A program made the translations under genes and the position numbers. Source: Lingula anatina (lineage: Eukaryota > Animalia > Brachiopoda). From it: a stretch of DNA of 64,000 bases. Positions within the stretch are counted from its first letter, which is position 1; each line of letters starts with the position of its first letter. The notes below the pieces were generated by a model. It saw only the letters and a list, made by a program, of their open reading frames with translations, searched no databases and was not told where the DNA came from. Shown one piece after another: positions 1 to 64,000 of this stretch. The DNA lies in contig CM120648.1 of assembly GCA_051362555.1 (NCBI GenBank), positions 8,800,587 through 8,864,586 on the forward strand, in the 5' to 3' direction.

Positions 1-241
1 TTTCTTGCTCTAATGCATTAAGGGCCTTATGTACGTCATCTGTGAGTCAGCGTGGACGTAATGTTGATAAATCATGCATTGACAGTGTGTCGGTAGAAGT
101 GCTTCTGTTGATTAGGATTGCCCTCGATAATTATAATAATTCATCAATGAGCCCAGCAAAGCCATGAACTTCTGTATAAAAGTCAGTTTTGGTGACTAGT
201 TTTGTTTTAACCAATAAGGTGAAGCATTTTGTATGCAAGTG

Positions 242-1563
242 CAGTGTTTCCCCTGCACTTAAATGAGCGAGGCGCCCGCCTCGATGATATTTGCAAGCGC
301 CTCACTGAAATTTGTCAAAAGCACCGCCTCGCTAGACTATATGAAACAACAAAGTATATTTTCACTCATGCTAACTGAAAATTATATTTATTTCTAAGCA
401 AATATGGCATTTTCTGTTTACATACGTAATCCCATGCTTCTGAGCACTTGATTTAGTAGTAACGTAAAGACGCATGCGCGTATGCCTAAAATAATCAGCA
501 GTTACTATCTCCCTGTGAGTGCCTCGTTTTCGCAGTTCTGTGCCTTATTTGAAGTATAAGAAACAGAGCGAAACGAGGCAACTGTTCTTGACACCATTTA
601 ATCACGTGTCAAGAATACACTTTCTCTATCACTTCATGTTCCGAAATTCAGACCGCCTGTTGTTTGTTTTTATAGTTTACGAATATTCACTGATAAAAAG
701 GAGTAAATAAAGTGGACTTCGTTGATTTTATAAACTTGGAGAAGATTTTCTATTGATTTACGGGTGAGTTTTGTGAAAGCAGTAGCGTTGTAAAACTGGG
801 TCACGTCAGTATTTCGCGTGGAAACCTATGCATTGAATATGAATTTCCATGACTGAATAGAACCATATAAATTAATAAACGAAGAACTAAAATTGATGAT
901 AAGTGTGATTTTCATCTCTTTAATTCCGAAGCATTCATTTAACGGTGTTTGAAGTTGTTGATTATAAATTACATCTCAAACTACGTATAACTAGTAGCGG
1001 GAGTCGCTTTGCGCTGAACGACAAGAGAGAGAACTTTTGCGGCAGTTTTATATTAGGATGAAGCGCTCCCACACGCAAAGTCAATTGACCAGTTACTTTC
1101 ACAAGAATGTGAAAACGGTAAAAACAACATATTTTATCAACTTTTTGGTCAATTTAAAAATAATTCAATGTAGTAAGCCCTTTTTCCCGTTTCTTGTAAG
1201 TATTAAAGTAGTTAACTTTTTTTTTTTTTTTTTGAAAGTATTAACTTTTTTTTTTTTTTTTTGAAAGAGTATGTTCTATAAACTGAAAAGGACTAAACTG
1301 AGTGAATGCACAGACTGGAAAATAAATTTTGTCCAAACCTTTGTTATGTCATTACTGAATTTACTCCTCAAAACATCTAAAACAAGACAATTCAGTGCCA
1401 CATAAAATGTAAAAAAAATCAGTTCTAAATACCCTAAAATGCACCAAATTGCACCTCGATTTAAAAAATTTTCCGGGGGGGCATGCCCCCGGACCCCCCT
1501 AGTATTGCTGGGATCGCGGACTGCCTACCACCTCGCAGAGCTTGAAAGCCAGGGGAAACACTG
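242..1563. mobile_element. Non-autonomous hAT-like DNA transposon with 14-bp TIRs and 6-bp TSD, in a G-beta intron
   Basis: CAGTGTTTCCCCTG at 242-255 and its perfect reverse complement CAGGGGAAACACTG at 1550-1563; direct repeat CAAGTG at 236-241 and 1564-1569; no transposase ORF. Confidence 0.8.
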
Positions 1564-2388
1564 CAAGTGACAAGCCTCAACTAAGGAATTATGAAATACC
1601 TTATTTTTGCAAAAGCCAGGTTTCAATACTGCAGATGTCTATAGTGGGAATCATCAGAAATAACCAAAATTCCTTCAAACTTTTCAGAAATGGACAGGAA
1701 TGTGTCAGAAATAATTGCAAAACAGTGAGTGCATCCAAGAAAAAACATTGATTTTATAACACATCCATTTTATAATTTTCTGCTTCTGTACAATTAGATA
1801 TTTGCACAACTGTATGTATTCACCATGTTTGGAACAGTTTTTCAGCTACTTGAAAAAAACGTCTAGAAAATATAATTTCATCTTAATTGATTAAAGGTCA
1901 GCTTCATCTTGTGCAGATTCTTGTCTGTTTTCTAGTCTCATGACAACACGCAGCACAGCACCTTTGCTCGTTTTATTTATTAACTTGTTACTAAAATTTC
2001 TATGACAATGATAAGTAATATCCTATGTTGCAGGATATCCAATTTTAGTGCAATTTTATCTGATTCGAAAAAAAAAGTAAAATGTTTTTGCAGCACGCAA
2101 CTTCATATACTACTAGTATTTGACCAAGAAAAAAATTTATGTATCCATTACTTCAATCAATTTTCCTCCCAAAAATGTCTTCATATTCTTCTCTATTATC
2201 AGCAAACTTGATTGACCAAAAGAAATTTTTTTCTTTTAATATAAAATAAGCAGCCACAAGCACCTCAAAAAGTATGGATAATTTGGCCAGCTTTCATCAG
2301 GGTCTCTTGGCTGTACAAATACAAGACATTTTCTCTTCTTTCTACTTCTTTGATGAAAGAGAAAGGATTCTTGACGTCCACACCATAA

Positions 2389-2603
2389 GAGTGCATTCCC
2401 AGAGATTTAGATTGATCCATCCGGATCAACCTAACTCCCTGGGGGTTCACGCTAAATTGCAGTCAGTCGAGCGCTCACGGTAGTTAATTACCCCCTTACA
2501 GCTTTTAGTAGGCGGGACAGACGCTTAAGCCGGCTAAACTGACAGTAATCTAGTGAGACTCCCCACAGGGATAGATCGATCTAAAATCTATGGGAATGGG
2601 GTC
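2389..2603 (+). mobile_element. PIF/Harbinger-like MITE (~215 bp), copy 1
   Basis: Imperfect TIRs (GAGTGCATTCCCAGAG ... CTATGGGAATGGGGTC), TAA on both sides; homologous copies at 10597, 40242 and 59570. Confidence 0.85.
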
Positions 2604-3057
2604 TAAGTCTCAAAACAAATTAAACCAATGTATTCCTATAATCTACTACCATTCCGCATATTAATATGACATCAATGTGCTCTCAACAACCTCCAGGATA
2701 TCGGAACGGGAAGGTAAGCAGCTATATGGTTCACGTTTTGTAGAATGGCGCTTGCGCCAGCTAATTTTACATTTAATTTTACATAAAATTTTACAAATTG
2801 TGGCTCTAGTTGTTAATTTGGGGTTTCAAGCTCACAAACCCGAGGCTCCAGCTCGCAAACATCTTTTTTAGGCCTGTTGGATATAAGCCCAGAGCATCCC
2901 ACGTCCAAAGACATCAATAAATGTTATGATATCGATTTTACACAGAAAAAATTAAAGATGAGAGGTTTAGAAACAGAAAAACAAAATAATTAACAGTCAC
3001 CACTAATTGTTAAAGCATAATGATTCCACTTAATTCAATGACAACTTTTTAACTCAC

Positions 3058-3114
3058 CCTAATTTGGTTTTTTAGCTGCTCTGCTTCCTGACGAAGCTGT
3101 TCCAGCTCACTCAT
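3058..3114 (-). CDS. GNB1: G protein beta subunit, first coding exon (MSELEQLRQEAEQLKNQIR); the rest of the gene lies left of the window
   Basis: 57-nt ATG-initiated exon segment near-identical to the G-beta N-terminus, ending at a GTGAGT donor (3057-3052); acceptor tttttcag at 3159; exon 3058-3158 includes 5'UTR. Confidence 0.93.
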
Positions 3115-4237
3115 TGTGTACTTCTATGTTATATGTTTATATATTTATATATATGGACCTGAAAAATACAAATAAAGATTTGAACACAAGGTACAAAAGG
3201 TATACCACATTCATTGGGTATGTGTAGTTTTCAAAACATGCAAAGAAACATTTTCTTCACCTATTGTACATGAGGCTAGCAAATAAAGAAATAAAAAATA
3301 AAACACAGAAAACGTTGTGTGTAGTGAACATATGTGGAACTGGAGAAAAAATGGCTGAATTCTTACTGGCATTCAGCTGAATTTTTCTGCCAACCCAAGT
3401 TCATCTACCATAAAAACTATTAAAAATTTTTGAAATACATATCAACTATAGTATTGGGCCTAGATTCCATCTGTTAACATTAGCTAAGGAAATACATAGT
3501 GGTGATTGCTGTGTTTATAAATATACAGATATCTGTTAAGTAAGCTCACTGCCAGACATATCAATCTAGACTTTAAACATATATTGATTGTCTGCCCAAG
3601 AACTAAGTCAGATAAAGTATTATATAGATCTGGGTATATCAAACAAACTTGCATGGTTACACCGTGGGACTATGATGAGTTGGGTACCCCATGATGCTAT
3701 CCCAGTAATTAATGACTTTTTCATGCATTTTGATGAAAAAATTAAATGAAATGGGGTGGGGCAGGACCACAGGACAATTTGCACTACACTTGCACTGTAT
3801 AAGGTGAATATATGAAAAAAAAAAAAAAAAAAAAAACGCAAGCCAACTGCATTTCAGTTTTAGCGATTTGGCCATATTGGCAAGTGTTAGCACTACCCCA
3901 GCATCTAACATATAAGAATCACCATCGTTTACGTATTCTATGTTTATCACATTTAGTGAAAGTAACCAATTTTGCTTTCATCCTGCAACTACTATTCCAA
4001 ATAGGAAATATAAGATGCTTCACCTACACTGTTTTGCTCTGCAAAACAAACAGATACAAAAGAACAGCACACACCAATTTTCAAGTAACCTGCATGATAA
4101 GCCTTGCCAAACTGGTCATTTAGTAATCATATAGATATTTGGGAGTTTCAGCCTCAATGCCAGCAAGATAAAAAGTGAAAACGGCAATTTATACACATGT
4201 CATGACAGGTAAAACTGCAGTCTGAACAATGTATTAA

Positions 4238-4576
4238 AGGGATAGTAACTCTTTGTATGAGATCTATATTTCATAATAAAAAACATTGTGAACAACTCAT
4301 AGAAATATAATATATTCTGTTTTACCATAAAAACAGCAGTTATAGCTATTATTCTGATATCTGAGCTTGTCTTCAGACCACGTGACCTCCACTGATAGCT
4401 ATACTCCACTATAATCTCTTAAGAGATTTTAACAAAAAACCAAACTTTTTAGAAAAAAAAACAGGGACTAACTTTGAATGTAAAAATGGATTCATTAACC
4501 ATTGGTAAGTATGGGAAAATTGTTGTTTACTCCAATTAAATTAATTTTTTGTCCAAAACAAAGAGTTTCTATCCCT
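4238..4576. mobile_element. Kolobok-like MITE
   Basis: TTAA TSD (4234-4237, 4577-4580); 18-bp TIR AGGGATAG(T/A)AACTCTTTG with 1 mismatch; diverged second copy at ~13053-13370. Confidence 0.8.
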
Positions 4577-6040
4577 TTAACTTTTTCTCCAAATCATCAA
4601 CTGGGGTCTTAACAATATATTAACTTATTTATCCAAAAATTTAGTTTACTTTAAAAAAAGATGTGGCAAAAACAGACATAAAACAATCTTAATTGTTATC
4701 AGCAATGGCAAAAGAGGATGATTTTTTCATCTGAACCATTTACAGATCACTAAATGGTCTTAACCATACTGTAAGTGAGAAATGAAGATTAGACAAATCA
4801 CAATTTAATCACTACTGAAATCAAGTAAAAAATTTAAGGGTATTTTTATTATAGGGTGGCATAACTGAAATTACTTTATAAAATATAAAGAATAACTGAG
4901 ATTTGAATTTTTGTTGTGTAAATAAGATCACTTGAATGGATGTGAACAAGAGATGAGCGTGCTTTATCCAATACCAGTGCCAATTAGCCATCTACAAGGG
5001 AAGAACACCTGCCAACAAGTAAACTATATGTTTTTTTAATGAGATTTGGAACCCAGAGTATAGAACTGATCCAAAAATATAACTTATATTCTGCTTTAAC
5101 AAAATTCAGAGGTGAGAATATAAAAGAATGCTCCTAGGTGAGAAATTGGGTTAATCCTAAGAGAAGGTATCACTTTTTTTTTTCAAGCAATATGCTATAG
5201 TAACTTGCTACACCACAGTCACCACACGTGCATAATTTCATGGCAAGGAAGTGTAAATGTTTATATCCAATTTCTTCCCCTTGTTAATGCAAACACTCCA
5301 GTCAAATTGCAAGATTAATCAAATTTCAGAGCTTTAACTGTGCCTGGGATTGTGAATTTTTTATGGTAAATAGTGGTATTTTTTACTAAACATAATATTG
5401 AACTTGTACAAAAAGAGGAGGCAAACGGTATTGTCAGTAGAGAACTACATGATATCTATAGCACTCTTGTAGAATACAGAACTTGTAATAAAATCCCCAG
5501 GTATGTTATTTACCATGTAAAATATATGACTATTGACTCGGTCAAGATAATTGATACAGTTCTTATATATAATGCATAAGTGGTAGGACTTTCTCGATGT
5601 GTACTGAAACTAAGTCAGATAAAGTATAAAATAATACCTGTTCAAAATTCAACTAGCTGTAACTTTACATTCCATTGATGAGAATCAGAGATATATGATA
5701 TGTATGGGCATGATGAATTTTCATGACATAACTTAAAAGGTGACCTAAGTTCGAATGGAAGTTTATAAGTATTGGCAGATGACAATGTCCTAGAGCAATA
5801 TACAGTACAGACCAATTTTTTATTATTGGGATGGGGATGGAGATAAATCCAACCAGGAAACTCATTCCTTGACAATATCCGAGAAACAGAAGCATCCTCT
5901 GAAGACTGAACAACACTAAAGAAAATGATAGTTTCATTTTCTGAACAATAAAACAATTGGTTTCAATTAGCTCTCGATTGTTATAGAAATGACACAAAAT
6001 TTGATCAGAACAGATCAAATGTTTTTACTATGGGCAACTA

Positions 6041-6085
<45 letters not shown>

Positions 6086-7252
6086 GCCCAAAAGTATCAA
6101 GCTAATATAAAATGCACGAAGGCCCTTTTCACAAAAAGTAAAAACTTTGGCATACAGTCTACTGTGAGAGGTCTAGCTATATTACTATCATGTTAACTTA
6201 TTGCTTTTGCAGGTTTAACACCTTTTAAGGCCTTTCTGGGAGATTGCAATTAGAGGACATTCAAAGGGAAAAGATTAAATATATATACACAATTTCCATG
6301 GGAGTCCAATTATATCAAATAAACTTTGTTTGCATGTGTGTGGGGTGTGTGTGTGTGTGTATGTGGAAGGGGTGTCCAGTGTACATAGTCTGTCAATTTG
6401 GTCAGTATCAATATACCATTATTCAATGTGATCTTCACTGTAAATGAAATGAAATATCAAAATGCATGAAAATAAATAATGATCCAAGTGTAAGGTTACA
6501 CTTAACAGAATACACAAGTCCTTGGCAATGTCAGCAAAAGGATGGCAACAAGGAACCTAGAACAAATAAAACATGCCTAGTTTAGACCATGTCCTCTTTA
6601 GTTCTGTATGGATAATAGCACTGACGTGTGTTGCAAGTAAAAATTAATCATTTTACAAAATGAGCAAAGGACAGCTTAACACCACAAAATGCAAAAGTGG
6701 TCCCTAACTTCAGTAAAAGCACAACTGGAAATTGAAATGTATGAGTGTTGCTACTTGATGTACTGGCACTGAATCAAAAGCAATGTCATAATTTCAATGA
6801 GTTTCGGTACAGCAAATAATTACAACAGAGAGGGGATTTCAGGAGCTAAGAAGGTGTCTGCTGACTATAAAAAATTACGAATTTCATTTACACTGAAGAT
6901 GTATCCAAACCACAAAGAAAAGCAAACAAGCCAGATCCTGCAACAATCCGCCATTTGCAACCGACGACAGCAATTTTCAGGGGACTTCTACAAATCTCGT
7001 TTTCCGTATCAAGGTAGCATTAACTATATCAAGACTGGGGGAGATTGCGGCATAGATCTCGACTTCAATGTCCGACATTATAATGGAAATCTTTCTTTCT
7101 AAACACAGAATAAGTACACAGAGGCTGCCATTTTCCCCCAATTTGCATATTTTTGACGGACCGGCTGCAAACGTTAGGCAGGATAAGCATCAATTTCGAG
7201 CGATCGGAACGAAATCAAGGAGTGCCAAATAAATTGAACGGTGCATACTTAC

Positions 7253-7390
7253 CTAAAGTCTTTTTATGCAACTGTAGAAAAAGGCTAGATCACCATACAC
7301 AATGTAATTGTACTCCTTTTGAATGAATAAACATAGGACTTCTTTTCTAAGGGTGCGGCGCCCTTGCAATAAACTCAGGAATCCCCGTAA
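7253..7390 (-). other. GNB1: Probable non-coding first exon of the G-beta gene
   Basis: Consensus AG|GTAAGT donor on the minus strand at 7253/7252, just downstream of a CpG-rich promoter-like segment; 5' end approximate. Confidence 0.6.
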
Positions 7391-7398
7391 GTCCTCAT

Positions 7399-7429
7399 TG
7401 CGCAGGCGCGATTGTCCCTGATGACGTCA
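7399..7429. promoter_or_regulatory. G-beta promoter elements: NRF1-like TGCGCAGGCGCG and perfect CRE TGACGTCA
   Basis: Motifs at 7399-7410 and 7422-7429 in a CpG-retaining region next to the putative first exon. Confidence 0.55.
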
Positions 7430-8001
7430 ATCCTTGGAACAACTAACACAATCAGGCCTAACGTGACGCTTGAATTCGGGGGGAAATGTTGAGAAATAAT
7501 TTATAGTCATTCAGGCCTGCTTTCTGGTCCTCTGATCAGATGAATTATTTTATCCTTATACGGGTACACTTCTATGTAACTGATAACAGACAAGTCCTTT
7601 CAGAATACAGTAGCCTATCTCATGCTGTTATAAAAATATACAGTAGGCTATATCCTATAATTTTCTATGTACATGTAATTTAAAGTGGAATGAGTAAAGA
7701 ACTACATATTTTAATGTTTGTTCTTGGTATAAATCATTTGTTGTATCTTAAATGACAAGGCGAATGAAATTAACGTTTCCGTTATGTAAGGGCTGCAAAC
7801 ATTGTGTAATTCGTTCTGCAAGGGTTGCAAGGAAAATAATTTTATAATTTTTCTTTGTTAACTAGTAGGCCTACCAATTAGCGCAATTTTATTACACATG
7901 CCAGACCAGTAAAAGGAAATCCCGATGTAAAAATAAAAATGTTTTATAAGATGTACTTAAGGTTTCGTAACATTTATTTTCCCCTAGATTTTATGTTTGA
8001 G

Positions 8002-8050
8002 CAGTGGCGGATTTAGGGAGTAGTCAGGGGATCCTGCCTCCCCCCCCCCC

Positions 8051-8081
<31 letters not shown>

Positions 8082-8335
8082 ACACACACAACCCTTCGAT
8101 TTCTGAAAAAAAAAAATCCCACCAACAGTCCCCTCTTGAAATTGAAATTTGGACTAGCTAAATCATAGTTCTCAACTGTACCAAATGGCACTGTTCGCCC
8201 TCCAGAATACCAAAAATTTCTGAGGCCCTCAAGAGGGGGTTGAGGGTCGGGTAGCTTTCCAGCCTATTCCTGTCATTCCTATCAAACTGGGCCTCCTTCC
8301 CCCGCCCCCTTCAAATAATCCTGAATCCGCCCCTG
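8002..8335. mobile_element. hAT-like MITE remnant (CAGTGGCGGATT ... AATCCGCCCCTG) with internal poly-C and (CA)n
   Basis: 12-bp near-perfect TIRs of the same type as the CAGGGGCGGAT family; TSD not clean. Confidence 0.55.
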
Positions 8336-9427
8336 ACGAGGGTCCCATTTGGGGAAGGGGGTAGTCATAACACTTGACGGGAGATAAAATAATCAATCCA
8401 CAAATCACAGTAAATAAAACATCATTCATATATCTTATTCAACATACGAGTTGAAAATCACGCATCACTGAGCATAGTGACAACGTTACACGAATGACGA
8501 AGAGTAAATGAAGCCGCTTGAGAATGGTGTTCTTCACGTTTCGCGCTTAATAATATAATACGAACGGTTTACGCATCTCAGCTTTTACGGGTAGCGATAA
8601 AAAAACAAGTGAACCCTCATGTAGGGCCTACTAATACACACACTGGACTATTAAAGAAGTGTCATCTCTACTGAACCAATACTTTGGGGGGAGATAAATG
8701 ACTGTGGAATGATAGATCTATTGTCCATTATGTGTAGGCCTTACTGAACACATTATCATTGGTTAGCTACGCCCTACAATGAATTCGTTCATGACCATGT
8801 TAATTTTGATCTGAAATCCAAAATAAAAGTGACACCTTTTTTTTTTTTTTTTTTTTTTTGTCAAAATGTCAAAATGAAACCCAACTGTAGGCCTGAATGT
8901 TGCCATGGTAGAGCTCTCAAGGGTGTGTATATAATATTTATGAACTTAGAAGTAGCCTGAGGTACGTCAGCATCATAGGCCTTACGAATGGCAATAGGCT
9001 ATACTGTACCGTAGGCCTATATTATTACTATATAATATAGGCGTAGCCTACGTGTGCAAATGACACGTGCGTACATGTATATTTTAATACCATTTATTAT
9101 ATAACGATAGATGTGATGCAAATAACGTAAGAAACTTCTTCTGTTTTACACAATTTAGAATCTATATTTACATAGACTGCCGGGGCATACACCTACCGGT
9201 AGGAGTAACGATAAAGAGAATTTATTAATAAAGAAAATTTTCAGAATAATATCCATCCGCTATGGTTGTGTAACATGCATGTGCGTGGTTATGAAATTAA
9301 AATATGAAATACACAAATAGCTTAAATAGAGTTTGTACCGGATACGAAGAGGCTATATATATGTTTTTCTTAATTTCCTTGGAACTGATTATATATATTG
9401 TCTATATACAAATGTCAGAGGACCCGC

Positions 9428-9474
9428 TTCTCGCGAATGTGTTAGGTGTGACAACTTAAGCTTCCGGCGGAAGT
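9428..9474 (+). promoter_or_regulatory. Housekeeping-type promoter of the ANKRD49-like gene
   Basis: TTCTCGCGAA at 9428-9437 and inverted ETS pair CTTCCGGCGGAAGT at 9461-9474, ~400 bp upstream of the ATG. Confidence 0.55.
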
Positions 9475-9877
9475 AAATCTGAAAAAATACTATTAGTACA
9501 GCTGTAGTAAACCTAGTTGCTACTAGAGGTAGAAGAAAAAGGTTAGCAAACAGCAGCTTTTTTACCATTTCACATTGGACATTTTCCACTACCTGAAGTA
9601 GGGTGAGGGACTCACAATTAATTCGGATTTCATAATAAATGCAATGTGCGTGCATCGCTTTTTCACTAGGATACATGGAAAACACCATGGACCTTGTCAT
9701 TAGCATTGCCATTTAGCATTGTCATTAGCAGACTACAAAATACATTAAGTAGTAGTACTTCTCTCACTTTTACTGCTGTAAATTGTCATATGTAAGGTAG
9801 AATTTACAGCTTAGTATAATGCCTCTGTTGCTTTGATTCAGTGATTGCAGCAAGAATTTCCAAACACCATGTAAACC

Positions 9878-12088
9878 ATGGCAGGAAGCGATCCCTTGAA
9901 ATATGCCAATGAATTAGAATCGGTACTGAACCTTCTGAAAAATGATGCAGACTTGCGTGAAATGTTTAAGGTAAATGTGCTAAATAGTTTTGATCAGTAT
10001 TATCAACATGACAGCTTAATTGCCCCCCCCCCCCCCCCCCCTTAATTTGCATCTCTTATTCATGTAATGGTAGTACTAATATTTGAAATATTTTTTTATT
10101 GGGATATTGGGATTTTCATTTTGCTTTATTTGACAAAAGACCTAATCTAAAAATGCCCTTTTATATTAATTTTGTATATATTTGCAGGAGGGAGAGGTCT
10201 CTCAAGCCTTCAAGGAAATAGCCAGAGATCCATCAGCCATACCAAAATATCAGGAAAATGTCAAAATTCAAAAGCTTCTGAAAATGATGGGAGATAAAAT
10301 TCAGGGGTTTGCCACATCGGTTGTAGCTGAAAGTGACGCTTCTGCAACCACAGCCTCAGCTCAAGGTGACACTGTGGAGGTAATCACTCTTTTTTAGGTT
10401 GTTACTAAGTAAATTTGTGTCAGCAATAAATATTTTGTCATTATAAAGTCTCCTTAACAAACATGCTCCACATTCATCTTCTTGCACTGTAAACAGTACT
10501 GAGATTCATACACAAAATTCAGAAACTTACTGTTGTTAAAGGTACATGTATACTCCACATGTATGAAAATCACCCATGAAAGTCATTTATTCTTATGGGT
10601 GCATTCCCAGAGATTTAGATTGATCTAGAGATTTAGATTTAGATCCGCCTAACTCCCTGGGGGTTCTCGCTAAATTGCAGTCAGCCGTGCGCACACCATA
10701 GTTAATTACCCCCTTACAGCTTTAAGTAGGCGGGACAGACGCTTAAGCCAGCTAAGCTGACAGTAATCTAGTGAGACTCCCCACAGGGATAGAGCGATCT
10801 AAAATCTGTGGGAATGGGGTCTATGTCTTCACATATCCTGCAAAGCTACTACTCTTTCCCAATTCAGACCCTTTAAAACTATAAAACCCTAAAATAAAAG
10901 TAACTGACATCAGCAGTTCTCTCTGAAATGTACAAGAAGACTCAGTGCACTGAATGACTGGCCAGTCATTTACAAGTAATCGATCATTAAATTTAAATGG
11001 AATAAAACAACGAATCTAAGGGTAGGGGTGGGTCGAGCAATGATCTTTAGAATGAGAATTTTTTTCCTGAAGGAAATTCTTTTTGATGGGTGATGCAAAC
11101 AGTACCTTTGAATTAATCATAGTTACAGTTACTAGTGCATGCGAAAAAAGCGCAATGAGTACTGGTAATTTCTTAACTGCACGTAAGACATTCATAGTAT
11201 CAGTTTTTAGATAGTCTATGTTTTTAAAAAGAAAACCTTATTTTACAGTCATCAGAGGAATTAGCAATGGATGGAGAAAGCACAGATCTATTTGATGAAG
11301 ATGCTGCAGTGCAGCCTTTAGTGGGAGTAGATGTATTAGAACAGGTAAGGAAGATAAAAAAGTACAAGTTGAAGATTGCAATACCTCAGAAGACAAATTG
11401 GCACATTTCACATAATATCAGTATTTGCAAGTAACTGAAATCAATTAATGTGAAAAAGCTCATTCTACTGAAAAAATGAATATATTGGACCAAAGGTCAT
11501 GTCAGTGGTGCAAAAATTTTGTGTAATATTTTCATAATTGTTACATTTATCTTCTTCATTACTGTGTAGCATTAAACCGCAAAAATACTGGGGCGAGTCA
11601 AAATTATGCAACATGATACAAGATATTTACCACTGATTTGACTTAAATGTTCCCTTACAGACTTTTCTGTGAAATGACTCTAAAAATGAAATAATTGAAA
11701 TCTGTGAGTAATCTCTTTATATATAGTTAGGTTGCAAATCTGATTCTTTCTTTTAATACCTACTAAGAATTGGTGATATTTTCTAACTCTAGATACTACG
11801 TGCCAAGAAAGGGGACCCCAGCAAGTTTCAGAGTCACTGGGAGCAAGATGAAGAAGACATTGATTTTGCCACAGATGAGGAAATAAAAAGTGAGATACAA
11901 GAATTGCCAAATGTTTACCCTATAATATTCTGTCCTGCAGATGTTTTCATGCATTTAGTTTATTTAATTTTATTTTTATTTAGTTCATTTGATTTTTATT
12001 TATTGTCATTTGGAAAGTCAAATCAGCTTGGTTTCTGCTTGAAGAAATTTGATTACTTGTCATCAAGCATATTAAATGCTCTACTTAC

Positions 12089-12122
<34 letters not shown>

Positions 12123-12913
12123 GAAAGACAATCCAGTTCAGAGAATTCTGTGGGCTGCAGAGAATGGCGAAGTGGACATTGTGACTGAACTCTTACAGAA
12201 AGATGCATCCTTGATTCAAGCTGTAGATAAGGATGGCTATACACCTTTGCACAGAGCAGCCTACAATGGAGAGATGGACATTGTCAAGGTTAGATACCTA
12301 AAATTATACGTTAATGGCACTAAAGGGGTATCTTTATATTATAAAGGCCTAAATTTGTCAAAAATAGCTATTTTCATTGTTTCTTTTATGTGAACTACTT
12401 ATCTAATATTATTGCAGTATACATAAACATTTTTAGAGTACTCCATTTTTTGTTCCTTTATTCACCATCCCACTCTTTTCTGCACATACGTTCAGGTGAA
12501 AATCAAATTCTCTGGTATTCTCTGTTTTGTACATTGGGGCTATTCTAAGAGAGAATTAAAAAAAAAAAACATTTCAGATATTGCTGTCCCAGGGAGCAGA
12601 CGTCAATGCCCAAACCAAAGATGGCTGGCAACCAATACACAGCGCAGCGAGATGGAACCAGGTTGAGGTTGTCTCTCTCCTACTCCAAAATGGCGGCAAT
12701 ATCAATGCTCAAACAAATGGCGGTCAGACACCTCTGATGTTGGCAGCGTCAAACAGGGAAGGGAAAGAGACCACAGAGTTTTTGCTCATGAATCGTTACG
12801 TCGACCCACATTTGATGAACAATATTGGAGAGACAGCATACACATTGTGTCAGAGATACACTGGATTTTACTATCTATTTGATATTGTTCACCCGAGTAT
12901 AAACAGTTTTTGA
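9878..12913 (+). CDS. ANKRD49: Ankyrin repeat protein 49-like with N-terminal STI1/DP domain, ~324 aa; exons 9878-9970, 10188-10379, 11249-11344, 11793-11889, 12128-12288, 12578-12913
   Basis: All introns GT-AG with consistent phases (0,0,0,1,0); C-terminal part LWAAE...DGYTPLHRAAY...DGWQPIHSAARWN...TPLMLAA...LLMNRYV...YYLFDIV matches ANKRD49. Confidence 0.88.
10597..10821 (+). mobile_element. PIF/Harbinger-like MITE, copy 2 (ANKRD49 intron)
   Basis: GGGTGCATTCCCAGAG ... CTGTGGGAATGGGGTC, 3-bp TSD TAT; colinear with copy 1. Confidence 0.85.
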
Positions 12914-13052
12914 ATTTGAATTGGAACCTGGGTGAAATGAGAAGATAGCCTGGAGAATATGTGTAGTATATGACTACTTGTCGCTGTTGTTTTTTCTTTT
13001 AGATAAATCGTTTATGCCACCTTTCTTTTTTTTTGTTGGTGCATATTTTAAC

Positions 13053-13370
13053 AAAACTTCGCATGAGATCCATATTTCACAATAAATACTTTGTAAACAA
13101 CTCATAGAAGTATGATACATTTTATGTTACCACAAAACGGCGGTTATTGCAATTAATCTGGAATCTGTGCTTGTCATCGGACCACGTGGCCTCCAAATAT
13201 GGCTACCTTTTGTAATATTCTCTTAGATTCATAACAAAAAACTTTGTAGAAAAATTGGACCAACTTTGAATGTTGGAACGGATTAACTTACCATTGGTAA
13301 ATGTGGGAAAATTGACGTTTACCCTAGGAAATTTAATTTTTTTGCAAAAATGAAGAGTTGCTTAACCTTA
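13053..13370. mobile_element. Diverged Kolobok-like MITE copy immediately 3' of ANKRD49
   Basis: Colinear similarity to 4238-4576 (atgagatc..acaactcatagaa..gaccacgtg..aactttgaatg..accattggtaa..aagagtt); left end eroded. Confidence 0.7.
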
Positions 13371-14932
13371 ATTAAATGCCGTCTTTCTTTTATCTTGGTG
13401 CATACTTTATTTAAGGTTGATCTGCTATGCGGTTATTATGATTACGAACATGTAGACGCTCCGTTTTCTCTGAAATCCATTATGCCGATTTGTACCAAAA
13501 TGGCGCAGCGACTCGAACGTTTCCTCAAGTCCGACAAGGAGATCACTTTTTACAAAACATTTCTAACTACAGTATTAATATAAGTCCTTGTCTGCATTTA
13601 AAGAGTGGATGCACGTACAGGTAAAATAACACGAGATGAAAAGAAAATAAACACGGATCAGGATCAGGGTTGGGTTTCGGGCTCGTCATGTTTTCAGAAT
13701 ATGGTCTGCCACATGGGTGAAAATTATGCCCGATTTCAGGATTTTCAGACTTCATTTTGATCGTTTCTAAGTGCGGTGAGGAACTGCAAGCTACATGTAC
13801 GTTTTCAGAATTTTCAGTTTTTACAACTTTCACCCACACTCACACTCTTTACCCCGAACTGAGTGGAAAGTTGGATGGCTACCCTCCGTCATGGCTTGTA
13901 TATATGCTTTTATATTTAATATATATCAATAACCCTCGAGAAAATGATCCATATTTTGTCACTACCTTTTTGTTAAAATATATTGACGTAGTTTTTGTTG
14001 TTGTGTTTTAGTCCCGGATTCGATGTACAAATAAACGTTTTGTATAACGATCTGGCCCAATGCCAATATACTCGGTGCATTGAGCTAGTAAATAATCACC
14101 ATGTAAATCGCCGAGATAAAAATGCAAGTTTTAAAAATTATTTTAAAGATGCGGTTGTCAAACAACACGCGATTTTTAGTTCATTAAAATTCATCTGGAA
14201 TCCGCATTTACATTTATTGTTTTTTTTCCTTTCCATTTTTTGAAAAATTATTTTAGTATACAAAAAATGTGACACGTTGGGGCTTTTATTCTTTTATTAT
14301 TATTTTGTTGGGGGGGGGGGTCACAACGCGATAAAAATCCCTCCAATAGTTTACCCTTTGCCTTCAATATGTACCATTACGCGGTGACTAAAAACTTTAC
14401 ACATAGTATGAAGAATTAGTGGAATACTTAACCATTTAGATCATTCGACGAAGATTACATTTACAAACAAGTGACGTATTTTTCCACCGCACTCTCACAG
14501 TCACGTGACAAGAAGGATTGCGGACACACCTTGAGGCAGATTAGATGGAATGATAATAAACTGTGTCAAAATAGACGTATGTATGCCTGGTCCTGTATTT
14601 TTATCAGTAAAAGTCCGGGATAGAGTCGCAGTCTTTTTTCCTTCTCGTGAAGTTTATTATGTCAGTGTATAATTGTGCAGCGAGGTGTAACATTTCCTCA
14701 TTCTACCTGTATTGACGAGGTCAGTCTTTACGGCAATTCACGGACCTTGACACGCCTACCCTTTCTATGTGTTAATATATGAGGGAGGTGGATACAGGGA
14801 ATTAATTGCCAAATATTGTAAAAAATGTGTTTCTATTGAAGCTTTTTTTTTTTTTAGAGAAATTGAAATGTAAACGTATTTTGTCGTGCAGAGAGATGGC
14901 AAATGAAACACTATCGTTTTGAGCTCAATACA

Positions 14933-14934
<2 letters not shown>

Positions 14935-14991
<57 letters not shown>
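14935..14991. repeat. (TTA)n microsatellite
   Basis: Direct reading; source of the spurious poly-Ile ORF. Confidence 0.95.
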
Positions 14992-14993
<2 letters not shown>

Positions 14994-15748
14994 CGCTCCA
15001 TCCTCTTAATCTACATGTTTAGTTGGACATTTCCGTGTGTTTAATAATTCTATTTTAAATTTTGTTTAATCACGGATAAACAAATTGTTTGGGTAAAAAT
15101 CTGGCCAAAATTCTGATCAATTAATTTTTATGTCGAGACGAACAATATTTTCTTTTTTTCTTGCTTCTTTTCGTAAATGTATTCATTAAATTTTCTTATA
15201 TACAAAATGCACCGGAAATCGAAAAAAAAATACAAGTCGCATTTTTTTGGGGGGAGGGGGGGGGACGCTTTTTTCTTTGCGAAAACTAGTGCCAGTTGAT
15301 GACAAAATAATTTTAGACGTTATTTCCAGGAAGAAAACGCTTTAGTTTACAATTAAGCTGGCTGTCACGGGGGCGGGGACGATGTTATCCCTCAATTAAC
15401 GATAGTGCTGAGCTCGATTCCTTTACGCTAGTATCTCATTTCCTCGTTCAAATGAAGGAAACCGTATGGCAATTAATAAAAGTGAAAAAATTACATGCCC
15501 TTAAGTTGTAATAAAGCACAACAAACACTGTGAACGCCTATGGCCAGCGTCCAACCGTACATTAAGATATAAATCACAAACACGGAAATCTGGCCAAGGA
15601 CACCAGGGAACGTGAATGATAAAATCACCGGAACCGGACCGCTACGGTCTAATAAAGACGTCCAATGGGTTGATGAAGAAGACGTCCAATACAAAACAGT
15701 GACGCTGACATAAATCATAGACAAGGAAGTGGAGTACTGAGCTAGGTG

Positions 15749-15783
15749 TATATAAGTAAAGGATTTGGAATGTTGACATCAGT
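15749..15783 (+). promoter_or_regulatory. TATA box plus initiator of the Cys-rich repeat gene
   Basis: TATATAA at 15749-15755 and Inr-like TCAGT at 15779-15783 (~30 bp spacing); ATG-free 5'UTR exon ends at AG|GTAGGT (15945/15946). Confidence 0.65.
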
Positions 15784-16001
15784 GAAACTTTTCTGTGTTA
15801 AAGCGTGCACAGCCGAGGACGCCGAAAAAGTTGACATAATTTGAAGATCTCATATTCGCGATAGTTTTGTTTTTTCAGTAACAGCCAGTCAGGGTTGTCT
15901 TTTTGCGGGACGAATATTGGTGGACCATTCTGTTATTTTTGCAAGGTAGGTGTCCGTATATTAACATGCAGCTCGAGAGCGAGGTGAATGTTGGGGGAAA
16001 G

Positions 16002-16036
<35 letters not shown>

Positions 16037-16407
16037 TTTTACAATGTGTTGGGAGTGTGTTTGCATCTTTGACTGTTTAGGCATTCAACTGCGGTTTAAC
16101 AGGTCCATTTCCCGTTTTGCGGCTTAAAACTATTTTTCGTTCATCCCCTTTCATACAAAAAAAGGGCTGAAGAAAAGCGTTACACATTTTAAATTGATTA
16201 TCACGTTTTTGACTTCACAACTTCATAAAGTGACAAAGTAATTAACGATGATTACGTTATTTTGTCTAGATGCGAATATATTTTACATACGGCACATCTG
16301 AGGGAAGCTTATAGATCTAATGTAGATGCGTATGATTATTCATGACACTATTGTGACGTGCGTTGAGGTTTTTACTGTTCTTTACAGCGGCCGCTCGATC
16401 ACTTGAA

Positions 16408-18299
16408 ATGGCGACCTCAATTTTCTCAACCATTCCTTTGTTGTTTTGTGCGGCGATCATCAGTTCTTCGACAGCATTCCGTCTTGACAGACTAGCATCT
16501 TTACGTCTACCTGTAAAAGAATCCATTGGTAAGTTTTTGTCATTTTTGTAGTTTTTCATCTCAGACTAAAAAACGGGCATTTGCCATGCATACAGTGCCG
16601 ACAGTATATAAGACAGTCCCGGACATGAATATTTCTGTTATCACAAATAATATAATATAATATATCCATAACTGTACAAGGTAATACCAAGAGAAACTTT
16701 CTTAAAGACTTAAGCATACTAGTGCGACTTTTGAGCAAGTATTCATAATTTACATGTATATATTCTTGTGCACTTCATGTAACAACAGTAACCAATATAC
16801 CACCTGCAACATGCTTATTTAAAGGAGAATTATAGAACTGTTTTATAAAACAGTATGCAGTGTGTGTGACACAACCTCAAGGTCGCTTCATCTGCATAAA
16901 CTCTTTCCATAATTACGTAACTCGATCATGGTTCCTTTTTCTAACTTCAGCGATACCGCTACCGTCGCCATCATGCCCAGCTGGACAAGTCCAAGAACAG
17001 ACGTCCTATCTTCATTACCCACAGCAAACCTACAGCACCGTATTCTGTAACTCGGTGGCCGCAAATGCTCAAAACGAATGCGGTTATCACTGCAAGAAAG
17101 TGTGTAGAGATAACCATGGAGCGTCTGCTACTGTGGCCAGTGTTACCCTGAACGCGTGCGTTCCGAGTAGTTCTGTGCCAGGATTTTCTTCCGGAACTCT
17201 TGTGAAGATGGATGTTTGCTGTTCTCCTCCACCGCCGCCATCTTGCCCAAGCGGACAGGTGCCAGAACAGACGTCCTACCTTCATTACCCACAACAAACC
17301 CACAGCATAGCATTCTGTAACTCGGTGGCCGCTGATGCCCAAAACGAATGTGGTTTTCACTGCAAGAAAGTATGTAGAGATAACCATGGAGCGTCTGCTA
17401 CTGTTGCCAGTGTTACCCTGAACGCGTGCGTTCCGAGTAGTTCTGTGCCAGGATTTTCTTCCGGAACTCTTGTGAAGATGGATGTTTGCTGTTCTCCACC
17501 GCCGCCATCTTGCCCAAGCGGACAGGTGCCAGAACAGACTTCTTACCTTCATTACCCACAACAAACCCACACCACGGCATTCTGTAACTCGGTGGCCGCA
17601 GATGCACAAAATGAATGTGGTTTTCACTGCAAGAAAGTGTGTAGAGATAACCACGGAGCGTCTGCTACTGTGGCCAGTGTAACTTTGAATGCTTGCGTCC
17701 CAGGAAACTCTGTGCCAGGATTTTCTTCCGGAACTCTTGTGAAGATGGATGTTTGCTGTTCTCCACCACCACCGCCATCTTGCCCAAGCGGACAGGTGCC
17801 AGAACAGACGCCTTACCTTCATTACCCACAACAAACCCACAGCACGGCATTCTGTAACTCGGTGGCCGCAGATGCTCAAAACGAATGTGGTTTTCACTGC
17901 AAGAAAGTGTGTAGAGATAACCATGGAGCGTCTGCTGCTGTGGCCAGTGTTACTTTGAACGCGTGCGTTCCGAGTAATTCTGTTCCAGGATTTCCTACCG
18001 GAACTCTTGTGAAGATGGATGTTTGCTGTTTGCCACCAACTTGCCCAGCTGGACAAGTCCAAGAACAGACGCCTTACCTTCATTATCCACAACAAACCCA
18101 CAGCACGGCATTCTGTAACTCGGTGGCCGCAGATGCACAAAATGAATGTGGTTTTCACTGCAAGAAAGTGTGTAGAGATAACCATGGAGCGTCTGCTACT
18201 GTTGCCAGTGTTACTTTGAACGCGTGCGTTCCGAGTAATTCTGTGCCAGGATTTTCTACCGGAACTCTTGTGAAGATGGACGTTTGTTGTAACCCTTAA
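16408..18299 (+). CDS. Secreted cysteine-rich tandem-repeat protein, ~489 aa (exons 16408-16528, 16951-18299): signal peptide plus five 83-aa 8-Cys modules with Pro-rich linkers
   Basis: Hydrophobic leader MATSIFSTIPLLFCAAIISSSTA; phase-1 GTAAGT..ctaacttcag intron joins it in frame to the long ORF; modules start at 16974, 17244, 17511, 17781, 18042. Confidence 0.85.
16974..18290 (+). repeat. Coding tandem repeat, 5 units of 261-270 bp
   Basis: Near-identical units; periods 270, 267, 270, 261 bp. Confidence 0.97.
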
Positions 18300-19454
18300 A
18301 CTAAAGTTCCCAACCCGAGTGTTGACAGTGTTCTCCTTTGTATTTGGAAGAACATCGTAGAAACTGCACGTTGAGAATATATGCTTTTTCAATCAGTTCA
18401 TTTACTGCATAATTAGTTCTTTATGCATCCATGCTGTAACATTGCATAAAATATTGAAAATTGTTGGTAAAACTCTTCATTGAGGGTTTGATTGTTATGA
18501 GCGTACTTTGTGAAACCCCCTTTAAGGCTCTTTATTTGCTTACATCCATAATCAGAGTATTTTTACAGCTTTTTTCAAAACTTTGAAGTGTCTAAACATA
18601 CCCGTATACCCGTCGATTTTGAGAAATATGACTACCAGAAACATTACTAATCTTTTTTTATGAATATAATACGTTTAACTTATTTACAGTCATTTAAATA
18701 TTCAAATATGTTAGAAATTTGTTGCGATTGAAACTGTAACTTGCAAAATGTCTCATAGTTTTATTCGATAGAAATATATCTTAAGTGGTATTCAGGACTC
18801 GCCAAGAGGATTATGCACGATTGAGAGAATTTCGCGGTCTTTTTCTACGTTCTGTTTTTACACATCTCTTTGTAGATATTCTCCATTTCACTAAACACTG
18901 ACATTTTATTATCCATGTGTACGAAATAAATGGAATTTTCTTTTGTTTGTTTTATCAAACAACTTGTTATCGTTTCTCATTCAAATCTCTTATAGCTTAG
19001 TATCGTTTGGATTTGAGAAATCTAGATACAATATTTGGCGTATTCATGAAAAAGGTCTATATATTCAATAAACATAAGTAATTTATATATTATCGAATAC
19101 CTTTGATTTAACAGAGCCACTCCCGTTATCGGGTGGCGTAAAATATTGTTTCTGTCACACGAATCTTTATTGCATATCAATGGCAACGATTTTTACTTCA
19201 TGAATTAAACGCGCTGCTTGAGTAGTGACATTATTTAAGAGAGTCGTTCTCCATTTGGACGGAGAATCATTTTTACTTACATTTTGTTAATTTTGTGACA
19301 TCAAATCTTAATTTTGTGTAGCAGATCATAAAAAAAGCGTCGCTTGGTACAGTGGTATGATGCATTGCTATGATGTTACATGCATTGCATTCCAGGAATT
19401 AAAAGTGTTATCTATTTTTTATGATTTGGATTTGCAAACGAGCGACGTAAATCT

Positions 19455-19526
19455 GTGCGGCTGGTGTAGTGGTATTGTGCAAAATTCCCTTTATTGCGAC
19501 CCTTTATTCGATTCTGGGGCGGCGCA
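19455..19526 (+). pseudogene. tRNA-Gly(CCC) pseudogene
   Basis: Aligns end to end with the intact copies but has substitutions in the acceptor, anticodon and T stems (B box damaged). Confidence 0.8.
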
Positions 19527-19754
19527 CTGATCTTACTGATAATTTATCAAAAAATTTGTATTGAATTTGACTTTTAAAAAATTATGATATAAGTGCAAAA
19601 TTATTATGTGCAAGTACATGCAAAAAGTGCCATTGCTATCAGAGGTATTATCATTTTTGGCGTCGCAATAATTTTATTCACTTTTGTTGAAGTATTTAAC
19701 ATGAAATAACAACTAAGAAAACTTTTTGCAACTCTCCGACCTAGTATACGTGTG

Positions 19755-19825
19755 GCGCCGCTGGTGTAGTGGTATCATGCAAGATTCCCATTCTTGCGAC
19801 CCGGGTTCGATTCCCGGGCGGCGCA
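19755..19825 (+). tRNA. tRNA-Gly (CCC), copy 1
   Basis: GCGCCGCTGGTGTAGTGGTATCATGCAAGATTCCCATTCTTGCGACCCGGGTTCGATTCCCGGGCGGCGCA; canonical cloverleaf, A/B boxes, T-run terminator. Confidence 0.97.
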
Positions 19826-20073
19826 TACTTTTTTAGTTAAACTTTTCTTGATATGTTTTACTCACCTTAATAGTTTCATAGTTAAGTTTATAATATTATC
19901 TTTAGCACTGATCGCCAAAGATTCCTGTCCCCTGTCCACTGGAATTATAATTATGTAAGATTTTTACTTTTGCGACACACATTCTATTCCCTGGAAAACC
20001 TTACAAATTGTAGTCTATTTCATATTTGACTGCAATTTCCATGAATTCGAAATCGAACAACAGAAGAATAACA

Positions 20074-20144
20074 GCGCCGCTGGTGTAGTGGTATCATGCA
20101 AGATTCCCATTCTTGCGACCCGGGTTCGATTCCCGGGCGGCGCA
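20074..20144 (+). tRNA. tRNA-Gly (CCC), copy 2
   Basis: Identical 71-nt sequence. Confidence 0.97.
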
Positions 20145-20402
20145 TAAATTGTAGTTAAATTTATATGTAAATCACTTTTTCATATTTATTAAACTAGTAA
20201 AACTTATGCGTTACTCACCTTTATAAAATTATCTTTATCACTGATCGCGAAGGATGCCCCTGGTTCACTGGTTTGGTGAAAGATATTTATATTTGCAATA
20301 TGCATTCCATTCCCTGGAAAGCCTTTTAAATGTTTCTTTATAAATTCTATATATTTTATATATTTGTTAACAATTTCCATGATTACGTAAGTCCGATATA
20401 AG

Positions 20403-20473
20403 GCGCCGCTGGTGTAGTGGTATCATGCAAGATTCCCATTCTTGCGACCCGGGTTCGATTCCCGGGCGGCGCA
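20403..20473 (+). tRNA. tRNA-Gly (CCC), copy 3
   Basis: Identical 71-nt sequence. Confidence 0.97.
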
Positions 20474-20715
20474 TAAATTGTAGTTAAACTTTTATGTAAA
20501 TCACTTTTTCATATTTATTAAACTATTAAAACGTATGCGTTACTCACCTTTATAAAATTATCTTTATCACTGATCGCGAAGGATTCCCCTGGTTCACTGG
20601 TTTGGTGAAAGATATTTATATTTGCAATACGCATTCCATTCCCTGGAAAGACTTTTAAATTCTATATATTTTATATTTGTTAACAATTTCCATGATTACG
20701 TAGGTGCGATATAAG

Positions 20716-20786
20716 GCGCCGCTGGTGTAGTGGTATCATGCAAGATTCCCATTCTTGCGACCCGGGTTCGATTCCCGGGCGGCGCA
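20716..20786 (+). tRNA. tRNA-Gly (CCC), copy 4
   Basis: Identical 71-nt sequence followed by a T6 terminator. Confidence 0.97.
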
Positions 20787-20944
20787 CATGTTTTTCTGAT
20801 ATTTTCTCAACTGTTTTATGTCGAGTTTATCTTAAATGCTGTCACGTAAATTTGATAAACAATGCGTCTGTATGTGTGTGCGTGAGCGGCTCACAGCTAT
20901 ACGAAAAATAATGAACAGAAAGCAATGCTTTAGGTACAAAATAT

Positions 20945-20950
20945 TTTATT
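20945..20950 (-). terminator. Candidate agrin polyadenylation signal (AATAAA, minus strand)
   Basis: First canonical AATAAA I found downstream of the agrin stop; implies a ~2.7-kb 3'UTR. Confidence 0.4.
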
Positions 20951-22272
20951 TAAACCATTATGAGTGAAACGATGAATTCAACACGCAAGTTAACATATAC
21001 AGTGCGCGTATCAAGCAACACACATGGGTATGGGTATTACAAGTAAACCGTATGGATAAAACATTAATTATCGTAAGAGAATTTGCCAGCACATATGGCA
21101 TGCGTGTACGGATTCTAAATGAAACTGCCCTGTCTGTACATCCATTACGTACAAATTCCAGCACAGATGTGTCATTAAAATCGCGAAAATAACGGTCTCT
21201 AAAAGCAGTATTTTACTTCAAGGAAAAAATATTCTTTAAAATAAGGCAAGCTGTATGTAACATTTTACCACACAACGGAGTTTAGATAACATTGTACAGG
21301 GGAATAGAGAGTTTTTTTTCAAAAGTTTTTCATCAAGCATACAGATACAGTGTAGCAAAATATGACGTATACGATTACAATGTGTTAATGTACAAAATAA
21401 GTAAACATATCAATACATTCATCATTTTTTGACATAATAACAGTATTTCATTCACATGATGTTATACTAGTTTAAATAAATATCATTTTACTGTGCAATT
21501 ACTTCATGAGGAATATTTCATATTCTGTATCTCAATATACAAAAACTAAGTAGACTATTACCGTCATTAGCTATTCAAGTGCATCTTAATACTTAAGTTT
21601 TGAGTAACACATTACCTTGTTAGCTATATAGTTTATATCTATATGGTATCGTACAAAAAGTGGTTGCCATTGTCACTAGCGAGGGGCCCCACTTTACACA
21701 TTGCGTTAGGTGAGAAATAAGCACAACTAATCTCGGCAACAAGTGCCAAACAATAAAAGAGCTGACATTTTTATAGGAAATTGCAATATTACGGCTCTAG
21801 CATATTTTAAATTCGTCTTATGGGGGCGCATATCAGGGACCAATTCTCAGCTGCCATTACATGTCAAGATGTTTGAGATAACCACTAATGATTCAGCCCA
21901 TTCCATACAGTCAAACACTCCTTTAAATGATTCCTTTACAGTATTTGCAAGACTATTACAAATTCGTCATATGCAATGTGGTAATTCTAGCCCCCACTCC
22001 CCCAGGCCTATACTATTATTCAGCATAATGTACCACTTATTCTTATCTTCACAAGAGTTGTATATATTTTACACCTATGCCAGTGACAATCCATTCATGA
22101 TGCACAATATGCAAAAGAAAAAAATTAAACAGTGAACATTTAGCTACAAACAGCACCAAGGAGTTTTACCTGATAAACCTATATCATGATTTTAACATAT
22201 AATTTACATATATTAACTTTTATGTTGACATCAAGGTACTGGTTTAGAGTTTGTTCATTTTAAAGTATCAAT

Positions 22273-22446
22273 GGGGGCGTCTCGATAGTCCGAAGGTTCA
22301 TTGGTCCGAAGGTTCATTGGTCCGAAAAGTGGTAACATTTTCATCGATTTTTTAATCAAGGGTTCATTGGTCCGAAGGTTCTATAGTGAATATTCGGACC
22401 AATGAACCTTCGGACTATTGAACCTTCGGACTATTGCTACGGCCCC
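22273..22446. mobile_element. Foldback-type MITE built of 15-bp TCCGAAGGTTCATTGG-like units, 8-bp TSD
   Basis: GGGGGCGT...ACGGCCCC termini; internal units inverted in the right half; TSD GTATCAAT at 22265-22272 and 22447-22454. Confidence 0.85.
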
Positions 22447-23611
22447 GTATCAATTACAGAAAAGGATTCAAGTTATCTACTTTTGTGATTTTTTGAGGGA
22501 ATTCGAGTAATTCTCTCATGTAAATCAAAAGTTTTAAATCTCCAGGTTTTTACTTGAAAATTAAAGAACCTTGTGGGACAATTGATCAGTGAAGAATAAC
22601 TTGATCTGAAGACAAAATATGTTGGCAAACCGTCTTTTGTCAAAATATGCCTAAGTAGTTTTAATTTCTTAACTGGGGTTTGTAAAGCAAAAATCCACTA
22701 CAATATGCTCCATTCTAATCACAATGTAGTAGTACCAATACTTACAAATTGGGTTACTTATACAGCAATATATATCTCAAACTGCTTTGTGTCCCAATTT
22801 TTGACATGGAGAGACCCCAATCTCCCCCCCCCTCAAATATTGGCATGCAAAAAGGTTCTTGGGAAACTTGAAAATTACACAGATTTTCAATTATGCATTA
22901 ATGTATATATTTGCACATTAAATCTGTCCAGTCATTGAGCATATGATCACGTCAGTCAGAACACTTTTGGCATTTTAAAATTTATAACACGACACGTACC
23001 GAGGAACGGAAAAAGCAAAGTTTTTACACTCTAAAAGGCTTATAGTATGTACACTGCTGTGATAAGTTGTTATATGTGTCTTACAGCTCTCAATATGCTA
23101 AAACAATTATTCCTTAAAAAAATTGCATGGTTATCCCTAGATACATATTGACTTCATGCGTTGTGTGTAAAAAGGTATTTCAAAATTAATACTTCATATT
23201 GGTGGGATAACACAATGCTAGAGCCTCAGTTCTGTTAGGTGAGATGGTATGGCAGGATGCCATTGCATTAAAAATAGATTGCCTTACAGACAAACGTACA
23301 TACATGAACTATTAAATGCTGTCATTTATACACAATGACCAATGAGATGTTTGTACCACAACAGCATGCTGTAATTGTGTACAGTAAAATGCAGTCACTT
23401 TTGGCAGAGAAATTTCCAAATGTTTAATAAGACGTGTAGGAATTAGGTTACAAAACTGGGAATGTGGGCCATATAATATTGAATGCTGCTTATCATCACC
23501 CTGGAGTGGAGAAAAAAAAAACGATGCTGTTACATGGTACTGGCCATCCAAACTGGGTTAAATTCGTTACATAAATGCACATATATACATATAATATTAA
23601 CTGAATTTACA

Positions 23612-23760
23612 CTATGTTTTGCAAAATTTTATAGAACTTCGTCCTTTCCGGTGGTCAACTAAATGTAACTCTTCTTTGTCCAGTGTTACGTATTGGATAC
23701 AGCCCTGGAAACCTTTATAGTATGCTCTTGGAAGGCCATCTGGGGGCATGCGTTTGCCGC
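23612..23760 (-). CDS. AGRN: Agrin last coding exon (LG3 end [22 protein letters not shown]...FCKT*)
   Basis: ttccag acceptor, phase 1, LamG C-terminal GCI motif. Confidence 0.92.
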
Positions 23761-25624
23761 CTGGAAAAAAGTTCAATATCAATTACACTTCTTCATACTT
23801 GTCTTTAACATTTCATATTGGTAATTAAATACAAAGCCTGCAACCAGCATTTCCCTGGGGGGAGTTTTTTTTTTTTATCTGGAAAAGTGGATCTTATTTC
23901 CTTTGAATTGTCACAACTTGAGAAATGGCTGGCATATAGCCTTGATAGAATTTGAATTCAGAGCAGTCTTATTTCGGAAAAAAAGGCAGTACTTTCAAAC
24001 CCTCCAAACCTGATCACTGAATTACATGGCATACTGACCTATCCACAGCTGACCATCAGTGTCCAGTTGAGTTGCCCCTTGCCTCGACACCTTGGTTATC
24101 GGCCGATTTCCGTCAACCGTTAACACTCCTTTCCTCTTGTCCCTAGTGTAACAAAAATAAGTTTCACCAAAGCTAGGTAATTTAAAGAATGTTTAAAATG
24201 ACAAAAGACAGATTAACAAATTAAGAATTATAAATTAAGAAGACAGATTAAAATGACAGATTAACACCCCCTCCTTTGCAGGCACCCTGCTGTGATGTAA
24301 TAATCTCCAGTAATCTGACTACGTATACTCCTCTACCACAATATAACATTTACCTGTAAAAAAGAGCAGACAGTTGCTCCTAAAAAGTCCAGATAAAAGA
24401 AATTCCTATGCAGAATGATCTGCTTTTTATTTCCGGGTATAAACATATTGCTGAACATGTTATAAATTGAATAAAACCTGGACGCAGTTAGTAGAAATCA
24501 CAACCTCTAAGCTCAATTGCTCTAGTTTAGATTATGTTACAAAATGAGGAGTCTACTGGAGTGAATAAATAAATAAATAAACAAAATCTTTATGTCTGAT
24601 ACAAATAAATTGTACTATGTAAATGAAATTAATGAAAGCTTTGTGCCAGTAATTGTTGCTGAATGAGCAAATTGCAAGCCTTGAAAAAATTACTGATTTA
24701 AAATAGTACATCGATGGAACTTTAAAATACTATACTCAGGCACCAATACTCAGACACCTTCATTATTGGAACAAAAAAATAATAATAATAAAAAATAGGA
24801 AATAAAAATAAAAAAATGGCACTTATATCTGAAAATTTGTAGAATACTCAAAAACTTAATACAATTGAGAATAATTTGCAGTTAAGAAAACAGTAAGTTA
24901 CCTCTCAGCTATTATTGTATGCCAGTCGCCATCATCTACTCGCACTGCAGATCTTATTTTATGGATGTCAGTGGGTGATTGTTTTCCTAGATTGTAGCTA
25001 AACTCTACGTGACCATTCACTATAGCTAGGGCCAGGTAATCTCCTCTAATGGTAGGACTTTTGTGAACTATTAAAACAAGGCCGTTCTTTTCCGTCGTTC
25101 TAAGTCGGATAAGGTATCTATTTTGCCTTTGACTGCGTTGTCTGAAAAAAATTGAAAAGCAAATCAAAATTAAGTGTAATTTTTTACATTTTTTAAATGA
25201 AAAATTTTAAAACTTGGTTCAATTATGGCTATCACACTTAAATTTCAGTGACACCACTAATAAAAAAAAAAATTAATATTCATCCTTTCAGGCTGATCAC
25301 TTGAACAATTCTAGATGGTAACCAAACTCTCTTTCCTTAACCTGAAAAATTATTTTTCAGGAATCTCCAACTGCAAATTATTTTGCAAAATACTTATTTA
25401 GTATTACTTGTCTATAAATGTAGTAAGAAATTGCCATACCAACAAGTTTAAAAATCCAAATAATTAAAATAACATATAAGTTAAAGGTTTCAAACAAAAT
25501 TTTAAAATAATTCCAATGACAATAAAATGCACATTTGGAAAGCTGTATATTATGTACTCTTATAATGATTAGTCCTTTTTTTAAAGTTCCACATAATGCT
25601 TTTTCTCAATACAAAACAAAGCTA

Positions 25625-25663
<39 letters not shown>

Positions 25664-28610
25664 TTATTATTATTATAATTATTATTATTTCTTGCACATT
25701 AAATAACTATATTCTATTAGTGTGTTTGTGAAAAAAATCTGTGAACTGCAATAAAAAACTGTGACCAATCCTGTGATGAAATATTTAGGCCCTAAACTAG
25801 AATGACTCTGCTAAAACTGCTTTAAAACTAAAGGAATGAAGTAGACAGTTTTCATGAATCTGCAGCAAAACCAAACTAATACCTCCAACCAGTATATTTC
25901 ATTGAGTAAAAGTCATCTTCTTCCTCGAGTTGGTTTTAAAACAGTTTTAAGTGACCCGTTGGTGGATGGGGCCTTAATCATTAGGTGAAATGGGGTGAAA
26001 TAAGTATTTATAGTACAGACAAAAAACTCTTTCATCACCCTCCAACAGTTAATTTGAAATATATCAAGAGTAGTCTACATAACTGTGTTGTCTTAACAGT
26101 TTTCAAACTTCTACATTTTTTTCACATTTGAATTCTAAATAATAAGAGAAACATTAACACTATCAACCCAATGTGAACAGTTCCTCTAAATGTGATGAAT
26201 CAAGTCTCTGAACACAAAGATGTGGCATTAAATAGTATTGAAAGAACAAAATGAGAAGAACAAAATGAATAATGTGTAAAACCATGGAGTACCTACTAAA
26301 CACAACTTCAAGGTTGCAAGACTTAGTGATATACAGCAGTATACTACTATTGAGTGAAGGTATTATAGAAGTGTTCAAGAAATTGTCACAATACAGATGA
26401 AAATAAAAATACTGATAAAATCACATTCCACCTTCTGAAACTTTCAAGGCAGATGAAAAAGTGCCATATTGCTAAAATAAGAGAACAAAGTGTTTTCTTT
26501 GACATCATGTTCTCTTGTTCTAAAAAGTGAATATTACTAGAGAGAAGGCAGATTTGACTAAATCTGGGTTTAAAGCAGAACAAAATTTTCTTCACAAATC
26601 AATTCTTTACACAATTTCACAGTATTTAAATAATATTAAAAACATATCAAGGCCAACGTAGAGAAAGTTTTCAAACATCTCTATTTTTCTATTTTACTCT
26701 TTTTACAATTTATCATCTCAAACATTTACAACAACAACTGTCTATTCAAAACTTCAGCATTCTTTGGTAGAAAATACTAACAAAACATGTCTGAAGGGGG
26801 GGGGGCAATCATCACACTTAAAGTCAGCTTTAAAATATCTGCCTTCTCACACACAAAAAAAGAATAGAATGCCAAATACTAAAACAAAAGAAATAACAGG
26901 CATCTTCAGGAAATAATACTCAGTTATCAGAGACCCGTTTACCTGCGAGCCAACTCCACTAACAGCTTTCCTAATGTTTTAACATCCATTCCTTCCATTA
27001 CTGCCCAGCTGGATAAACATACGTGGTAATAAGGTGACATGCATTTTACATGCAAGTGTTACATTAAGCTTTCAGAAATATCCCCCTTTGATGGAAATCC
27101 ACACGCTTATTTTTGTGTCAAAATTTTTAAAGGGGTAAGAACTCTTCTTATTGGCCATAAAAATGCCTTAAAAAGATTTTCCTGTGGTAAACGACAATGT
27201 TTCCATTACTTAATAATAGGTAACGAACTAGTTCCAACATTCAAAGTTAATCAATTGTGCTTTTTGTAATTATCTATTTTAAAAGAGATTTTTATAGAGG
27301 GTATCAAACTATAAAGGCTCATGTGGTCCAATGTCACACACAGATTTCAGAATAATTAATATATTGCAATAAATGCTGCTTCATTGGTAAAATGGACTTC
27401 TCTGTGCTGTTTACAATGTATTTATTGTGGAATTTTGAATCTCAAATGAAAAGTTGTTATCCCTTCCAACAAATTTCAAGTGTTTTTGCCTTATATAGTT
27501 CATATATGCCCATAAAGCACTGTTAGACCCTTCTCACAGTGTGCTGTGTGTTGTTTTCTGACATATAATTTGCTCCAATTTGACAGAATGTCAACCTGAT
27601 AGCCTGGATTTTAATTCAACCTTTACAAATTTTATTTTTATATAATTATTCATGAATACCAGGACATTTCTTATTTCAATGGATGACATCTGTGGATTTC
27701 ATCAAAATATTGGGGATATATCACTGAAGTAAAAACAAAAATACCATGCTGTAAGATTAAAAACAAACACCTTTTTCAATTTCTGTAAATAATAATAAAA
27801 AAAAAAAAAAAAAAAAATCACTTGACATAAAATATGTCAATATGCATATTATTTTCACCCAATTATTTAACACGTTTTGTTAATTTATTGTTAAATAACT
27901 CAAACCAAACCTTATCTAAATTAGTGAAAAATCAAACATGTGAAAATGTCTCAAAATAAAAATAGTGCTAAAAAAGAAAAGAAATCTTGGGAAAAAAATT
28001 CTACACATACATCGCTGTCTTGTCTAGGGTCTTGTTCTTGAGTGGGCTGCAGAATCAAACATTTGAGGCTTGTTAGAAGTATAATGCACACTCTAAATCA
28101 CAACCAAACACAATGAAGAGAAGTCTCAACTAATGCATTCATAGCACATAGAAAATATCATTCTACAGCAAATATATTCTCTATACAGCAGCTGTTTGCT
28201 ACACAGTTTCAATACACACACCTACGTGCTGTATATTACACTAATCACAAAAAGATACATATTTTTCTAATTAAATCTGAGATCAATCAGTTATTAACAA
28301 AATTAACAAATATACAGCAGATCATGTTTTGAAGATAAAAAAAAGAGTGATCTTAAAAGTAAAATTGCTCATTATTCTAATGAACATAAAAAAAACAGAG
28401 ATTTGTGCATAGAACTGAAAATGGTGGTTTTTATTTCATTCCCTCTAAATACATGCCAATCAATAAAATCTATGTGCAACTTAAAACCTCACAGCCTTTA
28501 TTTGTCACCCATGGTGTAACAGATAAAAAGAGTGATATAATAATAATAATAATAATAATGAAAACTGCCATAACCTTTGTATTGAGTGCATTTCAAGGTC
28601 CACACATTTT

Positions 28611-28688
<78 letters not shown>

Positions 28689-28999
28689 CCCTATATACAG
28701 AACATGTGGAGTGTAGCATTAAAATTTCTTTTATAATAACTATGGTGGATGCAGTGTGCTCACTGGTAAGAATATGAACCAAAAACTCAGATTATCCTCA
28801 AACCAGCATGCATCTATGATAAAGGTTTCTTCTTCCCATTAATAATTATGTAAAAGGTAAAGAAATGCATACTTACTTCCTCACAGCTTGGTTATCATAC
28901 TGTAGAAAAGTTGACCCGTCAAATTGAACGGGACTGTTTTTGTCGATGTCAGTTTCTGAAAATGAAAATGAAATGAACTGAAATTATGGGTGTTATCAA

Positions 29000-29030
<31 letters not shown>

Positions 29031-32000
29031 TCAATCAGGGAATATACAGACCACGTGAATATCAATACTGGAATCTATCAAAAATCAAATCAAAATATTA
29101 TGAAAGCATATTCATGTACCAATATTAAACCACATACTAAATATCATTTTAGGAATTAAAAGAATTAATATGAAAATTCAACTTAAACTCATAATTAGTA
29201 AAACCATCAAAACAAAACAAGGCATTATCACTATATATTACTATAATATACCTCTCTGACAATGTTCCCCAGTATATCCTATTCTACATTTACACTCGTA
29301 TTCCGCTAATTTTGGCTTACAATAGCCGCCATTTTGACAAGGGTTGCTGGTACAGGGTGGCCCCTGATATATACCCATATGTTCATTGGCTACTGCACCA
29401 GCCAGTAAATTATCATACATGCGCCCATTTATGTACAGCTGAAAGTATATACAATTGACCCCATTTACATTTCACAAGAAAGTTGAATATGTGATAGCAA
29501 CTTTAAAAGTAGCAAACTGACTTTCTTCAGTGCTTATGACAATTAATTGTAACATCATATTTTATCTAAAAAAGGATTTGATTCTGAACATAGTTTACTT
29601 TGAATATCAATTCTTATACATAACTCGGTATAAACTGAGGGTTCCATCAGCAGCAATATTAAATTCCTGCTTCAAAATATTTTTAAAATAAAAAATAAAT
29701 TTACTTACTCTCTGTATAGCACCATGGAAACCGGACTTAATACCGGAGTCTGGGTTGATAGAGCTTTTGTCTTTAAAACCACCTATATAAAGCGGCTGTC
29801 CAAGATTAAGATCTTTCAAAGTTCCCTAGTGAATTATGAAAAAAAAGTAGGTTGTATATAAAAACTAAGAATGAACATGATCAATGTGTTTTCTCTGAAG
29901 TAAAAGCATCACACACACACACAAACACACACAGATACATTGTACAATCTCTTCTTCTTCTCTCTCTCTCTCTTCACCAGTGTTCTTCCAAAAATTCTTG
30001 AGAGAAACCTACACAGAAATCAACCTGTTAAGCAAAAACTTGTAAGCACAGTGCATACATGTATATGCCTACTATCACACTTAGTTTCCAATTTTACTTA
30101 ATGGCAAAGTTTAAATTCATCCTTACCTTGGATTGCCCTGACTGACTGACAGAGGTGCCATTTATAATCATGTTGCCTTGACGATTTCTCCTCTCAACCG
30201 TCACTCTGTGCCACACATTCAGAGCAATGCGTTTGGGTGATCTGAAATTATTATAGTAGCTCCATATGAATAAGATATGAATTTGGTGGTATGAATTTGC
30301 CCCAATAGGTGGCACCCCAGAGCATGCTAAGAAGTGCAGATGAAAAACATAAATGAATATTTTGGGCTCTGTCTTCCAATTTTGTACACATACTTGTCCT
30401 GGCTTATCCATAAGTAAAGATGCTACATAATGAACTGAAAACAATTATGATTTTTAAGACACAGTAATCTGATCTACATATAATCTTCACATAAAAATGT
30501 GTATCAAATTGCTAATTTTTTATATAACATTGTCTGAGAAAATAAAAGAATAATTTTCTTATACAACCCCAAAATTCTTAAAATCACATTATATTTAAGA
30601 GGAAAAAAATTCAAACTTACTTTATATAGGCAGGGCCTCCACCAAGATCAAACTTGAATTCCAGGAAGCCATTTTTAAGGTTTAAAGAAATGAAGTCCCC
30701 TTTCCCATTAGCTCTCTGGCCACAGTATAAGATCATGCCTAGCAAGATGATAAGGACACATTTCTACCATACTACTTATAAGTAAGTTTTTCAAAGTTTT
30801 TTTATTTTAAATGTCTGAAATTCTGAATTGAATCAATTAAATTCATTTATCCAATCTAGATATTGAGACAGTTTATCGGCATATTAAAAACTGCAGATAC
30901 ATTTCAATATAATTAACAGATAAGGAAAGAAAAGGTTAATAAAAAAAAATGTTTATGATTTGTATGTTTAAATTCAAAGTATGAGAAAAGGAAAGATGAA
31001 GGACAAGGTAGTCAGAGCAGAGGGAGGGTAAAAGAAGAGCCATCATACCATTTCCTTTGGTGGGTAAAAACCAGACTTCAAAGGCTATTGCCCTAAGGAC
31101 ATTGTCATTGAATTCCCTTTCTATGTAAGAATTTCCATTGAATTCAGGGATAGTATAGAGTGGCAAGGTCGTTGGTGATACAAGTACTGAAAAAATATAT
31201 ATACACTTCAAATGATACAACTTTTAATGAGGAACATATAAAATTAGTCAATTTTAACACCCAAGTTTGATATATCAACAGAAAATGTAGAAATACTATA
31301 TAACACTGTCAAAAAGTTGCATACTCTGAGATTTTAAAAAATTTATAAAATGAAATGTGCTCAATGGCAAGTTTTAAAGTACTGATAAAAACTTCTAATT
31401 TCTGAACAATAATATTAAACTAGTCTGAAAAAACAAACAAGTTTAATCAAATTAGATTAGTTTAAACACACAAGCACTTTCATGCTCCCAGCTAGGAAAC
31501 CAGACCATTTCAAAATTATGTCACAAAGAACTATTTTTAACCATATGACCTACAATTTTCACAATACTGGCCACTCCTCCCACTGGGACAGTTGCATTTG
31601 ACCTCATTATCTGACACCACCTGACAGGTGGAGCCACCTTCACAGGGGTTTGAAGAGCACGGGTCCCTCCCCTCTGCACACTGTGGGCCTGGTGAAAAAA
31701 TTACAAATAATAACAAAAATAAGTTTAAAATGTTGAATTTGGAATCACAACCAATATACTAGTAAACATTTACTGAAAGGTGATTAAATAATGCGATTTT
31801 TGTAAGTATACATTAAATTGGTAGCACATAGAATAGAAGGAAGCAGTCAAATGAAATTTATTTGACAGACATGCTGTGTGTGCTCACGCTTGATTGGAAT
31901 CAAACATTTGAAGTGGTATCCTTGTATTATATAAACAGAAAATACAATGATGTTTCAGAAGTTACAGATGTACTGGTACTGCTAAGGTGGAGATTTCTTT

Positions 32001-33207
32001 ATATTATCAATAACAACAATATAATTAACTGACAATATCAAAATTTACCCATATTCACAGAATAATCTATTTTTCAATCCAAAATGAACATGAAAAAAAA
32101 AACTTAAAAACACAGAAAAGCAGTAGGCCAAATGGCATAAAACCATATAAAATTTTTCAATTTTTTTAACCAAAATTAAATTTTTTTCATTAAAAAATAA
32201 ATCGATTAAATATCTCACCTTTAAACCCTGGTCGGCAAACACACAGGAAGTTTTCTTCATCGCGGAAGTAACACGAGCCACCATTTTGGCATGGAAGACT
32301 TCTGCAAGGATTGTCCCTGCATTCACCTTCAATATAAAATCAGCATATTTTTTACTGATTTCATAATTCAGAAATAGATATCCTTAGTTTATTTCACCAC
32401 CATCAACATCACTCAAGTGCACATTTTACATATTTTTAATAATTAATACTACTCTCTGGTTCCTAATTGCCATCTGGTTTTGAATAGTAGTACAGGGTAG
32501 AAAAATGCTCAAAATCTAATAATAGTATGGTCCCGTAAAAACATACAGGGTTGAAATTTGACCAATAAAGAACCAGAAATCTATCACGTGATGTGAGTGC
32601 GACTGGATGTGATTGCGTATATGCCTTGAAATGCACTGTTGTCACAATCTACAGTAAACACAGGGTGCCGCCATATTGAATTTCTCTTGAGTGTTAAAAT
32701 GGGTCAACACACGTATGTGGTGCATGAACAGGTCTGGGGAAACTGGGATTTTTAATAAGCGTACAGTCTCGAATATGGCTGTACAGTGTGGAATATTGTG
32801 ACAAATAAATACCCGTACATGTACAGCAATTAGGAACCAGAGAGTATACAGCTAATAACCACCATGGGGTGGCTTTCGGGAATGCAAAATTCCCCGAAAG
32901 CCAACTTAACAATTCCATGGTACAGTCAACTTACCAATTCCATGGTGAGACACAATATCGCCCGATTGTGGCAAGTCCAGCGTGTACGCTCGGGTAGTGA
33001 TTGAATTGCCATCTGATTTAGATACTGTTAAAGCAAACACACAGCCAACTAGGCCATGGCCTGTGCCAATCTCTGTCACCACACTGGAAAGTTATGAGCA
33101 TAGCATTAGCATTAATAAATTAACATATCATTAGCATGTCATTAACATCTCTTTAATTTAGCTTTCAATTTAATTTCGAACATGCTTATTTTTAGTTTCA
33201 TTATTAC

Positions 33208-33249
<42 letters not shown>

Positions 33250-33568
33250 CTGTTAAAATGATTCCCACTTAAGGTCAAGACTTTTAGAAAATCGGGCAAA
33301 GTTCAAAATTGAATTAATCTTACTCATTGGTCATGTCTGGAATCCCACCAACATAGAGTGGCTGGTCAAGGTTCAGTGACCGCAGATTCCCCTGTGAACT
33401 GCCCAGGACCTCCTCTCCATTGTCCACTTGTAGCGCCCCCTGGCTACCAGATCTGTTGACCATCACATGATGTTGTTTGTTGAGTTGGATGGGCTTGGTA
33501 CTTCTTATCAGAGCTGGGCCACTGCCAAGGTCATACCTAGAAAACAAAAAAGGAAATGAAAAAGTTGC

Positions 33569-33599
<31 letters not shown>

Positions 33600-36500
33600 G
33601 TAATAATAAATTACAGTGTCCTCTTTGGAACATATACTAAGATAATGGATGCAACTAAAAAGGACTGCATATATTTTAAATTAGGTATGAAATATTAATA
33701 TAATGCTCAATTTAATATTAATTATAAACAATTCTCAGCCCATGGTTTTTATACAGTTATAAATCAATTTTATCCTTCACAATTCCTCACCTATACTCTA
33801 CATAACCATTGACAATAGCCAGAGAAATGAAGTCCCCTCGCCCCTCCACAAACTGGCTATTGTACAGCAATATGCCATCCTTATTGTGGGTCTTAAAGGT
33901 AATCTCTATCCTATTAAATTTATCCACACCGGTAAGCATTCTAAACTGAAGCCAAGACTGATTGCTGAATGAAGGGGTGCTGATGCCTGATGGATTGGCT
34001 GAAAAAAAGGGCAAAATAATTTGGTGTTGGTGTGACAGATAAAATGTAACGTATTCGACAATACCATCTGAAGACTGCCGCAATTTGTTTAACCTATGCT
34101 TCCACAACTTAAAAGTTTATTTAAGTATGTCAAAATACAAGATGCCTAAAATGTAATGAATGTGATTGTATGTTAGATGTGACAATGTGTTAGGTGTGAC
34201 AACAGTTTTGTCAGAAATTGTTTCATTGATCAAAGAAAAATAAACCTCAAAATAAAATTTTTAATTGAAAAAAAAAAATAAATAAATAAAAAAATCAAAC
34301 AACTGAAGCATTGGAATTGTGAATGATTCCCGTACCTATGCACAGACTGTTGAATTCAGAAGGAATGAAATCTTGGTCACATACACAGAAGCTGCGTTCG
34401 CAGTGACTGTGGGCAACAGAACACTCTTCGTCAGTTTGGCACACATCCCCTATCCTACCTGTAATATAGATTTTCTCTTGAATTAATTGAACATAATCTA
34501 TATTTGGGCCATTCCACAAAAAAGTTACTCTGAGTCATGCTAGTGATGTACATATTTGGTGTGACATTTGCATGTTTCACATCACTTTTAAAATACTGTT
34601 TTTACATTGGAGGGCACTATAGTTTAAATTGGCACAAATAATGAGTTAATCAAAAATCATATATAAACTGTGAACATCACTGACATGACTCAAAAATTTT
34701 GTTCCTTTTTTGACATGAAATAAATCAATTTTTCATAATTCATATTTGTCCTTTTTTTGGTCAAGAAATAAAGTTAAAAGCATCCCAAACAAAAAGCTTG
34801 AGTTTTAAAGATTACTCAGAATCACATGTAACTTCTATTATCAGCAAGCGTCAACAATGTTGATATTACTTTCCAGTAACTTCTCAATTTTAGTTTGTCA
34901 ATGCAAAGACGTATACATCAACTGCTTTATCAAATCCGAATTGTTCAGCATAATATATCTTTACCAGTCACTGTCCCCATATCCATTATGTAGCTGTAGA
35001 ATATTCATTCAAATCTCCAATTTATATATTCTCATTAGACAATTTCTAGGGCATTTAAAATATTTGACAACTTGCAAGCAAATGAAAAGCTGGACTATAT
35101 GATGCTGAGTTTGTAAAAACCATCTGTAATCCATTGATAGTCTTCAGTCCTTCAATCAATATGATTTCTGTATATTTTCTGTAGTGGATTAATTAGGATA
35201 AAAAACAATTCATTCAAATTTAAATGTCTATAAAACTATTTAAAATATCAATTTAAGACTTATTATTTGTATTATTCATAAAATGAACTGCGGAGCTAGA
35301 GTACATCATTCTATTCTTTTATTTAAATTATGATACTAATATGTTAGTTACTTAAAATATATTATATCACCTATAACTATCATATATATATATGGATATT
35401 TAGCTATTGTAATTATCATATCTGTGTAACTTCCCCATTATCTTTCTAAAATAATCTTTCTAATATTTCTACCACTACAGAACATAATATAGTAGTATAC
35501 TGTATGTGATAGATACAATACGAGTCGCCGAGCTGTACGTGAAATATAACGAGTGTATTGGCCAGCCAAAGGCGAGACAATACAAGAGTAATTTTCACGT
35601 ACAGCTCGGCGACGAGTGTTGTATCTGGCTTAAACCACGGCCTTTGATTGGCTACTACACTAGTGAGTAATGGGAGTGCAACAGACCGTGGAACGCACTC
35701 GTACATGACGTGCTTGTATGTCAAATACAGCATGGCTGCGTCTTTTGTTCTATGCGCTAGCCGTGGTTTAAATATTGGTGTTAGCATCTTGAAAAGTTAG
35801 AATATTACAGTAGTTACGTTGTTATTTTGACTACTTATTATTCTATGTTCATATATATATTGGAGTACAGTTACAACCCTTAATAATATTATGTACTATC
35901 ATGTAGATATATATATATAAATGTTAGACATTATTTATTTTAAGATCAGGTATGCAGCAAAGGATAATTTTTTAACAGGGATCACTCAAGCTGATTTGTT
36001 ACTTCTTGTAAGCCTGTTAGATTTTTATAATTATATAGATCTAACAGCAAATTTGGGCTCTGATAGCCTTTCATTACACTTTGTGCAGTGACAGTAATAT
36101 ATATTAGATATCAAAGATATATCATTTCAATTAAAAAATTTAGACAATCAACAACTGTAGAACAGACATAAATTTAAGTGATCAACCACTTAATTCATAC
36201 TAAAATATTTAGTAAATAAAAAAATCGTGTGAACTTAAAAGTAACAGTTAATGTAAATTTTTTACCCACAAAATTAAGACATTTCAAAACAGTTTCTAAT
36301 AATTAAAAAAAATGGTTTCCTTTATCATGGTCATTTCACCTGCACCCAAACATAACAAAGTCATGCAATGTTACTGTATCTTTGTTTGCGTGCATGCACA
36401 TGTGTGTTTGCATGTACATTCAAGTATGTGTGCATGCATGTTACGATATATGCACAAGCATATAAAACATAATAAGCATCACCATGCAATGTTATTTATA

Positions 36501-39500
36501 TAAGCATATTCATGCAGTCAGCGATTAAATGGCCGTTGGTTGTGGGGAAAAAATTTGGGGAAGGGTTCTGTGACAAAAACATGAACTTTACTTTAATATT
36601 TCAAAAATCAAGGAAGTAGATAAATTCTGTGGCATGTTCCACATATTTCCTCTCACCCATCAAAAAAAATAAAATAAAAAAGTAAATAAATAAAAAAGAC
36701 CAGAAAATGTCATCTTTTTGGCACAGAAAGTTTATTTCACAGCAAGATGTATATGTGAGCATGTGTGCAAAGCGCGTGTACCCGTATGGAAATGCATGCA
36801 TGTCTTCTGAGGGAGGGGGGGGGGTAAAGGTGGGAGAGGGGTCGAAGATTTCTTACATCACCAACAGATTTGTTTACAACAAACAAAAGTACATACCGTA
36901 AAAAGGTTGATCTGACAATGAACCGCCTACAATGCAATTACATCATGTTCTTTTGATAACTTGAAAATCAGACATATATATCTAGCAATCAGTGAGAGGA
37001 AGCTGAGATGTACTCTAAAATCATGAAATTTAAGTATGTTCAGACATATTTGGCAAAAAACAGAGAAACATGGCGATTTTTCATACACTTTAGTAACCTT
37101 AGTTATTCCTATATTATTTTTTTGTTTTAATCTAAAAAGTTATAGCCAATAATGGTGTATTAATACACATATAATAAATTCATCGATAAATTTGAATCAT
37201 AAATTATTTTCCCCTCAAGTATGAAAATGTAGTTTTTTAAAGTAAGGAATTTTAATCTCATAATATGTGCCAAAATGTCTGAAGCAAAAAAATCTCATGA
37301 TTAAAAGAGCAAACATTTAAAAAATGATTTTTCTAAAGCATACATCCAAATCAAAACACATAAATCAATCAGTGTGTCAATCTTGCAGTAAATTGTGGCA
37401 ATGCAATGTTAATGTGACAATTAATGAAAAAAGTGACATAGATTAATGGCAACAAGAAATGCCAAATAGGAAATTGAAATCTTCTTAGCAAGTGAAAAAA
37501 AAAGCTGATGTGTAACTATATTGACAACAGAAAAAAATCTAACTTGAATTTATTGATAGGTGGATCATGAAGGGTAAAAACTAGCAGGTGATCAAATTTG
37601 CTAGACAGTCTTAGCTTGGACAATAACCTCTTACTGACTGTGAATGTTACATGTAAAGGCTATCGCCAGTCTAAAACTCTCTGTTAAGACTAAAATGTGA
37701 TTTTAAAAAATGCAACAACTTTAGAAGCTTCTGACCAAGAGCTTTATTTCTTAAACAAGAAATAATTCATCAAGATTAAATGACTAAGTCAAACTTACCA
37801 AATTTCTGGTCTTCTTCTTCTTCAGGTGGTTTTTGTGTTGGTTCAGGCGGACTAGAATCAGCAAGATGGCGTGTGGTTTTTCTTGAAGAGCCATTTGGTG
37901 GGGGACCAGTTGTGCTGCTCTCTAGTGGTGAAATACCTATTTATAAACATACCGTGTATATATATATGTTATGATTTTTACATGATGTATTTATGACATT
38001 ACATCCTTCAATTTAGTAAAGAAAAGCTTCTAAGACAGCCACTAGAACCAATTTTGATTACATCTTTATCCCACTAGTTTAAAAGATACCTGCTTACTTC
38101 TCTTCTGTTTGTTCAAGGGACATCTTATTTTGTATGTAAAGATTAGAAGTACACTAAAAAACAGTGCATGGAGTAATTACACATCTTGGCTTTCTTGATC
38201 CTAAATGCGCACTGAAAATGTACACATGTAGCACACTGCTTACTTCTGCCCCAATTAGAGTAAAATGCAGGGGTGGTTTGAAGCCATCTTCTGGAAGATG
38301 GTCAGAATTTTTCAAGGTTACACTGCTGGGCATCTAATTTTTCTGTTGGAAGACAGTCAAAAATTGAGGATGGATCAAAAAGGACTATTGGGAAGACTGT
38401 CAGAAAATATCTCTAGATACACCCCTGCATTGGACTGCTCACCAAGTTGGAGAAATCTTTCATCATTTATGGAAAACTTAAATTTCCAACTTCAAAGGCC
38501 TACCTGCACAACTTCCTTTCTTCACAATTCTAATTTCTTTCTGCTCTCGACATTGGAACTCTCTCAGCGTACACTCATCAGGGTATTGTCTGCCATCAGA
38601 GCCACAAACTTTACCAGGTGTTGCGCCTGTACAATCCATTTTACACCTACATTCTGCTTGTCCATCTACAACTTCACAGGTGGCACTAAAGTTGCAAGAC
38701 AAGCTCTCACAGCTAGCTGAGAAGAAAAGAATGACATAATTCATACAGACTGAGTGAATGTAAAAATGTGACTGTACCTTTGTGTTTTATTTGGGGGGGG
38801 GGGGGGGGGGTTCTAAATTATATGCACTTTATCAAAATGTACCTAATTACTAGTGTGGTATGTTTTTTACGAGTGGGTTCTGAAAGCTCAAGTCAAAAAG
38901 TCATTAAATAAACAATTTGGGAAGTTTTTAAGGAGCTCCTTCTCAGGGATGCATGGGGAATATCTTTATAAAAGTTAATCTGGAATATCTTTATAAAAAT
39001 TAAATCAGATTAACATGCCTTTTCTTGTTTCTAACGAACTCATATAATCACCAGCTTTTTTGCATTCTATTCAATGCCAAAAGTAGGTGTATTAATCTGT
39101 AAATCTGATATTGTGATCCCAGTTCGTCCCCCCTGGAGTTTGTTTCAACTACTTAGTATGATCGTTTCACTGTGAATGGACCCTTAGAGCATGCTTACTT
39201 GGACCAGGTGTGTCACATCCATTAGGTCCTGGAGGTTTGCCTGAAAGACACCTGTCGCACTTGTCACCCGTCACCCCGCCAGGAATTTGCTTACATAAAC
39301 AGCGTCCCTTTGTCTGCTCACAGTCATCCCGCTCCGTCCCATACCGATTACAGTTGCATGCTGGGAAAGGAAAAGATTTATTTATATAGTGTTTTTACGA
39401 CATACCCTAATAGTTTTCTGTTATTGTTGCATGTTGAGAAATGCACATGGCAGTGTTTTGTTAATGGCAAGCTACAGTACAAATCCAAAGCAAAATTAAT

Positions 39501-42040
39501 TTCCTCTCCGTAAAACTGAAAATTCAGCTCTAAAATAGTTTTAATTTTTTTTTTCAAAATTTGAACAGAAAAATCTAGTTGACTAAATCTTAACACCTTT
39601 GCTATCCAAACTTTGTGACATTACTCCAACGAAATTTGGTCTAAATCAAATGAATATAATTGTGAAATTTGATTAACTACCCTAAATAAAAAATGAAATT
39701 ATGAAATAAAATTATTTAAATCTGCACTTTCATAAAAAGCTAACTTTTCTTCAAAAAAAAAAAAGAGAAAAAAAGAAAAAACTTACGAATGCAGCCACTG
39801 TTACCATCAGTTGTAATCTTACGAAATCCCCAATAACCGATTTCGCAACGATCACAATGCAGTCCACTTACGCCGGGCTTGCACGAGCATTGTTTTGAAG
39901 TGGGGTCGCATGTCTTTCCGAATGAACCAAAAGGGTTACACTCACAGCTACCTTGAAAGCGATAAAACAATATTAAAAAAAAAATTTTGAAAAAAAGTTA
40001 ATGAAAATGTTCAATAATGACTAAAATGACTGAGCTACAAAGAGAAATACATTTCAATTCTACACTTGTGAAAGATGCAGCTTATGATTATTAATAACAG
40101 GTGCATCATGCTTGTTAGGCAAAACAATGCATGGATATTGATCATTTTCAACAATGCAGGTTACATACACTGTACTACAGTATACTTATAACTAGCATTT
40201 TATAGATTATCATAACTTTTTTTAAATGCTCTCAAGTATAAGACCCCATTTCCAGAGATTAGATCGATCTACTTTAGATCGACCTAACTCCCTGGGGGTT
40301 CACGCTAAATAGCTGTCAGCTTAGCGGACACAAAAGTTAATTACCCCCTTACAGCTTGTAGTAGGCGGGACGGACATTTAAGCCGGATTATCTGACAGTA
40401 ATCTAGTGAGACTCCCCGCAGGGATAGATGGATCTAAAAGCTCTGGGAATACAGCCTAAGTATGGCACTATTCATTAGTACAGTATTTGAGATTTCCATC
40501 CCAGATGCAAATATGCAGATGCACTACATATTAATTACATAATTATGGACAAAGGCAGTCATCAACAGAGACATAACTACCTAAAGTGCAGATGACATGG
40601 GATTCTCGATTAGAATTTCCCATGTTAAGTTCCTGGCTGTAGTCCTGTTTGTGAATTGCATGACCATAAAATAGTTAATACGTACTGCATTCATATGCAG
40701 TGTTAACAAGAAGGTTAAATATATTACAGGATTTTAATGTCATGCATGCAGGCTGGTTAAATTTTAGAGAGATCATTGTTAATATATTTTTACATATTGA
40801 TATACACATGTACATGCTCAAATATACGTGATGTAGTACCAAAATGCTTTTGACTATATACTAATATATCTCAACAAAGCTGAAGCAAAGCTCAAGAAAT
40901 ATTGTTATGATAATCACTTCAATTATTGATATCAAAAAATTTTGTACTGTCAAATATTTCACAAATGTTCATGTTTTTAGTTGAAAACATACTGCTGTAA
41001 CCCTGCTTTTCTTCCTGTTCCATGTGTAATTTTATTCAACCGGTATACATATTGTGCTTTGATGATGATTATTAGATTTTGAAGCTGGAGCCTATATGTA
41101 ATCGTATTGCAGTAAGTTTTGTTTTCACTTGTCAATTTTTTTTTCACAAGCCATCATCCATAAAGAGTCAGTCGCATTCACACAGGTCCTAAACTCAAAT
41201 GGTTTTGTGCCCAAAATGCATTGCCAAAATATTACCTAAAATACACCCGAGTTTAAAACATGTCAAGGATGGATTTACTGTGTAAAAACTGGGACTAGAA
41301 ATATCTGTCCCAAGTTGTAAACTCTTTAGTGTTCTGGGGATGCACTGATACCTGAGACGGTTCTCGGTCCCTCCAAAACCTGTCTGACTGCACCTTAAGA
41401 GCTCACCTTTGCTGGTTACATATAATATTGGAAACTCATGGAAGCTGAAGCACATAACTCAATACCCACAAAGTGAATAAGTAATTACAGCCATAAGCTG
41501 TTGCAATTTTAACAAAGTCTGAAAATTACTTTTCTGATAAGTTCAAATTGTTAATTCATATTATAATTAGATAACTTTACCATTATTCATTTATGGCATT
41601 AAACTTCATATGCATGTTAAATATCAGATGCAGCAAGTTGAAGCATAGACAAGAAGTTAAATGTCTGTTTTAAAGAAAGATACAAGAAACCTTACACCAT
41701 CCACATTTCAGGGGGGTAGTACACAGCAAAAAACCACATAACCAGCATCAACCCATCATCCTCTCCAAATGTCGACAAAATTTGTTACAGTAGCACAAAC
41801 AGTAAAATCAGTCGTTTATTTCCATAATGAGTATCATTGAGCAACAGATTTAAAAAGAATGATTCATATTCACAAAAATATTAACCAATCGCCCTTAAAA
41901 ATGGATTATGACATCACAATGAAAACTCATAAATTGTACCAGAACCACCTACTAGATACTTCTTTTTGCACATTGAAGAAATTAAATGTAGGTCATAAAT
42001 GATCAACTCCCTCACACATGCATGTTCGTGCACACACACA

Positions 42041-42080
<40 letters not shown>

Positions 42081-45000
42081 CATGCATGCTACACCTAAGA
42101 CCTACTAGGACATCCGGCTCCATTGGGACCAGGAGAAGACGTCTTTCCGTCAGGACAGCAGCCATATTTACTCTCCGCACAAGGAATAGGAATAGGCTCT
42201 GGAATGTAAAATTTAAGTACTATGTATACATCTCGGGGAAAATATTTTTATATTTTATATATTAAAATACTTAAGCAAAGATGAGCTGCACATGTGATGC
42301 ACACTTTTCATTTTGCTAAGGGTAACCTTTTGCTCCTGCCAAATGTGAAAATACAGCGGTAATAGCATCTTGTGAAAATCTGTAAACAGAGACATAAAGT
42401 AATCAAGCCACCAAAACCCCTTTCATAATAAATCATGAATCATCGGAAATGACCAAAACTCTATGAACTGAACACAAAATCAAGTAAGATATGGCAGAAT
42501 ATGGAAGAGAATGGGTCGAGAAATAATGGCAGGTTTCTCGCACATTTTTAAATCTCAAATAACATCATGCAGTGTTCACAGCCTCAATTTCAGTTACATT
42601 AAGAAAATAATTGCACCTACTTATAACTTCCAAACAATACAGTATATATAAATTTAGTTGTAATGACATGTTTTTTCATCTCAAATATAATAATAATAAT
42701 AATAATAATATTTATTTCTTATATAGCGCATTCCATTTTTTACATTTCAATGCACTTTACAAATAATTAAAAAGTCTAAAAATAACAATACTAAAATACT
42801 TTAACATTTACTGATAAAATTAATTAATTAAAGAAAGCAGAGAAAATTTATTGATATAACTTTAAAATACTACTAAAATTAACCCAAGCTAAATATGCCA
42901 TCATGCAGTGTACACAGCCTCAATTTCAGAAACAGGTAGCTCAGATGATTTCTGTTCCAATAATTTTGCACCTACTTGTAACTTCCAAACAACATTTGGC
43001 AAACTTTGGTCCCTTGTGGCAGTAACTGTTAGCTGGACAAGGGTCATCAAGACTGTCAATGCTGCAGTCGTAGTCTTTGCCAGTTCTTGGGTTGACCAAC
43101 GGCGTCTCTCCATCACAGGCAATCGAAGGAGGGCCTGGAATTGTCATTAATATTGAGTCATTAAAAATAAATAATAATAATAAAAAATAAGAGTCATGTC
43201 AGTGATGTATGAATTTTGTGTTATATTCACAATTTTTTGACTAGCCCATCACTTTTTCTGTTTTATTATGAAATACCCTTAAATATAACTTCAAGATAAA
43301 TAATTGTATGCATTCTAAAATTTTAAAATTTGCGATTAAGAAAGATCCATCATCTATTTATAACATCTGTTTGATATTCTAATGCAGAAAATTCAGCTGA
43401 ACAACATTACATGGTACTTCTTTGATCTCTCTCTGGCGTTTACACATGGCGACTTCCAAGTGACATTTACTCATGTACCGCTTGCCGTCATTGCCACAAA
43501 CTGGCGACCTGGTAACAAAAACACCATTTTTTTTTCAGTTGTAATACTAATTTACAGACTAAACATGCATTTACACTGCAGAAAGAAGCCATTAAAAGAA
43601 AGTATTCACCCCTTTGCTCTTTGTAACAATCTCTGTTTAAATACTAATACAGTATGTATGATAGCTAGAATAAATGTTTGTTAATTAATTCATGCTGCAG
43701 TCTTTTTGTCTCAAAACTGATCATAGTTTAAGTCAAATGTTCCACTTGTCAGAACAACGTCCGGGTGTATGTAACACCCACTCACGCTTCGAACTTGTTT
43801 TAACAAGTTAAAACATCGCATTCACATGGTGGTTTTGTGGTGTATCTATAAGTTTAGACAAGAACTTCAATAGGTACATTAACTGACATCATATATTACA
43901 GTTATCAAAAGAAAGTTGGTAACATTTACCCAATGGCTGGGCAATCTGTTTTACAGACACATCCATTTCCTTCTGCGTCAAAGTCACAAACTCCACCAAA
44001 GCGACATGTAGTTTCTTCACATACTGTTTCTCCTGAACCTGTGTGTGTTGAAAATGCCTTTAGTGGTATAATAACAGAATTCTGTTTTTAAATTACCCAG
44101 AATAATAGTTGCAGTTCCAAACTGCAGCCCGATATATTCATCAGATTTGTAGCCACAATGATTGCACTTTAGAAATTACTGCACTACAAGTATAAATTCG
44201 CAGAAAAGAGATAATCATTTGGTTAACCCCAAACCAAAGTCATTTGCATATATTTTAGTTTAGCAGCAGCCCAAGATGTTAATGCTGAAAGTTATATATT
44301 ATATGTTTACATATAATTTATATCTGATTCATTTAAGCAAAATTCATCACAAGATGGCAGCACAAAGCCAAAAATGTCCCTTTTTCAGCACAAGACAAGC
44401 CACTATCAGTTACCATACCAGATTATTTTTTCTTTAAGTAGAATAAGGCCTCATACCACATCAAACTAATAATAAGTTTCTCTGATTAAAAGAGTATGAA
44501 TATGAAAAACAACATTCTCCAATACCACGCAAAAATAATGACAATAAAGCAAAAATAAGGTAAATTTACCAAAAAGAAAGCTGGCAGTAAAGAAGTATAC
44601 ATGTACTTACGGTCTTGAAAACGCTTAGTTTATAAAAAATACCAAATATTCAGCAAAAAACTAGATTCTGCAATTGCATCCAAAAAAGGTTGTCTGTGTT
44701 ATTTTCAGACTAAGAGATCCTGATTGAATTTGAGCTTTGCTTCCTTTATACAAGTTAGTTATGATAAACATTCATATGCAGTCATGCAGTATTAGAAGCA
44801 CTATCTACAGGTTAGATGTCAAATCTAGTGAAACTACTAGTATGATACTAATACTAAAAGGAACCATAGTCATAGTTCTATACACAAAAAATGAAAGTAA
44901 AAATTTCATATTACTGTACAGTTATCACAATATTCAAAATAATCACATTTTTTGGCACTCTGAGATTATATGCTATTCAATCCAAAATTTTACTGATTCT

Positions 45001-45970
45001 AATATAAAGTAAATTTTTATTAGTTCATGATCAAGATTACGCTTACACAGTTAACATTTAACAAAGTCACCCTTTACTCCATTATACATTAAGGTATAGA
45101 GAGGTCTCATAAATCACAGAGACAAACACTGTAGCTTGAGATTTAGACCGTGTTAGTAAGACAACTTCATGAGCAAATTTCCACAAATACTCGCTCTAAT
45201 CCCATTTCATAGGAGTGCACATGTGGAGATTTGAAAATGAAGAAGCTGGTTCACACAGAATTGAATTCAAGCTCAGCTAGGTCAGGGCGCTGAGACAAAG
45301 TGGCCCCGAGAAACTTAATTTTCTTCATCTACCTGACCCAGACAGCTCATCACAAACACCCTGATGGTCTATGCTTATCTCAGTGTTGGTAATACATGCT
45401 TCCCGATTCATCTCGCATTCGTTATCATAGGTCTCTCCATCTGAGCCACAAACGGGGTCGTAATGATTTGGGCAATCTTCACGACAAATGCAGCGGCCAT
45501 TTTGACAGGTGGCATTGTACAGGCACCGTATATTTGAACAATCACCTATGAAAAGAACAAAATCAATAACATTTAAAACTGATTTATAACTTTAAATAAA
45601 TATAAGTAGCAGAGTTGTGGTAAATCAGCTGGAATAAAAAATCAACAGCTGTTAATGATATATATTCTTCTCGCCAATCTTCAATTTTCTCTCTTCCAGG
45701 CAACTTATGTTTCTTTTAGGAAGTAGCCAGACTCTTGTTCCTGATAGGAGCCAGTTGCTTTACTTTCCTATCTTCACAAATACCTGCTCACATGGCAAAT
45801 GAACAAATGAGGGGATTTATAAAGTAGCGAATGTGACATTCATTGGGGCTCCTAGTAAAAAGTAGTCTGGTTCTAATATATTTATATATATCATGGAGAA
45901 TATAATCGATTGACTTTCGAAGAGTGTTCTACCCATGGGGACGGACCATGGGGAGCTGATACAGAAAGAC

Positions 45971-46038
<68 letters not shown>

Positions 46039-49000
46039 CACAGTACTGTGCTATAGCTTACAATATGCCTAGAATGTCTTTTGGCCTCCTGGAGACTGGT
46101 ATGCATCAATTGTCACCCCCCCCCCCCCCCCCCCCCCCCCCCAAGTGGTGAGTATAAAGGGGAAGAGGGATTGGTCTAGACTGACAATTTTCACAACTAT
46201 GCATGTACTTTCAATATTTTAGTGTGATACATTTTTTATTATAGCATTAGGAATGACATTCTGAAAAATAATTCTGAGAACTTAAGTTCAAAAGTTAGGA
46301 GAAAACTGTTGGGATAGCAAAATGGCCAACATAAGTAAAATGGCAGACAAATGAAATTTACACTTACAGAAAACTGGCTTGACATTTTATGTAAGATAAA
46401 CTAAATTATTGACAGACATCAATAATTGAAATTTATTAAAATGCTGATCTTTCAAAAACAGCTAGAAAAAAATGAAAAGTAGCACATTATCAAAGAATTA
46501 GCTATACATACCTCACACCAAAATTATTCCAATACATATATTCCAAGCAGCATTGAACAAATGAATTGACATTAAAACTTAAAATGTATTCAAAATAATT
46601 TAATGCACTTCTAGTAGATGAACACTGAGAGCAGCCAACATGAATGATTTTTAAAAGATTATTGATGGAAATATCATTTAAGTTTTTCCAATATTTGTCA
46701 GAGCAACATTGCAGCCACAGGCACATAAATATAGATAAAACCCATGACATTAAAAATCTTCCTGACAAAGATATACTTCAATTTTAAAGAATAGCCTGTA
46801 TATCATATGTTTACACAGACACAAATGAAAGATTTCATCAAAAGTGATCTCGTCTCATCCAAAATGCAATACTTTGTGTTGTGCTTCACTCCTAACACAA
46901 TGAAGGGGTGATGGTGGGGTGGGTGGTGGAGGTCATCCCTCCCACTCAATTATAGTGCCACACACGAAAAACAAGTGAACTACGACATATGTGGACTGTG
47001 CTCCAGTGCGACAGACTATGTGCAGTACCTAAAATATGCTTTTTCTTATACAAGGCACAGCATGTGCATTTGTGTGTGTGTGTGTGTGCGTGTGGGGGGG
47101 GGGGGGTGCGTGCATATGTATGTGTCACAGCGCAACATCTGTTCACATCAAATCAAACAGCCACACTGCAGGATTAGCTCAGATCTTTATCCCTTAATTC
47201 CCTTTAAACTCTGAAACTGACCAGTTTGGTATACTATTTTCACAAAAGTCCTTTAGACAGATAATTTTTTCTAAACTTTAGACCAAATATTTCACCAAAT
47301 TTGATCTAAGACAAGACCATACTTACAAGGATAATTATATCTTTGGTCAAAAGCATTAGCCATATATTTCATTTAATAAAACAGCCAAAATATTTATTTG
47401 TACTCATTATTTGTAATTGTTTAGGGTCAAAGGACACTAAACACTTTTTAAGTCTGGAACAATTTCTAGCCTTAAGTTCTTTTTGTGGAACCAGCCTATG
47501 GTATATGGTAACATATAATTCTTTAGTTTTTTTCTCTGGTCTTAGCCAGTCCTGCAGTGTGAAAATGACCTTGGTGAACATGAACTACAGCCTTACAATT
47601 ATATGAAACATACTGTATATGAAGGCAATATCAAAATGTTGGGCACATGTCCAGATGCTTTCATAACAATAATATCATAGCCACGAGGTGACTCAACAGT
47701 AACTATCAGGGGCAGATTGAGAGATATTTTCTGACAGTCTTCCAAATTATCTTTGTCAATCCATTCTTCATTTCTGACCGTCTTCCGACAGAAAAATTAG
47801 ACACCCTTCAATGTAAACTTGAAAATCTGACCGTCTTCCGGAAGACCCAGAAGACGGCCTAAATCCGCCCCTGACTATTGCATAATTTGGTAGTCTGGAT
47901 AAGCCCAGTGCTTTGTGAACATGATTTATTTTGTACATTCTATCATACTATTCTCTCATGTAGTTTTAAGCTGTGTTATAACTAAATAAAATGCTGTCAT
48001 TTTATGTAATACAATATACTTTAGAGACATAATGCAGTAAAAGTATCTTTCCATTGTTTGACTGCCCCAAAAAATGATCATTTCTTTGGTAAAACAAAAA
48101 TGGCTTGTCTCCACAAGCTGAAAAATAGATGAAACTTGTAGACATCAAAGCATTTAGATACTTTACATATTCAGGGGCAGATTTAGGCCGTCTTCTGGGT
48201 CTTCCAGAAGACGGTCAGATTTTCAAGTTTACATTGACAGATATCTATTTTGTTCTGTCGGAAGACGGTCAAAAGTGGAGAATGGATCAATAAAGATAAT
48301 TCGGAAACCTGTCAGAAAATATCTCTGGATCCTCCCCTGATATTGTTTGTAAAACTGTAGTTCGTGGTAAGAACATTTGAAAACACAAAACACAACAACA
48401 CTTTGAAACACTTTTCTACAATACAATCATCTAACAAACCTGAATCTGCTTTCAGTTTGGAACATCAGTGAAGTAATTGGAGAGAAAAAAGATAAAAAAT
48501 GTCAATTCTTTGTTCTCAAATTGATGACTTTATAAGTAATCACTTTATATTTTCCATATTTTCTTTCTTAAAATAAAAAATGGTTATTAATATCTTTTTC
48601 CATGTGCAAACAGAAAATAATGTTCAAGATCAAATACTTCCGTTTGTTTATCCATATTAATATTTGTCTATATTGATATTAATTTATATTTTTGTCAACA
48701 TGATCTGCCTAAATATGAAACAGGCTAAGAACATCTATTCTGTAGGGGATTCAGGCATTTACAATGGAATGCAAAAAAATCATGCAAATCCAATGGAAAA
48801 TAAATGATAGCCCATTTTGAAACTAAGCAGAAAATCCAAAACAACATGTATGGTATGGCAATGATCAAATTAAAATGTCAAAATGCAGTCTCTTTAACTG
48901 TTGTAATTTCTAATATTTTTTGCATATTAAATACCATAGGACTCTTATTTGGGAATAAATCCCCCTATTCATATAGTATGAAATATTGTCGTTTTTTCCT

Positions 49001-52000
49001 GTGCAAAAATGTTCATTTCTGTATCCAAAATTCAGATTCATAACATACATTCACTTATGTAGAATGTTCAAAATGCAGAACAAGCTTGCTTTGGTATGTT
49101 TTAATTATTGCTGGAAATATATTAATATGCAGTTCTTTAAGTTCTTAAATTGAATGAAGGCATCATGCATATAGAAACAAATGATAGGGCAATTCTTCAT
49201 TTTTTGTTCTTCATTAAAAATCATCATGCCATCAATGCTCTTTATGTAATCAATAAAATGTAAGCACATTCCTTAAAAAAAGAAAAAACTGAACATACAT
49301 GTATTGCATGCAGTAAAAACAAGTTCTTTGAAGGTCAAATTTAAAGCGACATAAAAAGCCTTGTACTGATCACATGACATAATGACATCATAACTCCCTT
49401 TTTGTTAACACGAAAAAAGAGGCATCATGAGTCAAACCCGGATCACATGATATGGCCATGACATCACAAAGGAAACATTATAAAACTGTGACATAACACT
49501 CAGGAAACATTCATATTGTGTTGCATTCATATAAACGATATCACAATAAATTTTTATCTAGTAATTAACTAGAAAAGCACCCAAAGAGCGCAGACCAACA
49601 CCAAGGATCCTGTACTGATATTGGAGAGTACATCCATCGCATGAGGCCAAGGTCATTGGCCCTATTTTGCAATGGTAACAAACCAACAGACAGACAGAGG
49701 TGAAATATAACCTCCTTGGCATAGGTAAAAATGGTCATATGACATTCATATTCATATCCAATATTCTGATCACATTTTGCATATCAAAAACAATGACATC
49801 ACAATCCACTTCCTGACCACATGAAAGGACAATGATCTGCCTTCACTGAACACCATGTCACATCACATCACAATCACTGTCACAACTAACACAATTTCAA
49901 AGCTGTGCAACTATGCATCTGAATAAACAGAGAGTCAGGTTTGCCAAATATACAGTTCTATCTGTATTATTTGCATTTTTGGTCAACAGCCATCTTTCTG
50001 TTGGGACAAATTAAACATTTTATACATATATATACATGACGTAAAGCCCCTAATAATTTCAATAATGATATCTTTGGCAACCTGTGTCAGTAAACTTGTA
50101 CTTCCAACTGTAAAATCAGAATAATCATCCACATGTAGAGTAGAGCCAAGAAATGTTAGACTTCACAATAAGTACACTGACAAAATGTAGTACTGTAAAG
50201 GAAAAAGGTATGAACAAAGAAAAGAAAGGGTGTGCAATTTATGCCCAGTTTACATGGTAAGTGTTGAACATCATGTAAGGTCCATTAAAGAGAAGTTATA
50301 TATCATGAACACCCTTACGAAAAAGTCCTATAGGATCCTATAAGATCCTATAGGATCCTATAGGAAATTGGGCCAATTTCCTATAGGATCCTATAGGACT
50401 TTTTCGTAAGGGCAGTATTAAGCTTAGCAGTATTAAGTCTATCAATAAAGATACAAGTTCAAGGTCCAGAGTGAATAAAACTGCCAATAGCACGGTCTCA
50501 GTTTGCAAAATGTTTGAAGACAAAGGTTACTTCTATGGCCTACAGACCTGTTTGGCTGCATTGCAGTTGAAAATGCCTCACATTCGAATTATCAAAATGT
50601 TTAGCAGTTTCCACAATGCCTGCCTCCTTACAGTTTGAATAAACTTATGCATTATATCATAATTTGGACAAAGATTTCAAGAAATATAGATGGTTAAAAC
50701 AATGACTGGAAGACATTTGTTTAGATTATTGACCATGTAAACAGAGTATAAGAAAATTACTTGATTTTCAAGCAGGTATATAATAAGAACATGCAGCTAA
50801 CAATCTTGCATGTTTTACTCTTAACATTGAGACATCATTATGAGGAGAGAACAGCTAATATCTTGGTATAACAGAAGTCAAGAATTTTCAGTCAGAACAT
50901 TTCAAGCCACTTAAAAATTGAGACAAATAGGTGCCAATTATTTTGCAGCTTCCAGAAACAGCTCATAAGCAATGGCATAACACATGACAAAATAAAATGC
51001 AGTGTTTATATAATATAGCGCTAAAATTGCACCGATCTTAGATAAATAATGTTCTAATGCTTTCTTAAAAAGGAGAAAATTTACTGCTCATGCTACCAGA
51101 AGGCTAGTATTTATGGAATAATTATTTTCTCTTTAAACTTGAAAAAAGATGTCTCATTCTGGGTTTAAATCCAAAATTTTGGCTATCCTTATGCTGTTTT
51201 TTTTTTTCGAAATCTTTTTGGCAAATGATCGTCTGAAGAATTATGAATAGTTTTGATATTCATTTGCTAGTTTGTTTGTTCTTAATCTTTATTTAAAAAG
51301 TATAATCAGACAAAAAAGACAGTGCCATAATTAATCAAAAGATATTTTTCACCAACAAAAAATTGAGCTTTTACTTCAATACTGATAAAAATTCACTTCA
51401 CTTCTAGCCCCATAGACATCACAAAGATCTTGCTTGATAATCATGTGTCAACTAACATTTTTACCCACAAAAAAGGTAAACATTTTGGCACCTAATGTCA
51501 CTTCACTTTTCTCACTTAGACTTCATCACACACAGCAAGCAACTCGTAATACTTTGCGGGGGTTGGACTAAGTGATAAAAACATTCAAGAATAACTAAAG
51601 GCATCTATGGTAGGTACTATAATCAAAAGATGATATTACTTTTCTCCAATAACCGCCAAACATTGTAAATTGTTCTTGGGATAAAGTCAGTCAGTTGTGG
51701 ATTCTTTAAATCCCCTGGCTGTATCGATGGACGAGAGGTGACGGTAGAGGTCAGATTAGATGCAGAAGGTGAGACATCGGCGGCTGCATGGACAAAGAGA
51801 GAAAGCGACAAGAAAGAAATAAAAGTTTCACAACACCTCTTAGTTTTCTCATCATTGCCATTCATTCCAGTAAATAAAATGAGCAAGATTTGGTTGTGAA
51901 AAGATGAAGAATCATAAAAGCTAATTCCTTTCATTCCATTCAGTAAAACTAGCAAGATATGGTAGTGAAAAGACATAGGATCAGATCATTGTAAGATGCA

Positions 52001-53702
52001 AGGTGTGGAAGTGTGTTAGATGTGACATTTGAGTGTGCTTGGTTGAGACAGAGTGGGATGCATATGAAAGTACATAGGTGAAAGTATTTCAGTACTACTT
52101 CAGTGAACCTTGGTGAAAACTGCATTCAGTGTTGAAAACAATATATGCAGCTTTCCACATCCAAACAATGTGATAATTATATGAAATTGGTTAATAACAA
52201 TGGTCTGACATTGGAAATCCCGTAAAAATTAATTTCCAGAAAGTTGACGACAAAGCAACCATACAAACTTCAACCAGAAATTGTCCAGTTTACAAATATA
52301 AGAAAAACAGAAAATACAGGGAGTGTGTGCTGCCTCCATGTGATTCACAGCAAATACATTCCTTCTCTTCTCTTGTTTATGTCATAAGGACCATTCAGAT
52401 CGAGAAGGGCTGAGTGCTAGCAAGGCCGCAAACTAAATATGGCGGACCTACATGAAAGGAAGACCGCTTAATCCTGTAATGGTCTCTCTGCCTCTCACAC
52501 GCCTCCCCACATGTCGATTCTCCACCGGTTGAATTGAGCCGAGATTTAATTACTTCCTTTCATGTAGGTCCCCCATATTTAGTTCGTGGCCTAGCTAGCA
52601 CTCGGCTCTTCTTGATCTGGATGGTCCCATATATGCCCATTGCTAGGAACCATCCACAGCTTACTTACAATTAGATCAAGTTAGCTGTCTATGATAAAGC
52701 AATACACTAAATCAAGTGGCTAAGATGGGTTGACTTAAGATGGACCTACTTAAATTGACTCTAAATACACCTTTTGAAATCAAATAACAAGCAATTTCAT
52801 TGTCCATTGACAAAATGGACAATTTCCAGTTCATGTTTATATGGTTTGGAGGAGCACCAGGGTTCTAAATATAATAATTATTTATTATGCTGAGTAAGGC
52901 TTTTCTCATGCTGTATGTGTAAACTATGGGGCATGTCAGAGGAATTATAATCTGAACAAAGATAAGAGCTGAAAACATGACAACTTTTTCAGTACCAGTT
53001 GGTTACAGCACATAACAATAAACATATTTCTTTTCAATCATAAATAAACTTGATACTGCCCACAAAATCCTAAATTATAATAACTGAGATGATAAAATTC
53101 AGAAAGTAAAATATGAAATACATGTAAGCAATGGTAACTTAAATGACAGAATAAAATAAAATGGAGAAGAAACATATTATTAAAATGTCATTAAGCCCTT
53201 CTGACATGAATTACGGAAAATATATTGAAATTTCAAGTATTTTACTCACATTTCATTCATTCATTTTATTCAATTTTGAAAAATAAATAAAAGACAATTG
53301 AAATGTGAATCATGCATGCCAGTAGATAAAGTAAGCAAATCAAATGAGCAAGATTAAAAAATATAAGAGGAAAAAACACATGTATTCTGAAGGTTTGGGG
53401 ATCAATTGTAAGAGGTTGAATCAAAAAGGATATAAATTATTATAATTTTTTTTTTTGGCAACTTATGAGATATAAAATGACGGTGTATCATCTTCCCAGC
53501 ATCCACAAACACAACAAAATAATCCTTACATAATAAAATACTCCAGTTTACAAATTTTATGTTTACTTTGATGTAATGTAACTCAAAGCATTACAACTGA
53601 ATTACCCAGTAAGTCTTTCTGGGTGTGGATGTCATAATCATATATAATCATACATACATACATTTCATGCAACACAATAGAATTATAAATATCCAGTTGA
53701 AT

Positions 53703-53752
<50 letters not shown>

Positions 53753-56700
53753 TTCAAGCAACCACTAAGTACAACATCAATTATATATGAACAATAATGC
53801 GTACAACATCCCTTTCCCAGGGTTCCAAACATTTTACCGAGACAAAGCTCCCGATCTTTCTCTGATATGACCCTGATGGGAGTGAATAATTTAAAATCAA
53901 GATTTAGACCTATTTCTTGCTTTAAACATCTTCAATATACAGCTCTTGTAGGCCCTAAGACATAAACAATTGTTGTTTGGTATGGTCAAAAGCTGAGAAA
54001 GTCTGACCAAACAAAAATTTGCTGATTCTTTTCTGATTTGAAAAACTTTTTGGAAGTCCCTGACTGAGAAAAGGGGAAGTAATTTTTGAGGTTTTACCCC
54101 AGTTCTCAGGTAGGCTAGAAAGCCTGCGTCCTACTTTAAAAAAAAAGCATGCTCTTAACAGCGGTCAATTGCAGCATGCTACATGCTTTAAATCAAAATG
54201 TGCATTGTGTCATGAGTGAAACCCCCAAACTGCTCTTTTATTTGATGTTTAGGTCAAAGTAAACCCAACGCATGCAACCCAATTTTAAATGAAAATTTGC
54301 ACAAATAGCTAGACCACAAAAAATTCTAGATAAAATTTCACAAACAAAAAGTTGTGCCTATAGTTTGTGATTCATTGTCTTCTCATTTGTCTGTCCAATT
54401 TAATATTTTTATTTGTTAAAAAAATATCTACTCTTGACAAGGAGATTCCTACTGAAACAGTAAAAAATTAATTTTTCCTTGATTCTAGTGTGCTGGTCAA
54501 TCCCCTAAACTAACTATCATAAACCATTTCTAAATTATTCTGTGAATGAAAATGAAATAAAATCACATTAATAAAGTGAACATAACACATACACATATAC
54601 ACACACACACATACACCCATGCACACATGCAAGTTTGCCAACACTGTCCATTCCTGTGTATTCTAAATATTCTTTTGGTTCTTTTGGTTCTTTTTCAGAG
54701 GCGGATTTAGGCCGACTTCTGGGTCTTCTGGAAGACGGTCAGATTTTCAAGTTTACAATGACGGGTATCTAATTTTTTCTGTCGGAAGACTGTCAAAAGT
54801 GGAAAGTGGATCAATAAAGATAATTCTGAAGCCTGTCACAAAATATCTCTCTATCCGCCCCTGTTATTCATATATATATAAGTGTGTATTTACAATGAAA
54901 CTATCAGAATAGTTAGATCAAACTAACTCTGCAGGGACTGTTTCTGAATGCAATCAAATTGACAGATTAACATGCTGCCTCTTGTCTGAACATATGTATA
55001 ATGATCACCTTTTCTGTATTCTACTACATTGCCAGGTAAAGGTGTAATACTTTTAATCTGATTGTATTCAGCAAGAGTCCCCACGGAGTAAGTTTGAAGT
55101 GCCTAGTACAATAGCTTTATTGTGAATGCACCATAATTCTTCTGTTGTCAGGCCAAAAGACAAACACATTTCTATGAACAATTTTGCTGGCATACCTGAA
55201 TATGACATACATCAATACAAAGCATATTAAGTTACCTATCATTCCTTCACTAGTTTCTGGGAGCGCAAGATGAATAATTTGGTAATAATTGTTTTTAGAC
55301 TAATATGAGACTTCTGTTTAACTGAACTGTATTAAAAACAACTACGTTAAAAGGTGGTGTTAGGATGGATTGGCTTGAAACTGTTCAAACTGATTTGAAT
55401 TTATGAAAAAAAAAACATTTTAAAAAATCAGCACATTAAAAGTGTTTTTCTGAAAAGACAGCACTGTGACAGTCTTCCATTGATTCCCGTGAACATCACA
55501 ACATGATGCATTATTTCTAATCTACCAAAATAAATACAATATCTAACAAAACATACAATACCAAACTTCGTTCTACAACTATTCAACGCAACAAACAGCA
55601 ACACATATATCATATGGACAAATACTATATCTACTACTACTATTGGGTTGGTCAAATTGATTCCATCCAAGCAAATTAAACAAAATGATGATGCATTTAT
55701 TCTTATATGTCATGTACAATAATTATCAATATGCACCTCCAATAAACAAAATGTCATTGTATTGTCATGATATATAACTTTCATGTGAGTTACACATTCA
55801 CAAGCAAATTTTGCCACTAATTCCACACCATAACAACCAATGGACATGAATGGGAACCTACAGGCAGAGATTGACTGCCAACTTTCAATTTCAACACTTT
55901 TTTATGTAAAAAAAAGAAACTACCAATAAGAATGTGAAATATGCCATGTACACATGGTCATCAGTCCCCATTACACACATGCTTCTGTAAAATGCTTAAA
56001 AAATTTGTTAAAATACACAACAATGAGCAATTGGAAATGGTGCAAAAATTATGGTGAGAACTTACCACATGCGCCCTGCCTACGGACATGTATTGGTGTC
56101 CTCTTTCGACAAGATTCCAACTGAAGTTCACACTCATTGTTGTAAGTTATGCCGTCTGTGCCACATACTTTGTTGGTAGTCTGTAAAAAAATTAAAGAAA
56201 GTAAGCTTGAATGGAAGTTAAATTGGTACAGCTGATATACAGTACAAGTATATAGTACACGCCTTCGCTGCAGGGGCCTAGCAATTAAACCTCGGAGCTG
56301 AGATTTGATCTGTTTAATAGCACGTGTGGAGGTGGGGAGACTATTGGAAATCAGTGGCATTGCTTTTGAAGTGGGGTTGGCCATATTTAGTTAGCAGATC
56401 AGTTAGTTCTCGGAACACCTATTCTGAGTGGCCCCTAACAGAGCATCTTCATCAGGGAATGTGGCTATCCAGTTGAATAGCCTCCATTCAGGAAATATAC
56501 ATGCCATTTAATAAAAAGTAGAGGTCCAATTTGACTAGAGACACGCCATGTAATAAGAAGCAGCGGCCCAATTTGACTAGAAATATGCCTTGTACTGACC
56601 TGCTGACAGTCCTCCTGACACAAACATTTGGCATTGCCCCTGCTGTCGGCCACACAGATAGAATTAAACTCACACTCCGGGTTAGGACCACAACCAGCTG

Positions 56701-59700
56701 TAAGAAAAAAGACATTATAAAATAATATCTTATCAAAATATATATCATATAATCAAACATAATATTATGTATCATAATGTAAAAAATACATATCATATTA
56801 TCACATATATTTTATATAAAATAAATTGAATAAAATAATGCTGTTCCAGTAGCATCATCAAGGCTATAGTTTTATTTTTCGATTCAGGCATTTAACAAAT
56901 CCAAAGCAAAGATAAGGATGCAACATACTGTATTTCCTTCGTTTATCTTTATAAAATGCTCCAGTTACCTTTGCAAATTTTAAGTAAACAACATAAAATA
57001 TTTGAAATATTTTGCCAATTCATAAAACATAGCTATGCTTAAAGATTTTAGATAATATGGCATATCATTTCCTATGTGGCTAGGTGTTTGCTAACTTGTG
57101 CCACATAATAGCCTAACAACTTTCTTAAACTTTAGAGAAACTCTAAAGAAAAGAAAAGAGAACAAAAAAGTTATTTCCGTGCACCTTGCCTGAAACCACC
57201 TTTTAAATAAATAATCACTGACTGTGTCTTTGTCAGAAATCCCACTGCTGAATATAATATTTTCCATCAGGTTCCATCATCTCCATAGAGGTGGATATTT
57301 GTGGAATTCAGTTCTGACTACTTAAAAATGTGAAATCATGAAAGATCACATCTTTCATTTGATCAATGATGAAATTTGGAGAAAATACCTATTAGAGGAA
57401 AAAAAAATACCTGTCACAGTCACAGTTTGAAAAGCTCTTACTAAAGTTGCTACTGTACACAATTTATTTACTCCTAGAAATTTGTTCAAAAAGTTGATTA
57501 TTGCCCTGTACTAACCAATAATGTTAAGACACAGCAAATCCAATGTCACAGATTAACCTACACTATTTTGATAAGACACACTTTGCTATTAAAATACCAG
57601 GTTACCACATGTGATGGGTGGCAAGAAGATGTGACATGGAAAAACATGTCAGGACAAAAGATGTGACATTCTATAAAAATGTGACACTGTTATAAATGTG
57701 ACATAGTGACAAAAATATGACATGGTGACAAACATGATGTAGTGACAAATACATAACATGGTGACAAATGTGATATGTGGATAAATGTGATAAGGTGACA
57801 AAAATGTTTAGTTATGGTAACAATGTGATAAAGCAACAAAAATATGACACGATGATGAACTCATGCATGTTATAGTGACAAAAGGGACACCCCAATCAAA
57901 TACCTATCAAGATCACAACATGAGCATGGCAATCCTCAATGTGGAAACACACACAGTGACAAATTTCAATGGAAAGGTGACAGTTGTGCTAGTGAAATGA
58001 TAAAAAAATACCTAGGGGTGGAGGGGTGGTGGTCTGATATCCCTCATCATGTAAACTGAAGACTGTAGTGGGAATCACTATAAAACCAATGAACACAAAC
58101 ACATTAAAATAATCTTGCACAATAAAATGATTACATATGATCCCTTTTAGAGCCAAAAACTTCAGTTATATTTACAAAATATTACCTCCAATATAATCAT
58201 GTTTTACTGTTTGTTTTCTCAAATTTTGAGATGAAAATAATATTTTTTCATTTCTATCCGTTTTTGACACTAAATACTAACTGTTCCAACTGAAAGACTT
58301 GGCTTTCTGCCAAGTCGTGCAGCTGTGGTTTGGCTTATTCAGGTTTAATTACACTAAAAGAGATCAGAGAACCATTTTATTAATTCACAATGAACCACAG
58401 AAATATTCATAGTTTCATTTTGTTAAATGCTTGGTGATTGGATCTAGGCATACAATATATAATACATAAAAAGAAAAAGACTCAAGTCATGAAAACTGAA
58501 ATTTCCCCGAATGAATAAAAGTCCCTTGTGCCATGCAAAATATCATTTTTCACATATCATATCCAAGTTATCTAACCTCCCTTTGAGCTGGTGCATGGTC
58601 ATTTTATTTATCTCTTCATCAATTTTGCAAAAGCGTTTCATCATTATTAACATTTACCTGGGAGGAGAGTGAAAACATGAAAGCATGATTACACCAGAAA
58701 GTACAGCCTGGAAGTTGAGTCAAGTACTTAAAAAACATCAGAATATGTCCCTTAAATCCAACACGAAATAAACCCCCCCTCAGATATATCAACAAATTAT
58801 TATCAGGTTACGTGTTTTCATGCAACCCTTACAGCTATTTATTTGCAAGGATACCTAAGTACTGAAAATTGGCAAATATCTCAATCATTGCTTGAACAGT
58901 GAATGACAGATGCAAGATGGGTATCACTTTTTCAGAAAGGGGTGTTATACTTAACTAAAGGGATATGGTGTAAGATTTTAAAAAGTCATGACATTATTAA
59001 ACGATATAAGGTAACCTAATTTATTGCCTCCATAAAACCTTGCCACCTATTTACCACATTGAAAAAGTTTTGAATTGCTTTTAAGACAGGGAGGTCAGAG
59101 CTCCAAATGATGGTGGAATTTGAAATCTATGCTTAAGCCTGGGTTAAGGACTTTTTTGCATATTTCCAGGTTTTTAATAGATAGGGCAAGTATCACACAA
59201 GGAGGACCAAAGGTTGGTCAGTTAAAGGAAAATAGTTTACGCCCAGAAATTTTGTTAAATATCAGTTTTTTGAGGGAAAGTGTAATACTGAGCATCCTTT
59301 CATGATGCATAAGCATGATACTGTCCCCTTTTCTCTACCCATTTCTTAAAGAAAAATTTTGCAATGTTTAAACATACAAATAATTAATTATCATCAAGTT
59401 ACATGTAACCATGCAACAGACATATTTTGATGCTTTTTGCCTTGTGTGCAAGGTATTCTACATGCAAAATTGCTTTCAAACAAAACCCTAATTTCCATCG
59501 AATTGTTTTCATGGAGCCAAAAGAACACTGTATCCCTATAAATGTCTCTTCATCCAATAAATTGTCTAAGGCTGTATTCCCAGAGCTTTTAGATCGATCT
59601 ATCCCTGTGGGGAGTCTCACTAGATTACTGTCAGATAATCCAGCTTAAATGTCCGTCCCGCCTACTACAAGCTGTAAGGGGGTAATTAACTTTCGTGTCC

Positions 59701-62700
59701 GCCCGGCTGACAGCTATTTAGCGTGAACCCCCAGGGAGTTAGGTTGATCTAAAGTAGATCGATCTAATCTCTGGAAATGGGGTCTAAAACTGCTGGGTCA
59801 TATAAATCATAAACTGGTGAAGATAATATATTTTTCATTTCTTTTAAGAAAATTTCATTTCTAGAGTTTGGAAAAGGATGCCAAAAACTTCGAATTTTAT
59901 TACTTATAAAGACAAAGACAATTAAAATATTTGTAGTCCCAATTTGAAGATGGGGCACATTCAAAGAAGTAAAAGAGTATAGCCTTTTTTTACACAAAAA
60001 AAAAAAACTTAGCTTTGGTATTGTTATTATTAAACCATTTAACTATCTTTTCTGCAATGAACTTTGCAGGAATAAAGGTTAGTTTGCCCAACTCATGGCT
60101 TTGCAATTGTTTAGCTACCAGTTCATTCCAATAAGTGTAGTTGGCAACAGATATAATGAAAACAACTGTGTTGACTTAGCATTATAATTCAATCATCATA
60201 CAATAGGGCAAACCAAATACCCAATCAGTTAATAATTATCTCCCTGAAAGACAAATTCCCTAAAAGACATACTTAAAGAGTGCAGTTCCTGGAAAGGTTA
60301 CATTACTGTGATGAGAAAGAAGTTCCCAGAGAAAATATATTCTCACAGAGAGCAATTCTGTGGACATTTCTTCTAACTGTTGGTGTATTTAAGGCAATTC
60401 CCAAATAGACCTTCTGTCAGAGTGCAATTTCTGGACAAAAATTACCAGTAGTCAATTTTCACTCCTCAAATCTTCCATTTCATCACATAATAAACAGACC
60501 GGATCCCTGTTATCTGTACTTTGTGATATAGTTTTTCAGCCTCCCTTTCAAGGAAGTCCCAAATGAGTTCAAGCAGACAATTTGAAAGGCAAATGAAATT
60601 TACATTTCCTTGAGAAGGACGTGGATTAATCTGATAAAACTTCACGTATCCAGTGGAATATATCTAGACAACCACAAGTAAAACTCACTTTAAATCATAT
60701 ATATCCTTTACCTTTATGTTAGTTATATTTTACAGTTCTATTCTCTAGCACATACGGTAATGACTTAATCTTTTCAATAGGAAATATTATCAATATTTCA
60801 GATACATAAACTATGAAATCATTAATATTAATATTCTGTATAGAATTTTTGTGCCTTCACTATGTGCTTCCAATATCAGGTAGCCTGCTTATCAATTTTT
60901 TGCTACAACTCGACAAGAATGTGTTAATTTTTAGAATTTATGATTAAAAAAATTACAGTATTTGTACAATTCACAATTTCCTCAATTGAAAGATCGAGGC
61001 ACTACAGTAAAACTCTTGGAAAATCAAGCTGTTTTGCTGGCAAAGCACATATATCCATCACCCATGTAGTATACCCGGTAAAACAAATAAATTGAGAAAT
61101 GCTACTCAATATCAATTTACTAGCACTCTCTCTCTCTCTCACTCTCTCTCTTTCTCTCTCACTTGCTAAAAGCCAGCCCTGCTCCCAAAAGTGCACACAG
61201 CGGGGATTAAATGAAATGTAAGCTAGAGAAACTTTGCAAAATCTAATTACAATCCCAAATAAGATGGATCTATTTCAGGGTGTTATTTTGGATAGGGAAG
61301 GAAAACCGCTCCAACTGTTTCTTTTATCTTCTATAAAACACCCAAATAGACCAAAATCAATCAGGTTCTCAACTTCGCCAGTCCCCAGGGGGAGCCACAT
61401 AAGGGAATGCTCCAAATATATCATACAGAATAAGAGAGCCATCAAGTTAAATTGCAGTGACACATTACGTTCAAAAATGTGAATATTACAATACAGTAAG
61501 TTCAATACAATACTTCAAAAATTAAAAAAAAAGCAAAAAAATGGATCCGACTGCAAAAAATATACAACAGAATGTACAAGCATTATAGCCATTTGATTTG
61601 ACTTTGCTACATTCTGTGTAGTGAAGATATCATATATATATATGATATCTGCTTTTGTGGTATGAAGATATCATATATATATATATATATATATAATGTG
61701 TAGTACGTCCTATACATCTTATCACCTATCTCAACCTTAGTCTACAAAGTAAGTATTCTCATATTGACTAATTTCCCAAGGTAGAATTTCAACAGGATAA
61801 TCAAATTCTAGTATTAACTCATAACTCAGTTTTCAACATTACTAGGATTGCAATTTCATGTTCTGCCACATTCACTGTTCCTTAATGTAAGGGCTCCGAG
61901 TTTAAGTGCCGGAATCAGAGTGGAAATCTACATCTGGGACAGCAAGGGATTTCCAGAAGAGTCACGAGTACTAAAAGCATTGGGGGTGGATAGAACTGCA
62001 TAAAAACTTTGAATGAAAAATGTCCACTTTGTGTAGTCAGAAGAACACTGTGTGTGTGTGTGTGTGTGTGTGAGAAAGAGAGAGAGAGAGTTTAGATAAG
62101 ATATACTATATAACTGTTTACTAATAATAACTGAAGTATCACTAGGAGCTAGGTAACAATTACACAAAAGGCATTCCAAGTAAAACAATATTTCATTGGA
62201 GACTGTAATTCATTGATCTTCAAATCCAATCTGCCATTCATGTATAAAATGTGTCAAAACTGCTTGGAAATAAGAGATAATATTCTATGCATGAGTGACC
62301 GTACCACTGATGAGATATTTGCATGAAAGCAGAACAGGGATGGGCCGAGAATTGCGAAGCTGGAACATGCCCGAGGACAGTTTTCAGCGTGTCATTTCAA
62401 GCTAGTTGATTTTATATACGCAATGACTCTCAACATTCAGGCACATCACTGGATGAACCCACTTAATATGTTGTAATGTTACTAAGCTGTTAGTTCATGG
62501 TCTAGTAGATTTCCATGCAATGACTCTTGTCATTTAGGCATATCTTTGGCACCAGTGCAACATGCTGACAAACGAATAACCAGAGATATGTCTCTATTCC
62601 AAGAAAAATGAAAACTCTCAGACCCTTTTAACTATCAATCGAGACAAAGAGGATAAGCACTCGCTATAACCTATATCACCTCTTCTCTTACTGTAATCCA

Positions 62701-63259
62701 AAGGCAATCAACACTCCCTGTCTTAGCAAAATGAAAAGTATGCAGCAATATTGCTGCAAACTTTAGGCAACAAGTTTGCAAAAAAATTGAATATGCTGCA
62801 AATTTGCTGCTAAATTGCAAAAAGGAATTGCAGTTTGAAGCAAAATTGTGGCAAATCTGCAGCAAATTTGCGGAAGGCCTGACATTTTGCTAATATATAC
62901 AATTACATGAATGGTCTAGTATAAAGCAACTGGGGATAAGTGTAAGTCAGTTATAAACCATTATGCCTCCAATTACAATACAATTCAAACAAAGTCTTCA
63001 ATACCAGACCTTTTCCCTTTTCACCTAACTTTATTTGTTCTCTCTTTTTCTTCTATCTGAATTCAAAAGGCTGTCTTCAATATCACTCATTTTTTTCTCT
63101 TTCTGTTCAGCAATCTAAATTAAAAACGCTGTCTTAAAAGCCATACTTACGGCAGTGGCCATCATGTGACTTGTTCACCTTAACCGTTCTTTTCAGCTCA
63201 CAGTTTTCTTTTTCAAGCTTGCAAAGATTAGGGTATGTAATGCCATTGCTTCCACAGAC
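23612..63259 (-). CDS. AGRN: Agrin (heparan sulfate proteoglycan), 3' part; 5' exons lie right of the window
   Basis: 24 constitutive GT-AG exons join in one frame: Kazal repeats, SGSGSG GAG site, lustrin-type and CCPDG modules, two laminin-EGF, Kazal, S/T region, EB-like, LG1-EGF-EGF-LG2-EGF-LG3, stop TAG at 23614-23612. Confidence 0.95.
24039..24142 (-). CDS. AGRN: Agrin LG3 exon ([11 protein letters not shown]...[13 protein letters not shown])
   Basis: Agrin LG3 signature GATQLDTDG; phases 2/1. Confidence 0.93.
24902..25141 (-). CDS. AGRN: Agrin LG3 exon after the Z site ([21 protein letters not shown]...[11 protein letters not shown])
   Basis: LamG motifs; phases 2/2. Confidence 0.93.
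26943..27008 (-). CDS. AGRN: Candidate agrin Z-site cassette exon, 66 nt ([21 protein letters not shown])
   Basis: tttatccag acceptor, CAG|GTAAAC donor, multiple of 3, open only in the required phase 2. Confidence 0.6.
28011..28046 (-). CDS. AGRN: Candidate agrin Z-site microexon, 36 nt ([11 protein letters not shown])
   Basis: CTAAC branch point, ttctgcag acceptor, GTATGT donor, phase 2/2, open. Confidence 0.65.
28226..28240 (-). CDS. AGRN: Candidate agrin Z-site microexon, 15 nt (N-VIYS-T)
   Basis: ctttttgtgattag acceptor, GTAGGT donor, phase 2/2, open. Confidence 0.55.
28615..28686. repeat. (GA)36 microsatellite, read as (UC)n on the agrin pre-mRNA
   Basis: Direct reading. Confidence 0.95.
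28877..28955 (-). CDS. AGRN: Agrin exon at LG3 start, before the Z site ([25 protein letters not shown])
   Basis: Matches the vertebrate AFDGRTFVEYLNAV region; phases 1/2. Confidence 0.92.
29252..29438 (-). CDS. AGRN: Agrin LG2 end plus EGF
   Basis: LYINGRMYD...[14 protein letters not shown]...[14 protein letters not shown]; phases 0/1. Confidence 0.92.
29709..29825 (-). CDS. AGRN: Agrin LG2 exon after the Y site ([16 protein letters not shown]...)
   Basis: LamG LNL..PLYIGG motif; phases 0/0. Confidence 0.92.
30127..30241 (-). CDS. AGRN: Agrin LG2 exon ([13 protein letters not shown]...SGQSK)
   Basis: Phases 2/0. Confidence 0.92.
30621..30738 (-). CDS. AGRN: Agrin LG2 exon ([20 protein letters not shown]...FDLGGG)
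   Basis: GKGDFISL agrin motif; phases 1/2. Confidence 0.93.
31049..31186 (-). CDS. AGRN: Agrin LG2 start ([11 protein letters not shown]...FEVWFLP)
   Basis: Phases 1/1. Confidence 0.9.
31554..31688 (-). CDS. AGRN: Agrin EGF exon ([14 protein letters not shown]...[13 protein letters not shown])
   Basis: EGF Cys pattern; phases 1/1. Confidence 0.92.
32219..32326 (-). CDS. AGRN: Agrin EGF exon ([18 protein letters not shown]...CVCRPGFK)
   Basis: EGF Cys pattern; phases 1/1. Confidence 0.92.
32935..33083 (-). CDS. AGRN: Agrin LG1 C-terminal exon ([11 protein letters not shown]...)
   Basis: Phases 2/1. Confidence 0.88.
33324..33536 (-). CDS. AGRN: Agrin LG1 exon ([12 protein letters not shown]...[11 protein letters not shown])
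   Basis: LamG motifs; phases 2/2. Confidence 0.93.
33791..33998 (-). CDS. AGRN: Agrin LG1 first exon ([12 protein letters not shown]...[17 protein letters not shown])
   Basis: LamG motifs; phases 1/2. Confidence 0.93.
34336..34458 (-). CDS. AGRN: Agrin EB-module/EGF-like exon ([30 protein letters not shown]...C)
   Basis: 6-Cys EB-like pattern; phases 1/1. Confidence 0.88.
35511..35771. mobile_element. CpG-rich double-hairpin element, Crypton-like non-autonomous repeat
   Basis: Inverted repeat 35511-35544 / 35593-35626 around a GCCAAAGGCGAG centre, plus TTAAACCACGGC / GCCGTGGTTTAA (35630-35641 / 35760-35771); no TSD seen. Confidence 0.5.
36897..36926 (-). CDS. AGRN: Candidate agrin microexon, 30 nt ([10 protein letters not shown]), with an internal in-frame acceptor giving 15 nt
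   Basis: ttgcattgtag acceptor, CG|GTATGT donor, phase 1/1, open; second acceptor ttcattgtcag at 36912. Confidence 0.5.
37799..37936 (-). CDS. AGRN: Agrin Ser/Thr/Pro-rich exon ([24 protein letters not shown]...)
   Basis: Phases 1/1, open, GTAAGT donor. Confidence 0.85.
38268..38427. mobile_element. Diverged copy of the ~167-bp CAGGGGCGGAT hAT-like MITE
   Basis: Colinear with the 48172 and 54696 copies. Confidence 0.7.
38504..38716 (-). CDS. AGRN: Agrin Kazal exon after the laminin-EGF pair
   Basis: [12 protein letters not shown]...[20 protein letters not shown]; phases 1/1. Confidence 0.93.
39199..39360 (-). CDS. AGRN: Agrin laminin-EGF 2
   Basis: [23 protein letters not shown]...[10 protein letters not shown]; phases 1/1. 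Confidence 0.93.
39787..39951 (-). CDS. AGRN: Agrin laminin-EGF 1
   Basis: CECNPFGS...[32 protein letters not shown]; phases 1/1. Confidence 0.95.
40242..40456 (+). mobile_element. PIF/Harbinger-like MITE, copy 3
   Basis: GACCCCATTTCCAGAG ... CTCTGGGAATACAGCC, TSD TAA. Confidence 0.85.
42106..42198 (-). CDS. AGRN: Agrin CCPDG module exon ([25 protein letters not shown])
   Basis: Conserved YGCC...G.GCP linker before the laminin-EGF pair; phases 1/1. Confidence 0.92.
42976..43134 (-). CDS. AGRN: Agrin lustrin/WR1-type Cys module exon ([18 protein letters not shown]...CPANSYCH...AKCC)
   Basis: C-x-G-x-x-P...C...CP...C...CC pattern; phases 1/1. Confidence 0.88.
43411..43508 (-). CDS. AGRN: Agrin Kazal second half ([22 protein letters not shown])
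   Basis: Phases 2/1. Confidence 0.88.
43930..44038 (-). CDS. AGRN: Agrin follistatin/Kazal first half ([17 protein letters not shown]...CVCKTDCP)
   Basis: Phases 1/2; completes the DELSGSGSGE glycosaminoglycan site. Confidence 0.9.
45333..45545 (-). CDS. AGRN: Agrin Kazal exon ([13 protein letters not shown]...[16 protein letters not shown]...CDELSGS)
   Basis: Kazal motif; phases 1/1. Confidence 0.93.
47707..47873. mobile_element. hAT-like MITE (167 bp) with 5-bp TSD ACTAT
   Basis: CAGGGGCAGAT...ATCCGCCCCTG; ACTAT at 47702-47706 and 47874-47878. Confidence 0.85.
48172..48339. mobile_element. Same hAT-like MITE family, opposite orientation, 5-bp TSD ATATT
   Basis: Reverse-complement homologue of the 47707 copy; ATATT at 48167-48171 and 48340-48344. 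Confidence 0.85.
50312..50412. mobile_element. Palindromic MITE with CCC...GGG ends and 2-bp TSD (EnSpm/CACTA-like)
   Basis: CCCTTACGAAAAAGTCCTATAGG ... CCTATAGGACTTTTTCGTAAGGG, internal ATCCTATAGG repeats, CA on both flanks. Confidence 0.75.
51640..51783 (-). CDS. AGRN: Candidate agrin cassette exon, 144 nt, Ser/Thr-rich ([23 protein letters not shown]...WRLLEK)
   Basis: Long pyrimidine tract plus CAG acceptor, GTAATA donor, phase 1/1, open. Confidence 0.55.
52388..52628. mobile_element. MITE with ~75-bp terminal inverted repeats
   Basis: GGACCATTCAGATC...CTACATGAAAGGAAG mirrored by CTTCCTTTCATGTAG...GATCTGGATGGTCC; superfamily unclear. Confidence 0.7.
54696..54863. mobile_element. hAT-like MITE, same orientation as the 48172 copy
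   Basis: CAGAGGCGGAT...ATCCGCCCCTG; flanks TTTTT/TTATT. Confidence 0.8.
56066..56180 (-). CDS. AGRN: Agrin Kazal second half ([24 protein letters not shown]...GAC)
   Basis: Phases 0/1. Confidence 0.93.
56600..56697 (-). CDS. AGRN: Agrin follistatin/Kazal first half ([14 protein letters not shown]...[11 protein letters not shown])
   Basis: Phases 1/0. Confidence 0.9.
58012..58077 (-). CDS. AGRN: Candidate agrin cassette exon, 66 nt ([21 protein letters not shown])
   Basis: ggttttatag acceptor, AG|GTATTT donor, phase 1/1, open. Confidence 0.5.
59570..59784 (-). mobile_element. PIF/Harbinger-like MITE, copy 4 (inverted)
   Basis: Close reverse-complement match to copy 3; TSD TAA. Confidence 0.85.
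63151..63259 (-). CDS. AGRN: Agrin Kazal second half ([20 protein letters not shown]...DGHC)
   Basis: Kazal motif; phases 0/1, GTAAGT donor. Confidence 0.9.
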
Positions 63260-64000
63260 CTGAAGTGAAAAAGAAAACAAAAAACAATCAATATTTCATA
63301 ATTTCTTTTTACTTCATCATGTCATTTTACAGGCATGCCCAATTTCATAATTTCTTTTTACTTCATCATGTCATTTTACAGGCATGCCCAGTCTCTTTTT
63401 GTATTTTCAAACAAATTAAGTTTTTATGGTACATGCTATCACTTTCAGATTGCTCATCATTTATTTGTCAAAGTTTAATTTAGGTAAATTAAAAACAGTT
63501 TCTGCTAAAATGGTTCCTGACATTTTTATTTGGACTGAAATATTATGTCTATGTTCATGCCTACAAAAAAGGAGCCAGATTCATAACCATGTTTGTACCA
63601 TAAAGGATGGAAGAGGGCCAGGCTGCAGAGAGTACGGAGGCCATTTGGTTCTTTTGTACGGATAAAGATCTGGGCACCTTGGGAAAATATGCGTGAACAT
63701 AGTACTCTTGAACTCTTTTGCAGCTAGAAGAATCACCTTTGGGTGAAAGCACTTAGATCAAATGGACCACACCTGACTCAAACTCCATAGCATTAAATAT
63801 TGATGGAAGAACTCACTTGAGGCTGTAATTATTATCAAGAAAAGTGAATACATCGTACGCGCTATACAAGGAATGTGCGTTGTCATGCTTTAGTGAATGT
63901 CACTGACCAGTCTTAATTGAAAAGAAATCTCGCAGGATTTTAACTTCCAGAAACATCAACATGCAAATACTGTATATTGTTCAAACTTTCTTAAAATAAA

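Follow-up and report, generated by a model that had tools for sequence, protein, structure and literature searches.

In chordates, agrin carries a splicing switch at its Z site: neuron-specific inclusion of Z exons results in LRP4 binding, MuSK activation and clustering of acetylcholine receptors, and Nova-binding YCAY motifs lie downstream. The locus described here raises the question of whether such a switch exists outside chordates. A preliminary description of a 64,000-nt stretch of Lingula anatina (brachiopod, lamp shell) DNA, hereafter the window, proposed three cassettes of 15, 36 and 66 nt at this site, up to eight isoforms, and a possible equivalence to the chordate switch. Known chordate Z exons comprise vertebrate z8/z11, Ciona Z6/Z5 and a putative amphioxus Z exon (PMC12445529). 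Earlier papers, drawing on few invertebrates, restrict the B/z site, or else its motif or exons, to vertebrates or chordates (PMC1939731, PMC2874008, PMC12445529), and Z exons are reported to be absent from C. elegans agr-1 (PMC1939731) and sea urchin agrin (PMC12445529).

The gene is agrin, as first described. Its exon at 24902-25141 is 100% identical to Lingula anatina agrin, and P0002 has the agrin architecture by Pfam (NtA, Kazal/follistatin repeats, laminin-EGF, and three LG domains with EGFs). Human agrin is the best PDB sequence match (1045 bits), and fold matches agree. Three features on the minus strand define the site:

28877..28955, minus strand: constitutive exon that encodes the linker and the first LG3 strand of agrin, ending in the split codon AA (phase 2); RefSeq match, RNA joints at 28955 and 28877
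25142..28876, minus strand: Z-position intron, 3,735 nt, phase 2; from the sequence; the alignment in S2 Fig of PMC12445529 puts the chordate Z site at this codon position
24902..25141, minus strand: constitutive exon, core of agrin LG3; identity to Lingula anatina agrin, RNA joints

The upstream exon (28955-28877) ends in AGG AA before gtaagt, and the downstream exon starts at 25141, preceded by ttttttcag. The proposed equivalence to the vertebrate z8/z11 position holds: the intron lies exactly at the chordate Z position, at the start of LG3. Its unusual length was also correctly noted (3,735 nt vs 240-759 nt for the other 13 introns between the first LG1 exon and the last exon); introns further upstream in the gene reach 10.5 kb.

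Within this intron, one cassette is verified:

28011..28046, minus strand: alternative 36-nt cassette exon, adding 12 residues (a single K becomes 13 residues); RefSeq models, RNA joints

The exon is present in five of seven RefSeq isoforms and in P0001, and absent from isoforms X5 and X6 and from P0004. For RNA, nine runs were selected by species label and four were mapped (~6, 6, 6 and 25 in 100 of reads); in run X4 the agrin exons were not covered. Examination of joints across 28877>25141 revealed 36-nt inclusion joints besides the direct junction. Run X2 contained 5 and 7 inclusion reads at the two joints and 0 skipping reads, while run X7 contained 6 and 3 inclusion reads and 27 skipping reads (~14% inclusion). 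By Fisher test on read counts, in which duplicates are possible, the runs differ at p=0.0009 for the upstream joints and p=1e-5 for the downstream joints. This difference could be genetic rather than tissue-related, because many sites in X7 depart from the window sequence. Alternative splicing at the Z intron of a non-chordate is thus borne out, with the exon both included and skipped. The 36-nt exon had already been part of the RefSeq models, unremarked.

The other two proposed cassettes fare differently:

28226..28240, minus strand: 15-nt candidate that would read N-V-I-Y-S-T, probably chance; strong donor, weak acceptor, intron-like content
26943..27008, minus strand: 66-nt candidate exon (22 aa), exon-like, unconfirmed; top splice score among the 125 segments, unmatched across 32 kb of other introns

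All three AG..GT segments (28240-28226, 28046-28011 and 27008-26943) are present, are multiples of three, and are open with the translations given earlier. Segments of this kind are not rare in themselves, because in the Z intron 125 AG..GT segments of 6-99 nt are in frame and free of stops, vs 105 +/- 15 expected from 200 dinucleotide shuffles. By splice score among these 125, the 66-nt segment ranks 1st, the 36-nt segment 2nd and the 15-nt segment 8th. When exon-like content is considered as well, the other 26 introns (32,028 nt) contain 0 equals of the 36-nt or 66-nt segment and 25 equals of the 15-nt segment, or ~2.9 per 3,735 nt. Judged by its sequence, the 66-nt segment resembles an exon more than chance would give, but it is a candidate only: its splice score is reached in 12% of shuffles, read depth is 0 in its bin in all four RNA runs (three of which cover agrin exons), and it appears in 0 of 9 Lingula protein models and in none of the RNA joints listed. 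Its interpretation as a tandem duplicate of the 36-nt exon was rejected: out of 45 comparisons, this single pair gave a peptide p of 0.03-0.04, the two do not align convincingly as DNA, and they are not spanned by any repeat family.

The 15-nt segment is the one on which a chordate-like switch would depend. In that reading, a neuron-specific, z8-like N-V-I microexon followed by the 36-nt and 66-nt exons would produce LRP4-binding neural agrin. The order of a motif-bearing microexon before a motif-less one is that of z8-z11 and Ciona Z6-Z5, and the donor is strong (9.0), yet the acceptor (-2.3) scores below all 28 real acceptors, ~6 segments scoring like this candidate arise per shuffle, and an equal-scoring segment bearing N-x-I/V/F arises in 62.5% of shuffles. 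N-V-I itself was rejected as support, because its N is supplied by the split codon (AA+T) and the motif occurs in 30 of the 125 chance segments. In Ciona, too, the Z exons went unannotated until they were sought, the runs carry no tissue label, and three inclusion reads are flagged 'between: not known'; still, of the 39 joints that start at the upstream donor, 36 cannot accommodate the segment, and it occurs in 0 of 9 Lingula protein models and in none of the RNA joints listed. A 7-aa insert of Littorina carries N-T-I, but its 7-aa counterpart in Babylonia is motif-free. A constitutive N-x-I/V just upstream, present in most agrins, is missing in Lingula, which would also fit this reading. On balance, the 15-nt segment is probably chance, and a chordate-like switch in Lingula is improbable. 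We give no better odds to its broader form, in which the Z switch would predate chordates, Lingula neurons would include the cryptic N-V-I microexon before the 36-nt exon to form an LRP4-binding agrin, and other protostome cassettes would be relics or reinventions of a bilaterian neural slot.

The three-cassette system therefore stands only in its 36-nt member, the only cassette found in protein models and the listed RNA joints. Two isoforms (with and without the 36-nt exon) are shown, not eight, because the 66-nt segment has no reads and the 15-nt segment is chance-like, with no listed joint for either.

The verified 12-residue insert lacks the LRP4-binding motif N-x-I/V/F and does not resemble z8 (6 peptides, shuffle p 0.66) or z11 (12 peptides, p 0.28); across all three segments, comparison with both sets gave no homology (p 0.14-0.66). 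A resemblance of its TLDxxAI to rodent/primate z11 was discarded as not significant (p 0.28, 12 vertebrate z11 peptides). The suggested equivalence to the LRP4/MuSK switch is consequently not supported by the verified exon, N-V-I being found only in the unconfirmed 15-nt candidate. The Lingula cassette resembles chordate Z exons in its gene, its phase-2 intron position at the LG3 start, its short, frame-preserving length, its isoforms with and without the insert, and its inclusion that varies between samples. It differs in lacking the motif and any z8/z11 similarity, in being single, and in having no overall YCAY enrichment. C. elegans agr-1 and sea urchin agrin share the LG3 frame of Lingula but are reported without Z exons, whereas Lingula has a spliced insert.

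In the structure model, pLDDT is <50 at residues 27-45, with the insert at 29-41, and the top fold matches are agrin G3 structures (3v64, 8s9p, 1pz7-9). We consider it about an even bet (~50%) that this single 36-nt cassette adds 12 residues to a loop, predicted to be flexible, at the LG3 start, where it likely does not operate an LRP4-MuSK switch and likely retunes the LG3 surface. Lacking the receptor-binding motif, the insert would likely fail to activate LRP4-MuSK signaling, and the protein would likely be tuned differently from the vertebrate switch. PMC6966886 describes the z site as hyperflexible, near the Ca2+ site and binding LRP4 via NxI. Because the vertebrate site adjoins the Ca2+ site, the Lingula loop, which appears basic and has an N-K-T glycosylation sequon, would shield or reshape the surface contacted by glycan or protein ligands, dystroglycan for example. 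A general sequon rule was rejected: one is present in Lingula and in 7 of 8 long arthropod inserts parsed (Laodelphax left out), and in 0 of 7 short snail and scorpion inserts. Neurexin splice sites are likewise splice inserts in surface loops of LG/LNS domains. The Lingula loop would be neurexin-like in that short loops added by splicing tune a ligand-binding LG domain, although gene and site differ.

A floppy surface loop with the frame kept would also tolerate a lineage-specific, nearly neutral exonisation. Constraint on the peptide looks weak: in a diverged variant form present in the reads, the ends of the 36-nt exon show 4 non-synonymous and 1 synonymous differences, vs 5 and 21 among the differences listed for constitutive exons (p=0.017). 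This excess fits near-neutral exonisation too, as do the low model confidence at the loop and the finding of no homologous insert in any other genus. However, the variant retains exon length, frame and both splice sites, the exon has exon-like composition, and the absence of skipping reads in X2 contrasts with X7. We regard near-neutrality as unlikely.

The splicing signals bear on possible neural regulation:

25951..25998, minus strand: densest YCAY cluster of the Z intron, 6 sites, significance doubtful; window shuffles
28072..28076, minus strand: CTAAC motif resembling a branch point, 30 nt ahead of the 36-nt exon; from the sequence, function putative

Microexons are usually limited in size such that 36 nt falls at the long end and 66 nt beyond. 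YCAY is not enriched overall in the Z intron (60 vs 55.7 +/- 6.0 in shuffles), so YCAY counts were rejected as evidence of Nova regulation, and this counts against a chordate-like switch. The densest cluster, ~2 kb downstream of the 36-nt exon, is reached in 3.6% of shuffles at a 60-nt window and in 6-89% when three other window sizes are used; clusters as dense or denser occur in two other long introns. Exons dependent on eMIC are reported to have UGC near the 3' splice site, a strong branch point, a long AG-exclusion zone and a weak donor (bioRxiv 10.1101/2021.02.24.432780). The short, frame-preserving 36-nt exon resembles eMIC/SRRM neural microexons in its weak donor (5.7), CTAAC at -30 and TGC at -5, but its AG-exclusion zone is short (20 nt), a UC-rich tract is absent, and TGC occurs at the same place in 6 of 28 real acceptors.

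Among 45 named protostome species, 15 have predicted agrins with Z-site inserts (brachiopod, caenogastropod snails, scorpions, beetles, planthopper and crustaceans), and 10 species have forms both with and without; models of the other 30 show no insert. The inserts are 7-179 aa long, patchy and unrelated between groups, and only 1 of 8 short ones carries N-x-I/V/F; the Lingula insert is not similar to the 7 others (p 0.44-1.0). By hand, inserts were tallied in 3 of 25 molluscs, 11 of 19 arthropods and 0 of 12 bivalves, the last to be read cautiously because predicted models miss microexons (the Ciona Z exons themselves are cryptic). The census covered named agrins with a located LG3 start, setting aside proteins without one (9 in one set), fragments, non-agrins, mis-anchored long matches and unnamed representatives; a 1-aa Scylla variant counted as no insert. 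Literature searches found no report of protostome Z-site splicing and nothing relevant on invertebrate MuSK/Lrp4 orthology. The view that the switch is known only in chordates accordingly splits: the N-x-I key appears chordate, while splicing at the site is far wider.

This distribution could reflect an alternative, neurally regulated Z slot in the bilaterian ancestor, with present cassettes as diverged descendants and N-x-I added later by chordates. Brachiopod, snails, scorpions, pancrustaceans and chordates share the position, short loop peptides diverge fast (even Ciona Z5 is unlike vertebrate z11), and the eMIC-like features would fit, but so would their exceptions argue against it, as do the dissimilar inserts, the many insert-free models and reported absences in C. 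elegans and sea urchin, and the reported parallel evolution of fly and mammal microexon programs. Such ancestry seems doubtful. Under the favored reading of a retuned LG3 surface, the Z intron would be a permissive slot that repeatedly gained cassettes (brachiopod, caenogastropods, scorpions, pancrustaceans and chordates), and only chordates would have placed the conserved N-x-I key in it. The chordate novelty is, on comparative grounds, likely the motif and not the splicing.

These observations separate two features that are usually lumped together: Z-site splicing, which is widespread (verified for the Lingula cassette, predicted only for the snail and many arthropod cassettes), and the N-x-I key, which appears chordate. 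They suggest a route to the vertebrate neuromuscular switch, in which a short receptor-binding motif may have landed in a loop that already tolerated, and often received, alternative exons.

The agrin gene of Lingula anatina lies on the minus strand, where RefSeq isoform X2 (protein model P0005) maps as 28 exon cores from 63259 to 23615 together with a 36-nt exon. The protein carries the agrin domain set (NtA, Kazal, laminin-EGF, EGF and three LG domains in a domain search), has human agrin as its top PDB match, and over exon 25141-24902 is 100% identical (79 aa) to Lingula anatina agrin-like proteins. A Lys codon, seven places past the conserved Tyr of the first strand of the third LG domain (LG3), is split in phase 2 by a 3,735-nt intron, the Z intron. 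The preliminary description had singled out this 3.7-kb phase-2 intron as far longer than its neighbours, rightly so, as the 13 others between LG1 and the final exon measure 240-759 nt. Its placement at the vertebrate z8/z11 position also holds, the split Lys occupying the column of the mouse, human, Ciona and amphioxus Z inserts (S2 Fig alignment, PMC12445529, excerpt).

Exons and candidate segments at the Z intron
28955-28877, minus strand, upstream exon, ending AGG AA before the intron's gt
28876-25142, minus strand, Z intron
28240-28226, minus strand, 15-nt candidate segment
28046-28011, minus strand, 36-nt exon
27008-26943, minus strand, 66-nt candidate segment
25141 (start), minus strand, next constitutive exon, 3′ of the Z intron

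Three cassettes had been proposed here, of which the 36-nt segment is a real exon. It is present in five of seven RefSeq isoforms and in model P0001, and missing from isoforms X5 and X6 and from P0004. Reads came from four of nine RNA runs, sampled at about 6, 6, 6 and 25 in 100 of each, the splice joints listed excluding those with fewer than three reads. Run X2 gave five upstream and seven downstream inclusion joints and no skipping; run X7 gave six and three, with 27 skipping (~14% inclusion); run X1 gave one skipping joint, and run X4 reads did not cover the agrin exons. The difference between runs X2 and X7 (p 0.0009 and 1e-5, from read counts) may stem from tissue, stage or genotype, the runs being listed without tissue and the X7 reads departing from the window sequence at many positions.

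The other two segments fared less well. The 66-nt segment has the top splice score among 125 in-frame AG..GT segments (equalled in 12% of shuffles), and a GC content of 45% vs 30% for the Z intron; no segment in 32,028 nt of other agrin introns equals it on splice and content scores together. Read depth in its bin was 0 in all four runs (X4 being the one lacking agrin-exon coverage), and of the 38 joints entering 25141 not one started from it, an upper bound of about 8%; a rarely used exon is plausible, unproven and somewhat doubtful. The 15-nt segment has an acceptor score under all 28 real acceptors, by splice models trained on only 27-28 sites of this gene, and intron-like content, with about three equals expected per intron length. 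Among 39 upstream-donor joints, 36 allow no space for this segment; the other three are flagged 'between: not known'. True neural microexons can have weak acceptors, which leaves this segment, probably a chance match, a small likelihood of being an exon.

A second alternative agrin exon, 30 nt long (36926-36897, minus strand) and encoding 10 aa, is left out of RefSeq isoform X4 and is also flanked by longer introns (872 and 2,438 nt). At 28924, in exon 28955-28877, a His/Gln change (Gln in the window, His in run X7 reads) is the sole difference within the RefSeq pairs X1/X2 and X5/X6, which suggests that the RefSeq assembly holds two allelic copies of this exon, so that some listed isoforms may be artefacts. 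A dispersed repeat within the Z intron (27398-27465, also at 29673-29696) is not an agrin exon; reads from all four runs fit it partly, on both strands. Just past the agrin 3′ end lie four tandem tRNA-Gly(CCC) genes (19755-20787, plus strand, ~320 nt apart). One uninterrupted reading frame of 487 codons (16836-18296, plus strand) encodes five Cys-rich repeats of ~90 aa with Pro-rich linkers, for which Pfam gave no convincing family, and open segments at 11228-12910 (plus strand) belong to an ankyrin-repeat gene, Pfam Ank being confirmed on 12560-12910.

The 36-nt exon turns K into [13 protein letters not shown], a basic stretch with an N-K-T sequon. The verified insert lacks N-x-I/V/F, the motif that agrin requires to bind LRP4 (PMC6966886, excerpt), and resembles none of six z8 and 12 z11 peptides from vertebrate agrins; a constitutive N-x-I/V just upstream of the Z site is absent from Lingula agrin as well. 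YCAY (Nova) sites in the Z intron number 60, vs 55.7 +/- 6.0 in shuffles, and a six-site cluster (25998-25951) is marginal. A full chordate-like switch, as first proposed, is improbable; alternative splicing at the Z position stands, in the form of one cassette used in some transcripts only. Lingula shares with chordates the homologous site and its alternative use, and on present evidence its cassette falls outside the chordate Z switch, because the motif is absent.

Modelled by AlphaFold2 on an 11-sequence alignment (mean pLDDT 78), the insert-bearing LG3 has its best structure matches in agrin G3 (3v64, E 4e-18); pLDDT drops below 50 at residues 27-45, which may also reflect that no other alignment row spans the insert. 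The insert would form a flexible, basic loop next to the Ca2+ site of LG3, possibly glycosylated, and would thereby retune how partners, glycan or protein, are bound. Without the insert, vertebrate agrin is a strong binder of alpha-dystroglycan (PMC1939731, excerpt); neural agrin, the negative control there, differs at the y site as well. A read variant of the exon keeps length and frame and alters three residues; at the exon ends it shows 4 non-synonymous to 1 synonymous differences, vs 5:21 among those listed for constitutive exons (p 0.017). Neutral exonisation is an unlikely reading.

Insert sizes in other animals were measured, in fetched agrin sequences, as the distance between two anchors on either side of the Z site; the method recovered the 0/8/11/19 forms of vertebrates as well as an insert of 8 aa that matches the published amphioxus peptide. 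By hand tally, models of 15 of 45 named protostome species have an insert of at least 7 aa, and 10 of the 45 have both insert and insert-less forms.

Z-site insert sizes in protostome agrin models (aa)
Both forms, short: Lingula 0/12; Littorina 0/7/10; Babylonia 0/7/9; Pomacea 0/10 (two pipelines)
Both forms, short, scorpions: two Centruroides species 0/11
Both forms, long: Photinus 0/56; Onthophagus 0/48; Portunus 0/149; Eriocheir 0/149
Insert-only models: Penaeus japonicus 179; Petrolisthes 140; Laodelphax 63; Tigriopus 53; Cryptolaemus 43

From their position, these would be cassettes of the same intron. Predicted proteins had no insert in 12 of 12 bivalves, four Haliotis, two Biomphalaria, Aplysia, Gigantopelta, Nucella and a chiton, nor in four Penaeus, krill, Scylla (1-aa variant only) and two spiders, which is weak evidence of absence. 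N-x-I/V/F occurs in one of eight short inserts (N-T-I, Littorina 7 aa) and is lacking in the Babylonia 7-aa counterpart; Asp/Glu makes up 31-41% of the long inserts of pancrustaceans, most of which have N-glycosylation sequons. Patchy distribution and unrelated insert sequences favour repeated gain of cassettes in a permissive loop, to which we give a probability of about 0.5, over neutral exonisation, the full chordate-like switch and a Z slot inherited from a common ancestor, which is likewise unlikely.

The long acidic inserts (43-179 aa) comprise four from decapods (P0021, P0032, P0023, P0122) and P0037, P0353, P0063, P0354 and P0025; their use is alternative in Portunus, Eriocheir, Onthophagus and Photinus. 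Common to the decapod four are a block rich in sequons at the N-terminal end and a Gly-Ser-Gly with acidic flanks, the latter resembling a glycosaminoglycan attachment site. Caenogastropods have two distinct short inserts (7 and 9-10 aa; Littorina P0015, P0125, P0126; Babylonia P0338, P0434, P0435), never co-occurring in fetched models. Two more distant LG-domain proteins (P0249, P0274) have 18- and 14-aa insertions at the matching position, hinting that the loop may be permissive beyond agrin.

In the excerpts available, Z exons are described as a chordate-specific innovation, after checks in C. elegans and sea urchin, those of Ciona having been cryptic (PMC12445529); the A/y and B/z sites are concluded to be vertebrate-specific (PMC1939731), and the motif is stated to be missing in invertebrates (PMC2874008, whose Fig S8 alignment could show insect inserts). 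We found no report of protostome Z-site splicing in a literature covering few subscription papers or splicing databases, where an earlier mention is possible. What Lingula has at the homologous site is a genuine alternative cassette, which belongs to a broader pattern among protostomes that has apparently gone unremarked.

Follow-up and report, generated by a model that had tools for sequence, protein, structure and literature searches.

Inserts at the z site of agrin affect dystroglycan binding, and sclerostin uses an NxI motif on LRP5/6. In vertebrates, the NxI motif of the z8 insert docks in the first propeller of LRP4, and the z loop adjoins the calcium site of LG3, according to PMC6966886. 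A sequence-only reading of the locus considered here had invoked an NxI/V mechanism for z8–LRP4 and Dkk1–LRP6, in agreement with that text. In Ciona, the Z6 and Z5 exons were missing from the annotation before cloning, and the cloned Z exons were linked to Nova, Lrp4 and receptor clustering (PMC12445529), serving there as the test case for a z exon outside the vertebrates. The same paper describes agrin Z exons as a chordate-specific innovation, on the basis of nematode and sea urchin genes, and the z motif has been reported to be missing in the invertebrates examined (PMC2874008). An Lrp4 orthologue has been reported in Tribolium and Drosophila (PMC5831798). A search of the open-access literature yielded no paper on lophotrochozoan z-site splicing and none treating LRP4 together with Lingula; no YWTD-rich protein was present among 388 collected proteins.

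The window (the whole stretch of DNA analysed, 64,000 nucleotides) carries the 3' part of an agrin gene of Lingula anatina on its minus strand. The RefSeq agrin protein maps to 27 coding blocks in the window, each with >80% identity (tblastn and splice fit). This protein contains NtA, Kazal/follistatin repeats, laminin EGF and three LG domains with EGF spacers (Pfam scan), and the top match in a search of solved structures was agrin 8s9p. The RefSeq Lingula agrin-like isoforms X1-X7 (XP_013410175.1, XP_023932249.1-254.1) come from the same gene. The features at the z site are listed below.

28877..28955, minus strand: constitutive exon preceding the z site and opening LG3 (...YDNQAVR + AA), from tblastn/splice fit to RefSeq proteins and read joints at 28955 and 28877.
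25142..28876, minus strand: z-site intron, 3735 nt, phase 2, GT-AG, from the skip joint 25141-28877 (47 reads of runs X3, X7 and X8).
28226..28240, minus strand: candidate 15-nt cassette (N-V-I-Y-S-T), from sequence only; no listed read joint, 0/9 Lingula proteins.
28011..28046, minus strand: spliced 36-nt alternative exon, +12 residues, N-K-T sequon, without NxI/V, from read joints on both sides and 6/9 Lingula proteins.
26943..27008, minus strand: in-frame 66-nt cassette free of stop codons, whose splice sites score highest in the z intron (16.4); it serves as a control and has no listed joint.
24902..25141, minus strand: constitutive exon that follows the z site and encodes the LG3 core, matching Lingula anatina agrin with 100% identity across 80 aa and covered by reads.

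The intron at 28876-25142 is the z intron of agrin LG3, and it is alternatively spliced. The gene, domain and site had been assigned in this way from the sequence, and all three were borne out by homology, by alignment column and by alternative splicing in the reads. In a homologue alignment, the bird z8, z11 and z19 inserts share the column of the Lingula intron, and the amphioxus z intron (S2 Fig, PMC12445529) has the same phase. Vertebrate z8, z11 and z19 (PMC6966886) and the Lingula cassettes, of which the 15-nt one is a candidate, have in common the LG3 loop, the intron and their nature as optional in-frame cassettes; Ciona Z6/Z5 and the amphioxus Z exon (PMC12445529) likewise share with them a small size and the same intron. 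The constitutive NxI/V noted before the z site in that paper corresponds to N-Q-A in Lingula. An LG3 model based on 60 sequences, informative only about the position of the loop, put the z site in a loop that lies between two predicted strands, follows strand 659-662 and is modelled with low confidence, the pLDDT being 56-62 for the z insert versus 82-98 for the adjoining residues; it was retained in preference to a single-sequence fold (pLDDT 33), which was set aside. A 25-residue query against solved structures matched nothing relevant. Two further observations concern this intron. An element of about 60 nt at 27398-27465 draws many reads, in both directions and with unrelated flanks, and is therefore taken to be a multi-copy repeat present in other transcripts. 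The 66-nt cassette (27008-26943, minus strand) has two TGCATG motifs just upstream (27054 and 27043).

Seven of nine available same-species RNA runs without tissue labels were used (all except runs X5 and X6), six of which had coverage at the site (run X4 gave 0 reads); depth ranged from 13 to 254 reads per run, 6-30% of each run was read, and joints were listed when at least three reads carried them. The skip joint was carried by 47 reads (0 in run X2, 2 in X3, 27 in X7 and 18 in X8), and run X9 had four loose ends of the skip form. The joint from the 36-nt exon (28046-28011) to the downstream exon was carried by 7 reads in X2, 0 in X3, 3 in X7, 0 in X8 and a further 2 in X9, and its upstream joint by 5 reads in X2 and 6 in X7. 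The 36-nt exon was the sole form listed in X2 (7 vs 0) and was absent from X8 (0 vs 18), a difference with a Fisher p of 2e-6 on raw read counts, in which mates are not independent. Genotype as well as tissue may be the source of such differences between samples. This exon, which lies 179 nt downstream of the 15-nt segment and was absent from the sequence-only reading, is already known, being included in RefSeq models: isoforms X1-X4 and X7 contain it and X5 and X6 skip it, with isoform names that do not label the insert as a z-site event. Overall, six of the nine public Lingula proteins carry the insert and three have the skip form. In run X1, three reads continue past 25141, and their consensus opens on the final 6 letters of the 36-nt exon; the rest of this consensus (agreement 0.76) matches nothing in 22000-35000 and could be a chimera, an allele or an exon missing from the assembly.

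The most probable interpretation, in our view, is that the z intron is spliced via the 36-nt exon, which contributes 12 residues without NxI, and that the 15-nt segment is a product of chance that is spliced hardly or not at all. A match to the branch-point sequence CTAAC lies at -30 of the 36-nt exon, which encodes one N-K-T sequon and no NxI/V. Its alternative splicing would give LG3 a z loop longer by 12 residues that lack the NxI motif, and the insert is predicted to add an N-glycosylation sequon and three lysines beside the calcium-binding edge of LG3. Because of this glycan sequon and these basic residues, partner binding might be altered, the insert tuning binding to surface partners such as dystroglycan or an LRP-family propeller through charge and bulk rather than through NxI docking. 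The z loop would then be a tolerant insertion point at which many bilaterian lineages have their own optional inserts, with the use of NxI docking possibly representing a chordate specialisation.

The 15-nt segment was as described from the sequence: it is AG/GT-bounded and in frame, it lies in the z intron, and N-V-I forms across the junction. On the minus strand, 28240-28226 reads TGTAATATACAGCAC, flanked by ttag and gtaggt. The upstream exon ends at 28877 with the first two letters, AA, of a split codon. When the exons are joined in silico, skipping gives ...AVR-K-QRS, and the form with the 15-nt segment reads ...AVR-NVIYST-QRS, with Lys replaced by Asn-Val-Ile-Tyr-Ser-Thr. If spliced, the segment would place N-V-I in the z loop, a motif not beyond chance expectation. 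With splice-score matrices built from 25 introns of the same agrin gene, its donor scored 9.2 (the 25 true donors range from 1.2 to 9.9) and its acceptor -2.8, below 24 of the 25 true acceptors, and it ranked sixth within the z intron. The 66-nt cassette at 26943..27008 has far better sites than the 15-nt segment, and none of its joints was listed either. Neural microexons typically have weak 3' sites, and those of the eMIC type are characterised by a UGC close to the 3' site, long AG-free zones and a strong branch point (PMC8797185). The eMIC-type features present at the 15-nt segment are a weak 3' site and a CTGAT at -50; the nearest upstream TGC is at -79 and the AG-free zone is 24 nt long. 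YCAY occurs once in 179 nt and twice in 300 nt downstream of the cassettes, both values being under the shuffle mean. There is no YCAY cluster just downstream of either Lingula cassette, whereas the Ciona exons were tied to Nova (PMC12445529), and the z intron as a whole displays a mild excess of YCAY (60 vs 45, p 0.011, single-base shuffle).

The frequency at which comparable sequences arise was estimated from the same gene. Its other introns (28.7 kb) contain 27 stop-free cassettes with a summed score at least equal to that of the candidate, four of them with NxI/V, corresponding to 0.52 equal-or-better NxI/V cassettes per z-intron-sized intron. A cruder filter identified two other NxI/V cassettes in the window, or about 0.12 per intron of this size. 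Depending on the yardstick, the chance of at least one such NxI/V pseudo-exon in an intron this size is about 11-41%. When both splice scores had to be matched at once, no independent intronic rival was found in 32.5 kb, the joint threshold being set by the 15-nt candidate itself and also passed by a 3-nt cassette sharing its donor. NxI/V arises in 11.5% of random stop-free 15-mers at this split codon; the motif is cheap at the z site, where any exon beginning with C or T completes the split AA as an Asn codon.

The 15-nt exon was found in none of the joints or between-exon letters listed for the six RNA runs with coverage, in none of the RefSeq isoforms X1-X7 and in 0/9 public Lingula agrin proteins. 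In total, 55 reads pass from the upstream donor to another exon (47 by skipping, 8 by joining the 36-nt exon directly), giving for an inclusion of 0/55 a 95% upper bound of 5%, or of 11% assuming two reads under the three-read floor; three further X2 reads at the upstream joint do not tell which letters lie between. The designation of 28226..28240 as an exon was not confirmed by the listed joints and between-exon letters or by the nine proteins, and its motif is not beyond chance. A neuron-only exon could escape listing, because the runs have no tissue label, depth is low and the floor is three reads. Several findings count against the chance reading: the donor is strong, a weak 3' site is usual for neural microexons, the listed differences spare the 15 nt, and a second exon becomes more plausible beforehand in view of the two-insert layouts of vertebrates, Ciona, Littorina and Babylonia. 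We consider it rather doubtful that the 15-nt exon is real.

The reads of runs X7, X8 and X9 depart from the window at roughly 5% of the letters of that exon, a higher rate than in X2 and X3; this difference suggests that they come from a separate lineage carrying the same species name. For the unspliced reads of these divergent animals, 13 differences are listed across the 241 nt of the downstream span. At the 15-nt donor, +5 is changed from G to T (5/5 X8 reads, 2 starts), lowering the donor score from 9.2 to 4.5; acceptor positions -4, -5 and -12 are also changed, with the AG kept. None of the differences listed falls within the 15 nt themselves, as against five among the 26 letters on either side (p 0.09). 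In the 36-nt exon, 5 of 36 letters are changed, at both ends, and the N-K-T-L-D-K-T-A core is intact. These observations bear on a reading in which certain cells do splice the 15-nt exon but its N-V-I is incidental, as a lineage-specific insert affecting loop length, like the paired inserts of snails. The strong donor and the lack of listed change within the 15 nt favour such an exon, as do the paired alternative inserts with unconserved sequences in Littorina and Babylonia, whereas the splice-signal changes in related animals and the lack of listed reads and models argue against it; we regard it as unlikely.

The segment had also been proposed to be a functional z8 equivalent. In the fullest form of this idea, the 15-nt exon would be real and neuron-restricted, with an N-V-I that docks in an LRP4-type propeller, and would be followed by a z11-like 36-nt exon, in an arrangement inherited from the ancestor shared with chordates. 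The intron and phase match those of chordate z exons, and the order, a short NxI exon followed by a longer one without NxI, is that of mouse and Ciona. The Lingula 12-residue insert also has a short resemblance to vertebrate z11: its T-L-D-x-x-A-[IL] stretch (T-L-D-x-x-A-I) resembles mouse z11 with a shuffle p of 0.006, a resemblance chosen post hoc from about two dozen inserts and considered a lead only. One of the alternative inserts of Littorina, with seven residues, carries N-T-I. The Lrp4 orthologues of Tribolium and Drosophila (PMC5831798) and the cryptic nature of the Ciona Z exons (PMC12445529) also fit. Against this, the reading has no listed reads and faces a chance rate of 11-41%, the donor is altered in related animals, and the T-L-D stretch is found in neither the amphioxus nor the Ciona inserts. 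The Asn of the 15-nt form would lie nearer the strand, 5 residues past the conserved Y-x-N position, versus 7-9 in chordate inserts. NxI/V is present in only three of 23 inserts surveyed, and is lacking in those of Babylonia and Pomacea. Furthermore, unlike vertebrate z8, the demonstrably spliced exon of Lingula is without NxI, and the NxI candidate is putative and 5 residues long, with an Asn derived from the junction codon. The proposal of a functional equivalent is not supported, given the absence of listed reads and models, the cheapness of the motif, the Asn at 5 rather than 7-9 residues and a used exon without the motif. That the 15-nt exon works as a z8 equivalent is improbable, as is the ancestral arrangement with a z11-like partner. 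It is similarly a long shot that the brachiopod keeps a two-exon z cassette, composed of a neuron-only NxI microexon and a z11-like exon, such that the agrin–LRP4 switch would predate the protostome–deuterostome split and survive in lophotrochozoans. If the 15-nt exon were real and bound LRP4, a key synapse switch would date to the bilaterian ancestor.

The isoform survey of other animals covered up to 15 isoforms per cluster in 20 clusters, plus representatives, and was based on protein models only, with no genomic exons. Isoforms with and without an insert at the loop used in Lingula were found in Littorina, Babylonia, the scorpion Centruroides and the insects Neocloeon, Bemisia and Onthophagus (RefSeq). 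Among the isoforms listed, each of the two snails has two alternative z inserts, of 7 and 10 residues in Littorina and of 7 and 9 residues in Babylonia; aligned, the 7-residue inserts have N-T-I in Littorina versus L-V-S in Babylonia. Pomacea has one model with a z insert and one without, and the Babylonia and Pomacea inserts contain no NxI/V. The snail, scorpion and insect inserts are unrelated in sequence and range from 7 to about 55 residues. In a hand-picked set of non-chordate or unnamed z inserts, NxI/V was present in 3/23 and an N-x-S/T sequon in 15/23. No z insert was found among the listed isoforms of bivalves, cephalopods, chiton, Gigantopelta, Lineus, Penaeus and Varroa. A search of 50% clusters returned amphioxus and other inserts, and no listed match resembled the 15-nt peptide; a transcript-fragment search for other z inserts gave 3 matches among 139 candidates, the one short fragment examined not spanning the site.

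Given the optional same-loop exons in the brachiopod reads and in the snail, scorpion and insect isoform sets, z-site splicing extends more widely than the chordates. Splicing at the agrin z site is not chordate-specific, and its occurrence in protostomes conflicts with the chordate-specific reading of PMC12445529. As a place of regulated insertion, the z site either dates from an early ancestor or arose several times, and it may be the NxI docking motif that is chordate-specific. The protostome z-site inserts, including the 36-nt exon, could also be tolerated splicing variation without selected function, consistent with the wide differences in insert sequence and length among lineages and with the lack of an insert in the listed isoforms of bivalves, cephalopods, chiton, Lineus, Penaeus and Varroa. 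However, samples switch from all-included to all-skipped, the 36-nt exon is in frame with a core unchanged in divergent animals, and sequons recur; we consider a complete lack of selected function quite unlikely.

Other observations were made in the gene and the window. A 12-nt in-frame cassette encoding V-D-F-C (30024-30013, minus strand; acceptor 8.2, donor 5.7, TGC at -10) has good splice scores and sits in a 301-nt intron at the agrin y site, beyond the stretches covered by the RNA reads; it is carried by 0/9 Lingula proteins. In vertebrates, the y exon likewise measures 12 nt (K-S-R-K), but the Lingula V-D-F-C is hydrophobic, unlike y; other inserts at the y site were found in Tubulanus, amphioxus and one further protein. 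The RefSeq isoforms also differ by a 4-residue alternative segment at residues 232-235 (outside the window) and a 10-residue alternative segment at 1059-1068 (between window positions 37797 and 34459). On the plus strand, a small gene with ankyrin repeats has exons at about 11793-12913, and a 487-codon open frame at 16836-18299 consists of five 270-nt copies, 91% alike, the repeat unit being cysteine-rich with proline linkers and having marginal Pfam matches only. Finally, four tRNA-Gly(CCC) genes with a spacing of about 320 nt are located at 19755-20787, also on the plus strand.
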